64,000 bases of DNA. Origin: Halomonas sp. Lineage in GTDB: Bacteria > Pseudomonadota > Gammaproteobacteria > Pseudomonadales > Halomonadaceae. How positions within the stretch are numbered: position 1 is the stretch's first letter; every line of letters starts with the position of its first letter. Below, in pieces: positions 1 to 64,000 of this stretch. The stretch lies in contig REBQ01000240.1 of assembly GCA_007692655.1 (NCBI GenBank), positions 10,727 to 74,726 of the forward strand. Reading direction: 5' to 3'. The notes under the pieces are model-generated. The model saw only the letters and a list, made by a program, of their open reading frames with translations. It was not told where the DNA came from and did no database searches. The position numbers were made by a program, and so were the translations under genes.

Positions 1-245
1 TTAAACATCCCGCTGTGTCAGAAGTCGCTGTCATTGGCCAGCCGGATGAAAAGTGGATTGAGGCCATCACAGCAGTGGTTGTGGTGAAAGAGGGGCAAGA
101 GGTCAGTGAAGATGAGCTGATACACCATGTGAAGACACTGATGGCCCCCTATAAAGTGCCGAAACATATCCTCTTTACCGATGCGTTGCCCAAGAGCACC
201 GCAGGGAAAATTCTCAAGCGTCATCTTCGACAAGCGCTTAAGTAG
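1..245 (+). CDS. Acyl-CoA synthetase (AMP-binding family), C-terminal fragment truncated by the window edge
   Basis: Frame is open from the window start (KHPAVSEVAVIG...PDEKWIEAITAVVV...PKSTAGKILKR), the typical AMP-binding C-terminal domain. Confidence 0.85.
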   Translation, partial: KHPAVSEVAVIGQPDEKWIEAITAVVVVKEGQEVSEDELIHHVKTLMAPYKVPKHILFTDALPKSTAGKILKRHLRQALK

Positions 246-361
246 AGTGAGCGCAGAAGTAAACATGCAACCAAAGAGCTTCAAGGAAAAAACGAACCAC
301 TACCCCCTTCATCGTTGAATAAAGTGGTTTAGCGGAGCGACAGAAAACATAGGAGATAGCC

Positions 362-1549
362 ATGCGATTGGATGATGTAGTGATTTTAGCTGGCGCACGT
401 ACCGCCATCGGTGGGTTTGGTGGTTCGCTTTCAAGCATGGCCCCTTTTGAGCTGGGTGCGATAACCGCCAAAGAAGCGTTGCTTCGAGCGGGCATAGAGG
501 GAGCTGATATTGACCACTCGGTCTATGGCCATATTATTACGACAGGCTCTCAGGATGCTTATCTGGCGCGACACATTGCGCTAGAGGCCAACGTACCCCA
601 AGAGGCCGGAGCGTTTAACGTCAACCGTCTATGCGGCTCCGGTGTTCAGGCAGTGGTCTCCGCCGCGCAGCAAATCACCCTTGGCGACAGTCGGTTAGCG
701 CTGGCTGGAGGTGCCGAGTCAATGTCGCGGGGCGCCTACCTTCTGCCCCCGAACGCGCGCAACGGCGTGCGCATGGGGGATATGAGATTCCAGGATTTAA
801 CCTTGGGCGTATTAAGCGACCCTTTTGGCAGTGGCCATATGGGCTGCACTGCGGAGAATATTGCTAAACAGTATGGGTTAACCCGGGAACAGCTCGATCA
901 ATTTGCCCTTGATAGTCATCAAAAAGCGTCGCGGGCGATTGCTGAAGGCCGTTTTGACGCTCAAATTGTGCCCGTCGAGGTTAGACAAGGTAAGCAAACT
1001 ATCCACTTCTCCCGCGATGAGCACGTGCGCGAAGGCGTTCAGCTTAGCGATTTAGCGCGGCTCAAGCCCGCCTTCCAAAAAGAGGGTGTGGTGACCGCTG
1101 GCAATGCCTCAGGGATCAACGATGGGGCGGCCTCCTTAGTGCTGGCACATGTTGATGAAGCCAAGCAGCGTGGCTTAACGCCCAGAGCCCATCTTCGCGT
1201 CGCCGCGACGGCAGGTGTCGACCCAACGCTGATGGGCTTGGGACCAATCCCGGCGGTTAAACGCTGCCTGGAGCAAGCGGGGCTTAGCATCAACGATATG
1301 GATGTCATCGAATCCAACGAGGCCTTTGCTGCCCAAGCGATGGCAGTAGCAGACACGCTTGGCTTCCCGCTGGAGAAGCTTAACCCCAATGGCGGTGCCG
1401 TTGCTTTGGGGCACCCAGTGGGGGCCACCGGCGCCATTTTGGTACTTAAAGCGCTACACGAATTAGAGCGTATTAACGGCCGCTACGGATTAATAACACT
1501 GTGCATTGGGGGTGGTCAGGGTATCGCTCTCCTGATTGAGCGCAGCTAG
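362..1549 (+). CDS. Acetyl-CoA C-acyltransferase (beta-ketothiolase, BktB-like)
   Basis: 395 aa with thiolase motifs [22 protein letters not shown] and CIGGGQG; RBS AGGAG. Confidence 0.92.
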   Translation: MRLDDVVILAGARTAIGGFGGSLSSMAPFELGAITAKEALLRAGIEGADIDHSVYGHIITTGSQDAYLARHIALEANVPQEAGAFNVNRLCGSGVQAVVSAAQQITLGDSRLALAGGAESMSRGAYLLPPNARNGVRMGDMRFQDLTLGVLSDPFGSGHMGCTAENIAKQYGLTREQLDQFALDSHQKASRAIAEGRFDAQIVPVEVRQGKQTIHFSRDEHVREGVQLSDLARLKPAFQKEGVVTAGNASGINDGAASLVLAHVDEAKQRGLTPRAHLRVAATAGVDPTLMGLGPIPAVKRCLEQAGLSINDMDVIESNEAFAAQAMAVADTLGFPLEKLNPNGGAVALGHPVGATGAILVLKALHELERINGRYGLITLCIGGGQGIALLIERS

Positions 1550-1591
1550 ATTTTCTTAATCGCCAAAAGAACAACTGCAAAGGAGCTTTAT

Positions 1592-3244
1592 ATGCCTACA
1601 GTCACGCCGAAAATTTTACCCGCAGCACCTTCAGCGACAAACCCTGATTTAATGATTGGGGACTTACTTGAGGCGGGTGTTCGCATGGCGGGTGACAATC
1701 AAATTGTTTACCGGGACCAAAGCCGTCACAGCTATAAAAGGTTTCAGGAGCGGGTGCACCAGTTGGCCCATACGCTTACTTCGCAGGGGGTTGAAGCAGG
1801 CGATGTGGTGGCTGTTTTAGATTGGGACAGTCACCGCTATTTGGAGTGTTTCTTTGCGATCCCAATGATTGGAGCCGTACTGCATACGGTGAACGTCCGT
1901 TTAGCGCCTGAGCAAATTCTCTATACCATGGAGCATGCCGAAGACGTTTTTGTCATCGTGCACGAAGAGTTTTTGCCGTTGATCGAGCCATTGGCTGAAA
2001 AACTAACCCAAGTGCGTGGTTACCTGCTATGCCAGGAAGCCCCTAAGGCGGTCAATACCCCGTTACCACTAGCGGGAGAATTTGAAGAGCTGATAGCCCA
2101 ACAGCCCACTCATTACGATTTTCCCACTTTTGATGAAAATGCCGTTGCCACGCTGTTTTACACCACCGGCACTACCGGAAATCCCAAAGGGGTTTTCTTT
2201 ACTCATCGCCAGTTGGTGCTGCATACACTGGGAGAGGCAAGCTCTTTCCAGGCGCCTGGTTTTGAACTGCTAAACCGCGACAAAGTGTATATGCCCATTA
2301 CTCCCATGTTTCACGTTCATGCCTGGGGTGTGCCCTACACCGCCACGCTGATGGGAGCAACGCAGGTCTACCCAGGCCGCTACGAGCCAGAAATGCTGGT
2401 CAAACTCTTGGTCAGCGAGAAAGTCGACTTCTCCCACTGCGTGCCCACGCTTCTCAACATGGTGGTGAGCGCTGAAGCCATTGCTTCCAAAAAGGTCGAT
2501 CTTGCTGGTTGGAAAGTGTTGGTTGGCGGCAGTGCGTTAACCCAGTCGCTGGCGAGTAAAGCGTGGGAGTTGGGTATTGATACGCGCAGTGCTTATGGCA
2601 TGTCAGAAACCTGTCCGCTACTCACCGCTGATATCCTGCCGCACGATATCGACAAGGCTGATTTTGAGACTCAACTGCCTTGGCGCTGCAAAGCAGGGCT
2701 TCCAGTTCCCCTCGTTAAACTGCAAGTAGTCGACGCCGATGGTACGCCGCTGCCCCATGATGGGAAAAGTGTGGGGGAGGTTCGTGCAAAAGCGCCATGG
2801 TTAACCCAGGCTTATTACAAGGAAGAGGTGCGTAGTGAAGAGCTATGGCGCGATGGTTGGCTACACACTGGGGACGTTGGGTCACTCGATGAGCATGGCT
2901 TCTTAACCATCAGTGACCGCATCAAAGATGTAATTAAAACAGGGGGCGAATGGCTCTCCTCACTTGAGTTGGAAAGCTACATAAGCCAATACCCAGGTAT
3001 CAGTGAAGTGGCAGTGATAGGGGTGGCAGATGACAAATGGGGCGAACGACCTGCGGCGTTGGTCGTGGCAACGGATCTTAATAATCCACCTACCAGCGAA
3101 GCCGTGCAGGCATTTTTAGAGCAGTTCGTGACGCAGGGTAAGCTCAACCGTTGGGCAATCCCCTCCATGATACGTTTCGTCGACGAGATACCCAAAACCA
3201 GTGTGGGCAAGCTGGATAAAAAACGTATTCGTACCGAAATTTAG
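1592..3244 (+). CDS. Fatty-acid--CoA ligase (medium-chain, AlkK/DmdB-like)
   Basis: 550 aa with P-loop YTTGTTGNPKG, YGMSET, WLHTGD and PKTSVGKLDKK; RBS AAGGAG. Confidence 0.9.
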   Translation: MPTVTPKILPAAPSATNPDLMIGDLLEAGVRMAGDNQIVYRDQSRHSYKRFQERVHQLAHTLTSQGVEAGDVVAVLDWDSHRYLECFFAIPMIGAVLHTVNVRLAPEQILYTMEHAEDVFVIVHEEFLPLIEPLAEKLTQVRGYLLCQEAPKAVNTPLPLAGEFEELIAQQPTHYDFPTFDENAVATLFYTTGTTGNPKGVFFTHRQLVLHTLGEASSFQAPGFELLNRDKVYMPITPMFHVHAWGVPYTATLMGATQVYPGRYEPEMLVKLLVSEKVDFSHCVPTLLNMVVSAEAIASKKVDLAGWKVLVGGSALTQSLASKAWELGIDTRSAYGMSETCPLLTADILPHDIDKADFETQLPWRCKAGLPVPLVKLQVVDADGTPLPHDGKSVGEVRAKAPWLTQAYYKEEVRSEELWRDGWLHTGDVGSLDEHGFLTISDRIKDVIKTGGEWLSSLELESYISQYPGISEVAVIGVADDKWGERPAALVVATDLNNPPTSEAVQAFLEQFVTQGKLNRWAIPSMIRFVDEIPKTSVGKLDKKRIRTEI

Positions 3245-3260
3245 CTTAGTTGCTAAACCA

Positions 3261-4274
3261 TCAACTAACGTTGCCCGCCGTGCGCGCTTTGCGATACGCG
3301 GCGGGCGAATTGCCTGTCCAGGTTTTAAACGCACGGCTAAAACAGGCCAAGTCTTCAAAGCTTAGCTCTTCTGCGATATTGATAAGCGGTTTCTCACTGC
3401 AAGTAAGCGCCTGGATAGCATAATCTCGGCGATATTCATCTTTAACTGCTTGAAAATGGGTGCCTTCCTGCTTTAAGTGCCTTGCCAGTGTGCGTGCGGA
3501 CATATGCAGTGCATCGGCCACGCTATGCACCGTACCTGCGGTGCGCAGATGACGTGTCAGATGTTCCCGCACGCGATGACTGAGCAGATGATCTTCAAAC
3601 GAAACGTAAAACCAATCCTCTGGTGCCCGCTTTAAAAAGCCACCAAGATGCTTTTTGGTTTGCCGAATGGGGTGATCCAGCAGTCCACGGTCAATATAAA
3701 TAGCAGTTTGACGTTGATCAAAGCGTACAGTGCCTGGATAGAAGTAAAGGTAATCGGCGCTATGGGGTGGCTGAGCGTAAGCACACTCCATCAAGATAGG
3801 TGGTATTTTACGGGCAATTAACCACGACGCGATGCCATGAAACAGCTTCAACATGAGCTCATGAATTAAAATACGGCTGCCTACTAATGGCCTGCGCTCC
3901 ACCAAGGCCATGCGTGCCAGGTTTCCCTGTACCGAAAACGCATAGCCAAAGTCGTCGAGCAGAATACGGAAAAACTGCGTGTATCGGTGCAGCGCGACCT
4001 GCAAGTTAGGCGCATCGAGCATGCTTAAGCAGAGTAGTTTTAAGGCGCCACCACGCAGCGGGCGAGAAAAGAAACCGGGGGTTTCATCATCTAGCTCGTT
4101 AACTAGCACACGATAAAGCTCAGCAAACTGTGCAACAGTAACGCGACCATGGGGGGCGGCGAGCAGGAACGGAGAAATACCCGCACGTTCGAGATAGCGC
4201 GTAGGTGGCGTCGCGCTGTTGGGTAAGTTGTTAAATAGTGCATTTACAAAATGCATCGAGACGGTCACCGTCAC
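3261..4274 (-). CDS. AraC-family transcriptional regulator (long N-terminal domain type)
   Basis: 337 aa with a C-terminal AraC HTH (VADALHMSARTLARHL...LSFEDLACFSRAFKTWTGNSPAAYR); GTG start. Confidence 0.88.
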   Translation of the reverse strand: MTVTVSMHFVNALFNNLPNSATPPTRYLERAGISPFLLAAPHGRVTVAQFAELYRVLVNELDDETPGFFSRPLRGGALKLLCLSMLDAPNLQVALHRYTQFFRILLDDFGYAFSVQGNLARMALVERRPLVGSRILIHELMLKLFHGIASWLIARKIPPILMECAYAQPPHSADYLYFYPGTVRFDQRQTAIYIDRGLLDHPIRQTKKHLGGFLKRAPEDWFYVSFEDHLLSHRVREHLTRHLRTAGTVHSVADALHMSARTLARHLKQEGTHFQAVKDEYRRDYAIQALTCSEKPLINIAEELSFEDLACFSRAFKTWTGNSPAAYRKARTAGNVS

Positions 4275-4437
4275 TGTCTACCTGCCGCTAAAGAGTGTGT
4301 TTGGAAAATTTATACTTAATCACTACCAAACGGTATCACGCGGTTGGTTTACCCTCTATATGATTCCCTTCCATAGTTCCCCCTCCAAGCGCGTGCATGC
4401 GTTACACTGTGCGCCTCACGATTAAGGAGGACACCGC

Positions 4438-6354
4438 GTGACCCTGTTACGACTTGAACAGCTGCAACTCGCTTACGGCACACATGTACTACTCAACCGC
4501 GCCGACCTAACGGTTGAAAAAGGCGAGCGGCTGGCGCTGGTCGGGCGCAACGGCACCGGCAAGTCCACACTGCTGAAGTTAGTGGCGGGAGATATCCTGC
4601 CAGACGATGGCTCAATCTGGCGCGCACCGGGTCTTAAAATAGGTGTCTTGTCCCAGGAGTTACCTGAGTCATCTGGCCTGACTATTTTTGATATGGTTGC
4701 CCAGGGGTTGCCAGAGGCGGGAGAACTACTCTCTGAGTACGACCATCTCATCAATGATCCAGAGCCTGATATGAATCGTATGGCGACGTTGCAAACGCGC
4801 CTGGAAGCCATTGATGGCTGGTCTTACCACCAGCGTATCGACACGGTATTGACCCGCTTAGGCTTACCTCCCGCGGCTGAGATGAGCTCACTGTCTGGCG
4901 GTTGGCGTCGTCGTGTCGCGCTGGCTCGTGCATTGGTGGCTGAGCCGGATTTGCTGCTTCTCGATGAGCCCACCAACCATTTGGACTTAGACACCATTGC
5001 CTGGTTGGAAGAGCAGCTGCTGGCGTTCAACGGTGCGGTGCTGGTGATTACCCATGACCGGGCGTTTCTTTCCAAGCTGGCAACCAATATTCTTGAGTTG
5101 GATCGCGGCCAGTTGGGACGCTACCCAGGCAAGTACGTTGAGTATCAGGCCCGCAAACAGCATGAGCTTGAAGTGGAAGCCCGAGAGCACGCGGAGTTTG
5201 ATAAAAAGTTAGCCCAAGAAGAAGCCTGGATTCGTCAAGGCGTCAAAGCTCGGCGTACCCGCAATGAAGGCCGGGTTCGGGCGCTGGAAGCGATGCGCAA
5301 CGAGCGCAGCCAGCGTCGTGAACGCCAGGGTAATGCCAACTTGACGGTGGATCGTGGCGAGCGCACCGGCAAACGCGTTGTAGAGCTGCAAGGCGTCACC
5401 CAGCGGTTTGGCGACGAGGTCATCTTGCGTGATATCAACCTTGAAGTGCTACGCGGTGACCGGATAGGCTTCCTTGGTCGCAACGGGGCGGGCAAGACAA
5501 CCCTGCTGAAAATCCTGCTGGGTGAGTTAGAACCTAGTGAAGGCAAAGTACAAATGGGCACTAACTTAAAAGTGGCCTATTTCGATCAGCTTCGGGCCGG
5601 GCTTGAACTTGATAAGACCGTCTACGATAACGTTGCTCAGGGCAGTGACCGCGTTAGTGTTGGCGGCAAAGATCGTCACGTGATGAGCTACCTGCAAGAT
5701 TTCCTGTTCACCCCCGAGCGAGTGCGCCAGCCGGTTAAAGCGCTCTCCGGTGGTGAGTCCAACCGGTTGCTGTTAGCCAAGTTGTTTACCCAGCCGGCTA
5801 ACGTGCTAGTGCTCGATGAGCCAACTAACGACCTCGACATGGAAACTCTGGAGCTGTTGGAAGAGTTACTGCTCGATTTCGATGGAACATTGCTGCTGGT
5901 TTCCCATGATCGAACCTTTATGGATAACGTCGTTACCAGCATGCTCGCGTTTGAAGGCGAGGGTGTTGTGCGTGAATACGTGGGTGGATATACCGATTGG
6001 ATTCGCCAAGGCGGCAAGCTACCGCCAGCTCCCTGGGAAGGGGCGGCGCGTCAGCGTACTGAACCGACCTCGGAAGCACCCAAAAAAGTAGTTGAAGCGC
6101 CGGCGGCACCCGCCAAGAAAAGTGTCAAGCTCTCCTACAACTTGCAGCGTGAGTTAGATATTTTACCTGCTGAAATTGAGCGTCTTGAAAGCGATGTCGA
6201 GTCGCTGGAAAGTGAGATGGCGGATCCCGCTTTTTATCAGCAGGGTGCGGATACCGTTGCGGAAAAGCTGCAACTGCTTGAAAAAACGCAGCAGGCGTTG
6301 GAGGTTGCGATGGAGCGCTGGATGGAGCTGGAAGCCATGGCCGCTGGCGAATAG
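4438..6354 (+). CDS. uup: ABC-F family ATPase Uup
   Basis: Two ABC cassettes (GRNGTGKST/LSGGW/LLDEPTNHLD and GRNGAGKTT/LSGGE/VLDEPTNDLD) plus a C-terminal coiled coil (KLSYNLQREL). Confidence 0.93.
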   Translation: MTLLRLEQLQLAYGTHVLLNRADLTVEKGERLALVGRNGTGKSTLLKLVAGDILPDDGSIWRAPGLKIGVLSQELPESSGLTIFDMVAQGLPEAGELLSEYDHLINDPEPDMNRMATLQTRLEAIDGWSYHQRIDTVLTRLGLPPAAEMSSLSGGWRRRVALARALVAEPDLLLLDEPTNHLDLDTIAWLEEQLLAFNGAVLVITHDRAFLSKLATNILELDRGQLGRYPGKYVEYQARKQHELEVEAREHAEFDKKLAQEEAWIRQGVKARRTRNEGRVRALEAMRNERSQRRERQGNANLTVDRGERTGKRVVELQGVTQRFGDEVILRDINLEVLRGDRIGFLGRNGAGKTTLLKILLGELEPSEGKVQMGTNLKVAYFDQLRAGLELDKTVYDNVAQGSDRVSVGGKDRHVMSYLQDFLFTPERVRQPVKALSGGESNRLLLAKLFTQPANVLVLDEPTNDLDMETLELLEELLLDFDGTLLLVSHDRTFMDNVVTSMLAFEGEGVVREYVGGYTDWIRQGGKLPPAPWEGAARQRTEPTSEAPKKVVEAPAAPAKKSVKLSYNLQRELDILPAEIERLESDVESLESEMADPAFYQQGADTVAEKLQLLEKTQQALEVAMERWMELEAMAAGE

Positions 6355-6364
6355 GGCGCACTAT

Positions 6365-6391
6365 AAAAGGCGCCGCGTTGGCGCCTTTTTT
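6365..6391. terminator. Bidirectional intrinsic terminator between uup and the usp gene
   Basis: AAAAGGCGCC-GCGTT-GGCGCCTTTTTT. Confidence 0.85.
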
Positions 6392-6476
6392 GTTAGCACT
6401 AGGCTTGTTTACACTATGTTTGTTAATGCTGTGTTTATTAGTGCTGTGTTTATTAGTGCTGTGTTTGTTAGTGCTT
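6387..6476. repeat. Degenerate 15-bp tandem repeat, about 6 copies
   Basis: TTTTTGTTAGCACTA / GGCTTGTTTACACTA / TGTTTGTTAATGCTG / TGTTTATTAGTGCTG x2 / TGTTTGTTAGTGCTT. Confidence 0.85.
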
Positions 6477-6488
6477 TGGAGCAATAGC

Positions 6489-6941
6489 TCACTCGTCGCT
6501 TTTCTCGCCTTTCTTGCCAACGCGCACGGCTAATACATCGCACTGGGCGCCATGGAGAACCCCGGTAGATGTTGAGCCGAGCAGTAATGCAAAGCCATGG
6601 CGTCCGTGGGAGCCCACGACAATTAAGTCCACGTCATGCTCTTCGGCAAAACGGTGGATTTCAGTATCGGGCATGCCCACCACCACGTATTGGTCGGCTG
6701 GTGGAATATGCGGGGAGGCAATCTCGGCGAGGCGCTTCTTGGCATGATCATCCAGCTGATCTTGAATACTGGTCAGATCCATGGGGATATCCCCCCCGTA
6801 GGCAAACCCTAACGGTTCAAGGGTGTGCATAATGGAGATTTTGGCCCCATTGTTGCGTTCAGCAATCAAAACAGCGCGTTCGAGAATTTTGTGAGAGTCT
6901 TTGGTTAAGTCAACGGCAACTAATAGGTGGCGATAGCTCAT
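6489..6941 (-). CDS. Universal stress protein (UspA family)
   Basis: 150 aa: MSYRHLLVAVDL...DLIVVGSHGRHGFALLLGSTSTGVLH. Confidence 0.92.
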   Translation of the reverse strand: MSYRHLLVAVDLTKDSHKILERAVLIAERNNGAKISIMHTLEPLGFAYGGDIPMDLTSIQDQLDDHAKKRLAEIASPHIPPADQYVVVGMPDTEIHRFAEEHDVDLIVVGSHGRHGFALLLGSTSTGVLHGAQCDVLAVRVGKKGEKSDE

Positions 6942-7103
6942 GGCTTATCTCCTTAGCGGTGGGCGACAAAGTACTACTTTGTACAATAACCCTAATTTAG
7001 ATTGAGTGCCGTGTTTTAACAACGGGTTAAGCCTTAACAACGACCTGCGTCATGGTTTATAGAATAGCGTATCCAGCGCGGTATAGGTTGAAGGAATGTA
7101 AAG

Positions 7104-7646
7104 ATGGATTGGTTGATTATTGTCTTTATTCTGCTGTTTTTGATTGCGCCGTTGAAGTGGTTAAAGCCTAACCCGCGTCAAAAACGTCAGCAAGCACTTC
7201 GCAATCAGGTTAGCAAACAGGGCGTTAACATCAAAATGGAGAAGCCGCCGCTGCATCATTTTAAGGGCACTATGCCTGCTTATCGTTGGCGTTACCCCCA
7301 TGATCAGCCAGGACCGGATTTTCTACTGGTGAGGGATAGCCATGCCAGCGAAGCGTTGGAACCTTATTACGCAGGCTGGCGTTGGCGCATAGCCCCCTTG
7401 CGGCCGCTGCCTGAAACTGCTGTTGAGCCTTTAAAAGCATTGCTGGAGCGCCTTCCTCAAGACGCATTGGTGGTTCAGTCGAGCCCGCATACCCTGACGT
7501 TATGGTGGTGGGAGTCACAAACGGCGGAGCGTTTTTCCACCTACTTGCCAGAGTTCCAGCAATTGCATCAATCACTGCAGGGCTGCGCTGACCAGCCAAG
7601 CAAAAAACCGCTAGCTAATCCCGGTCAGCCCAGTCGACGTTACTAG
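7104..7646 (+). CDS. Hypothetical protein with an N-terminal membrane anchor
   Basis: 180 aa with hydrophobic N-terminus MDWLIIVFILLFLIAPLKWL; RBS AAGGA. Confidence 0.7.
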   Translation: MDWLIIVFILLFLIAPLKWLKPNPRQKRQQALRNQVSKQGVNIKMEKPPLHHFKGTMPAYRWRYPHDQPGPDFLLVRDSHASEALEPYYAGWRWRIAPLRPLPETAVEPLKALLERLPQDALVVQSSPHTLTLWWWESQTAERFSTYLPEFQQLHQSLQGCADQPSKKPLANPGQPSRRY

Positions 7647-7657
7647 GAGCTAGGTCA

Positions 7658-8110
7658 TCAAGAGACAGGGCCGTCTTGATCCCGGGCCTGTATCGCTAAA
7701 CCATTTGACTCGATGAGACCCAGCCACTCGTCCAGTTGATCCAAGTTCTCTTTTGTTAAGCCCGCAAACATCTCTTTACGCGCCTGCTGAGCGACGCTGT
7801 CAATTTTCTCGAGCAGGGGCATAGCGGCCTGGGTGAGATAAATTCGCTTGCTGCGACGGTCATTGTCACAGGCGCGGCGTTCAATCAGCCCTTGTTCTTC
7901 AAGTTGCCCAAGTGTACGTACCAAGGAGGGCGCCTCAACGCCAATCGCCCGGGCGAGGTCGCACTGCGGGTGCCCTTCACCCAAACGCCATAGATGATAA
8001 AGCGTCACCCAGCGTGTTTGTGTCAAACCTAACGGCGCAAGGCGACGATCCAGGATAGAGCGCCACAAGTGTGGCAAGCGTACAATGCGAAAACCAATCG
8101 ATGAAGCCAT
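7658..8110 (-). CDS. slyA: MarR-family regulator (SlyA-like)
   Basis: LGLTQTRWVTLYHL...LARAIGVEAPSLVRTLGQLEEQGLIER...DRRSKRIYLT matches SlyA. ATG at 8110 chosen over TTG at 8116. Confidence 0.85.
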   Translation of the reverse strand: MASSIGFRIVRLPHLWRSILDRRLAPLGLTQTRWVTLYHLWRLGEGHPQCDLARAIGVEAPSLVRTLGQLEEQGLIERRACDNDRRSKRIYLTQAAMPLLEKIDSVAQQARKEMFAGLTKENLDQLDEWLGLIESNGLAIQARDQDGPVS

Positions 8111-8216
8111 AAGCAACTAGCTACCAGTAAGTGTGAGTATGCGAATTGTCATTAGCTGTGCCGCTGAATGCAAGGTGTTCCACCATTCAATCTATGGCTT
8201 GAACCGCATCCCTATC

Positions 8217-9341
8217 TCAGCTTCCAGGTACAAATCGTCTTAAGTTCAGCCCGCTTAAGCCGCTGGCGCGTATTTGCCCGTCTGCCACGGAAGCGGTTTG
8301 ATCATCTTCAGATACATTGAAGCGTAGTAATCCCAAGCGTTGACCGCTACTCGTCATAATATCAACTCGCCACTCTCCAGAGGGATCGGCGGGGAAATTA
8401 CGTTTATGGCTCCATGCCCGGTACCCTTGTTCACGTCCGCCGTTGATATTGAGTTCCACTACATCCATTGGCTGGCCGTTGTGGTGCCAGGCATGGGTAA
8501 TGGTTTCACTTAACCCACGCGGTGCGCGTATCGCGGTATAGACATAAAGCCCGTTGTCGCTAATGGCTTGGGGCGTTAGTGACATGGAGCCCTGTGGCAG
8601 CCGTTGGGCAGTATCAAACGCCGGGGAAAGGGCGCTGCTGGTCATCCACATACTAGCTGGTGGAACCCAAATCCGTCCTACCCAGGCGGCATAGGCAAGC
8701 ACCAGGGTGAGGCCGAAAAAAGCACACCAGCGTTTTATCGAGTGCTGCTTAAGAAGATGCCAAAAGCTGGGCAGTGCGACCAGGATAGTAATACCCAAGG
8801 CTAACAACAAACTTTGACCGGTTGTCAGGTGCAACATAATGGGCAAAGTGACTAGCAACACCAGAAATACGCACTGGGCATGAAATATAAAGTAGAGGCT
8901 GCGCCAACGTTCAGCGACTTTGAAATATAAAGGATCAATAATCGAGAGTATCGCCATGCCCACGATCAATATTGCAAACAGCGTTTGTCCGCTATTCCAA
9001 ACCGTGGTCACCAGAATAAAGGGCAGTGTGAAAAAAAGTGTTTCCTGGTGAATCATCTGAGCAACAAAGGTGGCGACGCCGCGGGGCGGGGTAGGGTGCC
9101 CCCGTCTTGCTAGCCAGCGGCTGATCAAGCCTTCTGATAGCAGCAGCGTCCAAGCGAACACCAAGCCTAATGCCAGGGCAGCGCCTAACCATTGCTGCCG
9201 ATCAACCAGGAAAAAACTGGCTAGGCCTGCAGAGAACGCCATCGGAGGCCAGAGCCAGCTCCAGGGTTTAAGGCGTTCGACGATACGTTCGACACGCTGC
9301 TGAGCCTTGGCGATACGCGTTGGAGTGAGCAGTGTGCCCAT
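8217..9341 (-). CDS. Membrane protein with a DUF2914-like C-terminal domain
   Basis: Several TM segments followed by YTAIRAPRGLSETITHAWHHNG...GGREQGYRAWSHKRNF...GEWRVDI. Confidence 0.75.
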   Translation of the reverse strand: MGTLLTPTRIAKAQQRVERIVERLKPWSWLWPPMAFSAGLASFFLVDRQQWLGAALALGLVFAWTLLLSEGLISRWLARRGHPTPPRGVATFVAQMIHQETLFFTLPFILVTTVWNSGQTLFAILIVGMAILSIIDPLYFKVAERWRSLYFIFHAQCVFLVLLVTLPIMLHLTTGQSLLLALGITILVALPSFWHLLKQHSIKRWCAFFGLTLVLAYAAWVGRIWVPPASMWMTSSALSPAFDTAQRLPQGSMSLTPQAISDNGLYVYTAIRAPRGLSETITHAWHHNGQPMDVVELNINGGREQGYRAWSHKRNFPADPSGEWRVDIMTSSGQRLGLLRFNVSEDDQTASVADGQIRASGLSGLNLRRFVPGS

Positions 9342-9557
9342 ACAAGGTAACCTGCAAGATGAAGGAAAGCGTGATTCTAACAGTCTGCTGGACTTAACGC
9401 TGGCCTACTGCGCATTCTTGCTTCTCGTTATGAACGATAAAATCCATACAGGCTTTTCAATATGAACGGATGCCTGTGCCAGTTGGTCAGATTAGATTGC
9501 AGATTAGCCAAAAGTCAGGGCTTGACGAACTCAGACAACTCAACCAAGCTAGAGCAA

Positions 9558-9573
9558 TCAAACGACCGTATGA
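9558..9573. promoter_or_regulatory. PsrA-type operator upstream of fadBA
   Basis: TCAAAC-GACC-GTATGA has one mismatch to the PsrA palindrome CAAAC-N4-GTTTG. PsrA is the established fadBA repressor in non-enteric gammaproteobacteria. Confidence 0.6.
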
Positions 9574-9638
9574 AAATCGTGTAAAAAGTGTGGCAGGCTC
9601 TTTTTTCAGAGCCAGCCCGACATGTGGAGAGAGCGCGG

Positions 9639-13027
<3,389 letters not shown>

Positions 13028-13047
13028 CCATCGCACGCTCTTGTACT

Positions 13048-13075
13048 AAAAACGGCACCCCAGGGTGCCGTTTTT
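13048..13075. terminator. Bidirectional intrinsic terminator after fadA
   Basis: AAAAACGGCACCC-CA-GGGTGCCGTTTTT. Confidence 0.88.
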
Positions 13076-13103
13076 ATGAGTGCGCTGAGTGGAAGCAGTG
13101 GCA

Positions 13104-14195
13104 TTAATGATCGGTTTGAAACGTCGCGCAGTGAAAATCCGCGGCGGCTTGGACTTCGGCAATGCCACAGGTATCGGGTATAGGCACGGTGTTGCCCGCC
13201 AATACTTTAAGCACAGCCTTGGTGCCATTGGCTAGCGACTCAAGGTTGTAGCCGCCTTCTAATACGAACACTAACCGATCATCGCAGTGCTTTGCAGCCA
13301 ACTGCTGCAAGAAGCCGGTCATGGCGCCAAACCCCTCGTAGGAGACGTTGAGGGATAAATCTAGCCAGTGAGGGTCAAAACCTGCCGAGACTAAAATGAT
13401 ATCGGGCTTAAACCAGGCGGCGGCTGGTGCCAAAATATCGTGAAATGCCTTTAAAAATGCCTCGTCGCCAGCGCCCGCGGGTAGCGGTACATTGATGGTA
13501 GTACCTTCAGCGAGTCCGGCGCCGACTTCTTCAAGGTGGCCTGAACCGGGATAAAAGGGGGCGGCGCGGTGAATATCAAAAAACATCACGTCGGGTTCTG
13601 CCCAAAAGATATCCTGGGTACCGTTGCCGTGGTGGGCATCCCAGTCAACGATTAGCACGCGCTCGCAGCCAAGTGCGCTGCGCGCGTGGGCCGCCGCTAC
13701 GGCAATATTGTTAAATAGGCAAAAGCCGCGGGCGCGAACAGGTTCGGCGTGGTGCCCCGGTGGGCGAACAAGGGCAAAGGCACTTTTGGCGCGCTTCTCC
13801 ATCACCGCTTCAACCGCTGCAATCGCAGTGCCCGCAGCGACCTCCGCAGCATCGACGCTGCCGGGTGAGACAGCGGTAGTATCCACATCCAGCCAGGCAT
13901 TTTTGCCGCGTAGGCTAAAAATATCGCTTAGATAAGAGGTGGTATGCACCCGGGCAAGCTGTTCATGGGTGGCTGCTTTACCGCCCTCGATTTTTAAGCC
14001 CGCTATTGGCGCTTTTTCGAGCAGCTGTTGAATGGCTTTCAAGCGGCCCGGATGCTCGGGGTATTTCCACGGCACTGGCAAGCCTGCCAGCAGGTGTCGA
14101 ATACGTTTATCGATGCGTTCAGGCAAGAAGTCGGCATCGATATTGGGTTCGTGGGCGAGAACTCGATCATCATAGAAGGCAATGACGTTATGCAT
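13104..14195 (-). CDS. Histone deacetylase family protein (class II-like amidohydrolase)
   Basis: HPGRL, RPPGHHA, GFCLFNN, DWDAHHGNGTQ, SAGFD and LEGGY. Confidence 0.9.
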   Translation of the reverse strand: MHNVIAFYDDRVLAHEPNIDADFLPERIDKRIRHLLAGLPVPWKYPEHPGRLKAIQQLLEKAPIAGLKIEGGKAATHEQLARVHTTSYLSDIFSLRGKNAWLDVDTTAVSPGSVDAAEVAAGTAIAAVEAVMEKRAKSAFALVRPPGHHAEPVRARGFCLFNNIAVAAAHARSALGCERVLIVDWDAHHGNGTQDIFWAEPDVMFFDIHRAAPFYPGSGHLEEVGAGLAEGTTINVPLPAGAGDEAFLKAFHDILAPAAAWFKPDIILVSAGFDPHWLDLSLNVSYEGFGAMTGFLQQLAAKHCDDRLVFVLEGGYNLESLANGTKAVLKVLAGNTVPIPDTCGIAEVQAAADFHCATFQTDH

Positions 14196-14257
14196 AATGG
14201 CTACCTGGTGTCTGTGCGTTGAGTAACCGCAGCCATGCCAGCAAGACGCTGCAGTCT

Positions 14258-14283
14258 TTTAATCGCACAATTTAATCGCACAA
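14258..14283. repeat. Perfect 13-bp tandem duplication
   Basis: TTTAATCGCACAA x2. Confidence 0.85.
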
Positions 14284-14330
14284 TGGGCACGACCTGCTTT
14301 TCTACAGTAAGGCAGGGTAGTCAGCGTTAT

Positions 14331-14362
14331 ACAATATCACTCTCAAACAATATCACTCTCAA
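14331..14362. repeat. Perfect 16-bp tandem duplication overlapping the flavodoxin stop codon
   Basis: ACAATATCACTCTCAA x2. Confidence 0.85.
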
Positions 14363-14835
14363 GCGATGCCACTTTCAATACTAAATGCCATGGTCATGCT
14401 GAGTTCTTCTACCTGGTCAGCAAATCCAGGCTGCCACTCGCCACGTAAAATAAGAGGTGCTTGAACCCACCGCCAGCGTAAGCCGGTAACAATGCTTTCT
14501 ACCGCTCGCTGAGTGCCTGTACCGTCGTGTCCTGCACGGATATAGAGTACACAGGGCAGTCCCTGCTTCTGTTCTAGAACAGGATAGTAGACGCGGTCAA
14601 AGAAATCTTTGAGCGCGCCGCTCATGTAACCTAGATTTTCTGTAGTGCCCAATATAATACCATCACAGGCCAGAACATCCTCTGGACCTGCCTCTAGAGG
14701 TGCTTTAACGACGCAATTCACCTGTTCAAGGTCAGGATGGCGAGCGCCTTTAAGGGCAGCATCGCGGAGATACTCTGTATTGGTTGAAGGGGCGTGGGCG
14801 ATAATTAACAATTGTTTCCGGAATTCAGAGTGCAT
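14359..14835 (-). CDS. Flavodoxin-family protein
   Basis: LLIIAHAPSTNT...DGIILGTTENLGYMSGALKDFFDR...RAGHDGTG. Confidence 0.85.
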   Translation of the reverse strand: MHSEFRKQLLIIAHAPSTNTEYLRDAALKGARHPDLEQVNCVVKAPLEAGPEDVLACDGIILGTTENLGYMSGALKDFFDRVYYPVLEQKQGLPCVLYIRAGHDGTGTQRAVESIVTGLRWRWVQAPLILRGEWQPGFADQVEELSMTMAFSIESGIA

Positions 14836-14927
14836 AGCAAAGTCCTAAAAGTGGACGCTAATCTAAAGGTTTGCGCTAAGTGCTGAACATGCCACACTGA
14901 TTAAATAACGTTCTCTAGAGAGCCTAT

Positions 14928-15302
14928 ATGTCCAGTACAAGCTTCATCAATGTCTTTTATGATGCCCAGTGCCCGCTATGTCGCAAAGAGCGGCGGCGCT
15001 ATGAGCGTTGGGCAGGTAAAAACGCCGACGATATTGCTTGGCTTGATGTAACTGAGCATCAACAGGCGCTGCGTGCTAAAGGTATTGAGCCCTCGGCTGC
15101 GCTGCGTTCGCTGCACATTGAAACGGGCGAAGGTCAGTTCATAGAGGGAATAGATGCCTATCGCCTACTAATGTCACGTATTTTAGTATTGGCGCCGGTG
15201 GCTTGGCTCATTGGTCTCCCGGGAATTAAACCAGGATTGCGGGCGCTGTATGATCGATGGGTAAAGCGCCGCCTAAAAAAGCAGGGCCGTTGGACATCAT
15301 AA
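14928..15302 (+). CDS. DCC1/DUF393-family thiol-disulfide oxidoreductase
   Basis: N-terminal YDAQCPLC (DxxCxxC) motif. Confidence 0.85.
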   Translation: MSSTSFINVFYDAQCPLCRKERRRYERWAGKNADDIAWLDVTEHQQALRAKGIEPSAALRSLHIETGEGQFIEGIDAYRLLMSRILVLAPVAWLIGLPGIKPGLRALYDRWVKRRLKKQGRWTS

Positions 15303-15325
15303 CGTTTAGCTTAGGGAGCAAGGGG

Positions 15326-15907
15326 ATGCAGCGAAGTGTGGTGTATGCAGGGGTAATGGTATCTCTAATATTAGCGGGCTGCGCTGGGGGGCAGCGTACT
15401 CCGCAAACGGCTAGTCAAGAGACAGCCGAAGCGCCGCTAGACACAGGGCAGCCAAGTGTAGCCTCTCAGCGTGCGAGCTCTTCAAGTGTGCAGCTCGGCA
15501 GCACGGCGGGTGTCACGCCCATGGAGCGCGACTGGGTGCCGCCGCTGTTTACAAGCCCGGAAGAAGAAGCCTCCTATTATGTCAGTCGCTTGGCTGATCG
15601 CCGCTTCATAACAAATTATGGCGGCAGTGATAACCCGCGCCCTTGGTACATTGCCGCCGAAAAGTTGGGCAGCATCGGGCTTCCTGCTGTGCCGTTGCTG
15701 TTTGCTCGCCTAAATACCAGTGACGATTATGAGCAGATGTTGGTGCTCTATGCGCTCCAGTTAGCTACTCAAGACCCCATGCTAATGGCGAGAACGCGCG
15801 GTGAATATGTTCAGTTGGGCGTTGTGCTTGACCCTGCCCACAACGCAGAGAACGTTGTAACGGCCCAGCAGTGGTGGCAAAAGCATGCGTCACAGGTGAG
15901 CTATTAG
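15326..15907 (+). CDS. Hypothetical lipoprotein
   Basis: Start MQRSVVYAGVMVSLILAGC with lipobox LAGC; RBS GAGCAAGGGG. Confidence 0.75.
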   Translation: MQRSVVYAGVMVSLILAGCAGGQRTPQTASQETAEAPLDTGQPSVASQRASSSSVQLGSTAGVTPMERDWVPPLFTSPEEEASYYVSRLADRRFITNYGGSDNPRPWYIAAEKLGSIGLPAVPLLFARLNTSDDYEQMLVLYALQLATQDPMLMARTRGEYVQLGVVLDPAHNAENVVTAQQWWQKHASQVSY

Positions 15908-15981
15908 CACGCTAATGCAGTCCAGAAAGAGGGTGAAATAAGCGTTACTTTCAACTTCATAAAATGACTCAGGAGATAACC

Positions 15982-16458
15982 ATGGCATTTGCACTTTCAA
16001 CCATGCAAGTCACTAGCCCAGCGTTTGCTCATCATCAGGCAATTCCCTCTAAGCATACGGGAGAGGGTGAAGATGTCTCTCCGGCGCTCGTCTGGCAGAA
16101 CGCGCCTGAGGGTACCAAAGGGTTTGCCGTTATTTGTCATGACCCAGACGCGCCGTTGGTCAAAGAAGGCAACTATGGCTTTGTTCATTGGGTGCTTTAT
16201 AACTTGCCGGGTGAGCTGCAAGAGTTAACTGAAAAGACAGCGATCGGCACTGCAGGCATGAATGATTTGGGTAATATTGGCTACGGCGGGCCCATGCCGC
16301 CAGAAGGGCATGGCAAGCATCTTTACTATTTTTGGGTGTTGGCGCTAGATCACCAAACCTCCCTGCCTGAAGGGCTCACGCTGACAGAGCTACTAAAAGA
16401 AGTGGAACCGAACCTGCTCGGTATGAATCGCATAGTAGGCACCTACCAGCGCGGTTGA
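15982..16458 (+). CDS. YbhB/YbcL (PEBP/RKIP-like) protein
   Basis: DPDAP...FVHWVLYN...YGGPMPPEGHGKHLYYF; ATG at 15982 follows AGGAG. Confidence 0.88.
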   Translation: MAFALSTMQVTSPAFAHHQAIPSKHTGEGEDVSPALVWQNAPEGTKGFAVICHDPDAPLVKEGNYGFVHWVLYNLPGELQELTEKTAIGTAGMNDLGNIGYGGPMPPEGHGKHLYYFWVLALDHQTSLPEGLTLTELLKEVEPNLLGMNRIVGTYQRG

Positions 16459-16546
16459 TTTAGCCGTGGCTGGACATTTTGCGTAACCCGTGTAGGCTCC
16501 ATCGCTTTCTTAGCCCTGTATCTAAGCCAAGTAATGGAGCCTTTTG

Positions 16547-16891
16547 ATGAGTGAACTGCCTAACTGTCCTGCCTGTGCTTCGGAATTTAGTTATGACGAT
16601 GGGTTGCAGTACGTCTGCCCAGAGTGTGGCCATGAGTGGTCCAAAGTGGCAGAACAGGCAAACGATGATGACACTTCAAGCGGCGTACGCGATGCCAATG
16701 GCAATATGTTGGTAGATGGCGACAGCGTCACAGTGATCAAAGATTTGAAAGTTAAAGGCAGCTCACTGGTGGTTAAAGTAGGCACAAAAGTGAAAAGTAT
16801 CCGTCTGGTGGAAGGGGATCACGATATTGACTGTAAAATTGATGGTATTGGCCCGATGAAGCTCAAATCAGAATTTGTTAAAAAAGCCTAA
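16547..16891 (+). CDS. PhnA/YjdM zinc-ribbon protein
   Basis: CPAC...CPECGHEW...[23 protein letters not shown]...LKSEFVKK. Confidence 0.92.
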
Positions 16892-16906
16892 CCTATTGCC
16901 AAGCAT

Positions 16907-16939
16907 AAAAAATAGCCCTCTAAGTACAGGGGGCTATTT
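16907..16939. terminator. Bidirectional intrinsic terminator
   Basis: AAAAAATAGCCCTC-TAAGTACA-GGGGGCTATTT between convergent genes. Confidence 0.75.
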
Positions 16940-16987
16940 ACTGTTAACCATTCGCTATCTATCGCGCACGTTAATTAGGCGCGTACG

Positions 16988-17188
16988 TTACGCCGTGGTA
17001 TTGATTTGTGTGCCTACGCTACCACTAGTAGCCAGCTGTGGCTCCACTACGCTGTCCATAAGCGCTGTGATGTGCGCTGCCTGCCCGTCTAATGCATCTT
17101 TAAATACGCTGAACTGAGCCTCTTGGACAACTTGTGCCTGCTGCATTGCCAGCGTTGTATGTACCATGTTGTTAACTGCTGAATCCAT
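16988..17188 (-). CDS. YjfB-like small protein (putative motility protein family)
   Basis: 66 aa, MDSAV...AQFSVFKDALDGQAAHITALMDSV...GSVGTQINTTA; RBS AGGAGG. Confidence 0.75.
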   Translation of the reverse strand: MDSAVNNMVHTTLAMQQAQVVQEAQFSVFKDALDGQAAHITALMDSVVEPQLATSGSVGTQINTTA

Positions 17189-17315
17189 TGCCTGCCTCCT
17201 CGAAATATCTCGATGCCTTGCAAAGTAGTGGCATCTAATCCTGTTTGACGCTATCAGACGGTGCACACCAATGCAAAACGTCGGTGAAATGAGCACTCAA
17301 CCAATAGCTTTTTTA

Positions 17316-17334
17316 AATGATAATGATTGTTGTT
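17316..17334. promoter_or_regulatory. Fur box upstream of the suf operon
   Basis: AATGATAATGATTGTTGTT matches AATGATAATNATTATCATT at 16/19. A weaker copy lies at 17376-17394. Confidence 0.6.
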
Positions 17335-17414
17335 TTTGATGCTATTAGCGTCGAACGTGCCGTTATTTTGCTTAAATTGATAACGATTTTGCTCTAGGGC
17401 TTCACATAAAATTT

Positions 17415-17439
17415 ATACAGGACTAAAATGGTACTCAAT
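17415..17439. promoter_or_regulatory. Partial IscR type-1-like operator
   Basis: ATACAGGACTAAAATGGTACTCAAT; the left half matches ATASYYGACTRWWWY and it sits upstream of a three-Cys Rrf2 regulator. Confidence 0.35.
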
Positions 17440-17493
17440 CCACGTAGCTATCATTTAATTAGCTGCGTATTAAGTACTTTAAGGGGAGTCGAC

Positions 17494-17958
17494 ATGCTCA
17501 AGCTTTCCCGGCTGACAGACTATGCCGCTGTAGTAATGGCGCAAATTGCTCGTCATGCCCAGGTATCGCATGCAGCTGCTGACTTGGCTGAGGCTGTGCA
17601 ATTGCCTCACCCCACTGTGAGCAAGACGTTAAAAATGCTGGCGCGTGCAGGGTTATTGGTTTCCCAGCGCGGTGCTCAAGGGGGTTATCGCCTTGCCCGG
17701 CCTGCGTCACAGATTACTGCCGCCGATATTATCGCGGCGATCGAAGGCCCTGTTGCCATGACCGAGTGCAGCCAAGCGGAAGGTGACTGTGAGCTTGTGG
17801 CTACTTGCGGTGTGGCTGACAACTGGCAGCGGGTCTCATTGGCTATGCGAACTCTGCTTGAAAGCGTGACGTTGGCGCATTTAGCCGATACAGCGCCGAT
17901 TAAGCTGCCGGTGCAACTGCCTATTCAAACGATCAGCCTGTCGGCGGCGTCGGCCTAA
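17494..17958 (+). CDS. SUF-associated Rrf2-family Fe-S regulator
   Basis: MLKLSRLTDYA...SQRGAQGGYRLARPASQITAADIIAAIEGP with C-x6-C-x5-C. Confidence 0.9.
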   Translation: MLKLSRLTDYAAVVMAQIARHAQVSHAAADLAEAVQLPHPTVSKTLKMLARAGLLVSQRGAQGGYRLARPASQITAADIIAAIEGPVAMTECSQAEGDCELVATCGVADNWQRVSLAMRTLLESVTLAHLADTAPIKLPVQLPIQTISLSAASA

Positions 17959-18037
17959 GGGCGGCGCCAATACTTCAGGCCTTACTTAATATTTAAGGCG
18001 ATGACCTCGCCACCCCAACTGCCCGGAGGGTATCACC

Positions 18038-19480
18038 ATGGCAAGCGAAGAAATGGAACAGTTGGTTCGTCGCGAATACAAAGATGGATTTGTAACGGAT
18101 ATCGAAAGCGACACTCTGCCACCTGGACTGGATGAAAACACCATTGCCTTTATTTCCAAAAAGAAAGGCGAGCCGGAGTGGATGCTGGAGTGGCGTCTCG
18201 ATGCCTACCGTCAGTGGCTGAAGATGGAGGCACCTTCCTGGGCGCATCTTGATTATCCACCGATTGATTATCAATCAATCTCCTACTTCAGTGCGCCGAA
18301 ACGCCCGGAAGACGGCCCCCAGAGCCTGGATGAAGTCGATCCCAAACTGCTTGAAACCTATGAGAAACTGGGTATTCCGTTACATGAGCGCGCTGCATTG
18401 GCGGGCGTTGCAGTCGACGCCGTATTTGACTCGGTATCGGTAACCACCACGTTTAAGAAGGAGCTTGGTGAAGCGGGCGTTATCTTCTGCTCCATCTCTG
18501 AAGCTATTCGCGACTACCCCGAATTGATTAAGCAGTATCTAGGGACCGTGGTTCCTGTGGCGGATAACTACTTTGCTGCACTGAACTCAGCGGTGTTTAC
18601 AGATGGCTCTTTTGTGTTCGTGCCGGAAGGCGTGACTTGCCCCATGGAGCTGTCTACCTACTTCCGCATTAACGCGGCTAATACTGGTCAGTTTGAGCGC
18701 ACGCTGATTATTTGTGAAAGCCGCGCTCAGGTTTCCTACCTGGAAGGCTGTACGGCGCCTATGCGCGATGAAAACCAGCTTCACGCAGCAGTAGTTGAGC
18801 TTGTCGCGCTTGATGATGCCTATATCAAATACTCCACGGTGCAGAACTGGTACCCCGGTGATGAGAATGGTGTTGGCGGTATCTACAATTTTGTAACTAA
18901 ACGTGGCGACTGCCGTGGTGATCGTTCGCGTATTAGCTGGACGCAGGTAGAAACTGGCTCCGCGATTACCTGGAAATACCCCTCCTGTGTCCTGCGTGGG
19001 AAAGACAGTATCGGTGAGTTCTACTCCGTCGCGGTGACAAACGGTCGTCAGCAAGCCGATACCGGCACCAAGATGATTCATATTGGCGAAGGCACTCGCT
19101 CTTATATCGTCGCCAAAGGTATTTCGGCGGGCAGGAGTAATCAGTCCTATCGTGGCCTAGTAAAAATCGGCCCGCGGGCAAAAGGGGCGCGTAACTTTAC
19201 CCAGTGTGACTCGTTGTTGATCGGTGATAAGTGCGGTGCGCATACGTTTCCCTATCAGGAAATTGGCAATAGTACGGCGACTATTGAGCACGAAGCGACC
19301 ACCTCAAAAATCGGCGAGGATCAGCTGTTTTACTGTCAGAGCCGCGGTATTTCTGAAGAAGATGCGGTCAGCATGATCGTTAATGGCTTCTGTAAAGATG
19401 TTTTCCAAGAACTGCCAATGGAATTCGCCGTAGAAGCCGAAGCGCTGCTCAATGTGACCCTGGAAGGCGCGGTTGGCTAA
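18038..19480 (+). CDS. sufB: Fe-S cluster assembly protein SufB
   Basis: [49 protein letters not shown]. Confidence 0.97.
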
Positions 19481-19556
19481 CCGTTAGGCCCCTTATATTT
19501 CAATTAATTATATGAGCGTCGCGGTAGCGACTCGCTAGAATCAAAAGGTAATCAAT

Positions 19557-20306
19557 ATGTTGCAAGTGAATGATTTACACGTCACCGTTGAAGGTAATGA
19601 AATTCTTAAAGGCCTCACCCTGACCATCAATGCGGGCGAAGTGCACGCCATTATGGGACCTAACGGCGCGGGTAAATCGACACTGTCGGCGGTGATCGCT
19701 GGCAAAGATGGCTACGAAGTTACCCAGGGCTCGGTGACCTTTGAAGGCAAAGACGTCCTTGAAATGGAAATTGAAGAGCGTGCTCAGGCAGGCTTGCTGC
19801 TGGGGTTTCAGTATCCTGTTGAAATTCCAGGAGTTAAAAACGTCTACTTGCTGAAAGCAGCCCTTAATGCTCAGCGCGTGGCGCGTGGTGAAGGTGAAAT
19901 GCCAGCGCCTGAGTTTATGAAGCTAGTGAAAGAGAAGTTGGGCTACATGAAAATGGATGCCAGCTTCCTTCAGCGCGCCGTTAACGAAGGCTTCTCTGGC
20001 GGCGAGAAAAAGCGTAATGAAATCCTGCAAATGCTGGTGCTGCAGCCTAAACTCGCGATGTTGGATGAAATCGACTCGGGTCTGGATATCGACGCCATGA
20101 AAGTGGTCGCTGATGGTGTCAATAGCCTGCGCGCTAAAGACCGCGCTATTCTGTTGGTCACTCACTACCAGCGCCTGCTTGATTACATCGTGCCTGACAA
20201 AGTTCATGTGCTGGTGGATGGTCGTATCGTTAAGTCTGGCGACGCTGAACTGGCTAAGCAGCTTGAGGCTAACGGTTATGAAGGCATTGAGGAGTCTGCG
20301 GCATGA
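19557..20306 (+). CDS. sufC: Fe-S assembly ATPase SufC
   Basis: GPNGAGKST, FQYPVEIPGV, VNEGFSGGEKKRNEILQ, DSGLDID. Confidence 0.97.
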   Translation: MLQVNDLHVTVEGNEILKGLTLTINAGEVHAIMGPNGAGKSTLSAVIAGKDGYEVTQGSVTFEGKDVLEMEIEERAQAGLLLGFQYPVEIPGVKNVYLLKAALNAQRVARGEGEMPAPEFMKLVKEKLGYMKMDASFLQRAVNEGFSGGEKKRNEILQMLVLQPKLAMLDEIDSGLDIDAMKVVADGVNSLRAKDRAILLVTHYQRLLDYIVPDKVHVLVDGRIVKSGDAELAKQLEANGYEGIEESAA

Positions 20307-21643
20307 GCGATACGCAAACCTTTTTAGAAACACTGAAGGCTCGCAGCCAGCGCTATCAGGCAGAGCCGACGTGGGTTGCGGCTCGTCGCCAAGCCGGTGC
20401 TGCGCGTTTTGAAGCACTGGGGTTTCCGACGCGTCGCGATGAAGAGTGGAAATACACTGATGTACGCATGATCGCCAAGGGCAGCTTTGCTCTGGCTGAT
20501 GACGCTGAGTTTTCTCAAGCCAGTGCCGCTGCACTGACGCTGCCCATTGATGCCTATCGGTTAACCTTTGTCGATGGCGTTTTCTCGTCAGTGCTCTCGG
20601 ATCTTGAGGCGCTACCGTCAAGTGTCCAGGTATTACCGCTTTCTAAGGCACTGGCTGAGAATCATGAAGCCGTTGGCGGCCCACTGGGCCGTTTGACCGG
20701 GGTTGATTTTTCGCCTTTCTCAGCGTTGAACACCGCCTTTATGGAAGAGGGGGCCGTCGTACGTATTGCCCCAGGTACAGTGGTTGAGAAACCAATTTTG
20801 TTGCAGTTCTTATCCCGTGCAGGCACGCCGGTGATGTGTCATCCCCGTGTATTAGTTGAAGCTGGCGGACGCAGCGAAGCCACCCTGATTGAACATTATA
20901 CGGGTGAAAGTGAAGCGACTAACTTCACTAACGTGGCTGCTGAGCTAATGCTCGATCGTGGCGCAATACTGGCCCACTATAAGCTTCAAGAAGCGCCGCT
21001 GGGCGATATGCACGTGGCCAGCATTCACGTAGAGCAGAGCAGAGACACGCGTTATACCTCTTATAATCTGAGTCTGGGCGGCGCTTTGGTGCGTAACGAC
21101 TTGATTAGCGATTTGAATGGTCAAGGCGCAGAAACTAACTTCTATGGCCTCTTCTTCGGCCAGGGCCGTCAGCACGTCGATAACCACACCAAGGTGAACC
21201 ACAATGCACCGCTGACGTTCTCTAATGAGAACTATAAGGGTATTTTGGATGACCGTGCACACGGGGTGTTTAACGGTAAAGTCTATGTAAAACGCGATAG
21301 CCAGAAGATTGAAGGCTTTCAGAGTAACCAGAATCTATTGCTCTCTGATCGTGCCCACATCGATGCTAAGCCCGAGCTTGAAATTTACGCTGACGACGTC
21401 AAGTGCTCACACGGTACAACCACTGGCCAGTTGGATGAAGAGGCTATCTACGCGCTGCGCACCCGTGGCATTGATGAAGCAACAGCGCGCGGTCTGTTGA
21501 CGCTCGCTTTCGCTGGCGAGGTGTTGGATAAGGTTAGCTTGGATGCGATTGCTGAGCGCGTTGAGCTAGCGGTTGCTGGCAAGTTGCCGGAGCGTTTCAA
21601 TCTTGCAGGGCTAGTCGAAGCAGCGGTCGCGCTCAACGACTAG
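20303..21643 (+). CDS. sufD: Fe-S assembly protein SufD
   Basis: EEWKYTD, NQNLLLSDRAHIDAKPELEIYADDVKCSHGTTTGQLD. Confidence 0.96.
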   Translation: MSDTQTFLETLKARSQRYQAEPTWVAARRQAGAARFEALGFPTRRDEEWKYTDVRMIAKGSFALADDAEFSQASAAALTLPIDAYRLTFVDGVFSSVLSDLEALPSSVQVLPLSKALAENHEAVGGPLGRLTGVDFSPFSALNTAFMEEGAVVRIAPGTVVEKPILLQFLSRAGTPVMCHPRVLVEAGGRSEATLIEHYTGESEATNFTNVAAELMLDRGAILAHYKLQEAPLGDMHVASIHVEQSRDTRYTSYNLSLGGALVRNDLISDLNGQGAETNFYGLFFGQGRQHVDNHTKVNHNAPLTFSNENYKGILDDRAHGVFNGKVYVKRDSQKIEGFQSNQNLLLSDRAHIDAKPELEIYADDVKCSHGTTTGQLDEEAIYALRTRGIDEATARGLLTLAFAGEVLDKVSLDAIAERVELAVAGKLPERFNLAGLVEAAVALND

Positions 21644-21659
21644 ATTTCACCAGGAGTGA

Positions 21660-22928
21660 TTGATGCCACATACCGTTATTGAGCCGACGCCTACTCGTAC
21701 GCAAGCGCCTTTCGATGTCGCGCGGATACGTCAAGATTTTCCGATTCTAGGCCGCCAAGTGCATGGCAAGCCGCTTATCTATCTGGATAACGCGGCCACC
21801 AGTCAAACGCCTCAGCAGGTCATTGACGTGTTCAGCGATTACTACTCGCGCTACAACGCCAATATCCACCGCGGTTTGCATACCCTTGCTGATGAAGCAA
21901 CGGCGGCGTTTGAAGGCACCCGTCATAAAGTGCGGGCGTTTATCAACGCGGAAGATGTGCGTCAGATCATCTTTACCCGCGGTACCACGGAGGCGATTAA
22001 CTTAGTTGCCCAGAGTTGGGGGCGTAAAAATTTAGCCCCGGGCGATGAGGTGTTGATTTCCATGCTGGAGCACCATTCCAATATTGTGCCCTGGCAGCTG
22101 TTGGCCGCTGAAATTGGCTTCACCATTAAGGTGATTCCCGTAGAGGCCAATGGTGCACTGGATATGCCGGCTTATCGCGGGTTGCTAAGTGAACGCACTA
22201 AACTGGTTGCGGTGAATCACGTTTCCAATGCGCTGGGTACCATTAACCCGGTGCAGGAAATGGCCTCCCTTGCGCATCAGTATGGCGCCTTGATTTTGAT
22301 CGACGGGGCTCAGGCAACGCCGCATCAAGTGGTCGATGTACAGGCCATTGATGCTGACTTCTATGCATTCTCCGGGCATAAAGTGTACGGGCCAACCGGT
22401 GTTGGCGTGCTGTATGGCAAGCAGTCGTTGCTGGAGGCGATGCCACCGTGGCAGGGCGGCGGTGAGATGATTAAAACCGTCTCCTTCGATGTCGATACGA
22501 CATTTGCCGCGATTCCCCATAAGTTTGAAGCAGGCACTCCCGCTATTGCTGAAGTCATTGCGCTAGGTCGGGCATTAGAGTGGATGGAGAGTATTGGTGT
22601 CAATGCGATTGGTGCTTGGGAAGGGCAGCTGCTTGATCACGCTACGCAAGCAGTGGGGCGCATTGATGGTCTGCGTGTTCTAGGTACTGCGCCCCAAAAA
22701 GCGGCCGTACTCTCCTTTGTTGTGGACGGAGCCCATTCACAGGATATTGGCCTGCTAATTGACCAGTTGGGCGTAGCTATTCGTACCGGTCATCACTGTG
22801 CTCAGCCATTGCTATCCCACTTTGGCGTGGACGCTACGTGCCGCGCTTCGTTTGCCGCGTATAATACTCTCGAAGAAGTAGATACCTTTATTGAAGCACT
22901 TAACCGTGTGATTGGTATGGTACGTTAA
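21660..22928 (+). CDS. sufS: Cysteine desulfurase SufS
   Basis: YLDNAATSQ, FSGHK (PLP lysine) and RTGHHCAQP (group II). Confidence 0.96.
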   Translation: MMPHTVIEPTPTRTQAPFDVARIRQDFPILGRQVHGKPLIYLDNAATSQTPQQVIDVFSDYYSRYNANIHRGLHTLADEATAAFEGTRHKVRAFINAEDVRQIIFTRGTTEAINLVAQSWGRKNLAPGDEVLISMLEHHSNIVPWQLLAAEIGFTIKVIPVEANGALDMPAYRGLLSERTKLVAVNHVSNALGTINPVQEMASLAHQYGALILIDGAQATPHQVVDVQAIDADFYAFSGHKVYGPTGVGVLYGKQSLLEAMPPWQGGGEMIKTVSFDVDTTFAAIPHKFEAGTPAIAEVIALGRALEWMESIGVNAIGAWEGQLLDHATQAVGRIDGLRVLGTAPQKAAVLSFVVDGAHSQDIGLLIDQLGVAIRTGHHCAQPLLSHFGVDATCRASFAAYNTLEEVDTFIEALNRVIGMVR

Positions 22929-22949
22929 GGCCAGTTCTTAAGGACAGTT

Positions 22950-23519
22950 ATGGATATTGAGCAAGTCGCCAGTCTCGAAAGAGGCCAACAGTTGCCCCTT
23001 CAGCGCGATGTGGAGGCTATTGCTATTCCGTTTGGTAGTACGGAGACACTGACAGAAGATAGCGTTGTAAGCGTGATGCAAGCGAAAGGCAGTACGGTGA
23101 GCGTTGGCTTTGAAGGTCGCCTCTACCTGATTGAAGGGCGCAACTTGGATGCCCTGGGGCTGGAGCCATTACCACGCCCCACGCTGTCTGAAACAGCTTC
23201 AGAAGAGGAGATAGAGCAGTTTGTCTGGGAGCAGTTGCGTACCTGCTTTGATCCTGAGATCCCGGTCAATATTGTCGACCTGGGGTTAGTATACGGCTGC
23301 CGTATTGAGCGGCTTATTAGCGGCGAGCGTCTGGTCACCATTCGTATGACGCTCACCGCTCCTGGCTGTGGAATGGGAGATGTGATTGCGGCAGATGCAC
23401 GTAATAAGATTCTAGGTGCGCCACAGATTAGCAAAGTGCACACTGAAATTGTCTTCAGTCCTCCCTGGAGTCGTGACATGATGAGTGACGAGGCCAAGCT
23501 TGAACTTGGTATGTTCTAG
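22950..23519 (+). CDS. sufT: Fe-S assembly protein SufT (DUF59)
   Basis: DPEIPVNIVDLGLVY...MTLTAPGCGMG...PPWSRDMMS. Confidence 0.9.
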   Translation: MDIEQVASLERGQQLPLQRDVEAIAIPFGSTETLTEDSVVSVMQAKGSTVSVGFEGRLYLIEGRNLDALGLEPLPRPTLSETASEEEIEQFVWEQLRTCFDPEIPVNIVDLGLVYGCRIERLISGERLVTIRMTLTAPGCGMGDVIAADARNKILGAPQISKVHTEIVFSPPWSRDMMSDEAKLELGMF

Positions 23520-23531
23520 CTGGGGAGCTGG

Positions 23532-24260
23532 ATGTATAACGCGTTGTTAGTAGGGCTAAAGCGTTTTTTAATGTCGCTAGGAGCATTGTTGCTGCTGGCG
23601 ACATTGCTGTTTATAGCAGGTAATTTATGGGTATTAGCCACAACCGCTGCCTACATTGAGCAGCACCCTCAACAGTGTCGACCAGATAGGGTTGGGGTTG
23701 TTTTCGGCACATCCCACTGGACGCGCAGCGGCGTGCGTAATCCACACTTCCATGCGCGTATGCGCACTGCGGCGACATTGATCGATCAAGCCAGTGTCGA
23801 GCATCTGCTGCTCTCAGGAGACAATCGCACTCAAGCGTATAATGAGCCCCGAGCCATGTGGCGTGAGCTTTATCGGCGCGGGGTGGCGGCAGAGCAGATG
23901 ACGATGGATTTTGCGGGCTTCAGCACCTACGACACGCTAGTGCGCGCTCGAGATGTGTTTCAGCTTGATAATGCGCTGCTGATTACGCAAAGTTGGCACT
24001 TGCCGAGGGCGGTCTTTATCGGTCGCGCGCTAGGTATGGACGTTACTGGCTGTGTAGCCGATGACCAAACAAACAAAGTGGAGCGACGCTTGCAGTTGCG
24101 GGAATGGGCGGCGCGAGTGGCCACCCTGGGGGATCTTTATATCTGGGGGAGAAAGCCCTATTTCCTCGGTGAGCCAGAGCCTATTGAAATACCCGCCAAG
24201 CGCACGCCTATTGACCTTATCCTGCCGAGCACTCAGCTCTTCCCTAGCACGCAGCGCTGA
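23532..24260 (+). CDS. SanA/ElyC (DUF218) family membrane protein
   Basis: LLLSGDN, YNEPRAM, DFAGFSTYDT, ITQSWHLPRA. Confidence 0.85.
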   Translation: MYNALLVGLKRFLMSLGALLLLATLLFIAGNLWVLATTAAYIEQHPQQCRPDRVGVVFGTSHWTRSGVRNPHFHARMRTAATLIDQASVEHLLLSGDNRTQAYNEPRAMWRELYRRGVAAEQMTMDFAGFSTYDTLVRARDVFQLDNALLITQSWHLPRAVFIGRALGMDVTGCVADDQTNKVERRLQLREWAARVATLGDLYIWGRKPYFLGEPEPIEIPAKRTPIDLILPSTQLFPSTQR

Positions 24261-24286
24261 AAGTATTAATGGGAGCCTACACTAAA

Positions 24287-24733
24287 TCAGCGATGGGTTT
24301 TGCGCTTTTGCAGCGCATAGAGTTCGCGGATAAGTTTACGGCAGCCCTGCATGCACTCTTCTACTACTGGTTCGATCGGGTCAGGTAAGGGGTGTGTGTA
24401 GAGCGAAGAGAGTGCCTGCATCAACACACGCTCTTGCTCTAACAGCTCATTGATCAAGACTTGGCTGTCGTTGCCGACAAAGCTTTTTAGGCGACTCCAC
24501 AGCCACAAAAAGTCGTCCCTCTCAACGTCGGCATCCCGCGGCAGCATTTTCAAATGCGCACGAGCAAGCTCCTGCAGCTTACGCATCAGCTTAAGCCGCG
24601 TCGTGTAGTGTGGCTTTAAGGCGTCACGCAGTGAGGGGCGCAGGCGTTCGATATTGTCTTGGAAATAATCAATGCTATCGGCCAACGCTTCCAATACGCT
24701 GTCCATCGCCACTTGGCGATTATCGAGAAACAT
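24287..24733 (-). CDS. Hypothetical helical protein (possibly ferritin-like PA2169/DUF2383)
   Basis: 148 aa, all-helical pattern; RBS AAGGAGG. Family assignment is by recollection only. Confidence 0.55.
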   Translation of the reverse strand: MFLDNRQVAMDSVLEALADSIDYFQDNIERLRPSLRDALKPHYTTRLKLMRKLQELARAHLKMLPRDADVERDDFLWLWSRLKSFVGNDSQVLINELLEQERVLMQALSSLYTHPLPDPIEPVVEECMQGCRKLIRELYALQKRKTHR

Positions 24734-24821
24734 GAGCGTCTACCTCCTTCGGTGACGCAGATTGTGGGGGTGACAGAAATGTTTTGCCACCCCCGAAACG
24801 AATTATTTTTACTTTTAGCGC

Positions 24822-25730
24822 TTAGCCTTTAGGTTTGGGCGGCGCTTTGCGTGCAGGGACGGCATTTTTTTCAATGTGTTCAATGATCATTCCAGCAATA
24901 TCCTTGCCAGTGGCATTTTCAATGCCCTGTAGGCCTGGCGAAGAGTTTACCTCCATAATCACCGGGCCGTGATTAGAGCGCAATAGGTCGACGCCCGCTA
25001 CGCGCAGGCCCATGGCTTTCGCCGCGCGAATCGCCGTTGAGCGTTCTTCCGGAGTAATACGAATGACGCTAGCGGTGCCGCCACGGTGTAAGTTGGAGCG
25101 AAACTCACCATCGGCTGCTTGGCGCTTCATCGAGGCCACTACTTTATCACCAATGACCAAGCAGCGGATATCTGCACCGCGGGCTTCCTTGATGTACTCC
25201 TGCACCATGATATTGGCTTTCATGCCCATGAAAGCTTGAATGACCGACTCCGCCGCCTGGTTGGTTTCCGCTAATACCACGCCGATTCCCTGGGTCCCTT
25301 CCAGTAGTTTAATCACCAACGGTGCACCTTTCACCATGGTGATCAGGTCGGGAATATCGTCCGGCGAGTGGGCAAATCCAGTAATCGGCAGGCCTAGTCC
25401 TTTGCGCGACAGCAGCTGGAGAGAGCGCAGCTTATCCCGTGAGCGAGTAATGGAGACGTTATCATTGATAACGTAGGTGCCCATCATTTCAAATTGACGT
25501 AGTAACGCGCAGCCATAGAAGGTCACTGACGCACCAATGCGGGGGATAACCGCATCAAAATGTTCAATCTCTTCACCTTTATAGTGAATCGATGGGTGGT
25601 GAGACGTGATGCTCATATAGCAGCGAAGTGTGTCCACCACGCGCGCGGTATGCCCACGCTGCTCTGCAGCTTCAACCAAGCGGCGGGTAGAGTATAAATT
25701 GCGATTGCGCGAAAGCAGAGCGATATGCAT
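24822..25730 (-). CDS. rimK: RimK family alpha-L-glutamate ligase
   Basis: [53 protein letters not shown]. Confidence 0.95.
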
Positions 25731-25771
25731 GTAGGAGGCTCCGAGCCTGAATAAAGGCAACTAATAAAGGA

Positions 25772-26212
25772 TTAAGGCTCACCGTGCAAAAAAGCGGCGC
25801 CGGGAGCCACTAGTAGACGACGCATAGCACGGCGTCCTAGCAGCATCGGATGGCGCATATTGCTGCGGTCCGTCAGGGTCAGTTCAACAGGGAAATTCAA
25901 ATCACCCATCTGCATAGGCGTTCGGATAACATAACGCCATTCGCTATGACCGTTGGAGCTAGTCACCCGGCGACGGTCATGCAAATGCAGATTATAGCGG
26001 TGTGCTGGTGTCGCAGGGCCTGCGCTGTGGGTAATAAAACTCACCCATAGCTGGCCATGCTCATCTTCATGGGTGTCTATATCTTCTGCATGAAGGGCAG
26101 ATGTGCGTGCGCCAGTGTCTGCTTTGCAGCACAGGTGAAGCCCTAGTTCAGGTAACGTCACCATCTCACGGCGGCCAATGACCGCCTTGGCCTGATAGGG
26201 TAATTCCTTCAC
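25772..26212 (-). CDS. RimK-associated retropepsin-like protein (so-called ATP-dependent Zn protease)
   Basis: IGRREMV, KADTGARTSALHA, LTDRSNMRHPMLLGRRAM. Confidence 0.85.
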   Translation of the reverse strand: MKELPYQAKAVIGRREMVTLPELGLHLCCKADTGARTSALHAEDIDTHEDEHGQLWVSFITHSAGPATPAHRYNLHLHDRRRVTSSNGHSEWRYVIRTPMQMGDLNFPVELTLTDRSNMRHPMLLGRRAMRRLLVAPGAAFLHGEP

Positions 26213-26248
26213 GGCTCACTCCTTGCAATTAAAAGTGACAACATCAGG

Positions 26249-27286
26249 TTACGCGTTTTTCTGGGGCATCATCATGGTTAGCCGACGCTGAATAGGGGAG
26301 CCGACTGGCGCGTCACGCAGTGCCATCATGACCGGTATACGAAGTCTTGGAACAATCGCAAGATCACGGACAACGGCAGCAAAGTCAGTACGCTCATCTT
26401 CAGCCAAACGTTGAAGAAAAAGCGGTAGACGGTGACCATCTTCCAGATATTGCCAACCACGCCCCGCCATGGCGGCTAACACATCAGGCCCACAGGCCGC
26501 CGTGTCTTCCAATAAGTGGTTATACCAATCTGCTGCCTGTGATGCGCCGGTATTGCCCACTGCGCGTATGCAGGCGCTCAGGGTTTCCACATCGCCTTGC
26601 TGAGCGGCCATTTCACCCCGGCTTGCAAGGGCGGATACTAACGTCTCTGAAAATGTCTGATGCTCTAAACAGTAGCATAACGAATGAATAACGGCGGTGG
26701 GTAGCGTTGGTAGTTGACGCGCGAGTGCTTCAGCGTCAGATGTTTCCATGCGCACCACATAGTCGGCAACCCCCTGCAACCCCAATGCCTGCCAGTCGAT
26801 AGCCTGCTGACCAGTGAAGTAAGCATCCACAGGCTCAAAATGCTGGCTGGCTGGCAAGCCCATGTCATGGGTAGCGCGCGCATTCAGCATTGCTTGAAAG
26901 GTGACGTTGGGAGTGAAGGCAAGGGGATTATCCTTCATTAAATGATCCACGTCCGTAGTTTCTTCGCGTCCCACTTGAGAAACAGTACGCCCTAATGTTT
27001 CCAACAGACGATTTAAAAAAGCATCTCGCTGTGCCGGGGCCAGCATTCCCTGTTCATCCAGCGGGAGAGCCAAAAACCAAATCGCAGGTTCGGGCATGTC
27101 GCCTAGAAGAAACACAATAGCCAATCTCGCCTGGCCTTGCCATGGCTCCGGCCAGGCCATTTCGCCACTTTCAAAGGTGGCCAGTGATTCCCGGGGACAG
27201 GCAACCACATGGCGTCCCATGTGATAGAGAGAAACGTTGGCCCCACTACGGGTAAAGAAATCGTCAAGAGTTTGAATCGGTTGCAT
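26249..27286 (-). CDS. DUF3549 family protein
   Basis: YHMGRHV...WFLALPLDEQGML...NPLAFTP resembles DUF3549. Confidence 0.7.
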   Translation of the reverse strand: MQPIQTLDDFFTRSGANVSLYHMGRHVVACPRESLATFESGEMAWPEPWQGQARLAIVFLLGDMPEPAIWFLALPLDEQGMLAPAQRDAFLNRLLETLGRTVSQVGREETTDVDHLMKDNPLAFTPNVTFQAMLNARATHDMGLPASQHFEPVDAYFTGQQAIDWQALGLQGVADYVVRMETSDAEALARQLPTLPTAVIHSLCYCLEHQTFSETLVSALASRGEMAAQQGDVETLSACIRAVGNTGASQAADWYNHLLEDTAACGPDVLAAMAGRGWQYLEDGHRLPLFLQRLAEDERTDFAAVVRDLAIVPRLRIPVMMALRDAPVGSPIQRRLTMMMPQKNA

Positions 27287-27446
27287 AACATCCTTCCGCG
27301 TTGCAAGCCTGCACTCTACCTTGCTGGTGTGCCACTGTCAGCCGCTGCAGTGGATTAAATATAGCGTTCAGATAGGGTATTAATGACAATGCGGTTAAAA
27401 ATTAAACAACTCGGTGAAAGCCGCATGAGAGAAAGGATTGCGACAC

Positions 27447-27500
27447 CTTTCCATAGTTTATCCACAGGCTCGTGCAGGTTTTCTGTGGGTCTATGGATAA
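27447..27500. promoter_or_regulatory. Cluster of DnaA boxes
   Basis: Perfect TTATCCACA at 27458-27466; 8/9 inverted TATGGATAA at 27492-27500; weaker boxes at 27447-27455 and 27484-27492. Confidence 0.6.
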
Positions 27501-27600
27501 CGACTATCAATTGCTGATGAGTAGCAAGAAGAACGTTGAGTAGGGATAATAGGTCAGAGAAAGGTTCTTTTCATTTTCCAAGGTATTGGCGCCGCTATCT

Positions 27601-27933
27601 ATGAGTATTTATCAACCGCTGCAGACAGCGCTTCTTGAACTGGAAGCGTCCATGAAAGCTGCCGATTTATGGCAAATGACCACACCTGATGCCAGCGCCT
27701 TCGCCAGCCAGCAGCCGTTCTGCATCGATACCATGTCACTGCCGCAGTGGATTCGCTTTGTATTTATTGCACGCTTGAATGCATTAATCGATGCCAATGC
27801 CACGATGCCTGCTAAATGTGAGATAGCGCCCGCGGTAGCGGCCTATCTGCAGCAGGAAAAAGTACCTTCCCACCACCAGTTACTTATCGTACGGGCAGCA
27901 GAGAAGGTGGATCAGTTAGTCACTGAAAGCTGA
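27601..27933 (+). CDS. yqcC: YqcC (DUF446) family protein
   Basis: LWQ...AFASQQPFCIDTMSLPQWIRFVFIARL...P.KCEIAP. Confidence 0.85.
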   Translation: MSIYQPLQTALLELEASMKAADLWQMTTPDASAFASQQPFCIDTMSLPQWIRFVFIARLNALIDANATMPAKCEIAPAVAAYLQQEKVPSHHQLLIVRAAEKVDQLVTES

Positions 27934-27983
27934 ACGTTATTAGCAGTGGAACGTTATTAACAGTAAAATGTTATCAAAAACAA
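27933..27983. repeat. Degenerate 17-bp tandem repeat, 3 copies
   Basis: AACGTTATTAGCAGTGG / AACGTTATTAACAGTAA / AATGTTATCAAAAACAA. Confidence 0.7.
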
Positions 27984-28007
27984 AGCCCGCCGTGAGGCAG
28001 GCTTTGT
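27976..28007. terminator. Terminator between yqcC and ompW
   Basis: AAAAACAAAGCCCGCC-GTGA-GGCAGGCTTTGT. Confidence 0.75.
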
Positions 28008-28057
28008 ACATGAGATTAATTTTACAGAACGCGTCCTTGGAGAGGCTTGCGGACGGC

Positions 28058-28684
28058 CTAGAAGCGGTAGCTAAGCCCTGCCATTACCACCACCGGATCA
28101 ATCTCAACGGTGCCTGCCGAGGCGCCATTGACGCTAGCGTCAGTGTCGATGTCAATGTACCAAGCCGCAGCATTCAGCGCCCAGTTGCCATCAATCAATA
28201 AGTCGACGCCGACCTGGCCCGCAGCGCCCCAGGAGTTGTCGAGATCCAGATCACCAATCGTTAACTGTTCATCCGAAAAACGGGTGTAGTTGATACCTGC
28301 GCCTACATAAGGCTGTACCCGCGAGTGCGTGCCGCCAAGCGGATAGTACTGCAGCGTTAGGGTAGGCGGCAGGTGCTTGGTAGAGGCGATGTTATCGCCA
28401 TTTAAATGGATGTCATGCTTAAACGGCAAAGCCGCTAGCAGTTCAATACCGACTTTATCGTGAAAGCGATAGCCGAGTGTGAAGGCAAAGTCGGTTTTGT
28501 CCTGTACATCCACAGAAAGCGCGCCGCCAGCCAGTGTGCCGTTGTCGCTTTTGGGTACCACTTTGGCAACACCAACACGGGTAAAAAAGTCACCCGCGCC
28601 ATAGGCAAATGCCTGGCTGCTGGTCATCATTGCTGCAGCGGCAACAGTGGTTATAAGTAAGGTAGACAGGGCGGCTTTACGCAT
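28058..28684 (-). CDS. ompW: Outer membrane protein OmpW
   Basis: Signal peptide, then GIELLAALPF, LPPTLTLQYY, QPYVGAGINY and C-terminal IDPVVVMAGLSYRF. Confidence 0.93.
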   Translation of the reverse strand: MRKAALSTLLITTVAAAAMMTSSQAFAYGAGDFFTRVGVAKVVPKSDNGTLAGGALSVDVQDKTDFAFTLGYRFHDKVGIELLAALPFKHDIHLNGDNIASTKHLPPTLTLQYYPLGGTHSRVQPYVGAGINYTRFSDEQLTIGDLDLDNSWGAAGQVGVDLLIDGNWALNAAAWYIDIDTDASVNGASAGTVEIDPVVVMAGLSYRF

Positions 28685-28773
28685 GGGATCTCTCCAGGTG
28701 TCAAAACAGATAATTACCAAATGAGTCGTTGTAACACTTGCCGGCCTTTCGATAGCCGCTTAACGATATGGCC

Positions 28774-28815
28774 AGTGTAACGGGGTCCAGGGAGTGGATT
28801 ATTGATCCAGGGCAA
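28774..28815 (-). promoter_or_regulatory. Class II FNR/ANR-type promoter of ompW
   Basis: TTGAT-CCAG-GGCAA at 28802-28815 (8/10). Minus-strand -10 TACACT at 28779-28774 has the spacing expected for a site centred at -41.5. Confidence 0.65.
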
Positions 28816-28879
28816 GGGTTATGAGAGGCAAGGAGCCGAGCAGTGCTAGCATCCTATTAGGGGCAACCGGAAGCCAGAT

Positions 28880-28906
28880 AAAAAAAGCCACTAGCGAGTA
28901 GTGGCT
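28880..28906 (-). terminator. putA terminator
   Basis: AGCCACTA-GCGAG-TAGTGGCT with an A7 tract on the plus strand. A second hairpin GTGAGCGG/CCGCTCAC lies at 28935-28960. Confidence 0.75.
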
Positions 28907-28975
28907 GTGATTGGAGGCTAATACTGGAGGCTGAGTGAGCGGCATCAAGCCACCGCTCACGAAAGAAGTACCGGT

Positions 28976-31900
28976 CTATTCAGCCGTTGCCAGCAGGCTG
29001 GCGTTGCCGCCCGCTGCGGTGGTGTCGATACATAGATGACGTTCCACCACGTAGCGATCCGGCGAGATGGTCTGGGTTTCGAGCGGGATGATGGCGCCGT
29101 CGCGCTTGGCCAGCGCAATCCGCAGCTCACGGGTCCAGTCGCTGTTGCCAGCGGCGGCGACCGCCGCAATACCTTTGACCTCGCTCAGTGTCTCGGCTGA
29201 AACGCTGCCATCAAGCCCGGCTACCGGTGCGCCGGCATCGATCAGCGGCTTCACCGCCTGCTCGGCGCCGGGGGCGACCACGACGGCTGCACAGCCCGTG
29301 CCTAGGGCCTGGGCTGCTTGCGCGATGGCGATATCCAGGGTTGGTCCCAGGCACAGCACCACGCCCTTGGGGTACATCGCCAGGCGGTTGCTTTCCCCTG
29401 TCGGCCCCGGCAGGGTCTGCGGTGTCATATCCAAGGCTGCTGTTTCGGCAAGCGCTTTGCGGATCGCGCCGCCTTTGCCGGAGAGCGCCTTGCGCAGCAC
29501 CTCGATCCGATTGGGTCGTACCGCCCAGTTGCGAGCATCTAGCCCGTCAAAGGCCGCTTGGAGGTCGCTGAGTGGCACGGCACTGCCCTCAACTGCCTCG
29601 TGGTGCTCGGCGTTCGCGGTGCGCCGGAAGCGCGTCACATAGAGGGGGCCACCGGCTTTGGGCCCGGTGCCAGAGAGCCCCTCGCCGCCGAACGGCTGGG
29701 AGCCAACAATGGCGCCGATCTGGTTACGGTTGACGTAGACATTGCCGACATGAATACGCTCGACGATCTGCTGTACTCGGTCATCGATACGGGTATGCAG
29801 GCCGAAGGTTAGCCCGTAGCCCTTGGCATTAATGTCGTCGACCACCTTATCGATGTCCCGCGCCTTGAAGGTGGCTACGTGCAGCACCGGGCCGAAGATT
29901 TCACGTTCGAGATCTTCGATGCCACCGACTTCGATTACCGCGGGGGTAACGAAGGTGCCGGTCTGCGGTGCGGGCAGCTTCTTCAGCACTTTACCAGCCT
30001 TCTCATGGGCTGTTACATAGTCGCTGATATCGGCCTGGGCGTCGGCGTCGATGACTGGTGAGACGTCGGTGTCGGTGTTCCAGGGGTCGCCAATGGTGAG
30101 TGCGTCCATGGCGCCGTAGAGCATGTTGAGCAAGCGGTCGCGGGCCTCTTCCTGGACATACAGCATGCGCAGCGCGGAACAGCGCTGGCCAGCAGACTGG
30201 AATGAGGAGATCAGGATATCGCGTACCGCCTGCTCGGTGAGCGCCGTGGAGTCCACGATCATGGAGTTGAGACCACCGGTCTCAGCAATCAGTACCGCAT
30301 CGGGACCCGCGTTTTCCGCCAGGGCTTTATGGATAATCTGTGCCACTGGGGTTGAGCCGGTAAAGCAGACGCCGGCGATACGCGGGTCGCTGGTCAGCGG
30401 GCCACCCACGGTTGGGCCATCGCCAGGCAGCAACTGCAGTGCTGCTTCCGGTAGACCCGCTTCACGCATTAGCTCCACAGCGCGGGCGGCGATCAGGGGT
30501 GTTTGCTCGGCGGGCTTGGCGAGTACCGCATTGCCAGCTACCAGGGCGGCTGCGATCTGCCCGGTGGTAATCGCCAACGGGAAGTTCCACGGACTGATAC
30601 ACACGAAGATGCCGCGGGCGCTGCCGGGCTCTTCCGCTTCCAACCGCTCGCCTTCGTTGGCATAAAAACGCAGGAAATCCACCGCTTCGCGCACTTCAGC
30701 GATACCGTCGAACATCATTTTGCCCGCTTCGCGGGTGGTGATCACGGTCAGCTCGGCGATATGTTCCTCGTAGAGGTCGGCGGTGCGGCGCAGTACCGCG
30801 GCGCGCTCGGCCACAGGGCGCATCGACCACTCTTTGAAGCCTTGTTCGGCGGCGTCGAGAGCAGTGGCGACCTCTTCCGGGGTGGCTTCATGCACTTTGC
30901 CGATCACCCGTTTGCTATCGGCGGGGGAGAGGGCGTCGCGCGCCGGGCCCTTAGGTGCGGGGTTGCCCACCAGCATGGGGCCGGCAGTCCAGGTGGCGTC
31001 GGCAAACGCTTCCCGCGCCTCAAGCAGTGGCAAAATGGAGGCGGGCTCGTTAATGCGATAGCCCTTGGAGTTCTTGCGATCAGGCGCAAACAGCTCGCTG
31101 GGCTGACGGATCAGCGGGCTTGAAACGTCGTTGCCGAGCTGCTTAAAGCCTTCAATGGGATCTCTTGAAACGTCGCTTGGCGGAATCGAGCTGTCCACTA
31201 CTTGGTTGACGAACGAAGAGTTGGCGCCGTTCTCCAACAGGCGGCGTACCAGGTAGGCCAGTAGGTCGCGGTGCGCACCGACCGGAGCGTAGATCCGGCA
31301 GTGGGTGCCTTCCGTCTCCTTGACGATATGGTGCAGCGATTCGCCCATGCCGTGCAGGCGCTGGAACTCATAGCTGTCTTTGTCGTCGCCGGCCATCTCC
31401 GCGACGGCGGCGCAGGTGTGGGCGTTGTGGGTGGCGAACTGAGGGTAGATACGGTCGCGACGGTCGAGCAGCATCTGGGCGCAGGCCATATAGCTGACGT
31501 CGGTGTTGACCTTGCGAGTGAAGACCGGGAAGGTCTTGACCCCCATTTCCTGGGAGAGCTTGATCTCCGTATCCCAGTAAGCACCCTTAACCAAGCGCAC
31601 CATGATCTTGCGGTTGAACCGTTCGGCCAGCTCATAGAGTGTCTCGATCACCGGCGCGGCGCGGCGACCGTAAGCTTGCACGACAACACCGAAACCATCC
31701 CATCCGTCTAAGCTGGGGTCGGCCATTAATGCCTCGATTACGTCGAGGGAGAGGTCCAACCGATCCTGCTCTTCGGCGTCGATATTGAAACCGATATTGG
31801 CTTTGGCGGCCTGCTGCACCAACGCTTTAGCGCGCGGCAACAGCTCTGCCATGACCGTATCGCGGTGCGTGTATTCATAACGGGGATGCAGTGCCGAGAG

Positions 31901-32641
31901 CTTTACCGAGATGCCGGGACTGCCGCGTACGTCGCCTTTGGCCTGCTCGGCGATGGCAGTAATCGCCTTGGCGTAAGCCTCATGATAGCGAACGGCATCT
32001 TCGTCGGTGCGCGCCGCTTCGCCCAGCATATCGTAGGAGTAGGTGTAGCCCTGCTTCTCGAGTTCGCGGGCATTCTTCATGCCTTCTTCAATCGTCTGAC
32101 CAAGCACGAACTGGCGGCCAAGAATCTTCATCGACTGGCCAACGGCCTTGCGTACCACGGGTTCGCCCATACGACGCACCAGACCGCGTAGCGCCCGCGT
32201 CGGTCCCTTGGGATCCTCTGCCAGCACCTTGCCGGTCAGCAACAGCGCCCAAGTCGAGGCATTAACCATGGATGAGGACGACTTGCCCAGGTGGGCGCCC
32301 CAGTCGGATGGCTCAATCTTGTCGTGGATCAGGTCGTCGATGGTTTCCGCATCGGGCACCCGCAGCAGCGCCTCTGCCAGGCACATCAGGCCAACGCCTT
32401 CGGTGGTGGAGAGCCCGTACTCGGCCAGGAAGGCCTCCATCATTGAGGGCGACCTTTCCTTGCGCACACGCTCTACGTAGTTGGCGCCGAGGGCGGCGAC
32501 CTTCTTGCGGTCGCCCTCCGACAGCTTGATACGCTCAATAAGCCCGTGTAGCACATCAGCCTCGTTGGCATCGTAGTGGGTGCGAATGCGTGAGCGTAGA
32601 TCACTCACATCGCTATGCAGATGAGGATTGGCTTCGTTCAT
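28976..32641 (-). CDS. putA: Bifunctional proline dehydrogenase / L-glutamate-gamma-semialdehyde dehydrogenase
   Basis: 1221 aa: SYDMLGEAART, ISVKLSALHPRY, VRLVKGAYWD, FATHNAH, ISPWNFPLAI, SAGQRCSALR, EIFGPVLH; no N-terminal RHH repressor domain. Confidence 0.96.
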   Translation of the reverse strand: MNEANPHLHSDVSDLRSRIRTHYDANEADVLHGLIERIKLSEGDRKKVAALGANYVERVRKERSPSMMEAFLAEYGLSTTEGVGLMCLAEALLRVPDAETIDDLIHDKIEPSDWGAHLGKSSSSMVNASTWALLLTGKVLAEDPKGPTRALRGLVRRMGEPVVRKAVGQSMKILGRQFVLGQTIEEGMKNARELEKQGYTYSYDMLGEAARTDEDAVRYHEAYAKAITAIAEQAKGDVRGSPGISVKLSALHPRYEYTHRDTVMAELLPRAKALVQQAAKANIGFNIDAEEQDRLDLSLDVIEALMADPSLDGWDGFGVVVQAYGRRAAPVIETLYELAERFNRKIMVRLVKGAYWDTEIKLSQEMGVKTFPVFTRKVNTDVSYMACAQMLLDRRDRIYPQFATHNAHTCAAVAEMAGDDKDSYEFQRLHGMGESLHHIVKETEGTHCRIYAPVGAHRDLLAYLVRRLLENGANSSFVNQVVDSSIPPSDVSRDPIEGFKQLGNDVSSPLIRQPSELFAPDRKNSKGYRINEPASILPLLEAREAFADATWTAGPMLVGNPAPKGPARDALSPADSKRVIGKVHEATPEEVATALDAAEQGFKEWSMRPVAERAAVLRRTADLYEEHIAELTVITTREAGKMMFDGIAEVREAVDFLRFYANEGERLEAEEPGSARGIFVCISPWNFPLAITTGQIAAALVAGNAVLAKPAEQTPLIAARAVELMREAGLPEAALQLLPGDGPTVGGPLTSDPRIAGVCFTGSTPVAQIIHKALAENAGPDAVLIAETGGLNSMIVDSTALTEQAVRDILISSFQSAGQRCSALRMLYVQEEARDRLLNMLYGAMDALTIGDPWNTDTDVSPVIDADAQADISDYVTAHEKAGKVLKKLPAPQTGTFVTPAVIEVGGIEDLEREIFGPVLHVATFKARDIDKVVDDINAKGYGLTFGLHTRIDDRVQQIVERIHVGNVYVNRNQIGAIVGSQPFGGEGLSGTGPKAGGPLYVTRFRRTANAEHHEAVEGSAVPLSDLQAAFDGLDARNWAVRPNRIEVLRKALSGKGGAIRKALAETAALDMTPQTLPGPTGESNRLAMYPKGVVLCLGPTLDIAIAQAAQALGTGCAAVVVAPGAEQAVKPLIDAGAPVAGLDGSVSAETLSEVKGIAAVAAAGNSDWTRELRIALAKRDGAIIPLETQTISPDRYVVERHLCIDTTAAGGNASLLATAE

Positions 32642-32735
32642 ACTGGGTCTCTCCTTGCTAGTCGAAACGTAGCGTTAATGCGTCGACTAGTGTGTAGTCG
32701 TTCTTTTTAAAGCAAGCACAAAAGATCAAACTAAT

Positions 32736-32759
32736 AGAGGGCTCCCGCGGGAGCCCTCT
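32736..32759 (-). terminator. Strong hairpin between putP and putA
   Basis: AGAGGGCTCC-CGCG-GGAGCCCTCT, with a moderately U-rich tail on the minus strand. Confidence 0.6.
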
Positions 32760-32785
32760 CTATACGTTAAGTGTGCTCTGCGATG

Positions 32786-34279
32786 TTACGTGCGAGTAAT
32801 ATGCTGATACTCACCTGAATCATCAGTTGCGTTGCTTACCACGATGATGGCAATGAAGGCGGCGATAAAGCCAGGAATAATCTCGTAAATGCCCGGGCCA
32901 CCCATAAAGGAGCCATTCCAGCCTAATGCAATCCAAATCATCACTGTAAGAGCACCCACTACCATGCCTGCGATGGCACCGTTGCCGTTGGTGCGTGACC
33001 ACATGAGTGACAGGATAATCAACGGTCCAAAGGCGGCACCGAAGCCTGCCCAGGCGTTACTGACCAGCCCCAGCACCTGAGAGTCTTCATCAGAGGCAAT
33101 AACAGCGGCCACAATGCCCACTAGTACCACGCAGACACGGCCTACGGCGACACACTGCGCTTCAGTTGCGTTTTTGTGCAGGAACAGACGATAGAAGTCC
33201 TCAGTCAGTGATGAAGACGCCACCAGCAGCTGACTGGAAACGGTACTCATCACCGCCGCTAGCAGGGCCGCATAAAGGAAGCCGGTGATCAGCGGATGGA
33301 ACAGCAGGTCTGCCAGGACAATAAAGATCGTTTCTGGATCCTGTATATCCAACCCATTGCGAATCGCATAGGCGCGGCCAAAGATACCCAGAGAAACAGC
33401 GCCAATCAGGGAGATGAGCATCCAGCCCATGCCAATGTTACGGGCAATGGGTACATCCTTCAGCGTACGGATAGCCATAAAGCGCACAATGATGTGCGGC
33501 TGCCCGAAATAGCCCAGCCCCCAGGTAACCGCCGACAGCCACCCGATAAATGTCAGTCCCGATGTCCAGGAAAGCAGTGTGGGGTCGACCTCATTTAGGG
33601 TCTGTGAGGCCTGGCCAAAACCGCCGCCCCCTTCTCCAAATAGCACCACTGCCGGCATGATCACCAACGCGAGCATCATGATGCAGCCTTGCACGAAGTC
33701 GGTCATGCTCACGGCCAGAAAACCGCCGACAACGGTGTAAATAAGCACAACGCCCAGCGTGATCATCACACCCATGGCGTAATTGCTCATGTCACCGAAG
33801 TTGTAGATTCCAGAAAACGCGCTTTCAAACAGCTTGCCACCGGCCACTAGACCTGATGCCGTGTAAACCGCGAAAAAGATCACAATCACGATAGCGGACA
33901 CCGTGCGCAGGGAGAGTGCCCGCGTCGGGAAGCGGTTTGCCAGGAAAGCCGGAATGGTAATCGCATTGCCATAGTGAACTGTCTGTTCACGAAGACGCGG
34001 GGCGACCAAAATCCAGTTAAAGAGCGCCCCCACGAGCAAGCCAATACCGATCCAGGCTGAGCCCAAACCCGATACAAACATTGCCCCAGGTAAACCCAGT
34101 AGCAACCAGCCGCTCATATCCGAAGCGCCGGCTGACAGGGCCGCTACTTTGGGACTGAGAGTACGACCACCCAGCATATAATCTTCAGAGGAAGAGGTGG
34201 ATTTGCGCATCGCATAAATGCCGATGGCGATCATGAGCGCAAAGTAAGCAATGAGACTGATCCAAACACCTATAGCCAT
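32786..34279 (-). CDS. putP: Sodium/proline symporter
   Basis: DYMLGGR, ALSAGASDMSGWLLLGLPG, WGLGYFGQPHIIVRFMAI, AWAGFGAAFGP. Confidence 0.95.
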   Translation of the reverse strand: MAIGVWISLIAYFALMIAIGIYAMRKSTSSSEDYMLGGRTLSPKVAALSAGASDMSGWLLLGLPGAMFVSGLGSAWIGIGLLVGALFNWILVAPRLREQTVHYGNAITIPAFLANRFPTRALSLRTVSAIVIVIFFAVYTASGLVAGGKLFESAFSGIYNFGDMSNYAMGVMITLGVVLIYTVVGGFLAVSMTDFVQGCIMMLALVIMPAVVLFGEGGGGFGQASQTLNEVDPTLLSWTSGLTFIGWLSAVTWGLGYFGQPHIIVRFMAIRTLKDVPIARNIGMGWMLISLIGAVSLGIFGRAYAIRNGLDIQDPETIFIVLADLLFHPLITGFLYAALLAAVMSTVSSQLLVASSSLTEDFYRLFLHKNATEAQCVAVGRVCVVLVGIVAAVIASDEDSQVLGLVSNAWAGFGAAFGPLIILSLMWSRTNGNGAIAGMVVGALTVMIWIALGWNGSFMGGPGIYEIIPGFIAAFIAIIVVSNATDDSGEYQHITRT

Positions 34280-34936
34280 GTAACTTCTCCAGTTCGTCAG
34301 AACGGGACTAGGGTTTGTACGAAAATGCCCGCGTTTGCCGACTTTTTGTACAATTCTAGCTCCGACAGGTTTAGCGCGTTTACCGGATAAGGTCCGGTAG
34401 TTGCGCGATCTTTTTTTTGTTAACCCTTCACGCTACTGGCCTTACGGAGCGCCCGCCTAAAATAGGATCAGAAAGGTTGGTGGTACGTTTATTAGCAGTG
34501 ACCCCGATGACCTGCATGTGCAGCGGGTTCGCTACGCATGGAAAGCCAATCACTCTTTTTTCTTCAACCATGAGTTAGTTCCCTGTTCAGGTTAATCTCG
34601 GATGAGCCGTTCACTCATCACCTAGCGTCAATAGCGACGCATTCCCGCCTAGCGCAACGGTGTTATTAGTAATGGTTTTCTCAGTCACGGAGTGTTGCTG
34701 GTAATGGGCCGGTGCCGGAAAGGCCCGGAACCCCAAGCGGCTGAACGCATACCACTGCCCCAATAATATTACGGTTAATTAAACATCGCCCGCCCGCATG
34801 TTCTGCGCTATTTCAGCGGTCAAGAATTCGTTGTGGTCAACTAAATAAGCGAATGTAGAGTGCTGCCACCTTTGTTGCATGTTGAATTCAAGGTAAAACG
34901 TGTCAATTCCGCGGTAAGAGGAGTAACCATACGACT

Positions 34937-35770
34937 TTAGTAGAGTTTTTGCTGGCCTGCCACCGGGGCTGAAGGGCGTTTTGGTGCATTGGTTGTTAAT
35001 GGTGGTGCATCGCATTGACGTAGCTTGCGGGGTGATAGTCCATAGCTGCGGCGAAACGCATGGGAAAGTGCACTTTGATTGGCAAAGCCGGTTTGAATGG
35101 CAATATCGGTCAGGGGCAGGCGGCTCTGAAGAATCAGTTGACGAGCTGCATGCAAACGCTGTCGCTTGACGTATTGCCAAGGGGATATTCCAGTTTGGGC
35201 GCGAAAACAGTCAGAAAAGTGCGCTTCGCTTAAACAGGCAAGTCGAGCTAGATCGGCCACACGCAGGCCATCCGCTAGGTGCTGGCGAATAAAGCGGTTG
35301 ATACGAGTTAGGTCTAAGCGCTGCTGAGCGTTGCTTTGTGCCGCACCCAGACGTGCTTTTAATGAGCCTAAAAAGGTAGCGGCCAAGCGGTCTTGCTGAA
35401 AGGAGACAGTAGATGTGTCAAACCCTTGAGCAAGTTCGCTTTCCATAAAGGCAAGGTAGTGGCGAAGTGCGTTATCCAGTGCAAAAAAACGCGGTGCATC
35501 AAATAAGGCCACCAGCTCTCGATTTTCGCCGGTTAACGCGGGCGCATCCTCAGGAAGGTCAAGAATCAGTTGGCGGTTATGGTCGTTACCAGAGTAATAA
35601 TGTTCATGATTAGCGGGCACGATACAGCCTGAAAATGCATTCACTTGACCACCTAACCCCTCAATTTCAAATTCAGATGAACCGCATAGGGTAATCACGA
35701 TTTGATGGAAATCATGGGAGTGATGCTGAGTTGCGCTGGCTAGCGGAATTTGGCGAATGGTGCTGGGCAT
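34937..35770 (-). CDS. AraC-family regulator, probable put activator (PruR-like by context)
   Basis: Cupin N-terminus HHSHDFHQIV and AraC HTH (LSEAHFSDCFRAQTG...TGFANQSALSHAFRRSYG); lies upstream of putP-putA. Confidence 0.85.
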   Translation of the reverse strand: MPSTIRQIPLASATQHHSHDFHQIVITLCGSSEFEIEGLGGQVNAFSGCIVPANHEHYYSGNDHNRQLILDLPEDAPALTGENRELVALFDAPRFFALDNALRHYLAFMESELAQGFDTSTVSFQQDRLAATFLGSLKARLGAAQSNAQQRLDLTRINRFIRQHLADGLRVADLARLACLSEAHFSDCFRAQTGISPWQYVKRQRLHAARQLILQSRLPLTDIAIQTGFANQSALSHAFRRSYGLSPRKLRQCDAPPLTTNAPKRPSAPVAGQQKLY

Positions 35771-35786
35771 AGCTTATCTCCTAAGC

Positions 35787-35850
35787 CGCAATAACTATTC
35801 TTGACCGCGACATCTTTTCTTGAGTGCGACAACTACTCTTGACCGCAATA
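35787..35850. repeat. Degenerate 19-bp tandem repeat, about 3.5 copies
   Basis: CGCAATAACTATTCTTGAC / CGCGACATCTTTTCTTGAG / TGCGACAACTACTCTTGAC / CGCAATA. Confidence 0.7.
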
Positions 35851-35876
35851 GCGACTGCTAGCACTAGCTGCAAAGG

Positions 35877-36239
35877 CTACTGCTGTTGGCGGAGTGCAGT
35901 GTGCGCGAACAAATGGTCCCGAAGGGCCTTAAGTTCTGCCTGCCCCTCTTCATTAAGCAGCGGTTTACCCTGAGCAATCTGCCATCTGCGCCCGTGCTCC
36001 TCCATTAGGTGAGCCGCGCGGCGCCTAATCCCGTCTAAATACTCATTATGACGAATAGGGTAACCGATGATAGCGTTCCACTCTGTTTCACTCACTTGAC
36101 TATCTAATGCTTTATCAAACAGAGCTAGCAGGTCTTTCGGCTCAGTGCGGTAGCGCGGCGTACTTGACGTCATCAGCACCAGCATTACCGAACCGAGCAC
36201 CAATAGACATACCCCAAACACTAATAGATACAGCGCCAT
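35877..36239 (-). CDS. Hypothetical protein with an N-terminal TM helix
   Basis: 120 aa; RBS AGGAG; minus-strand TATAAT at 36291-36286. Confidence 0.7.
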   Translation of the reverse strand: MALYLLVFGVCLLVLGSVMLVLMTSSTPRYRTEPKDLLALFDKALDSQVSETEWNAIIGYPIRHNEYLDGIRRRAAHLMEEHGRRWQIAQGKPLLNEEGQAELKALRDHLFAHTALRQQQ

Positions 36240-36330
36240 TCGCTGTGCTCCTAGTAGGCGATTTCAGTGAATGAAAAGCCACTTAATTATACGCTTCACG
36301 CTGCTTGAGTCGAAAATTTAACATTTTTGC

Positions 36331-36362
36331 GAACTTTTCCTTCACAGCGTGTCTTAGTTAGT
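36331..36362 (+). promoter_or_regulatory. sigmaE/AlgU-type promoter (candidate sRNA-1)
   Basis: GAACTT-N15-TCTTA-GTTAGT; the spacer is one base shorter than the optimal 16. Confidence 0.55.
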
Positions 36363-36458
36363 ACAGGCAACATCGCGATAGCAGTCGCTAAAGTTGTTGT
36401 TCTGGCTCTATTGTTTTGATCCCTTGCTTCCGCTACTCATTGAGTAGCGGTTTTTTTT
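36363..36458 (+). ncRNA. Candidate small RNA 1 (about 96 nt)
   Basis: Plus-strand terminator CCGCTACTCA/TGAGTAGCGG + T8 in a region where all flanking genes are on the minus strand; 5' hairpin; internal TGATCCCTTGCTT at 36417-36429. Confidence 0.65.
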
Positions 36459-36512
36459 GTTCAAACACGCGCTAGGGTTTTAGCTCCCGTTCATCCGATG
36501 ACGATGATTTGC

Positions 36513-36920
36513 TTAATGACGACGAATGGTAAGCAAGGCAATCAGAATATCACGTCGTGTGACAATTCCCACTAAGCGCTGTTGCTCAACCACCGGGTAC
36601 ACTTTGGGTTTTACGCCTAACATTTCCTGAGCCAGGTCGGTAATGCTCTTGTTGGGGGAAACGCTGAGTACCTCATGGCGCATTAGCTCCTTGACTAAAG
36701 GCGCTTCATCGTCGTGATAGATGCTATCCAGCACACGGCCCAAAACATCCTGCTCCGATATAAAGCCTATTAAACGGTCGGCGCTGTCAACAACCGGTGC
36801 TCCTGGCAAGCGGTGGGTGGCTAAACCCTGGGCCAAGGTAGTAATCGAAACGTCAGATGAGACGCGATAGCAGTCACGAGACATAATGTCGCGCACGATG
36901 CTTGGGGTTGTTTTATTCAT
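36513..36920 (-). CDS. CBS domain protein
   Basis: VRDIMSRD...GAPVVDSADRLIGFISEQDVL...YPVVEQQRLVGIVTRRDIL. Confidence 0.9.
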   Translation of the reverse strand: MNKTTPSIVRDIMSRDCYRVSSDVSITTLAQGLATHRLPGAPVVDSADRLIGFISEQDVLGRVLDSIYHDDEAPLVKELMRHEVLSVSPNKSITDLAQEMLGVKPKVYPVVEQQRLVGIVTRRDILIALLTIRRH

Positions 36921-36936
36921 AAACGGTACTCCTTGC

Positions 36937-37001
36937 TTATCGTTTTCAACTGTCGTTACCAGCTATCGTTACCAACGAGTGTTTCCAATGATTGTTTCAA
37001 T
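36937..37001. repeat. Degenerate 13-bp tandem repeat, 5 copies
   Basis: TTATCGTTTTCAA / CTGTCGTTACCAG / CTATCGTTACCAA / CGAGTGTTTCCAA / TGATTGTTTCAAT. Confidence 0.65.
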
Positions 37002-37156
37002 CGCGGACAGAGCAGATAAGTGCATCGCAGGTCCCATTGTCTGATAATCAGTCATTGTTGGCTCAAAATGCTGTATCGACTCTTTTACTGTAGGAGATTT
37101 ATTTCGCTACGTAGAGTTAGCGCGCTGGCTTTATTCAACGCTTTAAGGAGCCTCTA

Positions 37157-37690
37157 ATGGATGCACGTGAGTATTTGAACCGAAAAGGGGTGAGTCTAGA
37201 CAGAGACCCTGATCGTCCCAACACCCTGGAAGAGAAAGCGTGGGAGCGCGCCCGAGGCGCCGGGCAGCAGCGGCCTAAATCGGGCACGCCTCACGACTGG
37301 GAGGATTGGGAACGCCACCATGATGACCTGGCCGACGGGGCTGAGACGCTTGAGCAGAAAATAGACAAGGAGGCACACCGGTTAGCCCAGGAGCGAGCTG
37401 AGAAAGCGGCGGCTGAGTCGGCTTCAAGTGGCGTGGAACACTTTACGCCGCCGCCCAAAGCGCAACCTGTATCTCCGCCCCCTGGGCCTGGGAGTGAGCA
37501 AAGCCAAAAAGTGGCAGCCGAGCCAGCAGGGTTGAAGTTTGCCTATCAGGCACTGGCCATTTTGCTACCGCCACTTGCGGTAGGCTTAACGAAAGGCGGT
37601 GGTAAACGAGTGATGATCGGCTTGATATTAACCCTATTGGGTTGGGTGCCAGGCGCCGTTTACGCTTTTTTATGGGTTCAGCGTCGTTAA
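37157..37690 (+). CDS. Protein with a C-terminal YqaE/Pmp3 (UPF0057) domain and long N-terminal extension
   Basis: C-terminus ILLPPLAVGL...ILTLLGWVPGAVYAFLWV; RBS AAGGAG. Confidence 0.8.
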   Translation: MDAREYLNRKGVSLDRDPDRPNTLEEKAWERARGAGQQRPKSGTPHDWEDWERHHDDLADGAETLEQKIDKEAHRLAQERAEKAAAESASSGVEHFTPPPKAQPVSPPPGPGSEQSQKVAAEPAGLKFAYQALAILLPPLAVGLTKGGGKRVMIGLILTLLGWVPGAVYAFLWVQRR

Positions 37691-37717
37691 CTAACTTGAA
37701 GCTCAGGCGTTTACCGC

Positions 37718-37745
37718 TTGGTAGTTTTTAAGATAGGCGTATAAT
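37718..37745 (+). promoter_or_regulatory. sigma70-type promoter of the EamA gene
   Basis: TTGGTA-N16-TATAAT. Confidence 0.5.
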
Positions 37746-37778
37746 CCGCGTAAACCATTTTACGGCATGAGGTTTACA

Positions 37779-38657
37779 ATGGGTTATTTGATTGGCGTCA
37801 CGGCCCTGTGGGCGTTCTCTTTTTCGCTGATAGGGGTCTATTTAGCGGGGCAAGTGGACAGCTACTTTGCCGTTCTTTTAAGGGTTACGCTCGCCATGCT
37901 GGTGTTCTTGCCATTTTTGCGTCCAAGCCTGTTGCGCGGTAAGCAACGGCTCGCATTGATGGGGCTAGGCGCTATTCAGCTTGGCATTATGTATACCTTT
38001 TTTTATCAATCTTTTTTGCTGCTGTCGGTGCCTGAAGTCCTGCTGTTCACTATTTTCACGCCTATTTATATCGCGCTGCTGGACGATTTGCTGTTCGGTC
38101 GTTTTACGCCCATCTATTTGGTTACTGCGTTGCTAGCCGTGGTAGGGGCCGGTGTTATTCGCTATGACGGCGTAGACAGCGGTTTTTGGGCGGGCTTTTT
38201 AGTAGTGCAGGGTGCGAACCTTTGCTTTGCCCTCGGCCAAGTGGGTTATCGTCGGTTAGCCGCGGATTTACCTCCAACGCTTGCATGGCACAATGTTTTT
38301 GGTTGGTTCTTTATTGGCGCGATGATTGTGGCCTTGCCTGCTTATGTACTGTTTGGCAATAGTGCAGCACTGCCAACAACGTCTCTGCAGTGGGGTGTGC
38401 TGGCATGGCTGGGTTTGGTGGCTTCAGGAGTCGGCTACTTTGCTTGGAATCAGGGCGCGACCAAAGTGGATGCGGGAACTCTAGCCATTATGAATAACGC
38501 GCTTGTACCTGCTGGCTTAGTGGTTAATTTGGTGATCTGGAACCGCGATGCGGATATTCCTCGCCTGCTTTTAGGGGCGGTGATTATGGCGGCATCGTTA
38601 TGGTTGAACCACTGGTGGTGCCAGCGTCGTCAGTCGGCGAGCCCAGCTAGTTTATAA
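37779..38657 (+). CDS. EamA/DMT family transporter (YigM-like)
   Basis: About 10 TM helices: LWAFSFSLIGVYLAGQVDSYFAVL, LLFTIFTPIYI, LAIMNNALVPAGL. Confidence 0.85.
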   Translation: MGYLIGVTALWAFSFSLIGVYLAGQVDSYFAVLLRVTLAMLVFLPFLRPSLLRGKQRLALMGLGAIQLGIMYTFFYQSFLLLSVPEVLLFTIFTPIYIALLDDLLFGRFTPIYLVTALLAVVGAGVIRYDGVDSGFWAGFLVVQGANLCFALGQVGYRRLAADLPPTLAWHNVFGWFFIGAMIVALPAYVLFGNSAALPTTSLQWGVLAWLGLVASGVGYFAWNQGATKVDAGTLAIMNNALVPAGLVVNLVIWNRDADIPRLLLGAVIMAASLWLNHWWCQRRQSASPASL

Positions 38658-38731
38658 TCAAGGCCTAAGCCTATTTGCCCGATGCTCAAGGTGTCTCCAT
38701 AATGACGGCTTATGTTAGCGAGAGCCGGCCC

Positions 38732-39664
38732 ATGAGTAACACCGTATCATCACCATCAATAGCGTCTTCAGCCGACCGGTCAGGGAAACCGTTTAAAACG
38801 ATTGGTTTGATTGGTCGGTTGGGTAGCGACAAAGTGATCGATTCCCTTCAGCGCCTCGTTACCTATCTTGTTGCCCATGGCTATAACGTGTTGGTGGAAG
38901 ATCGCACGGCGACTGCTTTGCCTCACCATGGTCAGCCTGAAGCAAGCCGCCGCATGTTGGGTGAGCTGTGTGATCTGGTGATTGTCGTGGGCGGTGATGG
39001 CAGTTTGCTAGGCGCTGCGCGGGCGCTATGCCGAAGCGGAACGCTTATTTTAGGTGTCAATCGCGGTCGGCTCGGCTTTCTGACCGATATCTCGCCGGCA
39101 GAGCTTGAAACCCGGGTAGGGGAGGTTCTGGCAGGAGAGTTCGAAATTGAACAGCGCTTCTTGCTCGACACTGTGCTGTACCGCAACGGCGTAGCAGTGG
39201 GCAATGGTGATGCCTTGAATGAAATTGTGCTGCATCCAGGTAAAGCGGTGCGCATGATTGAGTTTGAGCTGTTTATTGATGGTCAATTTGTTTACAGCCA
39301 GCGTAGTGACGGTTTAATTATTGCCACCCCTACCGGTTCTACCGCCTATGCACTCTCCGGCGGTGGTCCGATTATGCATCCCAAACTGGATGTCGTGACG
39401 CTGGTGCCGATGTTTCCTCACACCCTGTCAAGTCGGCCGATTGTCATTGATGCCGCCAGCGAAATTCGTATTCACATCGGTGAAACAAACCAGTCATATC
39501 CACATATCAGCTGCGATGGGCAGACCCGGGCAGTGGCGAAACCGAACGATGTTCTGGTGATTACCCGTAAGCCTGAGCGCGTCCAGTTAGTGCATCCTAT
39601 CGGCCATAATTTCTACGAAGTCCTACGCAGCAAGTTAGGCTGGAGCCATCGGTTGGGAGACTGA
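38732..39664 (+). CDS. nadK: NAD(+) kinase
   Basis: GGDGSLL, GVNRGRLGFLTD, LNE, DGLIIATPTGSTAYALSGGGP. Start position is uncertain. Confidence 0.94.
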   Translation: MSNTVSSPSIASSADRSGKPFKTIGLIGRLGSDKVIDSLQRLVTYLVAHGYNVLVEDRTATALPHHGQPEASRRMLGELCDLVIVVGGDGSLLGAARALCRSGTLILGVNRGRLGFLTDISPAELETRVGEVLAGEFEIEQRFLLDTVLYRNGVAVGNGDALNEIVLHPGKAVRMIEFELFIDGQFVYSQRSDGLIIATPTGSTAYALSGGGPIMHPKLDVVTLVPMFPHTLSSRPIVIDAASEIRIHIGETNQSYPHISCDGQTRAVAKPNDVLVITRKPERVQLVHPIGHNFYEVLRSKLGWSHRLGD

Positions 39665-39666
39665 GT

Positions 39667-40653
39667 ATGGAGGGGTACGACCTAATTGGTGATGTGCACG
39701 GCTGCGGTGCCACGCTGGCTTCACTGCTTGAAAAGCTGGGCTACCATCAACGAGGTGGGGTTTATCGCCATCCGCGCCGTAAAGTTATTTTTCTCGGCGA
39801 TCTGATTGATCGCGGGCCGCGAATACGCTTAGCCGTTACCATTGCGCGGCGGATGGTAGAGGAGGGTGAGGCGTATATCGTGATGGGCAATCATGAATAT
39901 AACGCCCTTGCTTATACCCACCCTGCACCGGCGGGGAGCCATAAACGTTGGCTACGGGAGCATACTCCGCGGCATAACCGCATTATCCAAGATACGCTAG
40001 ATCAGTATCGGGATTACACCAACGAGTGGGAAGATACTCTGGCGTGGTTTAAAACCATTCCGCTATGCTTGGAGATAGAGAGTATTCGCGTCGTGCATGC
40101 CTGCTGGGACGACCAACTGATTAAGGAATTTACCCAGCGTCGACCTGATCGCTGTATGGACTCGCAATTTCTGGTCGAGTCGACCGATCCGTCTACTCAA
40201 GCGTTTCGGATTTTAGATCGTCTAACCCGAGGGCCGCATGTCTCACTGCCTCAAGGCATTGCCATCCATTCTGGTGATGGTTTTACGCGACAGAGTTTTC
40301 GGGCGCATTTTTGGGCTCAAGCCCCCCAGCAGTGGGGAGATGTTGTTTTTCAACCCGATAATCTGCCTGGAGATCTTGAATCCCGCGAACTGACCAGTGA
40401 AGAGCGTCAGAAGCTTAGCTACTATGGGCCCGAGCAGCCGCCCCTTTTTATTGGACACTACTGGTGCGAAGGCATACCCGCGTTGCCTGCCAGCAACATT
40501 GCTTGCTTGGACTATAGCGCCGTAAAGTACGGACGTTTAGTGGCTTACCGTTGGAGTGGAGAAGCGGCTTTGAATGCCGATCATTTTGTCTGGATCAAGG
40601 TGCCAAAAGAGGAGCGGGCGTTGCCTAAGCCCTGGGAAATTGACTTTGATTAG
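39667..40653 (+). CDS. Metallophosphoesterase (ApaH/PPP-like)
   Basis: GDVHG, GDLIDRG, GNHE, VHA and GHYW. Confidence 0.88.
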   Translation: MEGYDLIGDVHGCGATLASLLEKLGYHQRGGVYRHPRRKVIFLGDLIDRGPRIRLAVTIARRMVEEGEAYIVMGNHEYNALAYTHPAPAGSHKRWLREHTPRHNRIIQDTLDQYRDYTNEWEDTLAWFKTIPLCLEIESIRVVHACWDDQLIKEFTQRRPDRCMDSQFLVESTDPSTQAFRILDRLTRGPHVSLPQGIAIHSGDGFTRQSFRAHFWAQAPQQWGDVVFQPDNLPGDLESRELTSEERQKLSYYGPEQPPLFIGHYWCEGIPALPASNIACLDYSAVKYGRLVAYRWSGEAALNADHFVWIKVPKEERALPKPWEIDFD

Positions 40654-40702
40654 CGGTTTTTATCAATTTTACATAAAATCACACAATTTTTTCAAAACAG
40701 CT

Positions 40703-40735
40703 GAACTAACCCTGCTGTCGGCTATCAGAGTAAGT
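40703..40735 (+). promoter_or_regulatory. sigmaE/AlgU-type promoter (candidate sRNA-2)
   Basis: GAACTA-N16-TCAGA-GTAAGT, near-consensus with optimal spacing. Confidence 0.7.
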
Positions 40736-40794
40736 GTTCCCTTGAATGATCCCTTGCTTTTATTCTCCGGCGGTCCCTACCGCCGGTTTTTTTT
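40736..40794 (+). ncRNA. Candidate small RNA 2 (about 59 nt)
   Basis: GTTCCCTTGAATGATCCCTTGCTTTTATTCT followed by terminator CCGGCGGT-CCCT-ACCGCCGG-T8; shares 13 nt with sRNA-1. Confidence 0.7.
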
Positions 40795-40892
40795 GCCTGT
40801 CTGGTGGCGGCTGCATAGCTATTCTTATGTAGGCATTCAATACCCACCCGCTGTGGCTACTGTGCCGCTAGCGCACTGATTAGAGAGACGTT

Positions 40893-41744
40893 ATGCATCC
40901 AGTGATGCTTCTGCCCGATCACGCGGATACAAGCGAATTGCGCAAAGCGCTTTGGCATTTTCGCATTGGTCACCGCATTACCGACGAAGCTGATGGTCAA
41001 CTCATTTGGATTGCTGACCCGCGCCAGCGTGATGAACTCATTGCGCTGGTAGAGCGCTGGAAACGCGGTGAACCTTTGGTGCTTCAACAACCCATGAAGC
41101 GTTCACGCACTATGACCACCTCGTTGGCATCGCTTCGTCAAGTGCCCATCACGGCAATGATGATTGTGATTAGCCTAGCAGTGTTTGCGCTGATCGGCGT
41201 TTTTGGCGACTTGTTAATTGTTACCTTAACCATCGTGCCCATAGGCGTTGCTGGTGGCGAACTGGTGTATGGCACGCTCTATCAAACGGTGGCCTCCGGC
41301 CAGGTGTGGCGCCTGCTGTCGCCTGCCTTCCTGCACTTCGGCTGGATGCATTTGATTTTTAATCTGATGTGGGTTTGGTATTTCGGCAGACAAATTGAAG
41401 CGTTGCAGGGCAGTCGCACCATGTTTGTACTCCTTATGGTGGCCGGCATTGGTGCAAACGTTGCTCAATATATGACGGGTACTGTGCTATTTGGTGGGAT
41501 GTCTGGGGTTGTATACGCTTTGCTAGCCCACGTTTGGTTAATGTCACGGCGAGTACCACACAGCGGTTTCTTCGTGCCGCAAATGCTGGTGGTATTTATG
41601 CTGGGATGGTTGGTGTTTGCCATGACGGATATGGCAGGCAGCGTTGGTTTTGGTAATGTCGCCAATGAGGCGCATTTGGGAGGGCTGCTCGTGGGGCTAG
41701 TCACGGGCTGGTATTATTCATCACGCCGTTTGAAAAACCGTTAA
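40893..41744 (+). CDS. Rhomboid family serine protease (GlpG-like)
   Basis: WRLLSPAFLHFGWMHLIFN, GGMSGVVY (catalytic Ser), NEAHLGGL (catalytic His). Confidence 0.9.
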   Translation: MHPVMLLPDHADTSELRKALWHFRIGHRITDEADGQLIWIADPRQRDELIALVERWKRGEPLVLQQPMKRSRTMTTSLASLRQVPITAMMIVISLAVFALIGVFGDLLIVTLTIVPIGVAGGELVYGTLYQTVASGQVWRLLSPAFLHFGWMHLIFNLMWVWYFGRQIEALQGSRTMFVLLMVAGIGANVAQYMTGTVLFGGMSGVVYALLAHVWLMSRRVPHSGFFVPQMLVVFMLGWLVFAMTDMAGSVGFGNVANEAHLGGLLVGLVTGWYYSSRRLKNR

Positions 41745-41754
41745 GAGGCCTGCA

Positions 41755-42039
41755 ATGAGTGAAATGACATTCGAAAAAATGATCAATCAAATGACGCCAG
41801 CGATTTATGAGAGCCTCAAGCAGGCTGTATCGCTGCGCAAATGGCCTGACGGGCGTCGCTTAACGCCAGAGCAAACCGAACTCTGCTTGGAAGCGGTGAT
41901 GCGCTATGAAGCGGAGAATAATGTGCCAGAGGAAACCCGTGTGGGTTACCTAGAGCAGCGTACTTGCGGTGCTAACGCGAGCGGGGCCAATGTGTCACCA
42001 GAAATGGCCGGGTTAGCACGGGATGCCTCGAGTGACTGA
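41755..42039 (+). CDS. YeaC (DUF1315) family protein
   Basis: MTPAIYESLKQAVSLRKWPDGRRLTPEQTELCLEAV. Confidence 0.85.
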   Translation: MSEMTFEKMINQMTPAIYESLKQAVSLRKWPDGRRLTPEQTELCLEAVMRYEAENNVPEETRVGYLEQRTCGANASGANVSPEMAGLARDASSD

Positions 42040-42868
42040 AACCTTAGCACAAGGTTGTTTAAGCAAAATGGCGGCGACGCTACCTAGCCGCCAAGATGGG
42101 CAGGTGGTTTACCATTTACGCGCTGGGGAGCAACAGATTGCGCTTAATGAGCGTATTGGTGAGCCCCTTAGTCTGCGCTGGACGGGCGCTATTGCATGTA
42201 CACACTGCGGGCGGGCAACCAAAAAGAGCTTTGCCCAAGGTCATTGTTACCCGTGTTTCAAACGGCTAGCCCAGTGTGACACCTGCATCATGAAGCCGGA
42301 AACCTGTCATTTTTTTCAAGGCACCTGTCGCGAGCCAGAGTGGGGGGAGCGGCACTGCTTTCAACCGCATGTGGTGTATCTGGCAAACTCTTCGGGGCTG
42401 AAAGTCGGCATTACGCGCAAAACCCAAATGCCGACCCGCTGGTTGGATCAAGGTGCGATCCAAGCACTACCGATTCTGGAAGTGAATACGCGTCAACAGT
42501 CTGGTTTCGTTGAAATGCTGTTTAAAGAGCAGGTGGCAGACCGAACTAACTGGCGAACGATGCTGAAGGGCAGTGTTGAAAAGATAGATTTAATCGCTGA
42601 GCGCGATCGTTTACTGAGCGTATTGGCCGATGGTTTAAACCAGTTACGGGATACCCACGGCAGTGATGCTATTCGTACCCTAGAGGAGCCTGCGCAACAT
42701 TTTCACTACCCTGTCAGCGTCTTTCCAAATAAAGTGGTATCGCACAATTTTGATAAGCAGGCGCTGGTTGAGGGCGTACTGCTGGGCATTAAGGGGCAGT
42801 ATTTAATGTTTGATAACGGAGTAATTAATCTTCGTAAATTCACAGGTTACGAAATCCAACTGAGCTAA
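42023..42868 (+). CDS. DUF2797 family protein
   Basis: CTHCGRATKKSFAQGHCYPC...CDTCIMKPETCH...KVGITR...WLDQGA...GIKGQYL. Confidence 0.85.
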   Translation: MPRVTETLAQGCLSKMAATLPSRQDGQVVYHLRAGEQQIALNERIGEPLSLRWTGAIACTHCGRATKKSFAQGHCYPCFKRLAQCDTCIMKPETCHFFQGTCREPEWGERHCFQPHVVYLANSSGLKVGITRKTQMPTRWLDQGAIQALPILEVNTRQQSGFVEMLFKEQVADRTNWRTMLKGSVEKIDLIAERDRLLSVLADGLNQLRDTHGSDAIRTLEEPAQHFHYPVSVFPNKVVSHNFDKQALVEGVLLGIKGQYLMFDNGVINLRKFTGYEIQLS

Positions 42869-42946
42869 CGGCTAGTCATCGGGCGGCTATTTGGCTAAGG
42901 TTATGGAGTAGATAGTTCTCGCTCTAAGCAACGCAAGGAAGCCCCG

Positions 42947-43372
42947 ATGCCCTGGCTTAAACTGCTTCACATTGCCGCGCTAGTGATTTGGTGTGGTTCG
43001 CTGCTTTATCTTCCCGCTTTGCTCAGTCAGGCGCTCCAGCTGCGCAAAGACTCGGGTTTTGCCCAGGGCTCACCGCCCATGCCGCGTTTTTTTTATAACT
43101 CTATTGCCACCCCCGCCGCGTTAACAGCGATTGCATCGGGAACATTACTGTTCTTGCTTCACGGTTTATTGGGCGGATGGTTGATTTTTAAACTGGTGGC
43201 CGTCGTCGCCATGGTAGCTGCTCACGGAAGCTTTGGCTGGCTGATTTTGCGCTTGGAACTTGGCCATTACCGTTGGGTGAGGCCCGCCAACTGGCTAGCC
43301 CTATTCGTGGCGTTGGCGGGGATTATTGCTGTATTAGGATTCGTGCTGGCTAAGCCATTGGATTGGAGTTAG
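42947..43372 (+). CDS. CopD/HemJ-like (UPF0093) membrane protein
   Basis: LKLLHIAALVIW.GSLLYLP...WLIFKLVAVVAMVAAH; four TM helices. Confidence 0.75.
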   Translation: MPWLKLLHIAALVIWCGSLLYLPALLSQALQLRKDSGFAQGSPPMPRFFYNSIATPAALTAIASGTLLFLLHGLLGGWLIFKLVAVVAMVAAHGSFGWLILRLELGHYRWVRPANWLALFVALAGIIAVLGFVLAKPLDWS

Positions 43373-43383
43373 TGGTGAAGGAC

Positions 43384-43845
43384 TCAATCGTCGATATCGA
43401 CACCCACAGCGTGCTCGTACACCAGTTGACCACCCAGCCAGCCGGCCAGAGCAATCAAAGCGCCGGTGACCAGCGAGACGGTCAAGCCCCAAGGCATGAT
43501 GGCCGTGGGATCATTCACTCGCAGCAGCCAGTTAAACGATGCCAACGAGAGCATCACTACGGCGACAATAGCATGGCTCCAGCCGGTAATAAGACGGCGA
43601 ATACGTTTCACGGTTACCAAGTCAATAATGCCAGCAACGCTTGCGATCCAGCCACCAAAAGCACCGACACCTGCGAGCCACAGCCCAGTGCGAGACCAGA
43701 ACGGGTCGCTGGTATACCAAAAAGCCAAGTCGCTCGCCACCAGCGCCATCAAGGCCGCAACCGGAAAGTGAATCATCACGGGATGCAGTGGATGGCCAGC
43801 GAGAGACGCGCGGCTTTTAATCGAGCGTTGGAGAGATTTTGCCAT
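43384..43845 (-). CDS. DUF2231 family membrane protein
   Basis: GHPLHPVMIHFP...HAIVAV...GWLGGQLVYEHAVGV; RBS AGGAAG. Confidence 0.85.
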   Translation of the reverse strand: MAKSLQRSIKSRASLAGHPLHPVMIHFPVAALMALVASDLAFWYTSDPFWSRTGLWLAGVGAFGGWIASVAGIIDLVTVKRIRRLITGWSHAIVAVVMLSLASFNWLLRVNDPTAIMPWGLTVSLVTGALIALAGWLGGQLVYEHAVGVDIDD

Positions 43846-43881
43846 GGTCACTTCCTGTGGGCAGAAAAAGGGATTCAAGGA

Positions 43882-44952
43882 ATGAGGGAACGATACAAAC
43901 GACACGCTGCCCCGTTGAGTATTCAACGCTTAACCCGCCAGCGGGTCAACCAACTTGCCGCCCCATTAATGGTTATCGCGACGCTTTTTTTGACTGGATG
44001 CGCAGGCGATAAGTCCATTTTAGACCCTGCGGGCCAAGCTGCTCGTGACGTCGTATTAATTTGGTGGATTATGCTCGCTTTCGGCACGGTCGTGCTGGTG
44101 GTAGTGGTTGCGCTATGGCTATATGCATTCAAACGCAAACACGTTACGCGAACGGCGGTAGAGGAGCGGCGTATCGCGCGGCGCTGGATTGTGGGTGGCG
44201 GTATTATGCTGCCTGTATTAAGCATTACGGCGCTACTGGCGTTCGGCGTGCCTGCTGGGCAACGGATGTTGCCATTGCCGCTTAGTGAGCCGCCGGAAGT
44301 GATTGAAGTGATAGGCCACCAGTGGTGGTGGGAAGTGCGCTATCCAGGCGCTGAAGGCGGTGAAGTTGTCACCTCCAACCAATTGATTATGCCTGCTGGT
44401 GAACCGGTGGATTTTCATGTGACCGGTGCTGATGTTATTCACGCGTTCTGGGTGCCACGTTTGGGTGGCAAGATCGATATGATCCCTGGACGTGTGAACA
44501 GAATTCGCCTGGAAGCGGACGAACCTGGGGTGTTTGGCGCCCAATGCGCCGAGTTTTGCGGGGTGGGGCATGCCCATATGCATCTCTACGTAGAGGCCTT
44601 GGAGCGGGACGAATATGACGCTTGGCTGGCTGAGCGACAAACGGATCAGTTAGCGTCGTTAGCGGTTAATGACCAACAGCACGAACCTGCCAGGGAGGCA
44701 TTTATGACCCATTGTGCAAGCTGCCACCGGGTAGCAGGGCTTTCTGCCGGTGAGGTGGGCCCGGATCTTTCCGATCTTGGCAGTCGCACCAGCTTAGGTG
44801 CTGGTGTCATGCCGATGGAAGAGGGAGCCATTAATGATTGGCTGCACAATCATCAAACGCTGAAACCCAGCAACCTGATGCCCGTTCACGACGATATTGA
44901 TTCTGCCACCTTGGAGTCCCTGGGTGCTTGGCTGGAGACCTTGAGCCCATGA
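43882..44952 (+). CDS. coxB: Cytochrome c oxidase subunit II with fused cytochrome c (caa3 type), lipoprotein
   Basis: Lipobox LTGC; CuA ligands VIHAFW and CAEFCGVGHAHM; heme c motif CASCH. Alternative start at 43969. Confidence 0.9.
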   Translation: MRERYKRHAAPLSIQRLTRQRVNQLAAPLMVIATLFLTGCAGDKSILDPAGQAARDVVLIWWIMLAFGTVVLVVVVALWLYAFKRKHVTRTAVEERRIARRWIVGGGIMLPVLSITALLAFGVPAGQRMLPLPLSEPPEVIEVIGHQWWWEVRYPGAEGGEVVTSNQLIMPAGEPVDFHVTGADVIHAFWVPRLGGKIDMIPGRVNRIRLEADEPGVFGAQCAEFCGVGHAHMHLYVEALERDEYDAWLAERQTDQLASLAVNDQQHEPAREAFMTHCASCHRVAGLSAGEVGPDLSDLGSRTSLGAGVMPMEEGAINDWLHNHQTLKPSNLMPVHDDIDSATLESLGAWLETLSP

Positions 44953-47492
44953 CGACGATTAATCGCCAAGCCACTCCTCAGGAACCTCAGAACCCGAGAG
45001 ACCCGCAGGGGTTGCACGAAGATCTCCATGAAATATGGGGCAATCCCCGGGGGCTGAAAGCCCTCACTATTGTTAACCACACCACCCTTGGCCTTCGCTT
45101 TATGGTGACCGGGATGGTGTTTTTCTTGATCGGTGGAATTCTCGCCATGCTGGTACGCACCCAGCTGGCATTCCCCGACCAAGACTTCATGTCGCCAGAC
45201 ATTTATAACCAAGTCACCACCATGCACGGCACGGTGATGATGTTCCTATTTGCTATCCCGATGCTCGAAGGGTTAGCCATTTATATGATTCCCAAGATGA
45301 TCGGTGCCCGTGATCTGGTTTGCCCCCGGCTGACCTCGTTGGGGTACTGGTGCTACCTGTTTGGCGGGATTATTTTAATGTCGAGTTTGGTGCTGGAAAT
45401 GGCACCTAACAGCGGCTGGTTTATGTACACGCCGCTAAGCAGTAGCGAGTATGCGCCTGGTCTTGGCTCTGATTTCTGGCTGTTAGGGATTACCTTCGTT
45501 GAAATATCGGCGCTCTCTGCCGGGGTAGAGCTGGTGGTGTCGATACTGCGCACCCGTACCCAGGGCATGGCGCTGCATAAAATGCCGCTGTTTGCCTGGT
45601 ACATCCTGGCCATGGCGCTGATGATCGTGGTCGGTTTTCCACCGTTGATTCTGGGCAGTATCTTGCTTGAGCTTGAGCGTGCCGTGGGCATGCCATTTTT
45701 TGAAATTGCTGGCGGCGGCGATCCGATTCTTTGGCAACATCTATTCTGGTTGTTCGGTCACCCTGAGGTGTACATTATTTTTTTACCGGCAGCAGGCATT
45801 GTGTCAACGTTGATACCAGTATTCGCTGGCCGTCCGATTGTTGGCTATGGCTGGGTAGTGTTTGCCATTATCGTTACTGGCTTTATAAGTTTTGGCTTAT
45901 GGGTTCACCACATGTTTACGGTGGGGATTCCGCAACTGGCCCAAGCGTTCTTTTCGGCGGCCAGCATGTTGGTCGCAGTGCCTACGGCCATTCAGGTGTT
46001 TGTTTGGCTGGCCACGCTATGGCTGGGTAAGCCCAAAATGAAGCTGCCGATGCTGTGGATCATGGGGTTCTTAATTATCTTTGTGTGTGGCGGTTTGACC
46101 GGCGTCATGCTGGCGCTGGTGCCGTTTAACTGGCAGGTGCACGACACCCACTTTGTCGTCGCACACATGCACTATGTATTGGTGGGGGGGATGTTCTTCC
46201 CACTGATCGCCGGGCTGTATTACTGGCTGCCGCTATTTTCAGGCCGCATGCCCTCTGAGACGATCGGCAAATGGGGCTTCTGGCTCACCTTTCTGGGTTT
46301 TAATGGCACCTTCTTAATCATGCACTGGACGGGGCTGCTGGGTATGCCACGGCGTATCTACACCTACGACACAGGCATGGGCTGGGATATTTTTAACCTG
46401 CTCTCTTCCGTGAGTGGTTTTATTATGTCGGCAGGTATTGCCATGGTGCTGCTGGATATTGCACTGCACTTCCGCTTTGGTAAGCCCGCCAAACAAAACC
46501 CGTGGAATGCTGACACCCTCGAATGGGCCAACTTCATGCCACCGAGTGCCTATAACTTTGTCAGTCTCCCAAAAATTGAGACTCGCCATCCGTTATGGGA
46601 TGACCCGGATCTGCCGCGCACGATGGCCGAGGGCAAACATAGCCTGTCGGTAGCTAACCATGGACGACGGGAGATGTGGGGCACCGACCCCATAACGGGT
46701 AAAGTGCGCGAAATTATTCACCTGCCTGGCAACTCCTGGCTACCCCTATTTGCGGCTATGGCGCTGGCGGTGGTGTGTATTAGCCTGTTAGTACGTGTTT
46801 ACCCTTTGGCGGGTGTTTTCGTGATCGTGGCAGCGGTATTGCTGTTGCGCTGGTCATGGGAAAACGGCGCGCATCCGAAAGCTGCGCCTGACGCTGAGGT
46901 GGCGCCTGGGGATCCTCCGCTACACTCACGCACCATGGATGGCCCTGGTCTATGGGCCATGGCGATAGCGCTGCTCGCTAACGGGTCGTTTTTCTTATGT
47001 TACCTCTTTGGCTGGTTTTATCTGTGGACGGTCTCGCCTGAGTGGCGGATGCCTGAGACCTCTCCGCTTTCACTGATCGGCCTTGTGTTGGCAGGGCTTT
47101 TAGTGACCTTTGGTGCGGGCGTGTTGGAAAAGTGTGTGCGCGGTTTGCGCCAAAAACGTGATGCTGGGCTAGCGATTAGCATGTACAGCATTAGTGCCCT
47201 GGGCTTTGTGCAGGTGGCCATAACACTGTGGGTACTGCTAAGCGCAAATCTTGAGGTAACCGAGACCGCCCACGATGCGATCATGATGGTTGGCTTGGTG
47301 TATGCTCTGATACACGGTGGGTTAGGCGCCATCCTTACGCTGTTACAGGGTCTGCGAGTGGGCTATGGCTATGTAGGTGCCCACGCGCCTTTCGAACCAG
47401 CGGTGGTTGCCCAGCTGTGGCGCTATAACGTGGTGACATTCTGGGTGCTGGTCGGTGCACTTGCCGTGCTGCCTCGCGTCATAGGGAGTTAA
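44949..47492 (+). CDS. ctaD: Cytochrome c oxidase subunit I fused to a subunit III-like C-terminus
   Basis: TMHG, GHPEVY, WVHHM, HDTHFVVAHMHY, PRR; about 200 extra residues forming TM helices; ATGA overlap with coxB. Confidence 0.92.
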   Translation: MTTINRQATPQEPQNPRDPQGLHEDLHEIWGNPRGLKALTIVNHTTLGLRFMVTGMVFFLIGGILAMLVRTQLAFPDQDFMSPDIYNQVTTMHGTVMMFLFAIPMLEGLAIYMIPKMIGARDLVCPRLTSLGYWCYLFGGIILMSSLVLEMAPNSGWFMYTPLSSSEYAPGLGSDFWLLGITFVEISALSAGVELVVSILRTRTQGMALHKMPLFAWYILAMALMIVVGFPPLILGSILLELERAVGMPFFEIAGGGDPILWQHLFWLFGHPEVYIIFLPAAGIVSTLIPVFAGRPIVGYGWVVFAIIVTGFISFGLWVHHMFTVGIPQLAQAFFSAASMLVAVPTAIQVFVWLATLWLGKPKMKLPMLWIMGFLIIFVCGGLTGVMLALVPFNWQVHDTHFVVAHMHYVLVGGMFFPLIAGLYYWLPLFSGRMPSETIGKWGFWLTFLGFNGTFLIMHWTGLLGMPRRIYTYDTGMGWDIFNLLSSVSGFIMSAGIAMVLLDIALHFRFGKPAKQNPWNADTLEWANFMPPSAYNFVSLPKIETRHPLWDDPDLPRTMAEGKHSLSVANHGRREMWGTDPITGKVREIIHLPGNSWLPLFAAMALAVVCISLLVRVYPLAGVFVIVAAVLLLRWSWENGAHPKAAPDAEVAPGDPPLHSRTMDGPGLWAMAIALLANGSFFLCYLFGWFYLWTVSPEWRMPETSPLSLIGLVLAGLLVTFGAGVLEKCVRGLRQKRDAGLAISMYSISALGFVQVAITLWVLLSANLEVTETAHDAIMMVGLVYALIHGGLGAILTLLQGLRVGYGYVGAHAPFEPAVVAQLWRYNVVTFWVLVGALAVLPRVIGS

Positions 47493-47496
47493 GCTC

Positions 47497-47853
47497 ATGA
47501 CTTCTAACATCGAACGCTTGCACTTAACCCATCCGTTGCACTTTGTGATTGGCTTAACGCTTTGGTGCATTTGGTTTGTGGCGGTTTATGGGGGGCATGC
47601 GGTGGCCTGCGCGGTAGCACCACCTGCTCCCGAACAGGGTGTGTTTACGCTGGTTAATGCGATGCTGCTGATGGTTAGTCTCGCGGCGACGGTGCTACTG
47701 GCTGTACTAACGCTAGGCTGTTGCCGAGAGGCCAAGCGACACGAAGGGCGTCTTCGCTTTAATGCTGCAGTGTCTGCAGGACTCTACCTGTTTTCAACCC
47801 TTGGCGTGGTCTTTACCGCGTTACCTATCTTGGGCATTCCGCCTTGTCTGTAA
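47497..47853 (+). CDS. Small membrane protein of the oxidase operon
   Basis: 118 aa, three TM helices, WFVAVYGGHAVAC. Confidence 0.7.
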   Translation: MTSNIERLHLTHPLHFVIGLTLWCIWFVAVYGGHAVACAVAPPAPEQGVFTLVNAMLLMVSLAATVLLAVLTLGCCREAKRHEGRLRFNAAVSAGLYLFSTLGVVFTALPILGIPPCL

Positions 47854-50054
47854 GCGATACGCTTAACGCTCAGGATGAACAGCTATATACCCTCCATGGC
47901 ATGTGGTGCACCAGCTGCGCCCTCGCCGTGGAAGGGTCTCTCAAACGGCTGGAGGGGGTACGCGAGGTTAGCGTTCATTATCCAAGCGCTACCCTCTGTA
48001 TCAGCGGCACTCCGTCCGCCACCCAACTGACAAACCTTGCCCAGAACATTAAGCGCCTGGGTTATCGCCTTACTGAACTGGAGCCGGTGGCGGACGCCCA
48101 CGCGCGACTGGAAGAAGAGAGCCGTTATTTAACCCTGAGACTGATGGTTGGCTCGCTGTTCGGTATGTGGACAATGCTCGCTTCAATACTGATTTATGCA
48201 GGAGCGCTACCCAGTGAGCAGGTCGAGCTGGTAGTGGCCTGGGTATCGGGGGCGTTTTCCCTTCCCGTTGTACTCTTCGCAGGCGTGCCTTTTTATCGAG
48301 CCGGATGGCGCACACTGCTGGCCAAGCGGCCGGGGATGGATGTGCTGGTTAGTTTGGGTGTGTTGGGCGCAGTGTTCGTCTCGGTTGGGCTGTTATGGCG
48401 GGGCTCGGCTGAGGTGTATTTCGATACGGCGGTCATGCTTATCGTCCTGCTGCTAGTCGGCCGGCTGGTGGAAACCCTGTGTCGCCACCGTGGGCTAAAA
48501 GCATTGGATACGTTGTCACTGCCTGAGGTGAACATAACGGTTTGGCAAGATGACAACCGGGCAACAATTCCCGTGGGTGAGGTGGCCGTAGGCATGCGCA
48601 TTGAGCTTACACCAGGTGAGATAGTGGCACTGGATGGCACTCTTGTAGCTCCCGCCTGGATAGATACCGCATCGCTGACCGGTGAAAGTCTGCCGCGCTA
48701 CTTTAACGCAGGGCAGGCTGTATACGCCGGTTGCCGCTACCTTGGTGCAACGCCGCTGGTCATGCAGGTAAGTGCCGGAGTAGGTCAACGGCGGCTAGAC
48801 CGACTGTGTGAGGAGATGCGTCGTTATCAGGCGAAAAAGGGCGAGCTGCAGAAACTCGCTGACCGCTTTGCCGCTTGGCTCAGCCCCGCCGCACTGGTAC
48901 TGGCGCTGCTAACGCTACCGATGGCGCTATTGTTGGGGGTGGGCTGGGAAGATGCCTTTGTACGGGCACTTTCCGTATTAGTGGTGGCATGCCCCTGTGC
49001 AGTAGGGCTGGCGGTGCCACTGGCAAGCCTGGCGGGTAGCGGTCAGGCCATGCAGCAAGGAGTGGCGCTGCGCGATCCATCCGCCCTTGAAAGCTTGGCG
49101 AGGCTTCGCTCCGTCGCACTGGATAAAACAGGCACGCTTACCAACGGCCGCCATTCGGTGCTGCACTGGCAGGGGCGGGATGGCGTTGAACAAAGCGACT
49201 TACAGCGAAAGCTAAGCGCTGCGGTGGCGGGAAGCGAACATCCGTTGGCTCAAGCCTTGGTAGGCTGGTCGCGCAGTCAACGCAGTTCAGGCCATCATCC
49301 TAATGAGCATGTCCTCGAAGTCAACGAAGCGCCGGGTGAAGGGCGTCGCGTTCAATTAAGCGGCGGTGAGTGGCTGTCAGTGGGCAGCGAGGCTTGGCTT
49401 GCTCGTCAAGGGGTAGCGCTACCTGAGGCCATGGACGATGCTGTTTTCGCTTTTACTTCTCAGGTGATGCTAGCAGACGAAGCTGGCTGGCTAGCAACAT
49501 TCTACTTGGCTGACCAACCGGTAAGTGATGCCGCGGTAAGCGTCAATAACTTGATAAATTCAGGCTATGTGGTGGCGATGGTCAGCGGTGATCGACAGGG
49601 CGCGGTAAGTTGGTTGGGCGAACAGGTAGGGCTCAGTCGTGAAGCTTGCTATGCCCAGCGATCCCCGGAAGCCAAAGCGCGACTACTGCAGGGGCTGCCA
49701 TCGCCAACGCTCTATGTGGGCGATGGCTTAAACGATACCTTGAGCTTGGCTGCGGCAGATGTCGGTGTCGCGCCGTTAAGTGCCAGCGAAGCCGCTAGGC
49801 AAGGGGCTGCCGCGCAGCTCTTGACACCGGGAATTGGGGGAGTAGTGACACTGATCAGCGTTGCCAAACGCACCCGGCGCATTATGGTTCAAAACCTGTT
49901 TTTTTCAGCCCTCTACAACACCTTGGCGTTAGGGCTGGTGGTTATCATGGCAATACCACCGCTGATCGCCGTTCTCGCCATGGCGGCTAGTTCGTTGACG
50001 GTGACTCTTAACGCCGCAAGGCTGGCTTGGGCAGAACTGGATGACAATGGTTAA
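47844..50054 (+). CDS. P1B-type Cu(I) ATPase (CcoI/FixI-like)
   Basis: HMA motif GMWCTSC, TGES, CPC, DKTGT, SEHP, GDGLND, YN and MAASS; TTG start overlaps the upstream stop. Confidence 0.9.
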   Translation: MSVSDTLNAQDEQLYTLHGMWCTSCALAVEGSLKRLEGVREVSVHYPSATLCISGTPSATQLTNLAQNIKRLGYRLTELEPVADAHARLEEESRYLTLRLMVGSLFGMWTMLASILIYAGALPSEQVELVVAWVSGAFSLPVVLFAGVPFYRAGWRTLLAKRPGMDVLVSLGVLGAVFVSVGLLWRGSAEVYFDTAVMLIVLLLVGRLVETLCRHRGLKALDTLSLPEVNITVWQDDNRATIPVGEVAVGMRIELTPGEIVALDGTLVAPAWIDTASLTGESLPRYFNAGQAVYAGCRYLGATPLVMQVSAGVGQRRLDRLCEEMRRYQAKKGELQKLADRFAAWLSPAALVLALLTLPMALLLGVGWEDAFVRALSVLVVACPCAVGLAVPLASLAGSGQAMQQGVALRDPSALESLARLRSVALDKTGTLTNGRHSVLHWQGRDGVEQSDLQRKLSAAVAGSEHPLAQALVGWSRSQRSSGHHPNEHVLEVNEAPGEGRRVQLSGGEWLSVGSEAWLARQGVALPEAMDDAVFAFTSQVMLADEAGWLATFYLADQPVSDAAVSVNNLINSGYVVAMVSGDRQGAVSWLGEQVGLSREACYAQRSPEAKARLLQGLPSPTLYVGDGLNDTLSLAAADVGVAPLSASEAARQGAAAQLLTPGIGGVVTLISVAKRTRRIMVQNLFFSALYNTLALGLVVIMAIPPLIAVLAMAASSLTVTLNAARLAWAELDDNG

Positions 50055-50060
50055 GAAAAA

Positions 50061-50363
50061 TTAAACACTATAGCCGAGGGCCTGTTTAAGCCGCTCGGCA
50101 TGGTGTGCCACCCAGCGTGGGTCAATCGCACCCCAGTCACGAATTTGATAGCGGCCAATGTTATGGCGCTCACCTTCATCTTTACTAAATACGCACTCGA
50201 TATCCAACTCGGCAAGCGACGCAATTGTATCCTGGGCCGTGCGACGCGGCATACCGGTGGCTTCCATCAGCGCGGGCACACTGGCAACCCCTTGCTCAAT
50301 CAAATGCGCCACATACAGGCGGCGATAAAAACTCGATTTGGTTTTGCTGAGTGTGACGGGCAT
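50061..50363 (-). CDS. Small winged-helix HTH protein (HTH_43-like)
   Basis: KTKSSFYRRLYVAHLI...TGMPRRTAQDTI...YQIRDWGAI. Confidence 0.8.
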   Translation of the reverse strand: MPVTLSKTKSSFYRRLYVAHLIEQGVASVPALMEATGMPRRTAQDTIASLAELDIECVFSKDEGERHNIGRYQIRDWGAIDPRWVAHHAERLKQALGYSV

Positions 50364-50455
50364 GGATTGTCCTAGTATAAGGTGTAAAAGAAGATGTGAT
50401 TATCAACGCAGCTTAGCGTAACGTTCGCTTCTATACGAAAGCCTCCAACGGTCCC

Positions 50456-51295
50456 ATGATGTCGAACCAGCATAGCGCCTTAATCCCCGCCGGTGGGGTA
50501 CAGCAAGCGCTCGCCAGCACTATTGATGCGTTGCATACCGCTCACTTTACCTCACACTTGACTCACTTGCTGCGCACACTGGTTGAGTTTGATTGCGCGG
50601 TGATAGTTGGTTACCGCTCAGGTAAACACCCAATTTATCTTTATGACTCCCTGCATCAACGGCGTGAGCTGCTTTTTCAGCGTTATTTGCTGCATGCCTA
50701 TCAGTTTGACCCGTTTTTACAGCAACTAGAGCAGCGCAAGGAAGAGAATGTGTTCCATGCCGTCGGCGCTAATGTGCGCAGCAGGGACTGGCCTAGCCAT
50801 TACCATCAGGATTTTTACCAACAAACAGGCTGGCAGGATGAGCTGTGTATGACACTGCGGCTAGTGGATGCTCGCTGGATAGTGGTGTATCTCGGTGTTA
50901 CCGGTGAACAGAAGCAAACACACTTTACCGATACCGACTGCCATGTTCTCAAGGGTTACCTCTGTGTGCTTGCGGCGCTTTGCCGACAACACTGGGGACA
51001 GGCACCTTTCCATCTCTCCACGCTGCCCGTTAATAGTGGGATTGGCGAGCAATTGCAGCAGGCGGCCGCCAGCTTTGGAAAAACGCTCTTGACGAAGCGA
51101 GAACAACAAGTCGCTGCGTTGATGGTTCAAGGGCTGGACACTCAGGAGATCGCCGAGTACTTAGCGATTGGCCATGGCACGGTAAAAAATCATCGCAAGC
51201 GAGTCTACGCGCAGTTAAGTGTTTCCTCCCTTAGCGAGCTGTTTGGCGTGTTTCTTAACCATGCTGCTGCATCAGGAGCAGTTGCTGACAAATAA
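50456..51295 (+). CDS. LuxR-family regulator with a GAF-like ligand-binding N-terminus
   Basis: C-terminal LTKREQQVAALMVQGLDTQEIAEYLAIGHGTVKNHRKRVYAQL; no receiver domain recognisable. Confidence 0.88.
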   Translation: MMSNQHSALIPAGGVQQALASTIDALHTAHFTSHLTHLLRTLVEFDCAVIVGYRSGKHPIYLYDSLHQRRELLFQRYLLHAYQFDPFLQQLEQRKEENVFHAVGANVRSRDWPSHYHQDFYQQTGWQDELCMTLRLVDARWIVVYLGVTGEQKQTHFTDTDCHVLKGYLCVLAALCRQHWGQAPFHLSTLPVNSGIGEQLQQAAASFGKTLLTKREQQVAALMVQGLDTQEIAEYLAIGHGTVKNHRKRVYAQLSVSSLSELFGVFLNHAAASGAVADK

Positions 51296-51305
51296 TCGCG
51301 TACTT

Positions 51306-51321
51306 TATCCCTTTAGGGATA
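51306..51321. promoter_or_regulatory. 7-2-7 palindrome, putative operator for tyrS
   Basis: TATCCCT-TT-AGGGATA is a perfect inverted repeat; possible -10 TAGCCT at 51345-51350. Confidence 0.55.
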
Positions 51322-51381
51322 TCGTTCTTAGTCTGGTCGGGCCTTAGCCTAGTGCCATTGTTAAATGGCTAAGGGGGCGAC

Positions 51382-52665
51382 ATGAGCGCTAAAGCACAAT
51401 GCAACGATCTGCTCCAAGATCTTCACCGAAGGGGGCTGATTGCACAGTCCACCCATGCGCAGGAACTTAGCGAACTGCTCAGTACACCGCAAACGATTTA
51501 CTGTGGTTTCGACCCTACGGCGGGTAGCCTGCATATCGGACATTTAGTCCCGCTTCTAATGCTTAAGCGCTTTCAGGATGCAGGCCATCAAGGCGTCGCT
51601 CTGGTGGGGGGAGCCACCGGTATGATTGGTGACCCCAGTTTTAAAGCGACAGAACGAACACTCAATTCGTCAGAAACGGTTAAGGCTTGGGTGAAAGACC
51701 TGAACGAACAGATTTACTGGCTGATGGCTCCGCATTTAGAGGCGCCAATTCGCGTCATAAACAATGCAGAGTGGATAGGCGAGATCAATGTGATTGATTT
51801 CTTCCGCGACGTTGGCAAGTACTTCTCCATAAATACCTTGATTAACCGAGAGTCGGTAAAGCAGCGATTAGAGCGTCCCGACCAGGGAATGTCGTTCACC
51901 GAATTTAGCTACGCGCTGCTGCAGTCCTATGATTTTGCCCACTTAAACCGTTCACTAGGGTGTCGTTTACAGATTGGTGGTAACGATCAGTGGGGCAATA
52001 TTGTCAGCGGTATCGATCTTACCCGTCGCCTCAACGGTGAGCAGGTCATGGGCATGACACTGCCGCTGATTACCAAGTCAGATGGCACCAAGTTTGGTAA
52101 AACGGAAAGTGGTACCGTATGGCTCGATCCAGAGCAAACATCGCCCTATAACTTCTACCAGTTTTGGCTAAACACTGACGACAGCGATGTGTACCGTTTT
52201 TTGCGCTACTACACGTTTATTAGCTGTGACGACATTGATGCTATTGAATCAAGCGATGCAAGCTCAAGCGGTAAGCCTCAAGCCCAGCGTATCCTTGCTG
52301 ATTCGGTGACTCGGTTTGTACATGGGGAGGAGGGACTGAACGCGGCGCAGCGTATTTCCCAGGCGCTATTTAGTGGAGATGTTGCTGCGCTAACACTTTG
52401 TGAACTCGAGCAACTTGCTTTAGATGGATTGCGCTGTGTTGAGATAGCGCCAGATGAAACGCTGGATAGCGCACTTGTATCAGGCGGTTTAGCCGGCTCT
52501 AAACGCCAAGCTCGCGAGTTGATAGTAAAGGGGGCCGTGCGATTGAATGGGGAGTGCGCCTCCTTCTTCAGCCAGCTAGGGGATAGTTTTGCGTTATTTG
52601 ATACCTACTGGGTCGTACAAAAAGGCAAAAAGCACTTTTGTTTGTTTAAGCGTCCGTCTCAGTAA
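51382..52665 (+). CDS. tyrS: Tyrosine--tRNA ligase (E. coli TyrS type)
   Basis: [47 protein letters not shown] and a C-terminal S4 domain. Confidence 0.95.
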
Positions 52666-52688
52666 TTTTCAAACAAGTGGCTCGAGAA

Positions 52689-53771
52689 TTAAAATAGATC
52701 TCCCTGTGCCCGCGGTGGTCTAAAATCTCGCGTATTTAAGCCCTGCTCGGTGCGTTCCTGCATGTTCCATTGGCGGCTGGCGCGGGTAAAACGTTGAGCG
52801 ATCAAATCTGCAAAGACGCCTTCACCGCGAAAGCGCTTACCAAATTTGGCGTCGTATGCCTTGCCGCCCCGGCACTGACGCATGAGACTCATCACTTTGG
52901 CAGCCCGCTCGGGGTAATGTGCTTCTAGCCACGCCTCAAATAGCGGTGCGACTTCATGGGGCAAGCGCAGCAACATCCAGGTCGCCGTGCGTGCCCCCGC
53001 GCGGCTAGCGGCTTCTAAAAGTTTTTCGATTTCATGATCCGTTAAACCAGGAATAACCGGCGAAATAAGCGTGCCCACGGGAATGCCTGCTGTATTAAGT
53101 TCGCGAATCGCCCTTAAGCGTGCTTGGGGTGATGCCGCCCGTGGTTCCAGGGAGCGTTTTAAATTGGCATCCAGGCTGGTCAGGCTGACGAATACCCGCA
53201 CTAGGCGGTGCTCAGCCATTTCCGATAATAGCTCTAAATCCCGCAGCACTAGGGTGCTCTTAGTCACCAGCGTTACCGGGTGACGACATTCCAATAACAG
53301 TTCCAATAAGCGCCGGGTGGTTTTATAGGTTGCCTCGATAGGCTGGTAACAGTCGGTGTTGCCGGACAGGTTGATCGGTCTGCATACATAGTTAGGGTGA
53401 CATAGCTCTTCAGTGAGGTGCTCCACCAAACCGCTACGAGCGATCAGCTTGGTTTCAAAATCCAGTCCCGGCGACATATCCCAATAGGCGTGAGAGGGGC
53501 GGGCATAACAGTAAACACAGCCGTGCTCACAACCGCGATATGGGTTCAGCGAGCGATCAAAAGGTAAATCCGGTGATTTGTTCCAAGAAAGCGCGCTTTT
53601 GCTTACCTCCTCACGCACTTGGGTGGCGATGGTTGAGGAGGTTTCTTCCTGCCACCAACCGTCACCTTCTACCACGCTGTGGGTAGGTGCAAAACGATTA
53701 TGCGGGTCATAGGTCGCCCCCCGGCCTTTATGCACGGTGGAAACACTTGGTGCCTGGTCGGGAGTCAGCAT
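52689..53771 (-). CDS. PA0069-family (SplB-like) radical SAM protein
   Basis: NPYRGCEHGCVYCYARPSH, SGNTDCYQP, LRLPHEV. Confidence 0.9.
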   Translation of the reverse strand: MLTPDQAPSVSTVHKGRGATYDPHNRFAPTHSVVEGDGWWQEETSSTIATQVREEVSKSALSWNKSPDLPFDRSLNPYRGCEHGCVYCYARPSHAYWDMSPGLDFETKLIARSGLVEHLTEELCHPNYVCRPINLSGNTDCYQPIEATYKTTRRLLELLLECRHPVTLVTKSTLVLRDLELLSEMAEHRLVRVFVSLTSLDANLKRSLEPRAASPQARLRAIRELNTAGIPVGTLISPVIPGLTDHEIEKLLEAASRAGARTATWMLLRLPHEVAPLFEAWLEAHYPERAAKVMSLMRQCRGGKAYDAKFGKRFRGEGVFADLIAQRFTRASRQWNMQERTEQGLNTRDFRPPRAQGDLF

Positions 53772-53797
53772 TCGTCACCCCTGTAAGTTATCGATGC

Positions 53798-53813
53798 ATG
53801 TTTATAAATACAG
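53798..53813. promoter_or_regulatory. LexA (SOS) box
   Basis: ATGT-TTATAAAT-ACAG has one mismatch to CTGT-N8-ACAG and is flanked by TA on the right. Confidence 0.65.
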
Positions 53814-53944
53814 TATATTGGGTTTGGGCTAAGGCGCAAGGGAAGAAACAGCAGCTACAATGAATTTTTAATGAGCAAACGAGAGCCCTGTCTCATACTG
53901 TAAAAACGGAACCGGACACATAAATGGACGAGGTCATCTGACTC

Positions 53945-54487
53945 ATGGGTTTGCAACCGCATTTTGCCTTAATGGCATCCTACAACCAGTGGATGAATGA
54001 CACGCTTTACGATGCCGCCAGCAAGCTGAGTGCGGCTGAACTTGCTAAAGATCGCGGTGCTTTCTTTGGCTCTATTCTGGGCACACTGAACCATATTGTC
54101 GTCGGTGATACTCTGTGGCTTAAGCGATTTGCAACCCATCCAACGTCCACCGCAACGCTGGCAGTCATGGTGGCCCTGCCTACGCCTGGGCGGCTTGATC
54201 AAGTCATGTTCGATGACTTAGAGGGCCTCAAAGCGCATCGCCAATGGTTGGACAGCGTGATTATTCATTGGATTGCAGCGCTGACAGAGGATGATCTAGA
54301 GTCAGTGTTGAGTTACCACGATACGCAGGGGGTTGCGTCCATCCGGCGTTTCTCGAGTCTTATCTACCACTTATTCAATCATCAAACCCATCACCGGGGA
54401 CAGGTAACTACCCTGCTCACGCAAGCCGGTGTAGACATCGGTGTCACCGACCTATTGGCGCTGATTCCGGATGAGGCTCAACCGTGA
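53945..54487 (+). CDS. DinB/YfiT-family metal-dependent protein
   Basis: YNQWMN...FFGSILGTLNHIVVGD.LWL...HLFNHQTHHRGQVTTLL. Confidence 0.9.
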   Translation: MGLQPHFALMASYNQWMNDTLYDAASKLSAAELAKDRGAFFGSILGTLNHIVVGDTLWLKRFATHPTSTATLAVMVALPTPGRLDQVMFDDLEGLKAHRQWLDSVIIHWIAALTEDDLESVLSYHDTQGVASIRRFSSLIYHLFNHQTHHRGQVTTLLTQAGVDIGVTDLLALIPDEAQP

Positions 54488-54537
54488 TACTTCATCAAAT
54501 GGCTTCGATGCCATTATCAACGCGTTAAGGACAGCTA

Positions 54538-54993
54538 ATGAGACCCTTCTCAATTCTACTGATACGCGTATTAGCGATTTACCTTGTTCTCAATCCGTTG
54601 TTAGCCGTGCTGCCGATTATATTCACTCCTGGTTCGGCTGAGCTGATAGATGAATGGCTGCCTTTTATGATGGCAAGCGTACTAATCCCTTTGGGAGCAG
54701 GTCTTTTGCTTTGGTTGTTTGCTGGGGCATTGGCGAAAAAAATCCATGGCAATACTGACCCTGAGTCAGGTTTAACGCTAAGCGAGGCAGGCTTGGTGCG
54801 AGCGGGGAGCTTCCTAATCGGTATATATCTATTTATTCAGCACCTAGGCATTGTGATAAGCCAATATGCGTCAGTAGGGCTTATCGCCTACGGCTCGTTG
54901 ATAGTCATTGCACTGAGTGTATGTTTGATAGCGGGAGCCAATATGATGGGTAAGCTCTACAAAAAAATTAAGTATGCTGGCGGCGGGTCATAA
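54538..54993 (+). CDS. Hypothetical membrane protein
   Basis: 151 aa with four hydrophobic segments. Confidence 0.65.
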   Translation: MRPFSILLIRVLAIYLVLNPLLAVLPIIFTPGSAELIDEWLPFMMASVLIPLGAGLLLWLFAGALAKKIHGNTDPESGLTLSEAGLVRAGSFLIGIYLFIQHLGIVISQYASVGLIAYGSLIVIALSVCLIAGANMMGKLYKKIKYAGGGS

Positions 54994-55028
54994 CTGCTGC
55001 TGGGTAGCCACCTGAGGAGTGCTGTCTT

Positions 55029-55655
55029 ATGTCGATAGAAGTTTGGCTTGCCTTTGCTGCAGCATCAACAGCCCTGCTTATTATTCCTGGCCCAACGATT
55101 TTAACGGTCATCAGCTACTCCATTGCACAAGGGCGGCGGGCGAACATACCGCTGGTCGCTGCAGTGACGTTGGGTGACTCAACGGCTCTGGCATTTTCGC
55201 TGCTTGGTCTGGGGGCTGTTTTAGCAACGTCGGCATTTTGGTTTACGGTTATTAAGTGGATAGGCGGGCTGTACTTGCTTTATATGGGCATCAAACTTCT
55301 GCGGGCGGGGTTTGCTTCCACTAAGGGTGTCGCTCCTGTTGTATCGGGCTCCCGGTGGAAACTGTTTGCCAATACGTATCTGGTCACGGCACTTAACCCA
55401 AAAGGGATGGTATTTTTCATTGCCTTCTTGCCTCAATTTATTAACCCAAATGCAGATGCAGGAACACAGCTGTGGATTCTGGCGGCCACCTTTGTAGGCT
55501 TGGCGACGCTAAATGCCACTCTGTACGCGGTATTTGCCTCATCTGCGCGTAAATTGCTTACCTCACCACGCGCTCAGCGCCGGTTTAATGTCGTAGGTGG
55601 GTCGCTACTTTCATCGGCAGGTGTGTGGGCACTATTGGCTAAGCGTCCCGTTTGA
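55029..55655 (+). CDS. LysE/RhtB family exporter
   Basis: IIPGPT, GGLYLLYMG, LNPKGMVFFIAFLPQF. Confidence 0.9.
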   Translation: MSIEVWLAFAAASTALLIIPGPTILTVISYSIAQGRRANIPLVAAVTLGDSTALAFSLLGLGAVLATSAFWFTVIKWIGGLYLLYMGIKLLRAGFASTKGVAPVVSGSRWKLFANTYLVTALNPKGMVFFIAFLPQFINPNADAGTQLWILAATFVGLATLNATLYAVFASSARKLLTSPRAQRRFNVVGGSLLSSAGVWALLAKRPV

Positions 55656-55794
55656 AAGCATAGGTATGGGCAGCAAGCTTATGCTTGAACTTATTTTAGC
55701 TACTAAATACCTTAATAGGCGCTGCTTAAGTCCGAGTATTATTAAACACGTTAAGCTTGATCTGTTTTTTGGCTAAGGCATATAAACAAACCCA

Positions 55795-55825
55795 AAGCGC
55801 CTTGGCCTGAAAAGCCAAGGCGCTT
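55795..55825 (-). terminator. pgi terminator (12-bp stem)
   Basis: AAGCGCCTTGGC-CTGAAAA-GCCAAGGCGCTT. Confidence 0.75.
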
Positions 55826-55856
55826 CTCTAGCTCTATCGGCTTACCACTCTCTCCA

Positions 55857-57527
55857 TCAACGCTTCTTATTAGCAGGTTTTTTATCGGTACTCGTTGTTG
55901 AGGTGCTCTCTTTTTCACCATGAGCACCGCTGGTAAAGTGCCCTCGCACTAGCTCCAATAAGCCTTGGGTAGAAGCGTCGAAGTCAGCGGCGTGGGCGTC
56001 AATGCGTTCACTGATTTCACCGGCGATGCGTTTGCCTAGCTGCACGCCCCACTGATCAAACGAATTGATGTTCCAGATCACACCTTGCACAAACACCTTG
56101 TGCTCGTAGAGCGCAATTAGCGCGCCCAGGTTTTTCGGTGTTAACTCATCCAGCAGCAGCGTGCTGGAAGGACGGTTGCCGGGGCAGCTGTAAGGGTCGA
56201 GCTGGCTGTGTTCTTTGCTGTTGCCCTGGCTCCCCTCCATAAAGGCGTTGGCCTGAGCGAGCATATTAGTGAGCAGGGCAAAGTGGTGATCCTCCATGCC
56301 TGGCTCAGGCTTTAACGAGGCAATGAAATCAATCGGCACGTAGCGGGTGCCCTGGTGCAGCAGTTGAAAGAAAGCATGTTGACCGTTGGAGCCGGTTTGT
56401 CCCCACACAATCGGGCCGGTCTTGTAGTTCACCGGGTGGCCGAAAATATCCACCGATTTGCCGTTGGACTCCATGTCCAACTGTTGTAAAAACGAGGGCA
56501 GTTGGTTGAGGGCCTGGTCGTAGGGCACGATGGCCTGGGTTTCAGCACCAATAAAGTTGATGTACCAAATACCGATTAGCGCCATCAATACCGGCATGTT
56601 TTGTGAGAAGGGCGCATGGATGAAATGATTATCCATCTCGTGGGCGCCTTCCAGCAGCTCGATAAAACCCTCAAAACCGATGGAAAGTGCAATCGGCAGC
56701 CCAATAGATGACCACATAGAGTAGCGCCCACCAACCCAGGCCCAGAACTCGAAGACATTCTCTTCGCGGATGCCGAAATCCATGGCCGCCTTGCGGTTGG
56801 TGGAGGCAGCGATAAAGTGCGCACCCACATCGGCATCTTCCCCGGCGTTTTCAAGAAACCAGCGCCGTGCGGTTTTAGCGTTGAGTAACGTCTCCTGGGT
56901 AGAGAAGGTCTTAGTGGAGACAATAAACAGCGTGGTCGCAGGGTCGAGGCGCGAAAGCACTTTCTGAATATGAGTGCCATCCACATTGGAAACAAAATGG
57001 AAGTGCAGCTCCGGGTGGCGGTATTTGAGCAACGCACGCACCGCCATATTGGGACCAAGATCCGACCCGCCAATACCGATATTGACCACGTCTTTAATAC
57101 GTTTACCGCTATAGCCTTGCCACTCGCCGCTGCGGACTGCCTCCGAGAATAGCTTGATTTGCTCACGGGTGCGGGTGATCTCGGGCATCACGTCTTCACC
57201 ATCTACATACACGGGCTCGTCGCCCAAGTGGCGAAGCGCCGTGTGTAGTACCGGACGGTTTTCGGTGACGTTGATAATATCCCCGGAGAACATTTGGGCG
57301 CGCCGCTGCACCAGGGCAGAGTGGTCGGCCAGCTCAATCAGCTTGGCAAGCACCTCATCGGAGACCTGGTGCTTGGAGTAGTCGAGAAACAGGCCGCCTA
57401 CGCGGAGGCTCATTTTTTCAAAACGCTGCGGGTCGCTGTTGAAATAGTCACCGATACGGTCGTTAGCGGTTTTGTCACGAAGGCGATCAAGCGCCTGCCA
57501 GGTAACACTTCGAGTGAGCTGAAACAT
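55857..57527 (-). CDS. pgi: Glucose-6-phosphate isomerase
   Basis: GIGGSDLGP, STKTFSTQET, WVGGRYSMWS, DQWGVQLGK; start MFQLTRS. Confidence 0.95.
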   Translation of the reverse strand: MFQLTRSVTWQALDRLRDKTANDRIGDYFNSDPQRFEKMSLRVGGLFLDYSKHQVSDEVLAKLIELADHSALVQRRAQMFSGDIINVTENRPVLHTALRHLGDEPVYVDGEDVMPEITRTREQIKLFSEAVRSGEWQGYSGKRIKDVVNIGIGGSDLGPNMAVRALLKYRHPELHFHFVSNVDGTHIQKVLSRLDPATTLFIVSTKTFSTQETLLNAKTARRWFLENAGEDADVGAHFIAASTNRKAAMDFGIREENVFEFWAWVGGRYSMWSSIGLPIALSIGFEGFIELLEGAHEMDNHFIHAPFSQNMPVLMALIGIWYINFIGAETQAIVPYDQALNQLPSFLQQLDMESNGKSVDIFGHPVNYKTGPIVWGQTGSNGQHAFFQLLHQGTRYVPIDFIASLKPEPGMEDHHFALLTNMLAQANAFMEGSQGNSKEHSQLDPYSCPGNRPSSTLLLDELTPKNLGALIALYEHKVFVQGVIWNINSFDQWGVQLGKRIAGEISERIDAHAADFDASTQGLLELVRGHFTSGAHGEKESTSTTSTDKKPANKKR

Positions 57528-57584
57528 AGGGCGATCCGTTTTGTTGTAAGAGATAACAGTAAAAGCGCGCTGGCTAACATTGGT

Positions 57585-57607
57585 TATATGTAAAAATACT
57601 ACATATA
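57585..57607. promoter_or_regulatory. Palindromic operator upstream of pgi, HexR-like
   Basis: TATATGTA-AAAATAC-TACATATA is a perfect 8-bp inverted repeat; core TGTA-N7-TACA resembles gammaproteobacterial HexR sites. Confidence 0.6.
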
Positions 57608-57670
57608 AAGGGTCGAAAAGTAGAGTGGATACGCTTTTTAGAGGGATAACTGCGTAAAGCAACGTGTTTT

Positions 57671-57700
57671 AGTTGGGCAGGTAGTGAAACCTGCCCAACT
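57671..57700. other. Perfect 12-bp hairpin between fruA and pgi
   Basis: AGTTGGGCAGGT-AGTGAA-ACCTGCCCAACT with no U-tract downstream on the minus strand. Confidence 0.7.
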
Positions 57701-57720
57701 CCGCTGTTTAATTTACTCAG

Positions 57721-59457
57721 TTAGCTAGCCACGGCAACCTGAGCAGCGCCGCGCTTAATAAACGCATAGCCTAACCCTGTGACAAGTGAGCCCGCCACAA
57801 TGGCGCCAAGGTAAAGCAGTACTGGCGTGATGGCGTTAGGAATGAGCAGTACAAAGATACCGCCATGGGGCGCCATTAGCTGCGCACCAACCAGCATAGA
57901 GAGGGCACCGGTTAGTGCACCGCCCGCGATACAGGCCGGAATTACCCGCAGCGGATCCTTTGCGGCAAAGGGAATCGCCCCCTCACTGATAAAGCATAGG
58001 CCCAACACAAATGAGGCTTTACCCGCTTCTCGCTCTGGTTGAGAGAATTTATGGCGCGCCACAAAGCTCGCAATACCCATGCCGATGGCGGGCACCATGC
58101 CAGCGGCCATAATAGCGGCCATGGGGGCGTAGGTTTGTGAGGCCAGTAAGCCAACGCCAAAGGTATAGGCGGCCTTATTGACCGGTCCACCCAGATCAAA
58201 GCACATCATCGCGCCAAGCAAGATGCCTAACAGCACGGCATTGGTGGAGTCCATGGCGGCCAGGAAGCTGGTGAGTCCTGCCATGATGGCGGCGACAGGT
58301 TCACCAATCACGTAGATCATGGTTAGGCCAGTGACCAAACTAGCGATAAACGGAATGATCAATATTGGCTTGAGCGACTCAACGCTTGAAGGCAGCTTAA
58401 CGTAGCGAGTTACCGCCAGGGCTACATAGCCCGCTAAAAAGCCTGCCAGAATCCCGCCGATGAAGCCTGCTTCAATATTAGCCGCAAGCATACCGCCAAT
58501 CATACCTGGAGCAATACCGGGGCGGTCGGCAATGGAGTAAGCGATATAGCCGGCGAGCACGGGAATCATCAGTGCAAAAGCGGTGCCTCCACCAATTTGC
58601 ATCAACGCGGCAGCCAGGGTGCCTTCCTGTTCAAAGGCATCAATGCCAAACATAAACGACAGTGCAATCAGCAAGCCGCCTGCTACCACCATCGGTAGCA
58701 TAAAGGAAACACCGGTGAGCAGATGCTTATACACCCCTTTCTCTTTAATGCTTTTATTGTCGCTTGAAGCGTTGGCTGAGCCGCTGTTTTCAAACGAGGC
58801 ACTCTCAAGTGCGGCCTCAATCGTAGGCCGGGGCTTTTTCAGCGCGTTTCCGGTGGAGGTGCGGTAGATGCGTTTGCCAGCAAAGCGCGAAGGATCGACT
58901 TCGATATCACAGGCTAGTAACACAATATCGGCCTGACTAATTTCCTCTTCCGTTAGCCTGTTTTGTGCCCCCACAGAGCCTTGGGTCTCCACGCGAATGG
59001 CGTGTCCCATGGCTTTACCCGCCTCGGCCAGCGCTTCGGCGGCCATAAAGGTATGGGCAACGCCGGTGGGGCAGGCGGTGACCGCAACAATCTTCTTGCC
59101 ACCCGCTATGCTGGGCGCTACGGGAGTTGTTGAGGCTGTTGGTGCGCTATAGAGAGGGGCTTCGCGTTTAGCCTGAGCAAGAAAGGTGCTTGGGTCTGGA
59201 AGAGCGCTGGCAATGGGGGCCTGGAACAATCGCTTGCCTTCGAAGCGCTCCGGAGCAGGCACGTGATCAGCGGCGACCACTATCAAATCGGCGTTAGCGA
59301 TTTGCTCTGCGGTGGCTGCTTGCAGGGGGGCTACTTCGCTGTGCATTTCCACATGCACCGTCCAGCCTTGGCGCTGGGCTGCTTGCTCCAGCCGTTTGGC
59401 CGCCAGGAAGGTGGTCGCCATGCCGCTTGGGCAGGCGGTAACCAAAATAGTGTTCAT
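57721..59457 (-). CDS. fruA: PTS fructose EIIB'BC
   Basis: Two EIIB domains (ACPSGMATT, ACPTGVAHT) plus EIIC (HLLTGVSFMLP, DLGGPVNKAAY, ISEGAIPFAA). Confidence 0.95.
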   Translation of the reverse strand: MNTILVTACPSGMATTFLAAKRLEQAAQRQGWTVHVEMHSEVAPLQAATAEQIANADLIVVAADHVPAPERFEGKRLFQAPIASALPDPSTFLAQAKREAPLYSAPTASTTPVAPSIAGGKKIVAVTACPTGVAHTFMAAEALAEAGKAMGHAIRVETQGSVGAQNRLTEEEISQADIVLLACDIEVDPSRFAGKRIYRTSTGNALKKPRPTIEAALESASFENSGSANASSDNKSIKEKGVYKHLLTGVSFMLPMVVAGGLLIALSFMFGIDAFEQEGTLAAALMQIGGGTAFALMIPVLAGYIAYSIADRPGIAPGMIGGMLAANIEAGFIGGILAGFLAGYVALAVTRYVKLPSSVESLKPILIIPFIASLVTGLTMIYVIGEPVAAIMAGLTSFLAAMDSTNAVLLGILLGAMMCFDLGGPVNKAAYTFGVGLLASQTYAPMAAIMAAGMVPAIGMGIASFVARHKFSQPEREAGKASFVLGLCFISEGAIPFAAKDPLRVIPACIAGGALTGALSMLVGAQLMAPHGGIFVLLIPNAITPVLLYLGAIVAGSLVTGLGYAFIKRGAAQVAVAS

Positions 59458-60449
59458 AGCGTGGCTCCCTCGGTGATGGTGTCGTCAAGACGCCGTATCC
59501 GGGTGTGTTGTTGGAGTGAGTCGAAATCTACGGCATGGGGGTCACCCACGCCCACATGGCGTACCGCTTCGGCAGACAGTGCAGTAGCGAAGCGCAAGAT
59601 TTGTTCAGCATTGTGCTGACCGCTGTGTTGGCCGTCCTGCTGGTTAAGCAGGCCGTGGAGCATGCCGGCGACGAAAGTATCCCCAGCGCAAACGGTATTG
59701 CTGGCAATCACCTTAGGAGGGGTCGCGTGCCAGATGCCTTCGGCGCTAACCCACAATACGCCGTCGGCCCCTGCTGAAATTAACGCGTGCTCGACACCAC
59801 TATTGTGTAGCCGCTTTGCGGCATTCAAGCGCGCTTCAGCGGAGTTGAGCGCTTCGCCTGCCCATTCGGCAAGCTCGGTTTCATTGGGCTTGACCGCTGC
59901 AGGGCGAAGAGTAATCGCTGTTGCTAGCGCTGGTCCGCTGGTGTCTACCCAGAGTGGTACGCCGCTGGCGTTCAAATGGTTGAGAAGAGTGGCAAAGTCA
60001 TCCAAAGTTAAGCCCGGAGGCAGGCTGCCTGCGACTAAGACCGCCTGGGGTGGGGTGGCACTTGTCAGCAGGTCATCAACCCTGGCGATTAAAGCGTGTA
60101 GATGAGCTTCTTCAATTGGAAGACCGGGGCCATTAATATCGGTAACGCGGCCACTCTGTTCGGCGAGCTTGGCGTTAATGCGGGTTTCTCCAGGCACGCG
60201 CACAAAGGCGTCGGTCAGCGAATACTTGGCAAATGCCAACTGATAAGGCGCATCGTTGTCTGCACCTAAAAACCCACTAACGATCACTTCATGACCCAGG
60301 CCCGCCAATACGCGGGCAACGTTAACGCCTTTACCCGCCGCTTCAAGCTGCGCACTGGTGGGGCGGTTAACGCTGCCTAACACTAATGACTCGAGGTTGA
60401 ACGCCAAGTCCAGCGCTGGGTTGAGCGTAATACACAGCACGCGAGCCAT
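59454..60449 (-). CDS. fruK: 1-phosphofructokinase
   Basis: TLNPALD, GKGVNVA, KPNETEL, NTVCAGDTFVAG. Confidence 0.93.
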   Translation of the reverse strand: MARVLCITLNPALDLAFNLESLVLGSVNRPTSAQLEAAGKGVNVARVLAGLGHEVIVSGFLGADNDAPYQLAFAKYSLTDAFVRVPGETRINAKLAEQSGRVTDINGPGLPIEEAHLHALIARVDDLLTSATPPQAVLVAGSLPPGLTLDDFATLLNHLNASGVPLWVDTSGPALATAITLRPAAVKPNETELAEWAGEALNSAEARLNAAKRLHNSGVEHALISAGADGVLWVSAEGIWHATPPKVIASNTVCAGDTFVAGMLHGLLNQQDGQHSGQHNAEQILRFATALSAEAVRHVGVGDPHAVDFDSLQQHTRIRRLDDTITEGATL

Positions 60450-63343
60450 TAACGAGCCTCCAGCGCATCGCGCACTTCGTCGCTGGTGGCTTTCGAAAGG
60501 GCAAGCTGTGCACTGGTTTGAGCCTCAGCAAGATCAAACTCGCGCAGGCGCGCTTTAACCAGAGGAACTTGCCGCGCGCTGACGGAGAGCTCATCCACCC
60601 CAAGCCCAACTAATACAGGAATGGCGGCGACATCTGAGGCCAGCTCGCCGCAGACACCTACCCATTTTCCTTGAGTGTGGGCTGCCGCTACGGTCATCTG
60701 AATCAAACGCAGTACCGCGGGGTGTAAACCATCGGCTTGGGCTGATAGCTCCGGGTGACCACGGTCGATGGCTAGGGTGTACTGGGTTAAATCGTTAGTC
60801 CCCACCGAGAAGAAGTCCACCTCGGCGGCAAGGCTTGGCGCCAGCAGGGCACTGGAGGGTATTTCTATCATGACGCCCAACTGCACATCGCTGGCGCGTT
60901 GGGAGGAGGGGATGTCACTTAACAGGCGATCATAAATCACTTTGACGGCGCGGAATTCGGCGATGTCTTTTACCATTGGCAGCATAATACGCAACGGTCG
61001 AGAGGTTTGAGCTGAGCCTTCTATCGGCGCGGCTGCCATCAACAGGGCGCGCAGTTGGGTTTCCAATACCTCAGGTTGTGTGAGCGCCAAACGAATACCG
61101 CGCAGCCCTAAGAAGGGGTTGTCTTCCTGGGGTACTGGCCAATAGGGCAGTGGTTTGTCACCGCCTACATCCAAGGTTCGCGCCACCAGCGGACGCCCAT
61201 TAAGGGCATCAATTGCTTGGCGGTATTCACCAATTTGCGTCGCTAAGTCGGGAGCGCTGGCATGGGCCATAAATAGGAATTCAGTACGCAGCAGGCCAAC
61301 GCCTTCGGCGCCGCGCTCTACCGCATCGGCAGCATGGGCAGTGTTGCCAAGGTTGGCGGCGACTTCGACACGATGCCCGTCGCGGGTTTGGGCGATTTCA
61401 AAACGGCTCTCCCAGGCAGCAGCTTCGCGCTGCTGCAGCTCATGAAGCTGTTTCTCCGCGCGCTGTAAACGCTCCTCAGAGGGGTGCGGTGTGACACGGC
61501 CGCGCTCACCATCCAAAATCATCATGCAGGCATTGGCGAGCGTCATCACCGCTTGGCCAGCGCCGACCACGGCTGGAATGCCCAGTGCACGGGCAAGAAT
61601 AGCGCTGTGGGCGGTGGCTCCACCGCGCACGGTAAGCAGACCACGAACCCGAGAGGTATCCAGACGAGCAACGTCAGAAGGGCCTATGTCATCCATTACG
61701 AGAATATAAGGATGATCTGGCGGCTCGGGGAGGCTGACATCACACAGCACGCCAAGCACACGGCGGCCAACGTCGCGTAGATCGGCGGCGCGTTCGGCAA
61801 GTAGTCGGTCGGCAAGCATTTCCTGGGCGTGGGCTGCGGTTTCAATCGCTTCCCACCAGCCGGCCTCTGCCGAGCGTCCTTCGTGAATGGCATCGGTAGC
61901 GGCGTGATAGAGTTCAGGGTCGTCGAGCATTTCTTCATGCATCGAGAGAATATCGGCGACCTCGCCACCGGGAGCATTGCGAACAAGCGCTTGCAGCTGC
62001 GTACGGCCCTCTTCCAATGCTTCACACAGGCGACTGACTTCATGCGCCGGGTCACTAGCGTGATCGGCATAATCAAACTGCATTGGGCGAATGACAAACA
62101 CTGGCGCAATGGCCAAGCCGGGAGAAGCGGCAACTCCAGCGTGGGGCGAATCAGCCATGAGCGGCTCGACAACCGGTTTGTTCGAGCTGCTCACCGGTGT
62201 GGCTTCAAAGCCACCGTCGAAGGGCGTGACTTTCTCACCTAGGCCTGCCTCAATCGCTTCAGCTACGCGATCAAGGGCTTGATCTGCCTGATCGCCTTCC
62301 GCTGAGAGCACCAGCCATTGGCCGCGCCGTGCACCTAAACCGATGACTTTGGTCAGGCTGGCTGCAGAAACCGGGGTGGCACTGCCTTCTTCTAAACGAA
62401 CATTAATCGGCAGTGACTGGGCACGGGCCACCTGCACAAGCTGTTTAGCAGGCCGGGCATGAAGGCCGTGTGGGTTGAGCACGCGCACACGGCGGGTGTT
62501 TATGTTAGCGGTTTCACCAGCCAACAGTGCCAGGAGTTGAGCGCTGCTACGGGTGAGGAGGGTGTCGCTGGCGCCGCTCTCCAGTAGCGCTAAAAGCTGT
62601 TCTAACAGTGGCCGATGGGCATCGCCATGGGCCGCTAAGCAGAACAGCGCATGCACCGGGTGACCGTCGCTTTCCAGTGTTTGGTCAGCAGGCGTTGCAA
62701 CACCCAGCGCTGGCTGGTTAACCCCTTGTGAACTGCTCGCCAGCCAAAGCCCTTTGCCTAGCCATGTGGGCTGTACGGTTGCCACGGCGGTAATAAAGGT
62801 ATTATCCACGCAGCCGCTTTGGCGCAGGCGCGCGGCGGCGGCCAGGGTTAGCTCCTGAGGGTCGCGGGCAGGGAAGTTGACACATAGGGTGTCGGCATTT
62901 AAACGCGGCTCAAGGGCTGGCTTGGAAAGCAGACGTGCAACCTCGTCCGCAGAGGTGGCGTTGGCCAACTGTTCAGAAACGCCCTCGCGATCTAGTACGT
63001 GAGTGAGTTGGCGCAGAATATCCAGATGTTCGTCATTTTGTGCAGCAATAGTGACTAATACATGAACCCGTTGACCGTCGTGCCACTCAACCCCTTCAGG
63101 AAACTGCAATACCCGTACGCCGGTGTGCTTCACGTGTTGGCGGCTTTCTTGGGTACCGTGGGGTATGGCAATGGCGTTGCCTAGAAACGTTGACGATTGC
63201 GCTTCACGGGCATGTAGGCCGTTGCGGTACTCAGCCTCAACTAATCCGGCGTCTTCCAGCGCTGCTGCGGCGCTGTCTAACGCGGTCTGCCAGCTCTCTG
63301 CATGGCGACCTAACAAAATATCATCGGGGCCGAGTGTTAACAT
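60449..63343 (-). CDS. fruB: Multiphosphoryl transfer protein (EIIA - EIIA-like - HPr - EI)
   Basis: IAIPHG, GLHARPA, TAHSAILAR, GLLRTEFL, RTLDVGGDK, SVGTNDL. Confidence 0.95.
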   Translation of the reverse strand: MLTLGPDDILLGRHAESWQTALDSAAAALEDAGLVEAEYRNGLHAREAQSSTFLGNAIAIPHGTQESRQHVKHTGVRVLQFPEGVEWHDGQRVHVLVTIAAQNDEHLDILRQLTHVLDREGVSEQLANATSADEVARLLSKPALEPRLNADTLCVNFPARDPQELTLAAAARLRQSGCVDNTFITAVATVQPTWLGKGLWLASSSQGVNQPALGVATPADQTLESDGHPVHALFCLAAHGDAHRPLLEQLLALLESGASDTLLTRSSAQLLALLAGETANINTRRVRVLNPHGLHARPAKQLVQVARAQSLPINVRLEEGSATPVSAASLTKVIGLGARRGQWLVLSAEGDQADQALDRVAEAIEAGLGEKVTPFDGGFEATPVSSSNKPVVEPLMADSPHAGVAASPGLAIAPVFVIRPMQFDYADHASDPAHEVSRLCEALEEGRTQLQALVRNAPGGEVADILSMHEEMLDDPELYHAATDAIHEGRSAEAGWWEAIETAAHAQEMLADRLLAERAADLRDVGRRVLGVLCDVSLPEPPDHPYILVMDDIGPSDVARLDTSRVRGLLTVRGGATAHSAILARALGIPAVVGAGQAVMTLANACMMILDGERGRVTPHPSEERLQRAEKQLHELQQREAAAWESRFEIAQTRDGHRVEVAANLGNTAHAADAVERGAEGVGLLRTEFLFMAHASAPDLATQIGEYRQAIDALNGRPLVARTLDVGGDKPLPYWPVPQEDNPFLGLRGIRLALTQPEVLETQLRALLMAAAPIEGSAQTSRPLRIMLPMVKDIAEFRAVKVIYDRLLSDIPSSQRASDVQLGVMIEIPSSALLAPSLAAEVDFFSVGTNDLTQYTLAIDRGHPELSAQADGLHPAVLRLIQMTVAAAHTQGKWVGVCGELASDVAAIPVLVGLGVDELSVSARQVPLVKARLREFDLAEAQTSAQLALSKATSDEVRDALEAR

Positions 63344-63380
63344 AGTGCTCTCCTGTAAAGGCGTTCAGGTAACGTTCATC

Positions 63381-63440
63381 ATGGCGATCCAAAATGACTA
63401 TCCAGACCACAATGGCGATCCAACCCATAATGGCGATCCA
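63381..63440. repeat. Direct repeats of ATGGCGATCCA with mainly 18-bp period
   Basis: Copies at 63381, 63412 and 63430, plus degenerate ATGACTATCCA at 63394. Confidence 0.75.
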
Positions 63441-63538
63441 GCAGTGGCCTAAACTGATTGCCGAAAGGGCCTACATCTATAGTTGTAGATGCTTTGAGGC
63501 TGGCTGGATGAATCGTGTCACCTGTGTATAGTGGCTAT

Positions 63539-63552
63539 GCTGAATCGATTCA
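63539..63552. promoter_or_regulatory. Cra (FruR) operator
   Basis: GCTGAATCGATTCA fits the Cra consensus; a weaker TGAATCGTGTCA lies at 63509-63520. Confidence 0.85.
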
Positions 63553-63642
63553 CTTTATGACACAAGTGCTGCGTGTTTAGACTTTGGTCTGATGAGCGCA
63601 AACTTGCTGCTAAACTGCTTGGCTAAACAGAGAGGAACCCGC

Positions 63643-64000
63643 ATGACACTTGCTGATATTGCTAGACTAGCTGGCGTTTCGCGCACCACAGCGAGTTACG
63701 TCATTAATGGCCAGGCCGAGCAGCGGCGTATCAGCACCGCGACGATTGAAAAAGTGATGGCGGTAGTGCGCCAACACCGCTACCACATTGACCCACAGGC
63801 GGCAGCGCTTCGCCGGGGTGCCAGTCGGCTGCTGGGCTTAATCGTGCCGGACTTGGAAAACATCAGCTATGCTCGGCTTGCTAAACGCTTGGAGCGCGGC
63901 GCGCGTGAGCAAGGTTATCAGCTATTAATAGTTAGTTCTGATGACTGTGCAGAAAGCGAACGAACGCTCGCTTTAGCGCTACGCGCCCAACGCTGCGAGG
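63643..64000 (+). CDS. cra: Catabolite repressor/activator Cra, N-terminal part truncated by the window edge
   Basis: Not in the ORF track. Translates as [38 protein letters not shown]...[16 protein letters not shown]; divergent from fruB. Confidence 0.92.

What the first reader, a model, noticed from the sequence alone, without database searches (positions are those of the whole stretch)
36331..36458. sRNA-1: orphan plus-strand terminator inside a long minus-strand gene block
Seen: the T8 tail is on the plus strand only, yet the nearest upstream plus-strand CDS (yqcC) ends at 27933, so no mRNA explains this terminator. The predicted RNA has a 5' stem (GCAACA/TGTTGT enclosing GCGA/TCGC), a U-rich unpaired stretch, the seed, and then the terminator. 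Its promoter is back-to-back with the TATAAT promoter of the 35877-36239 gene. Inference: an Hfq-type trans-acting sRNA.
Basis: partly seen in the sequence, partly recalled or inferred. Interest (0 to 1): 0.7.

Follow-up and report, generated by a model that had tools for sequence, protein, structure and literature searches.

The report
Envelope-stress small RNA targeting the major porin
This stretch most likely encodes a ~96-base regulatory RNA, found only in Halomonas-type bacteria, that probably shuts off the cell's main outer-membrane pore protein under envelope stress; this is a known kind of regulator in a new family, and its expression has not yet been seen.

Summary
A plus-strand-only terminator (stem 36430-36450, T8 36451-36458) sits between two minus-strand genes.

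It is the end of a conserved ~96-nt RNA gene (36363-36458). All 36 sampled genomes of the genus (Vreelandella, ex-Halomonas) have it. So do other Halomonadaceae genera, with conserved gene neighbourhood. About 290 genomes from other families of the order have no match.

Conservation begins near a sigma-E/AlgU-type promoter (GAACTT-N15-GTCTTA) and stops exactly at the T-run. Both helices show compensatory changes. No Rfam family matches, and I found no paper describing it.

The main new result is a target. The most conserved part of the RNA (GAUAGCAGUCGCUAA) complements codons 5-10 of the major porin mRNA. A second conserved stretch (UGUUUUGAUC) complements that mRNA's 5'UTR. Both pairings hold across 11 genera, with compensatory substitutions on both partners.

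Best reading: a sigma-E-driven, probably Hfq-assisted, porin-repressing sRNA that works like MicA, RybB or MicF but is unrelated to them in sequence.

Weak point: transcription is unconfirmed. Stranded RNA-seq of a related genus shows almost no plus-strand reads, but the same libraries also miss the adjacent tRNA.

A sibling sRNA at 40736-40794 shares 12 nt with this one.

The parts
36286..36313 (-). Sigma-70-like promoter of the divergent 120-aa gene (TCGACT-16-TATAAT), back-to-back with the sRNA promoter
   Evidence: scan gives 10 of 12 matches. The -10 box (TATAAT/TATACT on the minus strand) is conserved across the genus in the alignment.
36311..36320 (+). Conserved A/T block CGAAAATTTA, about 11 nt upstream of the -35 box. 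It may be UP-element-like, or it may be shared with the divergent promoter's -35.
   Evidence: Near-invariant in 30 genus loci. A similar AAAAATTT tract lies upstream in other genera. Its function was not tested.
36331..36336 (+). -35 element GAACTT of a sigma-E/AlgU-type (ECF) promoter
   Evidence: Invariant in all 30 loci recovered by blastn. The same motif class lies upstream of rpoH in 27 of 30 family genomes and upstream of sRNA-2 in all 20 fetched sequences from 12 other genera.
36351..36356 (+). -10 element GTCTTA (GTCTGA in most relatives), 15-nt spacer from the -35 box
   Evidence: GTGTC(T/A)GA is conserved while the 15-nt spacer varies freely. Other genera have GGTCA(T/C)A at the same distance.
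36363..36458 (+). Predicted sRNA-1 transcript, 96 nt. The start is inferred as the 7th nt after the -10 box; the end is the T8 run.
   Evidence: The covariance model matches 36363-36458 at 111.8 bits. The conserved block ends exactly at 36458. The 5' end is inferred, not mapped.
36366..36401 (+). 5' stem-loop: outer helix 36366-36371 with 36396-36401, inner hairpin 36375-36379 with 36384-36388
   Evidence: RNAalifold consensus. In the family alignment, 6 of 6 outer pairs show changes on both sides, while the inner hairpin sequence is invariant.
36377..36393 (+). Pairing region A: GAUAGCAGUCGCUAA(AG), complementary to codons 5-10 of the major porin mRNA
   Evidence: A 16-nt perfect complement is the longest in the genome outside the sRNA locus itself. 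The porin ranks 1 of 3344 start regions. 12 core pairs are kept in 29-31 of 31 genomes, with compensatory changes.
36409..36421 (+). Pairing region B: UAUUGUUUUGAUC (family core UUUCGAUC), complementary to the porin 5'UTR GAUCGAAACAGUA at -35..-23
   Evidence: 8-13 contiguous pairs fall at or next to this UTR site in most of 33 genomes, with compensatory changes in genus g37 and genome G017. The UTR site lies inside the transcribed leader in a related genus.
36418..36429 (+). GAUCCCUUGCUU, a 12-nt stretch identical to part of sibling sRNA-2 and invariant in the genus. Candidate seed for Shine-Dalgarno (SD)-type sites in other mRNAs.
   Evidence: Complementary ribosome-binding (RBS) sites occur in a Fur-box TonB-dependent receptor (conserved in 11 of 13 loci) and in a second porin. 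This stretch is not conserved outside the genus.
36430..36458 (+). Rho-independent terminator: 9-bp stem, 3-nt loop, T8
   Evidence: All 9 stem pairs show compensatory changes across the family. The T-run is on the + strand in every homolog.
40703..40794 (+). Sibling sRNA-2: promoter GAACTA-N16-TCAGA (40703-40729) and a 59-nt RNA (40736-40794) with 5' end GUUCCCUUGAAUGAUCCCUUGCU
   Evidence: Found in 170 of 201 family genomes and 19 of 25 genera. The 5' end is near-invariant and the promoter is textbook sigma-E type in 12 other genera. It lies about 4.3 kb from sRNA-1 in many genomes.

Best explanation
Window 36363-36458 (+) encodes a ~96-nt trans-acting small RNA restricted to the family Halomonadaceae.

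**Transcription (inferred).** RNA polymerase carrying the envelope-stress sigma factor RpoE/AlgU starts from GAACTT-N15-GTCTTA. Transcription ends at the intrinsic terminator with its U8 tail.

**Action (inferred from sequence and covariation).** The RNA pairs with the mRNA of the major general porin at two places that flank the ribosome-binding site:
- The apical hairpin region (GAUAGCAGUCGCUAA) pairs with codons 5-10.
- The single-stranded UGUUUUGAUC stretch pairs with the 5'UTR about 25-35 nt upstream of the start codon.

This should block 30S binding and/or expose the mRNA to decay. Porin synthesis would then fall when the envelope is stressed.

**Further inferences.**
- Within the genus, the adjacent GAUCCCUUGCUU stretch, shared with sibling sRNA-2, probably also pairs with Shine-Dalgarno regions of other outer-membrane protein mRNAs, such as a Fur-regulated TonB-dependent receptor and a second porin.
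- Hfq probably assists, using the U-rich stretch, the hairpin and the U8 tail.

**Shown versus inferred.** Shown here: conservation, structure covariation, promoter-motif conservation, complementarity and intermolecular covariation. Inferred: transcription itself, the exact 5' end, sigma-E dependence, Hfq dependence and the direction of regulation.
For: **Conservation and limits.**
- 36 of 36 genus genomes carry it.
- 63 named species, nearly all labelled Vreelandella or Halomonas, match an exact pattern.
- The covariance model hits 117 of 201 family genomes in 16 of 25 genera.
- About 290 genomes from other families of the order have no hit.
- Of 20 non-genus hits fetched, 18 lie beside the CBS gene. 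One more (L144) has the 120-aa and AraC genes, and one (L146) has none and was rejected as a false positive.
- The conserved block ends at the last T of the terminator.

**Promoter.**
- The -35 GAACTT and -10 GTC(T/A)GA are conserved around a variable 15-nt spacer.
- The same motif class lies upstream of rpoH in 27 of 30 family genomes, against about 1 expected by chance. It also lies upstream of sRNA-2 in 12 other genera.
- An RpoE ortholog is present at 305 bits, above the curated cut-off.

**Structure.** In the family alignment 96% of cells are paired, against 30-66% when the partners are slid. 17 of 21 pairs show double changes.

**Target.**
- A 16-nt perfect complement in porin codons 5-10 is the longest in the genome.
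- The porin ranks 1 of 3344 genes for region A, and for A plus B combined.
- The porin 5' end is conserved at the nucleotide level across 11 genera, including the rare codons TTA (31 of 33) and ACT (33 of 33).
- In an ungapped intermolecular alignment, 83% of cells are paired, against 28-57% when slid. Compensatory pairs: A-U 24 / G-C 5; G-C 21 / A-U 3; C-G 17 / U-A 2. Cells with a double change number 22, against 12.5 ± 2.7 in shuffles (0 of 500 reach it).
- Region B pairs at or next to the same UTR site in most of 33 genomes, with compensatory changes.
- The porin leader containing that site is transcribed, and the mRNA is extremely abundant.
- The target protein is a Porin_4 family member.

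**Hfq.** The gene is present.
Against: - No direct evidence of the transcript. Metatranscriptome contigs holding relatives' copies are low-depth and include flanks.
- In stranded pure-culture RNA-seq of a homolog in another genus, plus-strand depth over the sRNA is only 0-4, while antisense read-through from the CBS gene is about 100. This is mitigated because the adjacent tRNA gives no peak either, so RNAs under 100 nt are lost. A stress-induced promoter may also be off in those cultures.
- The -35 box is degenerate in several genera (GGATAA, GAATCA).
- The spacer is 15 nt, not the 16 nt seen at rpoH and sRNA-2.
- A strict motif search of the own genome finds few other sites, so no regulon could be defined.
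- Region A sits in a predicted hairpin and must open to pair.
- A 16-mer match somewhere in the genome is not rare by itself (about 0.15 expected). The case rests on its position and its covariation.
- The covariation events are few and clustered by clade.
Confidence: 0.75

Rival explanations
1. The sRNA is real and targets the porin, but its promoter is read by a different sigma factor (another ECF sigma or a sigma-70 variant) rather than RpoE/AlgU. It would then answer to a signal other than envelope stress.
For: - The own genome has four further ECF-like sigma genes.
- The -35 box is degenerate in several genera.
- The spacer is 15 nt, against 16 nt at rpoH and sRNA-2.
- Strict motif searches give almost no regulon.
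Against: - GAACTT...GTCTGA matches the RpoE/AlgU consensus known from E. coli and Pseudomonas (my own knowledge).
- The same motif is conserved at rpoH, a classical sigma-E target, in 27 of 30 genomes.
- Sibling sRNA-2 has the same motif.
Confidence: 0.13
2. The RNA is real, but the porin complementarity is a relic of its origin (an inverted partial copy of the porin leader) or is incidental. Its working targets would instead be reached through the GAUCCCUUGCUU seed shared with sRNA-2.
For: - Regions A and B lie in the sRNA in the same order as in the reverse complement of the porin leader, which fits an origin by inverted duplication.
- Region A is partly locked in a hairpin.
- Seed-complementary ribosome-binding sites exist in a TonB-dependent receptor, a second porin and periplasmic proteins.
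Against: - A relic would decay. Instead both partners are held, and they change together across 11 genera.
- Rare codons TTA and ACT are kept in the porin.
- The GAUCCCUUG seed is not conserved outside the genus, whereas regions A and B are.
Confidence: 0.07
3. There is no plus-strand RNA gene. The hairpin serves only as the 3'-end or terminator element of the convergent minus-strand CBS gene, and the conserved block is a 3'UTR or DNA element of that gene.
For: - In a related genus, CBS mRNA coverage falls about 10-fold right at this hairpin, and fragment ends pile up 3 nt outside the T-run in all 6 raw-read runs laid.
- About 8% of that transcript reads through on the antisense strand.
- Plus-strand reads are nearly absent.
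Against: - The U-run is on the plus strand only, in every homolog.
- The CBS 3' ends map before the hairpin, not after it.
- This model does not explain the 95 nt of conservation beyond the hairpin, the covarying 5' helix, the ECF-type -35 and -10 at a fixed distance, or the antisense covariation with the porin.
- The tRNA control shows the libraries cannot detect small RNAs.
Confidence: 0.03

Closest known systems
MicA (Rfam RF00078) and RybB (RF00110), the sigma-E-dependent, Hfq-binding sRNAs of enterobacteria
   Same: Both use an RpoE-type promoter, are small (70-100 nt), end in a Rho-independent terminator with a U tail, and repress abundant outer-membrane protein mRNAs by pairing at or near the start region. 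This closes a feedback loop in the envelope-stress response (my own knowledge). All these anatomical features are present here.
   Different: No sequence or structure homology: neither family appears even at E ≤ 10 in the local Rfam search or at gathering score. The taxon differs. The main pairing element here is an apical hairpin plus a second site, not a single 5' or single-stranded seed. Sibling sRNA-2, with its seed at the 5' end, resembles RybB more closely in layout.
MicF (RF00033), the ompF antisense RNA of E. coli
   Same: A trans-encoded RNA of about 93 nt with long, imperfect complementarity to the 5'UTR and first codons of a major general porin mRNA (my own knowledge). Here regions A and B together also span the leader and the first codons of the major porin.
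   Different: MicF is controlled by SoxS, MarA, Rob and OmpR, not by sigma-E, and lies next to ompC. There is no sequence similarity. Here the pairing is split into two blocks that flank the Shine-Dalgarno sequence and start codon.
ErsA of Pseudomonas aeruginosa (AlgU/sigma-22-dependent) and VrrA/MicV of Vibrio (sigma-E-dependent)
   Same: These are envelope-stress-sigma-dependent sRNAs outside the enterics that target porin or outer-membrane protein mRNAs such as oprD, ompA and ompT (my own knowledge). ErsA comes from the same GTDB order.
   Different: The family-wide covariance model R2 found nothing outside Halomonadaceae in about 290 genomes and 130 genera of the order. The window has no Rfam match. 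The genomic context also differs: here the gene lies between a CBS-pair gene and a 120-aa/AraC pair.

Membership tests
Sigma-E/AlgU-dependent OMP-repressing sRNAs (functional class: MicA, RybB, MicL, VrrA, ErsA) | Promoter of the RpoE/AlgU type (GGAACTT - about 16 nt - TCNNA) | tested here: met
   The window has GAACTT-N15-GTCTTA. The hexamers are conserved and the spacer varies across 30 genus loci. The same motif class occurs at rpoH in 27 of 30 family genomes and at sRNA-2. Only the motif was tested; sigma-factor dependence was not.
Sigma-E/AlgU-dependent OMP-repressing sRNAs (functional class) | Discrete small transcript, induced by envelope stress | tested here: inconclusive
   Plus-strand depth is 0-4 in six stranded runs of a homolog. 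The adjacent tRNA is also invisible in those libraries. Metatranscriptome contigs are uninformative.
Sigma-E/AlgU-dependent OMP-repressing sRNAs (functional class) | Base-pairing with the translation-initiation region of outer-membrane protein mRNAs | tested here: met
   A 16-nt perfect complement in porin codons 5-10. The porin ranks 1 of 3344 genes. The pairing is conserved in 31 genomes with compensatory changes. This is computational evidence only.
Hfq-dependent (class I-like) sRNAs | Rho-independent terminator with a U tail of at least 6-7 nt, preceded by a U-rich single-stranded stretch; hfq gene present | tested here: met
   A U8 tail, a 9-bp hairpin and an upstream UAUUGUUUUGAU stretch. 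Hfq gene found at 99.9 bits.
Hfq-dependent (class I-like) sRNAs | Physical binding to Hfq and stabilisation by it | not testable with these tools
   Needs Hfq co-immunoprecipitation or RIL-seq, or RNA stability measured in an hfq deletion.
Rfam families MicA RF00078, RybB RF00110, MicF RF00033, MicC RF00121, VrrA | Match to the family covariance model at or above the gathering score | tested here: not met
   No matches at gathering score in the 64-kb window or in 13 homologous loci, apart from tRNA. The permissive local search lists only NsiR1, STnc70 and Atu_L6, at E = 0.3-1.7 and far below their cut-offs.

The most novel reading that the evidence does not exclude
sRNA-1 may be half of a linked two-RNA envelope-stress module kept about 4.3 kb apart across Halomonadaceae.

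- sRNA-1 would act as a 'clamp', gripping the major porin mRNA on both sides of its ribosome-binding site. One grip is the apical hairpin on codons 5-10; the other is the single-stranded stretch on the 5'UTR.
- It also shares a 12-nt seed with sRNA-2, giving the pair a common set of outer-membrane targets.
- Read-through transcripts of the convergent CBS gene are fully antisense to sRNA-1. They could act as a built-in sponge or RNase III substrate that sets the threshold of the response.
Probability: 0.2. Interest if true: 0.7.

Novelty: new member of a known kind. Interest (0 to 1): 0.55.

Why it matters
- **First of its kind in the family, as far as I found.** I found no native regulatory sRNA described for Halomonadaceae. 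A recent review of Halomonas tools mentions only a heterologous PrrF/Hfq system (PMC12164125). This locus and its sibling would be the first defined families. They come with a concrete, testable target and predicted compensatory mutations.

- **Biology.** It extends the 'sigma-E sRNA shuts down porin synthesis' feedback loop to halophilic marine bacteria. The RNA is unrelated in sequence to MicA, RybB and MicF, so this would be convergent evolution of that logic.

[quoted passage not shown] I have not shown that it belongs to the same porin. If it does, constructs that keep the native 5'UTR and first codons would carry the sRNA-1 pairing sites. They could then be repressed whenever the envelope is stressed.

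- **Tool potential.** The RNA could also serve as a native scaffold for synthetic sRNAs.

Tried and rejected
- **Rfam.** The gathering-score search of the window and of 13 homologous loci, and the permissive local search, gave no credible family.

- **RNA-seq.** Metatranscriptome and other Logan contigs (X1-X5, X7, X9, X10) hold relatives' copies only at low depth, or do not lay at all. They cannot show transcript ends. Pure-culture contigs of the related genus are long and flat. Size-fractionated runs X43 and X44 hold nothing here. Stranded raw reads show no plus-strand signal, but they also fail the tRNA control.

- **Sigma-E regulon.** A strict consensus search of the own genome gives 6 and then 15 hits, with no recognisable regulon. 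I did not pursue it further.

- **Genome-wide RNAduplex ranking with the 3' single-stranded region alone.** This was noisy. There was no enrichment for signal-peptide proteins in the top 40-80 genes, so I treat seed-type targets other than the conserved TonB-dependent receptor site as weak.

- **sRNA-2 as a regulator of porin 1.** Not supported; the porin ranks 1577.

- **13-nt complementarity between sRNA-1 and the adjacent CBS coding region (window 36863-36875).** Chance level: about 10 such 13-mers are expected and 12 are seen.

- **One covariance-model hit (L146).** It lacks the conserved gene neighbourhood and the core motifs, so I rejected it as a false positive.

- **Small peptide.** The predicted RNA contains no ATG (read directly from the sequence).

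Full report
**1. Observation**

The 273-bp gap between two minus-strand genes holds one terminator-like site. The flanking genes are 35877-36239 (120 aa, no Pfam match) and 36513-36920 (CBS pair). The site is on the plus strand: CCGCTACTCATTGAGTAGCGG (36430-36450) followed by T8 (36451-36458). On the minus strand no U-run follows the hairpin.

The nearest upstream plus-strand ORF of any size ends at 27933. Everything between is on the minus strand. GAACTT is at 36331-36336. The description is therefore accurate. A single terminator-like motif in 1.8 kb is not above chance by itself; the case comes from comparison with other genomes.

**2. Conservation and limits**

- By blastn, 36 of 36 genomes of the same genus carry the block. 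None of 24 genomes from other families of the order do.
- An exact-pattern scan of named genomes found 63 species. Nearly all are labelled Vreelandella or Halomonas, which identifies the genus as Vreelandella (formerly Halomonas).
- In the more distant relatives, similarity starts just upstream of the -35 box. In all relatives it stops exactly at the last T of the run.
- A covariance model built from 65 distinct copies hits 117 of 201 Halomonadaceae genomes in 16 of 25 genera.
- I fetched 20 of the non-genus hits. 18 lie next to the CBS-pair gene, with the 3' ends facing each other. One more has the 120-aa and AraC genes. One lacks both this gene neighbourhood and the core motifs, and I rejected it as a false positive.
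- A broader model built from 11 genera found nothing in about 290 genomes and 130 genera of other families of the order.
- No Rfam family matches, either at gathering score or permissively.
- Literature searches found no native sRNA described for this family.

**3. Anatomy**

*Promoter.* The -35 GAACTT and the -10 GTC(T/A)GA are conserved across the genus, while the 15 nt between them vary freely. That is the signature of a promoter, not of an RNA or a coding constraint.

- The motif matches the RpoE/AlgU consensus (GGAACTT - about 16 nt - TCNNA; my own knowledge).
- The same motif class lies upstream of rpoH, a classical sigma-E target. In the own genome it reads GAACCT-N16-TCTTA.
- It also lies upstream of rpoH in 27 of 30 family genomes, where about one match is expected by chance.
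- An RpoE ortholog (305 bits, above the curated cut-off) and hfq are present.
- In several other genera the -35 box is more degenerate (GGATAA, GAATCA), while GGTCA(T/C)A is kept.

*Transcript.* It is predicted to run from 36363, the 7th nt after the -10 box, to 36458, giving 96 nt.

*Structure.*
- The outer 5' helix (36366-36371 with 36396-36401) and the terminator helix both show compensatory changes. In the family alignment 96% of cells pair, against 30-66% when the partners are slid. All 6 outer-helix pairs and all 9 terminator pairs have changes on both sides (genus-level data).
- That alignment was fitted to the model, so it leans toward the structure.
- The inner hairpin (GCGAU AGCA GUCGC) does not covary at all. 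Its sequence is fixed.

**4. What the fixed sequences are for**

I searched the own genome for complements of the RNA. The longest perfect match outside the locus is a 16-mer, UUUAGCGACUGCUAUC. It covers codons 5-10 of a 352-aa general porin (Porin_4) and pairs with sRNA nt 15-30, the apical hairpin region.

About 0.15 such matches are expected anywhere in the genome. About 0.007 are expected within start regions. By RNAduplex the porin ranks 1 of 3344 start regions for this region, and also for the two regions combined.

I then fetched the 5' end of the porin ortholog from 33 genomes in 11 genera.

- The leader (AACGAUCGAAACAGUAAGCUAGUUAAGGAAC...) and the first ten codons (ATG AAA AAG ACA CTN TTA GCG ACT GCY ATY) are conserved at the nucleotide level.
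- This includes TTA (31 of 33) and ACT (33 of 33). I take these to be rare codons in such G+C-rich genomes; codon usage was not measured here.
- The later signal-peptide codons drift at synonymous sites.

*Region A covariation.* I built an ungapped alignment of the sRNA segment joined to the mRNA segment. It was anchored only on CAGTC in the sRNA and on the start codon, so it is not fitted to any structure. In it, 12 core pairs hold in 29-31 of 31 genomes. Three core positions change on both partners:

| sRNA | mRNA | Pair counts |
|---|---|---|
| GAU**A**GC / GAU**G**GC | GC**U** / GC**C** | A-U 24, G-C 5 |
| **G**AUAGC / **A**AUAGC | AU**C** / AU**U** | G-C 21, A-U 3 |
| next pair outward | | C-G 17, U-A 2 |

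All six genomes whose porin reads GCC have G in the sRNA. Overall 83% of cells pair, against 28-57% when slid. Cells with a double change number 22, against 12.5 ± 2.7 in shuffles (0 of 500 reach it).

*Region B.* The second family-conserved stretch, (U)GUUUCGAUC (36409-36421 in the window), complements the porin 5'UTR GAUCGAAAC(AG) about 25-35 nt upstream of the start. 8-13 contiguous pairs fall at or next to this site in most of the 33 genomes. Compensatory changes again occur:
- AAACC with GGUUU in genus g37, against AAACA with UGUUU elsewhere.
- A G-to-A change in the UTR that turns a G·U pair into an A-U pair in genome G017.
- A clade-correlated pair of variants within Vreelandella.

*Is the UTR site transcribed?* RNA-seq of a related genus shows that the porin mRNA is one of the most abundant in the cell (depth up to 25,000). 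Its 5' ends lie at about -309, with a second rise near -110. The region-B site is therefore inside the transcribed leader.

**5. Mechanism**

The two pairing blocks sit at -35..-23 and +13..+33, on either side of the Shine-Dalgarno sequence and the start codon. Pairing that begins at codon 5 falls inside the window in which sRNA duplexes block 30S binding (the five-codon window; my own knowledge).

The most likely action is translational repression, and probably decay, of the major porin mRNA when RpoE is active. This is the same logic as MicA, RybB and MicF. Region A must first open a 5-bp hairpin; its loop could start the contact. Hfq involvement is inferred from the U-rich stretch, the hairpin and the U8 tail.

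**6.

GAUCCCUUGCUU (36418-36429) is invariant within the genus. It is identical to 12 nt of a second sRNA at 40736-40794. Outside the genus this stretch varies and merges into the terminator stem.

Within the genus it may reach other mRNAs.

- A Fur-box TonB-dependent receptor carries AAGGGAUCAAAA 4 nt before its start codon.
- Its relatives in 11 of 13 loci keep an extended AAGCA(A/G)GGGGAU(C/A)AAAA leader. Predicted duplexes are -20 to -26 kcal/mol.
- A second porin next to the first has CAAGGGAUCA at its Shine-Dalgarno site.
- A genome-wide ranking with this region alone was noisy and showed no class enrichment beyond the top 20. I rate these targets as plausible, not established.

**7. Expression**

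This is the weak point.

- No pure-culture RNA runs were found for the genus. Metatranscriptome contigs hold relatives' copies at depth 2-25, some with flanking DNA.
- For the homolog in another genus (locus L132, sRNA at 1501-1597), six stranded raw-read runs give plus-strand depth 0-4 over the sRNA. Antisense read-through from the CBS gene is about 100.
- The tRNA gene 140 nt away gives no peak in the same libraries. They therefore do not capture RNAs under about 100 nt. A stress promoter may also be silent in those cultures.
- The result neither supports nor refutes transcription.

The same data show that CBS mRNA coverage falls about 10-fold at this hairpin. Fragment ends pile up 3 nt outside the T-run, on the side before the hairpin. 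That does not fit termination by this hairpin on the minus strand.

**8. Rivals**

- *'CBS terminator only.'* This cannot explain the conserved promoter, the covarying 5' helix, the plus-strand-only U-run or the antisense covariation with the porin.
- *A different sigma factor.* This remains possible: four other ECF-like genes exist.
- *The porin complementarity is only a relic of an inverted duplication.* The co-ordinated changes on both partners argue against it. The colinear order of regions A and B with the reverse complement of the porin leader does suggest that this is how the gene arose.

**9. Verdict**

This is a real, family-restricted sRNA gene. It is very probably driven by sigma-E and very probably a repressor of the major porin. 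It is a new member of a known kind of regulator, with expression still to be shown.

Noticed in passing
window 40703-40794 (+): Sibling sRNA-2 has promoter GAACTA-N16-TCAGA and a 59-nt RNA, GUUCCCUUGAAUGAUCCCUUGCUUUUAUUCU, followed by a hairpin and U8. It was found in 170 of 201 family genomes (19 of 25 genera). Its 5' end is near-invariant and its promoter is textbook sigma-E type in 12 other genera. It is more widespread than sRNA-1, lies about 4.3 kb from it in many genomes, and occurs in 2-3 copies in some genera. It has no Rfam match. Its best predicted target in the own genome is a 724-aa signal-peptide protein on contig C91, not porin 1.
   Followed up: partly
L132:1598-1660 (homolog in another genus; equivalent to window ~36459-36512): In all six raw-read runs laid (X37-X42), 3' ends of the convergent CBS-gene mRNA pile up 3 nt outside the sRNA's T-run, before the hairpin. 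About 8% of the transcripts read through, fully antisense to sRNA-1. This could reflect polymerase collision or processing of an sRNA:mRNA duplex. It is unexplained.
   Followed up: no
L132:1231-1500 (+ strand RNA): Runs X37, X41 and X42 (one study), and faintly X40, show a plus-strand transcript of depth 4-20. It is antisense to the tRNA gene and fades out just before the sRNA-1 promoter. It is essentially absent in X38 and X39. Its origin is unknown.
   Followed up: no
own genome G000:C200, minus strand, 478-2772: Two general porin genes sit in tandem (352 aa and 345 aa, 67% identical). The first carries the sRNA-1 region A and B sites. The second carries CAAGGGAUCA at its Shine-Dalgarno site, which complements the 3' seed.
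   Followed up: partly
L294:188-196 and 358-495 (porin leader of a related genus): The porin mRNA has a long leader. Its 5' ends lie about 309 nt upstream of the start codon, with a second rise near -110. Reads that join positions 358-363 and 490-495 on opposite strands suggest a strong hairpin in the 5'UTR.
   Followed up: no
own genome G000:C88 (TonB-dependent receptor) and loci L199-L210: This receptor family has a Fur-box-like AATAATCATTATCATT upstream. It also keeps a conserved leader, AAGCA(A/G)GGGGAU(C/A)AAAA, that is far more extended than a plain Shine-Dalgarno sequence. In one species (L210) it forms 16 contiguous pairs with sRNA-1.
   Followed up: partly
L128-L145, about 140-260 nt upstream of sRNA-1 (up to about 700 nt in L145): In other genera a tRNA gene lies between the 120-aa gene and sRNA-1, in divergent orientation. 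The whole 64-kb window of this genome has no tRNA, so the tRNA was lost or moved in Vreelandella.
   Followed up: no
L029, L038, L050, L069 (V. massiliensis, V. vilamensis, V. salicampi and a MAG): These four copies of sRNA-1 carry an insertion of about 22 nt inside the 5' stem-loop, between region A and the descending strand. Both pairing regions remain intact.
   Followed up: no
I did not check its conservation.
   Followed up: partly
own genome G000:C239:16527-16560: About 390 nt upstream of rpoE lies GGAACTA-N17-TCAGC. This is a weaker candidate for an autoregulated sigma-E promoter. I did not compare it across genomes.
   Followed up: no

What the first reader, a model, noticed from the sequence alone, without database searches (positions are those of the whole stretch)
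40703..40794. sRNA-2: about 59-nt RNA with a doubled TCCCTTG seed inside the nadK to DUF2797 gene run
Seen: a near-consensus sigmaE promoter sits 50 nt after the phosphoesterase stop. It is followed by GTTCCCTTGAAT-GATCCCTTGCTT (two TCCCTTG copies, 12-nt period) and a terminator that would also cut the upstream mRNA off from the rhomboid gene. Inference: an independently transcribed, or 3'UTR-overlapping, anti-Shine-Dalgarno-type sRNA with two seeds.
Basis: partly seen in the sequence, partly recalled or inferred. Interest (0 to 1): 0.72.

Follow-up and report, generated by a model that had tools for sequence, protein, structure and literature searches.

The report
Envelope-stress small RNA of Halomonadaceae
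A roughly 59-nt small regulatory RNA gene sits between two conserved genes; it has an envelope-stress (sigmaE-type) promoter and a 23-nt 5' end that is identical in over 100 Halomonas-family species, and it is a well-supported but so far undescribed member of a familiar class.

Summary
TGAACTA-N16-TCAGA lies 50 nt after the phosphoesterase stop. Six nt further on comes GTTCCCTTGAATGATCCCTTGCT, which holds two TCCCTTG copies 12 nt apart. An 8-bp GC hairpin and T8 follow.

Comparative data show a real gene.
- The 22-mer core is exact in at least 120 Halomonadaceae species.
- All 119 copies examined keep a sigmaE/AlgU-type promoter: GAACT, a variable spacer of 16 nt (114/119), TCNNA, and a fixed 6-nt gap.
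- The genus's own rpoE carries the same promoter type.
- The terminator helix covaries.
- Paralogs and a sibling 4.3 kb upstream keep the seed but have different terminators.

In other families of the order, the phosphoesterase and rhomboid genes are 0-130 nt apart with no such element. It is therefore a Halomonadaceae-specific insertion. It matches no Rfam family, and I found no paper describing it.

Most likely it is a sigmaE-driven, Hfq-type RNA that pairs with ribosome-binding sites of exported-protein mRNAs. The best candidate is a di-haem cytochrome c peroxidase; one TonB receptor and porin paralogs are weaker. No usable RNA-seq exists, so the transcript ends and the sigmaE dependence are inferred. 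Target evidence is modest.

Verdict: a new member of a known kind, of moderate interest.

The parts
39667..40653 (+). Upstream gene: calcineurin-like metallophosphoesterase, directly after nadK (38675-39664).
   Evidence: Pfam PF00149. It lies directly upstream of the sRNA in 116/120 loci that carry the exact core.
40669..40698 (+). Conserved upstream element: TTACAT (40669-74), TCACAC (40679-84), T6 (40687-92) and CAAAAC. It lies about -67 to -38 from the predicted start. It may be an activator site or an UP-like element.
   Evidence: Conserved in the genus alignment. A TACA-N-TTAC repeat is present in 81/119 family copies; the other genera have A/T tracts there. Its function was not tested.
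40702..40708 (+). -35 element TGAACTA of a sigmaE/AlgU-type promoter.
   Evidence: TGAACT is invariant in 30 genus loci. GAACT is present in 108/119 family copies and AAACT in most of the rest.
40725..40729 (+). -10 element TCAGA, 16 nt after GAACTA.
   Evidence: All 119 copies have TCNNA: TCAGA 85, TCTGA 23, TCAAA 8, others 3. The spacer is 16 nt in 114/119 and its sequence varies.
40736..40794 (+). Predicted 59-nt sRNA, from the inferred start G40736 to the end of the U-run.
   Evidence: The start is inferred from the fixed 6-nt distance to the -10 element in 119/119 copies and from where invariance begins. The covariance model R1 scores 72.5 bits here. No RNA data define the ends.
40736..40749 (+). 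Seed 1: GUUCCCUUGAAUGA, with UCCCUUG at 40738-40744. It is unstructured.
   Evidence: Invariant in the exact-core set. It diverges in outlying genera, for example UUCCCUACAAUGA and UUUCCUCAUGA. It is predicted unpaired apart from a weak 4-bp hairpin.
40748..40759 (+). Seed 2: GAUCCCUUGCUU, with UCCCUUG at 40750-40756. It is probably the primary seed.
   Evidence: UGAUCCCU is the most constant piece across divergent genera. GAUCCCUUGCUU is shared with the sibling sRNA at 36331-36458.
40759..40766 (+). U/A-rich linker (UUUAUUCU) before the terminator; a possible Hfq-binding module.
   Evidence: It varies in length and sequence but stays U-rich in the family. Its indels are not multiples of three, which rules out coding.
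40767..40794 (+). Intrinsic terminator: 8-bp stem 40767-40774/40779-40786, loop CCCT, then U8 at 40787-40794.
   Evidence: Found by the terminator scan. In the family alignment, 94.8% of cells are paired and 3 of 9 pairs show compensatory double changes; slid controls give 23-55% paired.
40893..41744 (+). Downstream gene: rhomboid protease (GlpG-like), followed by DUF1315 and DUF2797.
   Evidence: Pfam PF01694/PF16733. It lies directly downstream in 109/113 loci.
36331..36458 (+). Sibling sRNA ('sRNA-1'): GAACTT-N15-TCTTA promoter, an RNA of about 100 nt ending in GAUCCCUUGCUU plus its own terminator.
   Evidence: Sequence read. It is conserved in 19/22 same-genus genomes, with an invariant GATCCCTTGCTT, a conserved CGAACTTTT...GTCTGA promoter and a covarying terminator. 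It gives a weak R1 hit.

Best explanation
This is the gene for a small trans-acting regulatory RNA of about 59 nt.

Proposed mechanism: the envelope-stress sigma factor RpoE (sigmaE/AlgU) transcribes it from its own promoter, starting at about G40736. A strong intrinsic terminator ends the transcript. Its unstructured, C/U-rich 5' end carries two UCCCUUG seeds that resemble the 16S anti-Shine-Dalgarno sequence. These seeds pair with CAAGGG(A/G)-type ribosome-binding regions of mRNAs for exported or outer-membrane proteins. Pairing blocks translation, probably with help from Hfq, and so lowers the load on a stressed envelope. The terminator also separates the upstream nadK-phosphoesterase transcript from the rhomboid gene.

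What is shown: the anatomy, its conservation, the promoter type, covariation in the terminator, and the lineage-specific insertion.

What is inferred: the transcription start, sigmaE dependence, Hfq involvement and the targets.
For: - Conservation. The 23-nt 5' end is invariant in 30/30 genus loci. The 22-mer is exact in at least 120 species of 10 or more Halomonadaceae genera. R1 hits 96/121 family genomes in 20/25 genera and gives no strong hit in other families of the order.
- Promoter. All 119 copies have TCNNA. GAACT is present in 108, the spacer is 16 nt in 114 with variable sequence, and the gap to the invariant G is always 6 nt. The conserved promoter upstream of rpoE in this genus is CGGAACT[A/T]-N17-TCAGCC. 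Only 10 intergenic motif matches exist in the genome. Two of them precede the two sRNAs, and three precede genes for exported or membrane proteins (SIMPL/DUF541, a 17-kDa outer-membrane lipoprotein, and a small predicted membrane protein with no Pfam match).
- RNA features. The terminator shows compensatory changes. The 5' 30 nt are unstructured. The linker is U-rich and followed by U8. An hfq gene is present.
- Modularity. Paralogs in two genera keep GUUCCCUUGAAUGAUCCCUU with unrelated terminators, and one has GGAACT-N16-TCTGA. The sibling sRNA-1 shares GAUCCCUUGCUU and is not followed by a same-strand gene.
- Origin. In 25 or more other families, the phosphoesterase-to-rhomboid gap is 0-130 nt with no such element.
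- Targets.
  - Nine-nt seed complements at start regions number 27, against 16.2 +/- 4.8 for shuffles that preserve the core (2/150 reach the observed value).
  - The cytochrome c peroxidase RBS has 12-14 bp of complementarity. Eleven of 13 orthologs keep C[A/G][A/G]GGG, against 3% of all genes, and the variants remain wobble-compatible with the seed.
  - One TonB-dependent receptor has a two-site interaction of -25.6 kcal/mol, rank 3 of 3494. Sites recur at other positions in its ortholog and paralogs.
  - Porin paralogs carry CAAGGGAUCAU or AAGGGAAC at the SD.
Against: - No transcript evidence. All public runs that hold the sequence are kept only as low-depth contigs that run into both flanks. 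The 5' end, size and abundance are therefore unverified.
- SigmaE dependence rests on promoter similarity alone.
- Target evidence is weak at the class level. TonB receptors (p=0.38) and chemoreceptors (p=0.34) are not enriched as groups. Enrichment is not significant at 8, 10 or 11 nt.
- The main conserved porin has only imperfect complementarity.
- The lipoprotein target proposed earlier is not conserved in the nearest orthologs.
- Anti-SD-like seeds match SD regions easily, so false positives are expected.
- The ortholog statistics are not corrected for phylogeny.
Confidence: 0.72

Rival explanations
1. It is a cis-acting leader or attenuator. In this reading the sigmaE-type promoter drives the rhomboid-DUF1315-DUF2797 genes, and the 59-nt element is a terminator-containing leader whose read-through is regulated. 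The conserved 5' sequence would bind a factor acting in cis. This could coexist with a trans-acting role.
For: The rhomboid gene lies directly downstream on the same strand in 109/113 loci. One metatranscriptome contig starts exactly at the G of GTTCCC and continues 159 nt past the terminator (run X25).
Against: - Paralogous copies and the sibling sRNA-1 keep the seed without a rhomboid gene downstream.
- The terminator is strong (8-bp stem with 7 GC pairs, then U8).
- No alternative anti-terminator structure is predicted or conserved.
- The single contig end coincides with the edge of the invariant block. Assembly graphs of mixed strains break at such edges, so this is weak evidence.
Confidence: 0.1
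2. It is a 3'UTR-derived sRNA only. In this reading the RNA is cut from the nadK-phosphoesterase mRNA, and the GAACT/TCAGA match is not a working promoter.
For: The element begins 50-80 nt after the phosphoesterase stop on the same strand. In many genera the stop codon lies only about 35 nt upstream of the -35 element.
Against: - Both promoter hexamers, the 16-nt spacing and the 6-nt gap are conserved in 119 copies while the spacer sequence varies freely. Only selection on a promoter explains this pattern.
- The same motif is conserved upstream of rpoE.
- At least one paralog elsewhere in the genome carries the same promoter.
Confidence: 0.07
3. It is a protein-binding RNA or a DNA operator. 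In this reading the tandem UCCCUUG repeats bind a protein, either as an RNA sponge or as a direct-repeat operator, and do not pair with mRNAs.
For: There are two identical heptamers 12 nt apart. The 23 nt are more uniformly conserved than many sRNA seeds. No target class is statistically enriched.
Against: - The repeats are tied to a promoter at fixed distance and to a terminator, and they move together as a transcription unit in paralogs.
- In divergent genera, seed 1 changes while remaining C/U-rich and anti-SD-like.
- The RBS of the peroxidase orthologs keeps wobble-compatible complementarity.
Confidence: 0.05

Closest known systems
SigmaE-dependent Hfq sRNAs of Enterobacteriaceae: RybB, MicA and MicL (from my own knowledge and PMC1804206)
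   Same: They share a sigmaE-type promoter, small size, a seed at or near the very 5' end, a rho-independent terminator with a U-tail, and a proposed role in lowering synthesis of outer-membrane or exported proteins during envelope stress. MicA's core AUCAUCCCUGAAU resembles UUCCCUUGAAU and AUGAUCCCUG in this family.
   Different: There is no detectable homology: no Rfam family matches even at E<=10. The genomic location differs. The seed is doubled. Targets are unverified, and the main porin shows only weak complementarity.
ErsA of Pseudomonas aeruginosa (sigma22/AlgU-dependent sRNA; PMC7565897, PMC13613067)
   Same: It occurs in the same GTDB order. The AlgU-type promoter GAACTT-N16/17-TCTGA matches the TCTGA/TCAGA variants seen here. 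It links envelope stress to post-transcriptional repression.
   Different: There is no sequence or Rfam match. ErsA is longer and sits at a different locus. The element studied here is absent from all sampled non-Halomonadaceae families.
Anti-SD-type sRNAs with repeated C/U-rich motifs: the Betaproteobacteria toxic sRNA (RF02278), the alphaproteobacterial 'cuckoo'/CcsR and AbcR RNAs, and staphylococcal RsaE/RNAIII UCCC motifs (from my own knowledge)
   Same: They are short RNAs with two or more pyrimidine-rich motifs that mimic the 16S anti-SD and pair with ribosome-binding sites. A divergent family member gave sub-threshold hits to RF02278 and to the SorX, SorY and anti-hemB families.
   Different: All those hits are far below the gathering scores, for example 22 against 50 bits. 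In those families the motifs usually sit in hairpin loops. Here they are tandem in an unstructured 5' tail. The sigma factor and the taxon also differ.
Sibling sRNA pairs such as OmrA/OmrB and Qrr1-4 (from my own knowledge)
   Same: Several neighbouring or dispersed copies share an identical seed but differ elsewhere. Here these are sRNA-1 and sRNA-2, 4.3 kb apart, plus the extra copies in two genera.
   Different: The siblings here share only 12 nt and have very different lengths (about 100 and 59 nt). Whether they are redundant is unknown.

Membership tests
Rfam sRNA families (MicA, RybB, MicL, VrrA, ErsA and all other 4227 models) | A covariance-model match at or above the family's gathering score. 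| tested here: not met
   cmscan at E<=10 on window 39000-42500 gave a best hit over the element of 20 bits against a gathering score of 45-48, to unrelated Burkholderia sRNAs. Divergent relatives and the sibling were also scanned, with the best hit at 28 against 49.5 bits.
SigmaE/AlgU (ECF02)-dependent promoters | A -35 GGAACTT, a 16-17 nt spacer, a -10 TCNNA (TCAAA/TCTGA), and a start 6-8 nt downstream. | tested here: met
   The window has TGAACTA-N16-TCAGA-N6-G. In 119 copies, TCNNA is present in 119/119, GAACT in 108, and a 16-nt spacer in 114. The genus's rpoE carries a conserved GGAACT[A/T]-N17-TCAGCC.
SigmaE/AlgU (ECF02)-dependent promoters | Transcription depends on RpoE in vivo or in vitro. 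| not testable with these tools
   No expression data under sigmaE induction are available. The rpoE gene is present (C239, 62% identical to E. coli RpoE).
Hfq-dependent trans-acting sRNAs | A rho-independent terminator with a U-tail of at least 6-7 U and a U/A-rich stretch just upstream; a single-stranded seed. | tested here: met
   The hairpin plus U8 was found. The linker is UUUAUUCU. The 5' 30 nt are unpaired in single-sequence and consensus folds. The terminator pairs covary.
Hfq-dependent trans-acting sRNAs | The RNA binds Hfq and depends on it for stability or function. | not testable with these tools
   Only the presence of hfq in the genome could be shown (C71, 88% identical to the E. 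coli N-terminal 68 aa).
Hfq-dependent trans-acting sRNAs | A discrete transcript of the predicted size exists. | tested here: inconclusive
   Runs that hold the sequence are stored as Logan contigs at 2-10x depth and extend into both flanks. One contig begins exactly at the G of GTTCCC, but this can be an assembly break.
Anti-SD-type (RBS-occluding) sRNAs | Seed complementarity to ribosome-binding sites of target mRNAs, conserved across species. | tested here: inconclusive
   Nine-mer complements at start regions number 27 against 16.2 +/- 4.8 (2/150 shuffles). The peroxidase RBS motif is kept in 11/13 orthologs. No target class is enriched, and one proposed target is not conserved.

The most novel reading that the evidence does not exclude
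The RNA is a sigmaE-controlled mimic of the 16S anti-Shine-Dalgarno tail. Its two tandem seeds act together and clamp a single mRNA at two sites, the SD region and the first codons. The two-site interaction predicted for one TonB-dependent receptor fits this idea. Alternatively, the two seeds give two overlapping target sets: UCCCUUGAAUGA for UCAUUCAAGGG sites and UCCCUUGCUU for AAGCAAGGG sites. In this reading the gene arose de novo by insertion into a tightly packed operon in the Halomonadaceae ancestor, and its first seed has been evolving since while the second stayed fixed.
Probability: 0.25. Interest if true: 0.65.

Novelty: new member of a known kind. Interest (0 to 1): 0.5.

Why it matters
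Native regulatory RNAs of Halomonadaceae appear to be undescribed: four literature searches found none. Several members of this group (Halomonas bluephagenesis, H. elongata, Chromohalobacter salexigens) are industrial chassis or models for osmoadaptation.

This would be a sigmaE-linked sRNA with an invariant seed that is present in most genera. It would be the first handle on post-transcriptional control of the envelope in this group. It could also explain variable expression of porins, receptors and periplasmic enzymes under process stress.

It also gives a clean case of an sRNA gene born inside a conserved operon. Outgroups show the empty site, and outlying genera show seed turnover.

Tried and rejected
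- **RNA evidence.** Three run searches and four read-laying runs found only assembled contigs. Most are low-depth Halomonas-like sequence inside unrelated or metagenomic runs. No 5'-end information could be extracted.
- **Coding potential.** A 101-aa ORF (40574-40879) overlaps the element. I rejected it because the linker has indels that are not multiples of three and the spacer is variable.
- **Apparent homolog in another family.** The hit in G116 lies inside an esterase-like ORF: my own translation of the sequence gives PLNDPLL over the match. I treat it as a chance match.
- **Pattern scan hits.** The three most recurrent 'targets' in the pattern scan were the antisense strand of the sRNA gene itself.
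- **Whole-seed duplex ranking.** Ranking by duplex energy is dominated by GC-rich noise.
- **Class enrichment.** Tests for TonB receptors and chemoreceptors were negative.
- **Major porin.** The conserved major porin 5'UTR (GUUAAGGAAC) pairs only imperfectly.
- **Lipoprotein target.** The lipoprotein RBS at window 15316-15325 has good complementarity in this genome, but not in the two nearest orthologs.
- **Sigma70 promoter.** No sigma70-type promoter is predicted on the + strand in the gap.

Full report
**Observation**

- The metallophosphoesterase gene (Pfam PF00149) ends with TAG at 40651-40653.
- TGAACTA lies at 40702-40708 and TCAGA at 40725-40729, with 16 nt between GAACTA and TCAGA.
- Six nt after TCAGA, G40736 begins GTTCCCTTGAATGATCCCTTGCT.
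- The two TCCCTTG copies are at 40738 and 40750.
- The terminator scan finds an 8-bp stem with 7 GC pairs at 40767-40786, followed by T8.
- The 59-mer folds into the terminator hairpin plus one weak 6-bp helix between nt 9-14 and 25-30, which the family consensus fold does not retain. Its z-score is -4.7.

The heptamer alone is not over-represented in the window: 6 copies against 7.1 expected. Whether this is real had to be settled by conservation.

**Identity of the genome**

The window is contig C253 of a 4.05-Mb, 255-contig assembly. For example, G013:C4 has 368,476 bases, the same as Vreelandella titanicae BH1 contig00004. The organism is therefore a Vreelandella (Halomonas in the broad sense), family Halomonadaceae.

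**Conservation**

The intergenic region is found by BLAST in 36/36 same-genus genomes and in no other family sampled. An alignment of 30 loci shows the pattern expected of a promoter plus an RNA gene.
- TGAACT is invariant.
- The 16-nt spacer varies.
- TC[A/T]GA is invariant.
- Then come 23 invariant nt.
- The linker varies in length.
- The hairpin is conserved, followed by a T-run.

All are Halomonadaceae: Halomonas, Vreelandella, Billgrantia, Chromohalobacter, Kushneria, Salinicola, Modicisalibacter, Cobetia, Larsenimonas and Litchfieldella.

Promoter statistics over 119 copies:

| Feature | Result |
|---|---|
| -10 element | TCAGA 85, TCTGA 23, TCAAA 8, other TCNNA 3 |
| -35 element | GAACT in 108, AAACT in most of the rest |
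| Spacer | 16 nt in 114, 17 nt in 5 |
| Gap from -10 to the invariant G | always 6 nt |

These variants are the ones allowed by the E. coli sigmaE (GGAACTT-N16-TCAAA) and Pseudomonas AlgU (GAACTT-N16/17-TCTGA) consensus sequences, which I cite from my own knowledge.

**Sigma factor assignment**

The genome encodes an RpoE 62% identical to E. coli RpoE. The region upstream of rpoE has a block conserved across the genus: GTAAAAATCAATTG..CGGAACT[A/T], then a variable 17-nt spacer, then TCAGCC. This is the expected autoregulated promoter, and it is of the same type as the sRNA promoter.

Genome-wide, only 10 intergenic matches to GAACT[TA]-N15-17-TC[TAC][AGT]A exist. Two of them precede the two sRNA candidates in this window. 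Three precede genes for a SIMPL/DUF541 exported protein, a 17-kDa outer-membrane lipoprotein and a small predicted membrane protein with no Pfam match.

The motif is not numerically enriched against a reversed-motif control (9 against 18 genome-wide). The assignment therefore rests on conservation and context. Actual sigmaE dependence is inferred.

**RNA features**

In a 32-sequence family alignment, the terminator helix is 94.8% paired. Three of its nine pairs show changes on both sides (C-G to U-A inside the stem; U-A to C-G and A-U to G-C at its base). Slid controls give 23-55% paired. RNAalifold predicts only this helix and a trivial 4-bp hairpin in the invariant part. The seeds are therefore single-stranded.

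The linker is U-rich, and its length differences are not multiples of three. This rules out the overlapping 101-aa ORF listed. An hfq gene is present.

**Distribution and origin**

A covariance model (R1) gave the following.
- Strong hits only in the window's family among 301 genomes of the order: 9/9 family members and none of the others.
- Hits in 96/121 family genomes, in 20/25 genera.

Synteny is strict. The phosphoesterase lies directly upstream in 116/120 loci and the rhomboid gene directly downstream in 109/113.

In 25 or more other families of the order, the nadK-phosphoesterase-rhomboid-DUF1315-DUF2797 run is conserved. There the rhomboid gene starts 0-130 nt after the phosphoesterase stop, and nothing resembling the element is present. 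It shows a Halomonadaceae-specific insertion of about 150 nt into a tight gene pair.

Family genera without a strong hit fall into two groups.
- Some have the empty, tight site, with a 28-70 nt gap.
- Others have a diverged RNA in the same slot. One genus has GGAACTT-N16-TCAAA followed by GUAGUUUCCUCAUGAUGAUCCCUGCUU and a terminator. Another has a longer RNA with UGUUCCUCC before its terminator.

Intermediate variants include UUCCCUACAAUGAUCCCUUGG, GUUCCCUUGCAAUGAUCCCUGUU and ...GAUCCUUGCU. These show that UGAUCCCU in seed 2 is the most constant piece.

**Paralogs and the sibling**

One genus carries two further copies with the same first 20 nt but unrelated terminator hairpins. One of these copies has GGAACT-N16-TCTGA. 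Kushneria has a second copy with a longer linker.

In the window itself, 4.3 kb upstream (36331-36458), a second unit has a GAACTT-N15-TCTTA promoter, a structured body, and then GAUCCCUUGCUU directly before its own terminator. It is conserved in 19/22 same-genus genomes, with an invariant GATCCCTTGCTT and a covarying terminator. No same-strand gene follows it closely.

A seed kept across copies that differ everywhere else points to a trans-acting pairing function.

**Known families and literature**

No Rfam 15 family matches the element, its divergent relatives or the sibling at anything near the gathering scores. Four full-text searches found no description of native sRNAs in Halomonas or Chromohalobacter.

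**Expression**

Public runs that contain the sequence are stored only as assembled contigs. They have 2-10x word depth, belong to relatives or to metagenomes, and extend into both flanks. They say nothing about transcript ends.

One metatranscriptome contig begins exactly at the G of GTTCCC and reads 159 nt past the terminator. The same position is the edge of the invariant block, where mixed-strain assembly graphs break. I give this little weight.

**Targets**

I called 3494 non-overlapping ORFs in the genome and scored their start regions.
- Perfect 9-nt complements to the seed region occur at 27 genes, against 16.2 +/- 4.8 for shuffled seeds that keep both UCCCUU cores (2 of 150 shuffles reach 27). 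Results at 8, 10 and 11 nt are not significant.
- The strongest contiguous match at a credible start is a di-haem cytochrome c peroxidase (Pfam CCP_MauG): GUAAAAGCAAGGGA, 8 nt before the ATG.
- In 13 orthologs and paralogs from the genus, the flanks are unalignable. Even so, 11 keep C[A/G][A/G]GGG at the RBS, against 3% of all genes.
- The A-to-G variants remain paired to the seed's U residues by wobble.
- The C that pairs with the seed's G has no partner in the 16S tail (the 16S sequence is from my own knowledge, not checked here). That C is kept in 11/13, against 28% genome-wide. The binomial p is 4e-5, not corrected for phylogeny; I count about six independent lineages.
- One TonB-dependent receptor has a two-site interaction covering the SD and codons 1-4, at -25.6 kcal/mol, rank 3 of 3494. 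Its 93% ortholog keeps both sites. A 62% ortholog and a 40% paralog carry UCAUUCAA(U)GGG(G)A at the SD instead.
- Two porin paralogs carry CAAGGGAUCAU or AAGGGAAC at the SD, and these are conserved in a second species.
- In other genera, perfect 9-mers just before start codons include two further TonB receptors. Two more sit before ORFs I take to be curli genes (csgF-like, csgA/B-like) from their N-terminal sequences only.

Evidence against:
- TonB receptors (9 genes, p=0.38) and chemoreceptors (19 genes, p=0.34) are not enriched as classes.
- The major conserved porin pairs only imperfectly.

Target assignment is therefore suggestive, not established.

**Mechanism and rivals**

The best reading (about 0.7) is a sigmaE-transcribed, Hfq-type, RBS-occluding sRNA that reduces synthesis of exported and outer-membrane proteins under envelope stress.

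The main rival (about 0.1, and compatible with a dual role) is a sigmaE-driven leader of the rhomboid operon. A purely 3'UTR-processed origin (about 0.07) is hard to reconcile with the conserved promoter geometry. A protein-binding or operator role (about 0.05) is hard to reconcile with the behaviour of the paralogs and the wobble-compatible variation in the target. Chance is excluded.

**Comparison and verdict**

The element works like RybB/MicA/MicL, ErsA and the anti-SD-type C/U-rich sRNAs, but it fails the only membership test available, Rfam homology. It is best described as a new sRNA family of a known kind.

Its noteworthy features are the family-wide invariance of 23 nt, the tandem seeds, the sibling and paralog copies, and the clearly datable insertion into a conserved operon. 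Interest is moderate.

Noticed in passing
window 36331-36458 (+): A sibling sRNA candidate ('sRNA-1') has a GAACTT-N15-TCTTA promoter, a structured body of about 100 nt, and GAUCCCUUGCUU directly before its own terminator. It is conserved in 19/22 same-genus genomes in synteny with sRNA-2, and its terminator covaries (CGCTACTC to CGCTGCTC).
   Followed up: partly
window 40669-40698 (+): Upstream of the -35 element lie two TTACA-type half-sites with a 10-bp period, followed by a T-tract and CAAAAC. In the window the second half-site is TCACAC. The repeat is present in 81/119 family copies; other genera have A/T tracts there. It resembles OmpR/CpxR-type response-regulator boxes or an UP element (from memory only, not tested).
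   Followed up: partly
G000 C239:16525-16560, locus L151/L152: About 400 nt upstream of rpoE lies a genus-conserved GTAAAAATCAATTG..CGGAACT[A/T]-N17-TCAGCC. This is probably the autoregulated sigmaE promoter. About 60 nt downstream lies a second conserved block, GCTTGATGCGCTG..GAACGCGTAACACT.
   Followed up: partly
L335/L336 and L338/L339 (family genera g137 and g136), downstream of the phosphoesterase gene: The same intergenic slot holds different sigmaE-promoter RNAs in outlying genera. One is a short RNA with UUUCCUCAUGAUGAUCCCUG. The other is a longer one with UGUUCCUCC before its terminator. This suggests seed turnover at a fixed locus.
   Followed up: no
G000 C206:2971, C220:4221 (-), C114:33 (-): Other intergenic GAACTT-N16-TCCAA/TCATA motifs precede genes for a SIMPL/DUF541 exported protein, a 17-kDa common-antigen outer-membrane lipoprotein and a small predicted membrane protein with no Pfam match. 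These are candidate members of the sigmaE regulon.
   Followed up: partly
runs X1-X5 and X7 laid on window 40680-40830: Low-depth (3-5x) contigs that are 95-99% identical to this locus and extend into both flanks occur in runs labelled with several unrelated organisms. This looks like Halomonas-type contamination of those libraries rather than expression.
   Followed up: no
L295 (G116:C13:19038-19074): CCCTTGAATGATCCCTTGCTT occurs by chance inside an ORF in another family. My own translation gives PLNDPLL over the match, and the ORF looks like an alpha/beta-hydrolase (judged from the sequence only). It is a reminder that the doubled heptamer equals two Pro-Leu codon pairs.
   Followed up: yes
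G000 C200:475-2769 (-) and C44:5230-6219 (-): The genome has three Porin_4 paralogs, two of them in tandem. The widely conserved major porin (MKKTLLATAI...) has a strongly conserved 5'UTR (AACGATCGAAACAGTAAGCTAGTTAAGGAAC) across genera, which may itself be a regulatory leader.
   Followed up: no

What the first reader, a model, noticed from the sequence alone, without database searches (positions are those of the whole stretch)
44949..47492. A-type heme-copper oxidase with an intact O2 site but both proton channels rewritten
Seen, by manual alignment to Rhodobacter sphaeroides subunit I: all metal ligands, the cross-linked Tyr (GHPEVY), E286, D132 and the RR pair are present. However, K-channel K362 is Gln (AVPTAIQVF, codon 45993-45995). 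D-channel N139 is Thr (PRLTS, 45333-45335), N121 is Ile, Y33 is Phe, N207 is Glu (45528-45530), and a new Glu appears at the G198 position (45501-45503). Subunit II also lacks the K-channel entry Glu (WIVGGG instead of LEIxWT). Established: K362 mutants lose activity, and N139T or N207D uncouple pumping. Inference: this subfamily uses a different proton (or possibly Na+) route, or is a non-pumping oxidase, which is relevant to halo/alkaliphily. The subfamily itself is probably widespread.
Basis: partly seen in the sequence, partly recalled or inferred. Interest (0 to 1): 0.72.

Follow-up and report, generated by a model that had tools for sequence, protein, structure and literature searches.

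The report
Cytochrome oxidase with rebuilt proton channels
This Halomonas gene encodes an intact oxygen-reducing cytochrome c oxidase from a large, widespread and biochemically unstudied bacterial lineage that has lost the textbook lysine proton channel and has three buried glutamates in the other channel, so it probably handles protons differently from every oxidase studied so far.

Summary
Formal alignment to Paracoccus CoxI (numbering verified) shows all six His ligands, Tyr288, E286, D132 and R481/R482 kept. Subunit II lacks the K-channel entry Glu.

This is not a Halomonas oddity. E117/E198/E207/Q362 is present in all 33 clade members compared from seven phyla and in 240 close cluster representatives. 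A tree built without these columns separates all K362-less enzymes from all K-type enzymes (SH-aLRT 99). All 29 readable K-type partners have the subunit II Glu, and none of the K-less ones does.

The protein is a 19-helix subunit I+III fusion shaped like Thermus caa3 (TM 0.82/0.89). It is co-transcribed with a CuA/heme c subunit II, a lineage-specific small membrane protein and a copper ATPase. It is an accessory oxidase: the genome also has canonical aa3 and bo3, and only 13 of 81 Halomonadaceae carry it.

Most likely it is a true O2 reductase fed through one carboxylate-lined D-type channel, with reduced or no proton pumping. The link to salt or alkali and the Na+ idea are not supported. 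I found no biochemical study.

The parts
42947..43372 (+). UPF0093 (HemJ-like) 4-TM membrane protein, first gene of the cluster
   Evidence: PF03653 at 54.8 bits. TIGR00701 HemJ gives only 43.9 bits against a cutoff of 138, so it is not HemJ itself. UPF0093 genes lie next to the oxidase in 8 related loci.
43882..44952 (+). Subunit II with a C-terminal cytochrome c domain (caa3-type IIc). Probable lipoprotein. The mechanical ORF starts at 43363, but the likely start is the ATG at 43882.
   Evidence: TIGR02866 CoxB 181 bits (cutoff 147.7), PF00116 and PF00034. The CuA motif H..CAEFCGVGHAHM is complete. Heme c site CASCH and lipobox LTGC are present.
44179..44202 (+). Subunit II TM2 start, RRWIVGGG, at the site where canonical enzymes carry the K-channel entry Glu (Rs II-E101 / Pd II-E78)
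   Evidence: At this alignment column, 29 of 29 readable K-type partners have Glu. None of the 26 readable EEQ partners, 9 W-type partners or 6 other Q-type partners has it.
44949..47492 (+). Subunit I fused to a divergent 5-TM subunit III (847 aa, 19 TM helices). The ATG overlaps the coxII stop (ATGA).
   Evidence: AF2 model pLDDT 84, pTM 0.89. Best fold match is Thermus caa3 I/III, 2YEV_A, TM 0.82/0.89 over 819 columns.
45267..45269 (+). E107: new Glu in helix II, one turn above the N121 position (Rs 117 / Pd G109)
   Evidence: Glu in 28/30 clade members. K-type relatives have Ala/Val/Gly here.
45279..45281 (+). I111, at the N121 position of the D channel
   Evidence: I/V/M in 31/31 clade members; Asn in 32/32 K-type.
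45312..45314 (+). D122 = D132, the D-channel entrance Asp, retained
   Evidence: D 25, E 3, N 4 in the clade.
45333..45335 (+). T129, at the N139 position
   Evidence: S/N/T/G in the clade; Asn in 32/32 K-type.
45501..45503 (+). E185: new invariant Glu in helix IV at the G198 position
   Evidence: Glu in 33/33 clade members; Gly in 31/32 K-type.
45528..45530 (+). E194: invariant Glu in helix IV replacing N207
   Evidence: Glu in 33/33 clade members; Asn in 32/32 K-type.
45759..45773 (+). HPEVY: CuB ligand H271, gating Glu E273 (= E286) and cross-link Tyr Y275 (= Y288)
45993..45995 (+). Q349, replacing the K-channel Lys (K362)
   Evidence: Gln in 33/33 clade members and in 240/240 close cluster representatives; Lys in 32/32 K-type.
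46944..47483 (+). C-terminal 5-TM subunit-III-like domain (residues about 666-845)
   Evidence: hhalign of the clade's C-terminal alignment against a COX3/CyoC alignment: 98.4% probability, E 5e-15, 175 columns. Single-sequence searches see nothing.
47497..47853 (+). 118-aa 3-TM protein, a lineage-specific fourth gene with two conserved Cys
   Evidence: No Pfam or NCBIfam hit. Homologues lie directly downstream of coxI(-III) in nearly all K362-less loci and in none of the K-type loci.
47844..50054 (+). P1B-type copper ATPase (HMA CxxC, CPC), overlapping the preceding ORF. Probably supplies Cu to the oxidase.
   Evidence: TIGR01525 389 bits, above cutoff. PF00122, PF00702, PF00403. The query found no homologue in any of the 80 fetched loci, none of them Halomonadaceae.

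Best explanation
The gene encodes the catalytic subunit (I fused to III) of an accessory caa3-type cytochrome c:O2 oxidoreductase. The enzyme belongs to an old, widespread lineage of A-family heme-copper oxidases that lost the canonical K pathway once. The Lys became Gln, and the entry Glu of subunit II disappeared.

Within that lineage, this clade also rebuilt the D pathway. The entrance Asp (D122) and the gating Glu (E273) are kept. The Asn/Ser/Tyr lining is replaced by hydrophobic or small residues plus three invariant buried glutamates (E194, E107, E185).

Inferred mechanism:
1. Electrons enter through heme c and CuA of subunit II and pass to heme a and then to heme a3-CuB-Tyr, as in any caa3 oxidase.
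2. Protons for water formation enter mainly or only through the carboxylate-lined D-type channel: D122 -> E194 -> E107 -> E185 -> E273. This makes it a one-input-channel enzyme, the mirror image of the B and C families.
3. Extra carboxylates at these very positions uncouple the pump in model enzymes. The enzyme therefore probably still builds membrane potential by charge separation but pumps fewer protons or none.

Shown: the identity, the intact active site, the substitutions, their invariance, the single origin, and the operon.
Inferred: the proton route and the pumping stoichiometry.
For: - Identity and intact site.
- Substitutions confirmed by three independent alignments.
- Invariance of E198/E207/Q362 (33/33) and E117 (28/30) across seven phyla at 36-67% identity, and in 240/240 close cluster representatives.
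- With the trait columns removed, all 45 K362-less rows form one side of a branch (SH-aLRT 99), and the fused core clade has support 100.
- The subunit II Glu is present in 29/29 K-type partners and in none of the K-less partners.
- The K-pathway hydroxyls lose their invariance in the clade (S299 -> A/T in 9/33; T359 -> S/A/M in 16/33, against 32/32 conserved in K-type), as expected for a disused path.
- Helix boundaries of the AF2 model put E194 about 7 residues, E107 about 11 and E185 about 16 from the cytoplasmic helix ends, between D122 and E273. These lie in helices II and IV, which wall the D channel.
- Whole-chain fold equals Thermus caa3 I/III. COX3-like C-terminus.
- N131D/N139D and N199D/N207D abolish pumping while O2 reduction continues: PMC7196763.
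- Accessory status: the genome also has a canonical aa3 operon (C74) and cyoABCD (C199) with all canonical channel residues, and the distribution in the family is patchy.
Against: - No coordinates of the model were available, so the side-chain orientation of the three Glu is not shown. On an ideal helix E185 and E194 lie about 180 degrees apart.
- Gln349 is invariant, which suggests it still has a role, for instance holding water in a rebuilt K-type path next to the Gly-rich TM2 of subunit II.
- Mutant phenotypes in a canonical background need not carry over to a co-adapted natural enzyme. The D132N/N139D double mutant pumps again.
- No expression data exist: no RNA runs hold this sequence.
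- No member of the clade has been characterised in the searchable literature.
- K-loss and subunit II Glu-loss coincide on a single branch, so their link rests on one evolutionary event.
Confidence: 0.5

Rival explanations
1. The enzyme is a fully coupled proton pump with two working but rebuilt channels. The glutamate-lined D channel carries pumped protons. A wide, water-filled K-type cleft delivers chemical protons without a protonatable Lys, as the Lys-less K-analogue does in B-family oxidases. That cleft would be formed by Gln349, Thr346, Ser286, Tyr275 and the Gly-rich TM2 of subunit II.
For: - Gln349 is invariant (33/33, 240/240), which argues for a retained function.
- The GG(G)xxxP motif in subunit II TM2 is conserved where canonical enzymes have bulky WT.
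- D122 and E273 are retained.
- Uncoupling in model enzymes can be reversed by second-site changes.
Against: - S299 and T359 are no longer invariant; Ala or Met occurs in several members.
- No replacement acidic residue is conserved at the channel mouth.
- As I recall, not checked here, K362Q and K362M are inactive in canonical enzymes. PMC7196763 says only that the K pathway is essential for catalysis.
Confidence: 0.27
2. The three buried glutamates plus Gln form a cation path, so the enzyme is a Na+-translocating or Na+-dependent oxidase that is useful in saline or alkaline habitats.
For: - The host is a Halomonas/Vreelandella, and near-identical sequence occurs in a soda-lake metagenome.
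- Clusters of buried carboxylates are typical of cation sites (general knowledge).
Against: - The identical signature is found in Bradyrhizobium, Bosea, Agrobacterium, Mesorhizobium, Limnobacter, Acidobacteriota, Gemmatimonadota and Planctomycetota.
- Only 13/81 Halomonadaceae carry it.
- The proton-gating Glu and the entrance Asp are retained.
- No Na+-site motif was identified.
Confidence: 0.04
3. The enzyme is not primarily an oxygen reductase. It could be an NO reductase, a peroxidase or a sensor-type derivative of an A-type oxidase.
For: Other heme-copper lineages with altered channels turned out to be NO reductases (PMC11214002). Some nearby representatives have lost metal ligands.
Against: - The cross-link Tyr, all three CuB His and both heme His are invariant in the clade. 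NO reductases of the superfamily lack the Tyr (PMC3084760).
- CuA and heme c are intact in subunit II.
- The gene is not next to any denitrification gene.
Confidence: 0.05
4. The gene is a decaying, non-functional paralogue whose channel residues have drifted.
For: The gene is accessory and patchy in the family, and one congener carries a broken copy.
Against: - The ORF is intact and translationally coupled to its neighbours.
- The replaced positions are invariant, not drifting, across phyla at about 40% identity.
- The operon has a conserved architecture.
Confidence: 0.02

Closest known systems
Thermus thermophilus caa3 oxidase (PDB 2YEV; subunit I/III fusion plus subunit IIc)
   Same: 19-helix subunit I+III fusion (Foldseek TM 0.82/0.89 over 819 columns, 31% identity). 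Subunit II carries CuA and one C-terminal heme c.
   Different: 2YEV is recorded as an A2-type enzyme with a canonical K channel (PMC8239418 Table S1). The window enzyme has the A1 HPEVY motif, Gln for the Lys, no subunit II Glu and three extra Glu in the D-channel helices.
Canonical A1-type aa3 oxidases (Paracoccus denitrificans 1AR1, Rhodobacter sphaeroides 1M56) and their uncoupled mutants N131D/N139D and N199D/N207D
   Same: All metal ligands, the HPEVY motif, the D132 and E286 equivalents and the R481/R482 pair. A carboxylate at the N207 position, as in the uncoupled mutant.
   Different: Six of the eight defining D-channel residues and the K-channel Lys are replaced. The changes are natural, invariant and co-adapted, not single mutations.
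'A1 type, subtype a' COX operon with COX1-3 fusion and Caa3_CtaG (Degli Esposti 2014, 2019, 2021; PMC4013037, PMC6431628, PMC8239418)
   Same: Probably the same phylogenomic group: proteobacterial COX1-3 fusions of about 841 aa, COX2 fused to cytochrome c, and Caa3_CtaG next to the oxidase in 12 related loci. The 841-aa Bradyrhizobium members carry the signature.
   Different: Table S1 of PMC8239418 lists 'subtype a COX13 fused' with K-channel 'yes', and the Gln/Glu signature is not described there. This genome has no Caa3_CtaG at all and has a Cu-ATPase in the operon instead.
K-channel-less A-family oxidases already catalogued (Acidithiobacillus rus-operon aa3, Aeropyrum, Thermoplasmatales COX13, CyoCAB subtype; PMC8239418 Table S3)
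   Same: Loss of Lys354 (Pd) and often of the subunit II Glu within the A family.
   Different: Those clades have hydrophobic residues (I/V/L/M/F/A) at the Lys position. They are not reported with an invariant Gln or with the triple-Glu D channel, and they are separate lineages.
B-family (ba3) and C-family (cbb3) oxidases
   Same: By inference, a single proton input channel and probably a lower pumping stoichiometry.
   Different: Those families keep a K-analogue and lack the D channel. This enzyme does the opposite. Sequence similarity to ba3 is remote (E about 1e-14).

Membership tests
Heme-copper oxidase superfamily, A family (O2 reductase) | Six conserved His ligands of heme a, heme a3 and CuB | tested here: met
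   H93, H271, H320, H321, H406 and H408 align with Pd H94, H276, H325, H326, H411 and H413. Invariant in the clade.
Heme-copper oxidase superfamily, A family (O2 reductase) | Cross-linked Tyr in helix VI (Tyr-I, HPEVY) | tested here: met
   GHPEVY with Y275. The covalent cross-link itself cannot be tested with these tools.
Heme-copper oxidase superfamily, A family (O2 reductase) | Curated sequence model | tested here: met
   TIGR02891 CtaD_CoxA 702.9 bits against a cutoff of 670.75; PF00115 499.9 bits.
A1 type as defined by Pereira/Sousa (PMC3084760) | D-channel residue set D124, N199, N113, N131, Y35, S134, S193, E278 (Pd numbering) | tested here: not met
   Only D124 and E278 are kept. The other six are E, I, T, F, G and A (definition).
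A1 type as defined by Pereira/Sousa (PMC3084760) | K-channel residue set K354, T351, S291, Y280 (Pd numbering) | tested here: not met
   K354 is Gln. T351, S291 and Y280 are present in this protein but variable in the clade.
A1 type as defined by Pereira/Sousa (PMC3084760) | Glu in the helix VI motif (A1) rather than the Tyr-Ser motif of A2 | tested here: met
   HPEVY, E273.
caa3-type oxidase (Thermus/Bacillus architecture) | Subunit II with CuA and a C-terminal mono-heme cytochrome c | tested here: met
   Complete CuA motif, CASCH, PF00116 + PF00034.
caa3-type oxidase (Thermus/Bacillus architecture) | Subunit I fused to subunit III | tested here: met
   2YEV_A TM 0.82/0.89; hhalign to COX3 98.4%.
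caa3-type oxidase (Thermus/Bacillus architecture) | Caa3_CtaG assembly factor | tested here: not met
   No PF09678 match in the whole genome, which is 90.6% complete. Present beside the oxidase in 12 related loci.
caa3-type oxidase (Thermus/Bacillus architecture) | Heme A in both heme sites | not testable with these tools
   ctaA and ctaB exist in the genome's aa3 operon on C74, so heme A is available. Occupancy is unknown.
Proton-pumping oxidase (1 H+/e- pumped) | Measured vectorial proton translocation | not testable with these tools
   Needs proteoliposome or whole-cell H+/e- measurement.
Na+-translocating oxidase | Na+ dependence or Na+ transport; restriction to Na+-based bioenergetics | tested here: not met
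   Only the distribution criterion was tested. The clade is common in non-halophilic soil and freshwater taxa and patchy in Halomonadaceae. Transport itself is not testable here.

The most novel reading that the evidence does not exclude
The invariant E117/E198/E207/Q362 set, together with the Gly-rich subunit II helix and the lineage-specific small Cys-bearing subunit, could be a distinct coupling design inside the A family. One version is a pump that gates protons through a ladder of carboxylates without any K pathway. A less likely version is an enzyme that moves another cation. Either would be a natural, co-adapted alternative to the mechanism worked out on Rhodobacter, Paracoccus and bovine enzymes.
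Probability: 0.2. Interest if true: 0.85.

Novelty: new variant of a known kind. Interest (0 to 1): 0.62.

Why it matters
Textbooks and recent reviews state that A-family oxidases have two conserved proton channels (for example PMC11214002). Decades of mutagenesis identify K362, N139 and N207 as positions whose change kills or uncouples the enzyme.

Here nature has fixed exactly such changes across many phyla for a very long time: no Lys, no subunit II Glu, and carboxylates in the Asn gate. The O2 site remains intact.

Measuring turnover and H+/e- in one member would show whether an A-type oxidase can work, and perhaps pump, with one rebuilt channel. It would also test current models of how the pKa of E286 controls pumping.

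There is a practical side as well. Genome-based energy budgets assume 2 H+/e- for every 'cytochrome c oxidase subunit I', which may be wrong for this common accessory enzyme of soil and marine bacteria.

Tried and rejected
- RNA evidence for expression: only five metagenomic DNA runs hold related sequence and no RNA runs do.
- Regulatory clues: no FNR/ANR-type box and no convincing sigma-70 promoter upstream of the cluster.
- Single-sequence detection of subunit III in the C-terminus failed (Pfam; PDB phmmer at E<=1). Only profile-profile comparison found it.
- Literature search for a characterised member: the Pseudomonas pseudoalcaligenes KF707 'coxMNOP' oxidase looked promising, but it has an unfused 66-kDa subunit I and two COX3 genes, so it is a different subtype. 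Searches for Bradyrhizobium locus tags found nothing.
- Halophily or alkaliphily adaptation: rejected on distribution.
- Pseudogene or drift: rejected on invariance.
- Measuring distances between the three Glu and E273 in the AF2 model was not possible, because the tool returns no coordinates. Only helix boundaries could be used.
- A greedy ORF call on both strands of the high-GC loci gave spurious antisense ORFs. I replaced it with same-strand neighbours.


Full report
**What is there.** The ORF 44949-47492(+) translates to an intact 847-aa protein.
- It passes NCBI's curated model for cytochrome c oxidase subunit I (TIGR02891, 702.9 bits, cutoff 670.75) and Pfam COX1.
- Its best solved relatives by sequence are actinobacterial CtaD and Bacillus QoxB. 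Thermus caa3 subunit I/III aligns over residues 45-841.
- The window lies in a Halomonas/Vreelandella genome.
- That genome also carries a complete canonical aa3 operon (contig C74: coxB, coxA, cox11, coxC, surf1, ctaA, ctaB) and cyoABCD (C199).
- The gene under study is therefore a third, accessory heme-copper oxidase.

**Check of the observation.** I rebuilt the Paracoccus denitrificans subunit I sequence from the HMMER alignment of the genome's own CoxA to 1AR1_A. Its numbering reproduces 20 published residues. Rhodobacter numbering is Pd+8 in the core. MAFFT alignments with Pd, the genome's own CoxA and CyoB, close homologues, 150 representatives at 50% identity and 80 genomic loci all agree.
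- Kept: the six His ligands, W280, Y288 (Y275), E286 (E273), D132 (D122), T359, S299 and R481/R482.
- Changed: K362Q (Q349), N139T (T129), N121I (I111), N207E (E194), G198E (E185), Y33F, S142G, S201A and S197V.
- Every codon coordinate in the finding is exact.
- By the published definition of the A1 channels (PMC3084760), only 2 of the 8 D-channel residues survive, and the Lys of the K channel is gone.
This is a conserved Glu in helix II (E107, Pd G109 / Rs 117), one turn above the N121 position.

**It is a lineage, not an oddity.** Among the 80 loci fetched from species genomes, 32 share the signature. With the window that makes 33 sequences.
- G198E, N207E and K362Q are 33/33, and E117 is 28/30.
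- N121 is always I/V/M.
- E286 is E in 31 and D in 2.
- All metal ligands and Tyr288 are 33/33.
- The 32 K-type relatives in the same set have the canonical residue in 31-32 of 32 at each of these positions.
- All 240 cluster representatives found with the window protein and with a Bosea member also carry E/E/E/Q. These include 841-aa Bradyrhizobium proteins.
- The hosts span Gamma-, Alpha- and Betaproteobacteria, Gemmatimonadota, Planctomycetota, Acidobacteriota, Chloroflexota, Rokubacteria and Actinomycetota.

**Phylogeny.** I built an IQ-TREE tree with the six trait columns removed.
- All 45 K362-less sequences fall on one side of a branch (SH-aLRT 99).
- All sequences with Glu at 198 form a clade (98).
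- The fused I+III core that holds the window forms a clade with support 100.
- Inside the K-less lineage there are two further groups. One has a canonical D channel plus Gln362. The other is an 'HPWVY' group in which E286 is Trp and K362 is Ala.

**Subunit II.** The partner gene most likely starts at the ATG at 43882.
- It has a lipobox, a complete CuA site and one CxxCH.
- In the alignment column of the K-channel entry Glu, 29 of 29 readable K-type partners have Glu. None of the partners of K-less enzymes has it.
- The clade instead shows (R)RWxxGG(G)xxxP.
- The K pathway was therefore taken apart on both subunits. Because this happened on a single branch, the correlation rests on one evolutionary event.
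- Within the clade, S299 (A/T in 9/33) and T359 (S/A/M in 16/33) have lost the strict invariance they show in K-type enzymes. Gln362 never varies.

**Architecture.** An AlphaFold2 model built on 36 sequences has pLDDT 84 and pTM 0.89 and contains 19 TM helices.
- Its best structural match is Thermus caa3 subunit I/III (2YEV_A, TM 0.82/0.89, 819 columns).
- The last five helices match a COX3/CyoC profile at 98.4% probability. Single-sequence searches do not see this.
- E107 lies in helix II, T129 in helix III, and E185 and E194 in helix IV. These are the helices that wall the D channel in solved oxidases (established knowledge).
- Counting from the cytoplasmic helix ends, E194, E107 and E185 sit about 7, 11 and 16 residues deep. 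They are spaced between the entrance D122 and the gating E273.
- That spacing is the basis of the 'carboxylate ladder' inference. Side-chain orientation could not be checked because no coordinates are returned.

**Operon and context.**
- coxII and coxI-III overlap by ATGA.
- A 118-aa 3-TM ORF starts 5 nt after the coxI-III stop.
- A P1B copper ATPase overlaps that ORF.
- A UPF0093 (HemJ-like) gene lies upstream.
- In related loci the recurrent neighbours are cytochrome c (13), Caa3_CtaG (12) and UPF0093 (8).
- This genome has no Caa3_CtaG anywhere.
- The ATPase query found no homologue in any of the 80 fetched loci, none of which is from Halomonadaceae.
- The small ORF has no Pfam or NCBIfam family. 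Iterated HMM searches nevertheless find a homologue directly downstream of coxI(-III) in nearly all K-less loci and in none of the K-type loci. It has two conserved Cys.
- Within Halomonadaceae only 13 of 81 genomes (5 of 25 genera) have the oxidase, and one congener has a broken copy.

**Interpretation.** The enzyme is almost certainly a real cytochrome c:O2 oxidoreductase.
- The O2-chemistry residues, CuA and heme c are all conserved.
- NO reductases of the superfamily lack the cross-link Tyr (PMC3084760).

How it handles protons is inferred. With the Lys and the subunit II Glu gone and the K-path hydroxyls relaxed, the simplest reading is that protons enter through the retained D132...E286 axis, now lined by three glutamates. 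In Paracoccus, Rhodobacter and yeast enzymes, a carboxylate at N139/N131 or N207/N199 abolishes pumping while O2 reduction continues. The consensus explanation is a shifted pK within the channel (PMC7196763). By analogy this clade may be naturally decoupled: still electrogenic, but with roughly half the yield.

The main rival reading is a co-adapted, fully pumping enzyme with a water-filled K-type cleft held by the invariant Gln and the Gly-rich helix of subunit II. I put the single-channel, reduced-pumping reading at about 0.5 and this rival at about 0.27.

The Na+ and halophily ideas fail on distribution. The same signature is found in Bradyrhizobium, Bosea, Agrobacterium, Mesorhizobium, Limnobacter, Acidobacteriota and others.

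**Comparison with the literature.** Degli Esposti and co-workers defined a 'COX operon type a / A1 subtype a' with COX1-3 fusion, COX2-cytochrome c and Caa3_CtaG (PMC4013037, PMC6431628).
- This is very probably the same group.
- Their 2021 survey tabulates K-channel variants across the A family and records several K-less clades (Acidithiobacillus rus operon, CyoCAB subtype, archaeal COX13).
- That survey nevertheless lists 'subtype a COX13 fused, Proteobacteria' as K-channel 'yes' (PMC8239418 Tables S1 and S3).
- I found no description of the Gln/triple-Glu signature and no biochemical work on a member.
- An earlier follow-up in this scan, on another genome, reached the same reading. I re-derived it independently here.

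**Verdict.** The enzyme is a new variant of a known kind: a widespread, uncharacterised A-family lineage with a dismantled K pathway and a glutamate-lined D pathway. It is well suited to a direct experimental test of proton-pumping models.

Noticed in passing
window 47497-47853 (+); homologues e.g. L001:8439-8870, L073:8531-8887, L024:2781-3176, L039:8555-8989: A 110-135-aa 3-TM protein with no Pfam or NCBIfam family follows coxI(-III) in nearly all K362-less loci (Glu-type, Trp-type and other Gln-type) and in none of the 32 K-type loci. Conserved features are a Trp in TM1, a Tyr, a Cys after TM1, an Arg after TM2 and a C-terminal Cys. It may be a lineage-specific fourth subunit or a copper or assembly factor.
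   Followed up: partly
L026, L027, L035, L036, L039, L040, L048, L056, L064 (coxI at about 6001-7900 of each locus): A sister clade of A-type oxidases in Paraburkholderia, Caballeronia, Rhodanobacter, Gemmatimonadaceae and Alphaproteobacteria has HPWVY (E286 replaced by Trp) and Ala/Ser/Gly at K362. It keeps all D-channel asparagines and all metal ligands. Its subunit II also lacks the K-channel Glu. How it delivers protons is unexplained.
   Followed up: no
G012:C1:2867861-2870043 (-), same genus as the window: The orthologous coxI-III gene is broken: one TGA and one TAG inside, and the match is split in two. The oxidase is therefore dispensable in at least one congener.
   Followed up: no
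window 43363-43881 and 43372-43882: The mechanical coxII ORF is over-extended by about 173 codons. The likely start is the ATG at 43882, with an AAGGA upstream and the lipobox LTGC. This leaves an untranslated gap of about 510 nt after the UPF0093 gene, with no recognisable promoter or FNR box.
   Followed up: partly
representative proteins P0149, P0154, P0156, P0190, P0226, P0242, P0252: Several 50%-cluster representatives branching inside or near the clade have lost CuB and/or heme His ligands and the Tyr. They look like degenerate or neofunctionalised paralogues of fused I+III oxidases.
   Followed up: no
window 47844-50054 (+): A P1B copper ATPase (HMA CxxC, CPC) is translationally overlapped with the oxidase cluster, while the genome has no Caa3_CtaG. 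In the non-Halomonadaceae relatives fetched, CtaG is common next to the oxidase and no ATPase homologue was found. This suggests a swap of copper-delivery partners.
   Followed up: partly
window 42947-43372 (+): The UPF0093 protein scores far below the HemJ equivalog cutoff (43.9 against 138 bits), but it recurs next to this oxidase type in at least 8 proteobacterial loci. It may be a heme- or copper-handling accessory rather than a protoporphyrinogen oxidase.
   Followed up: no
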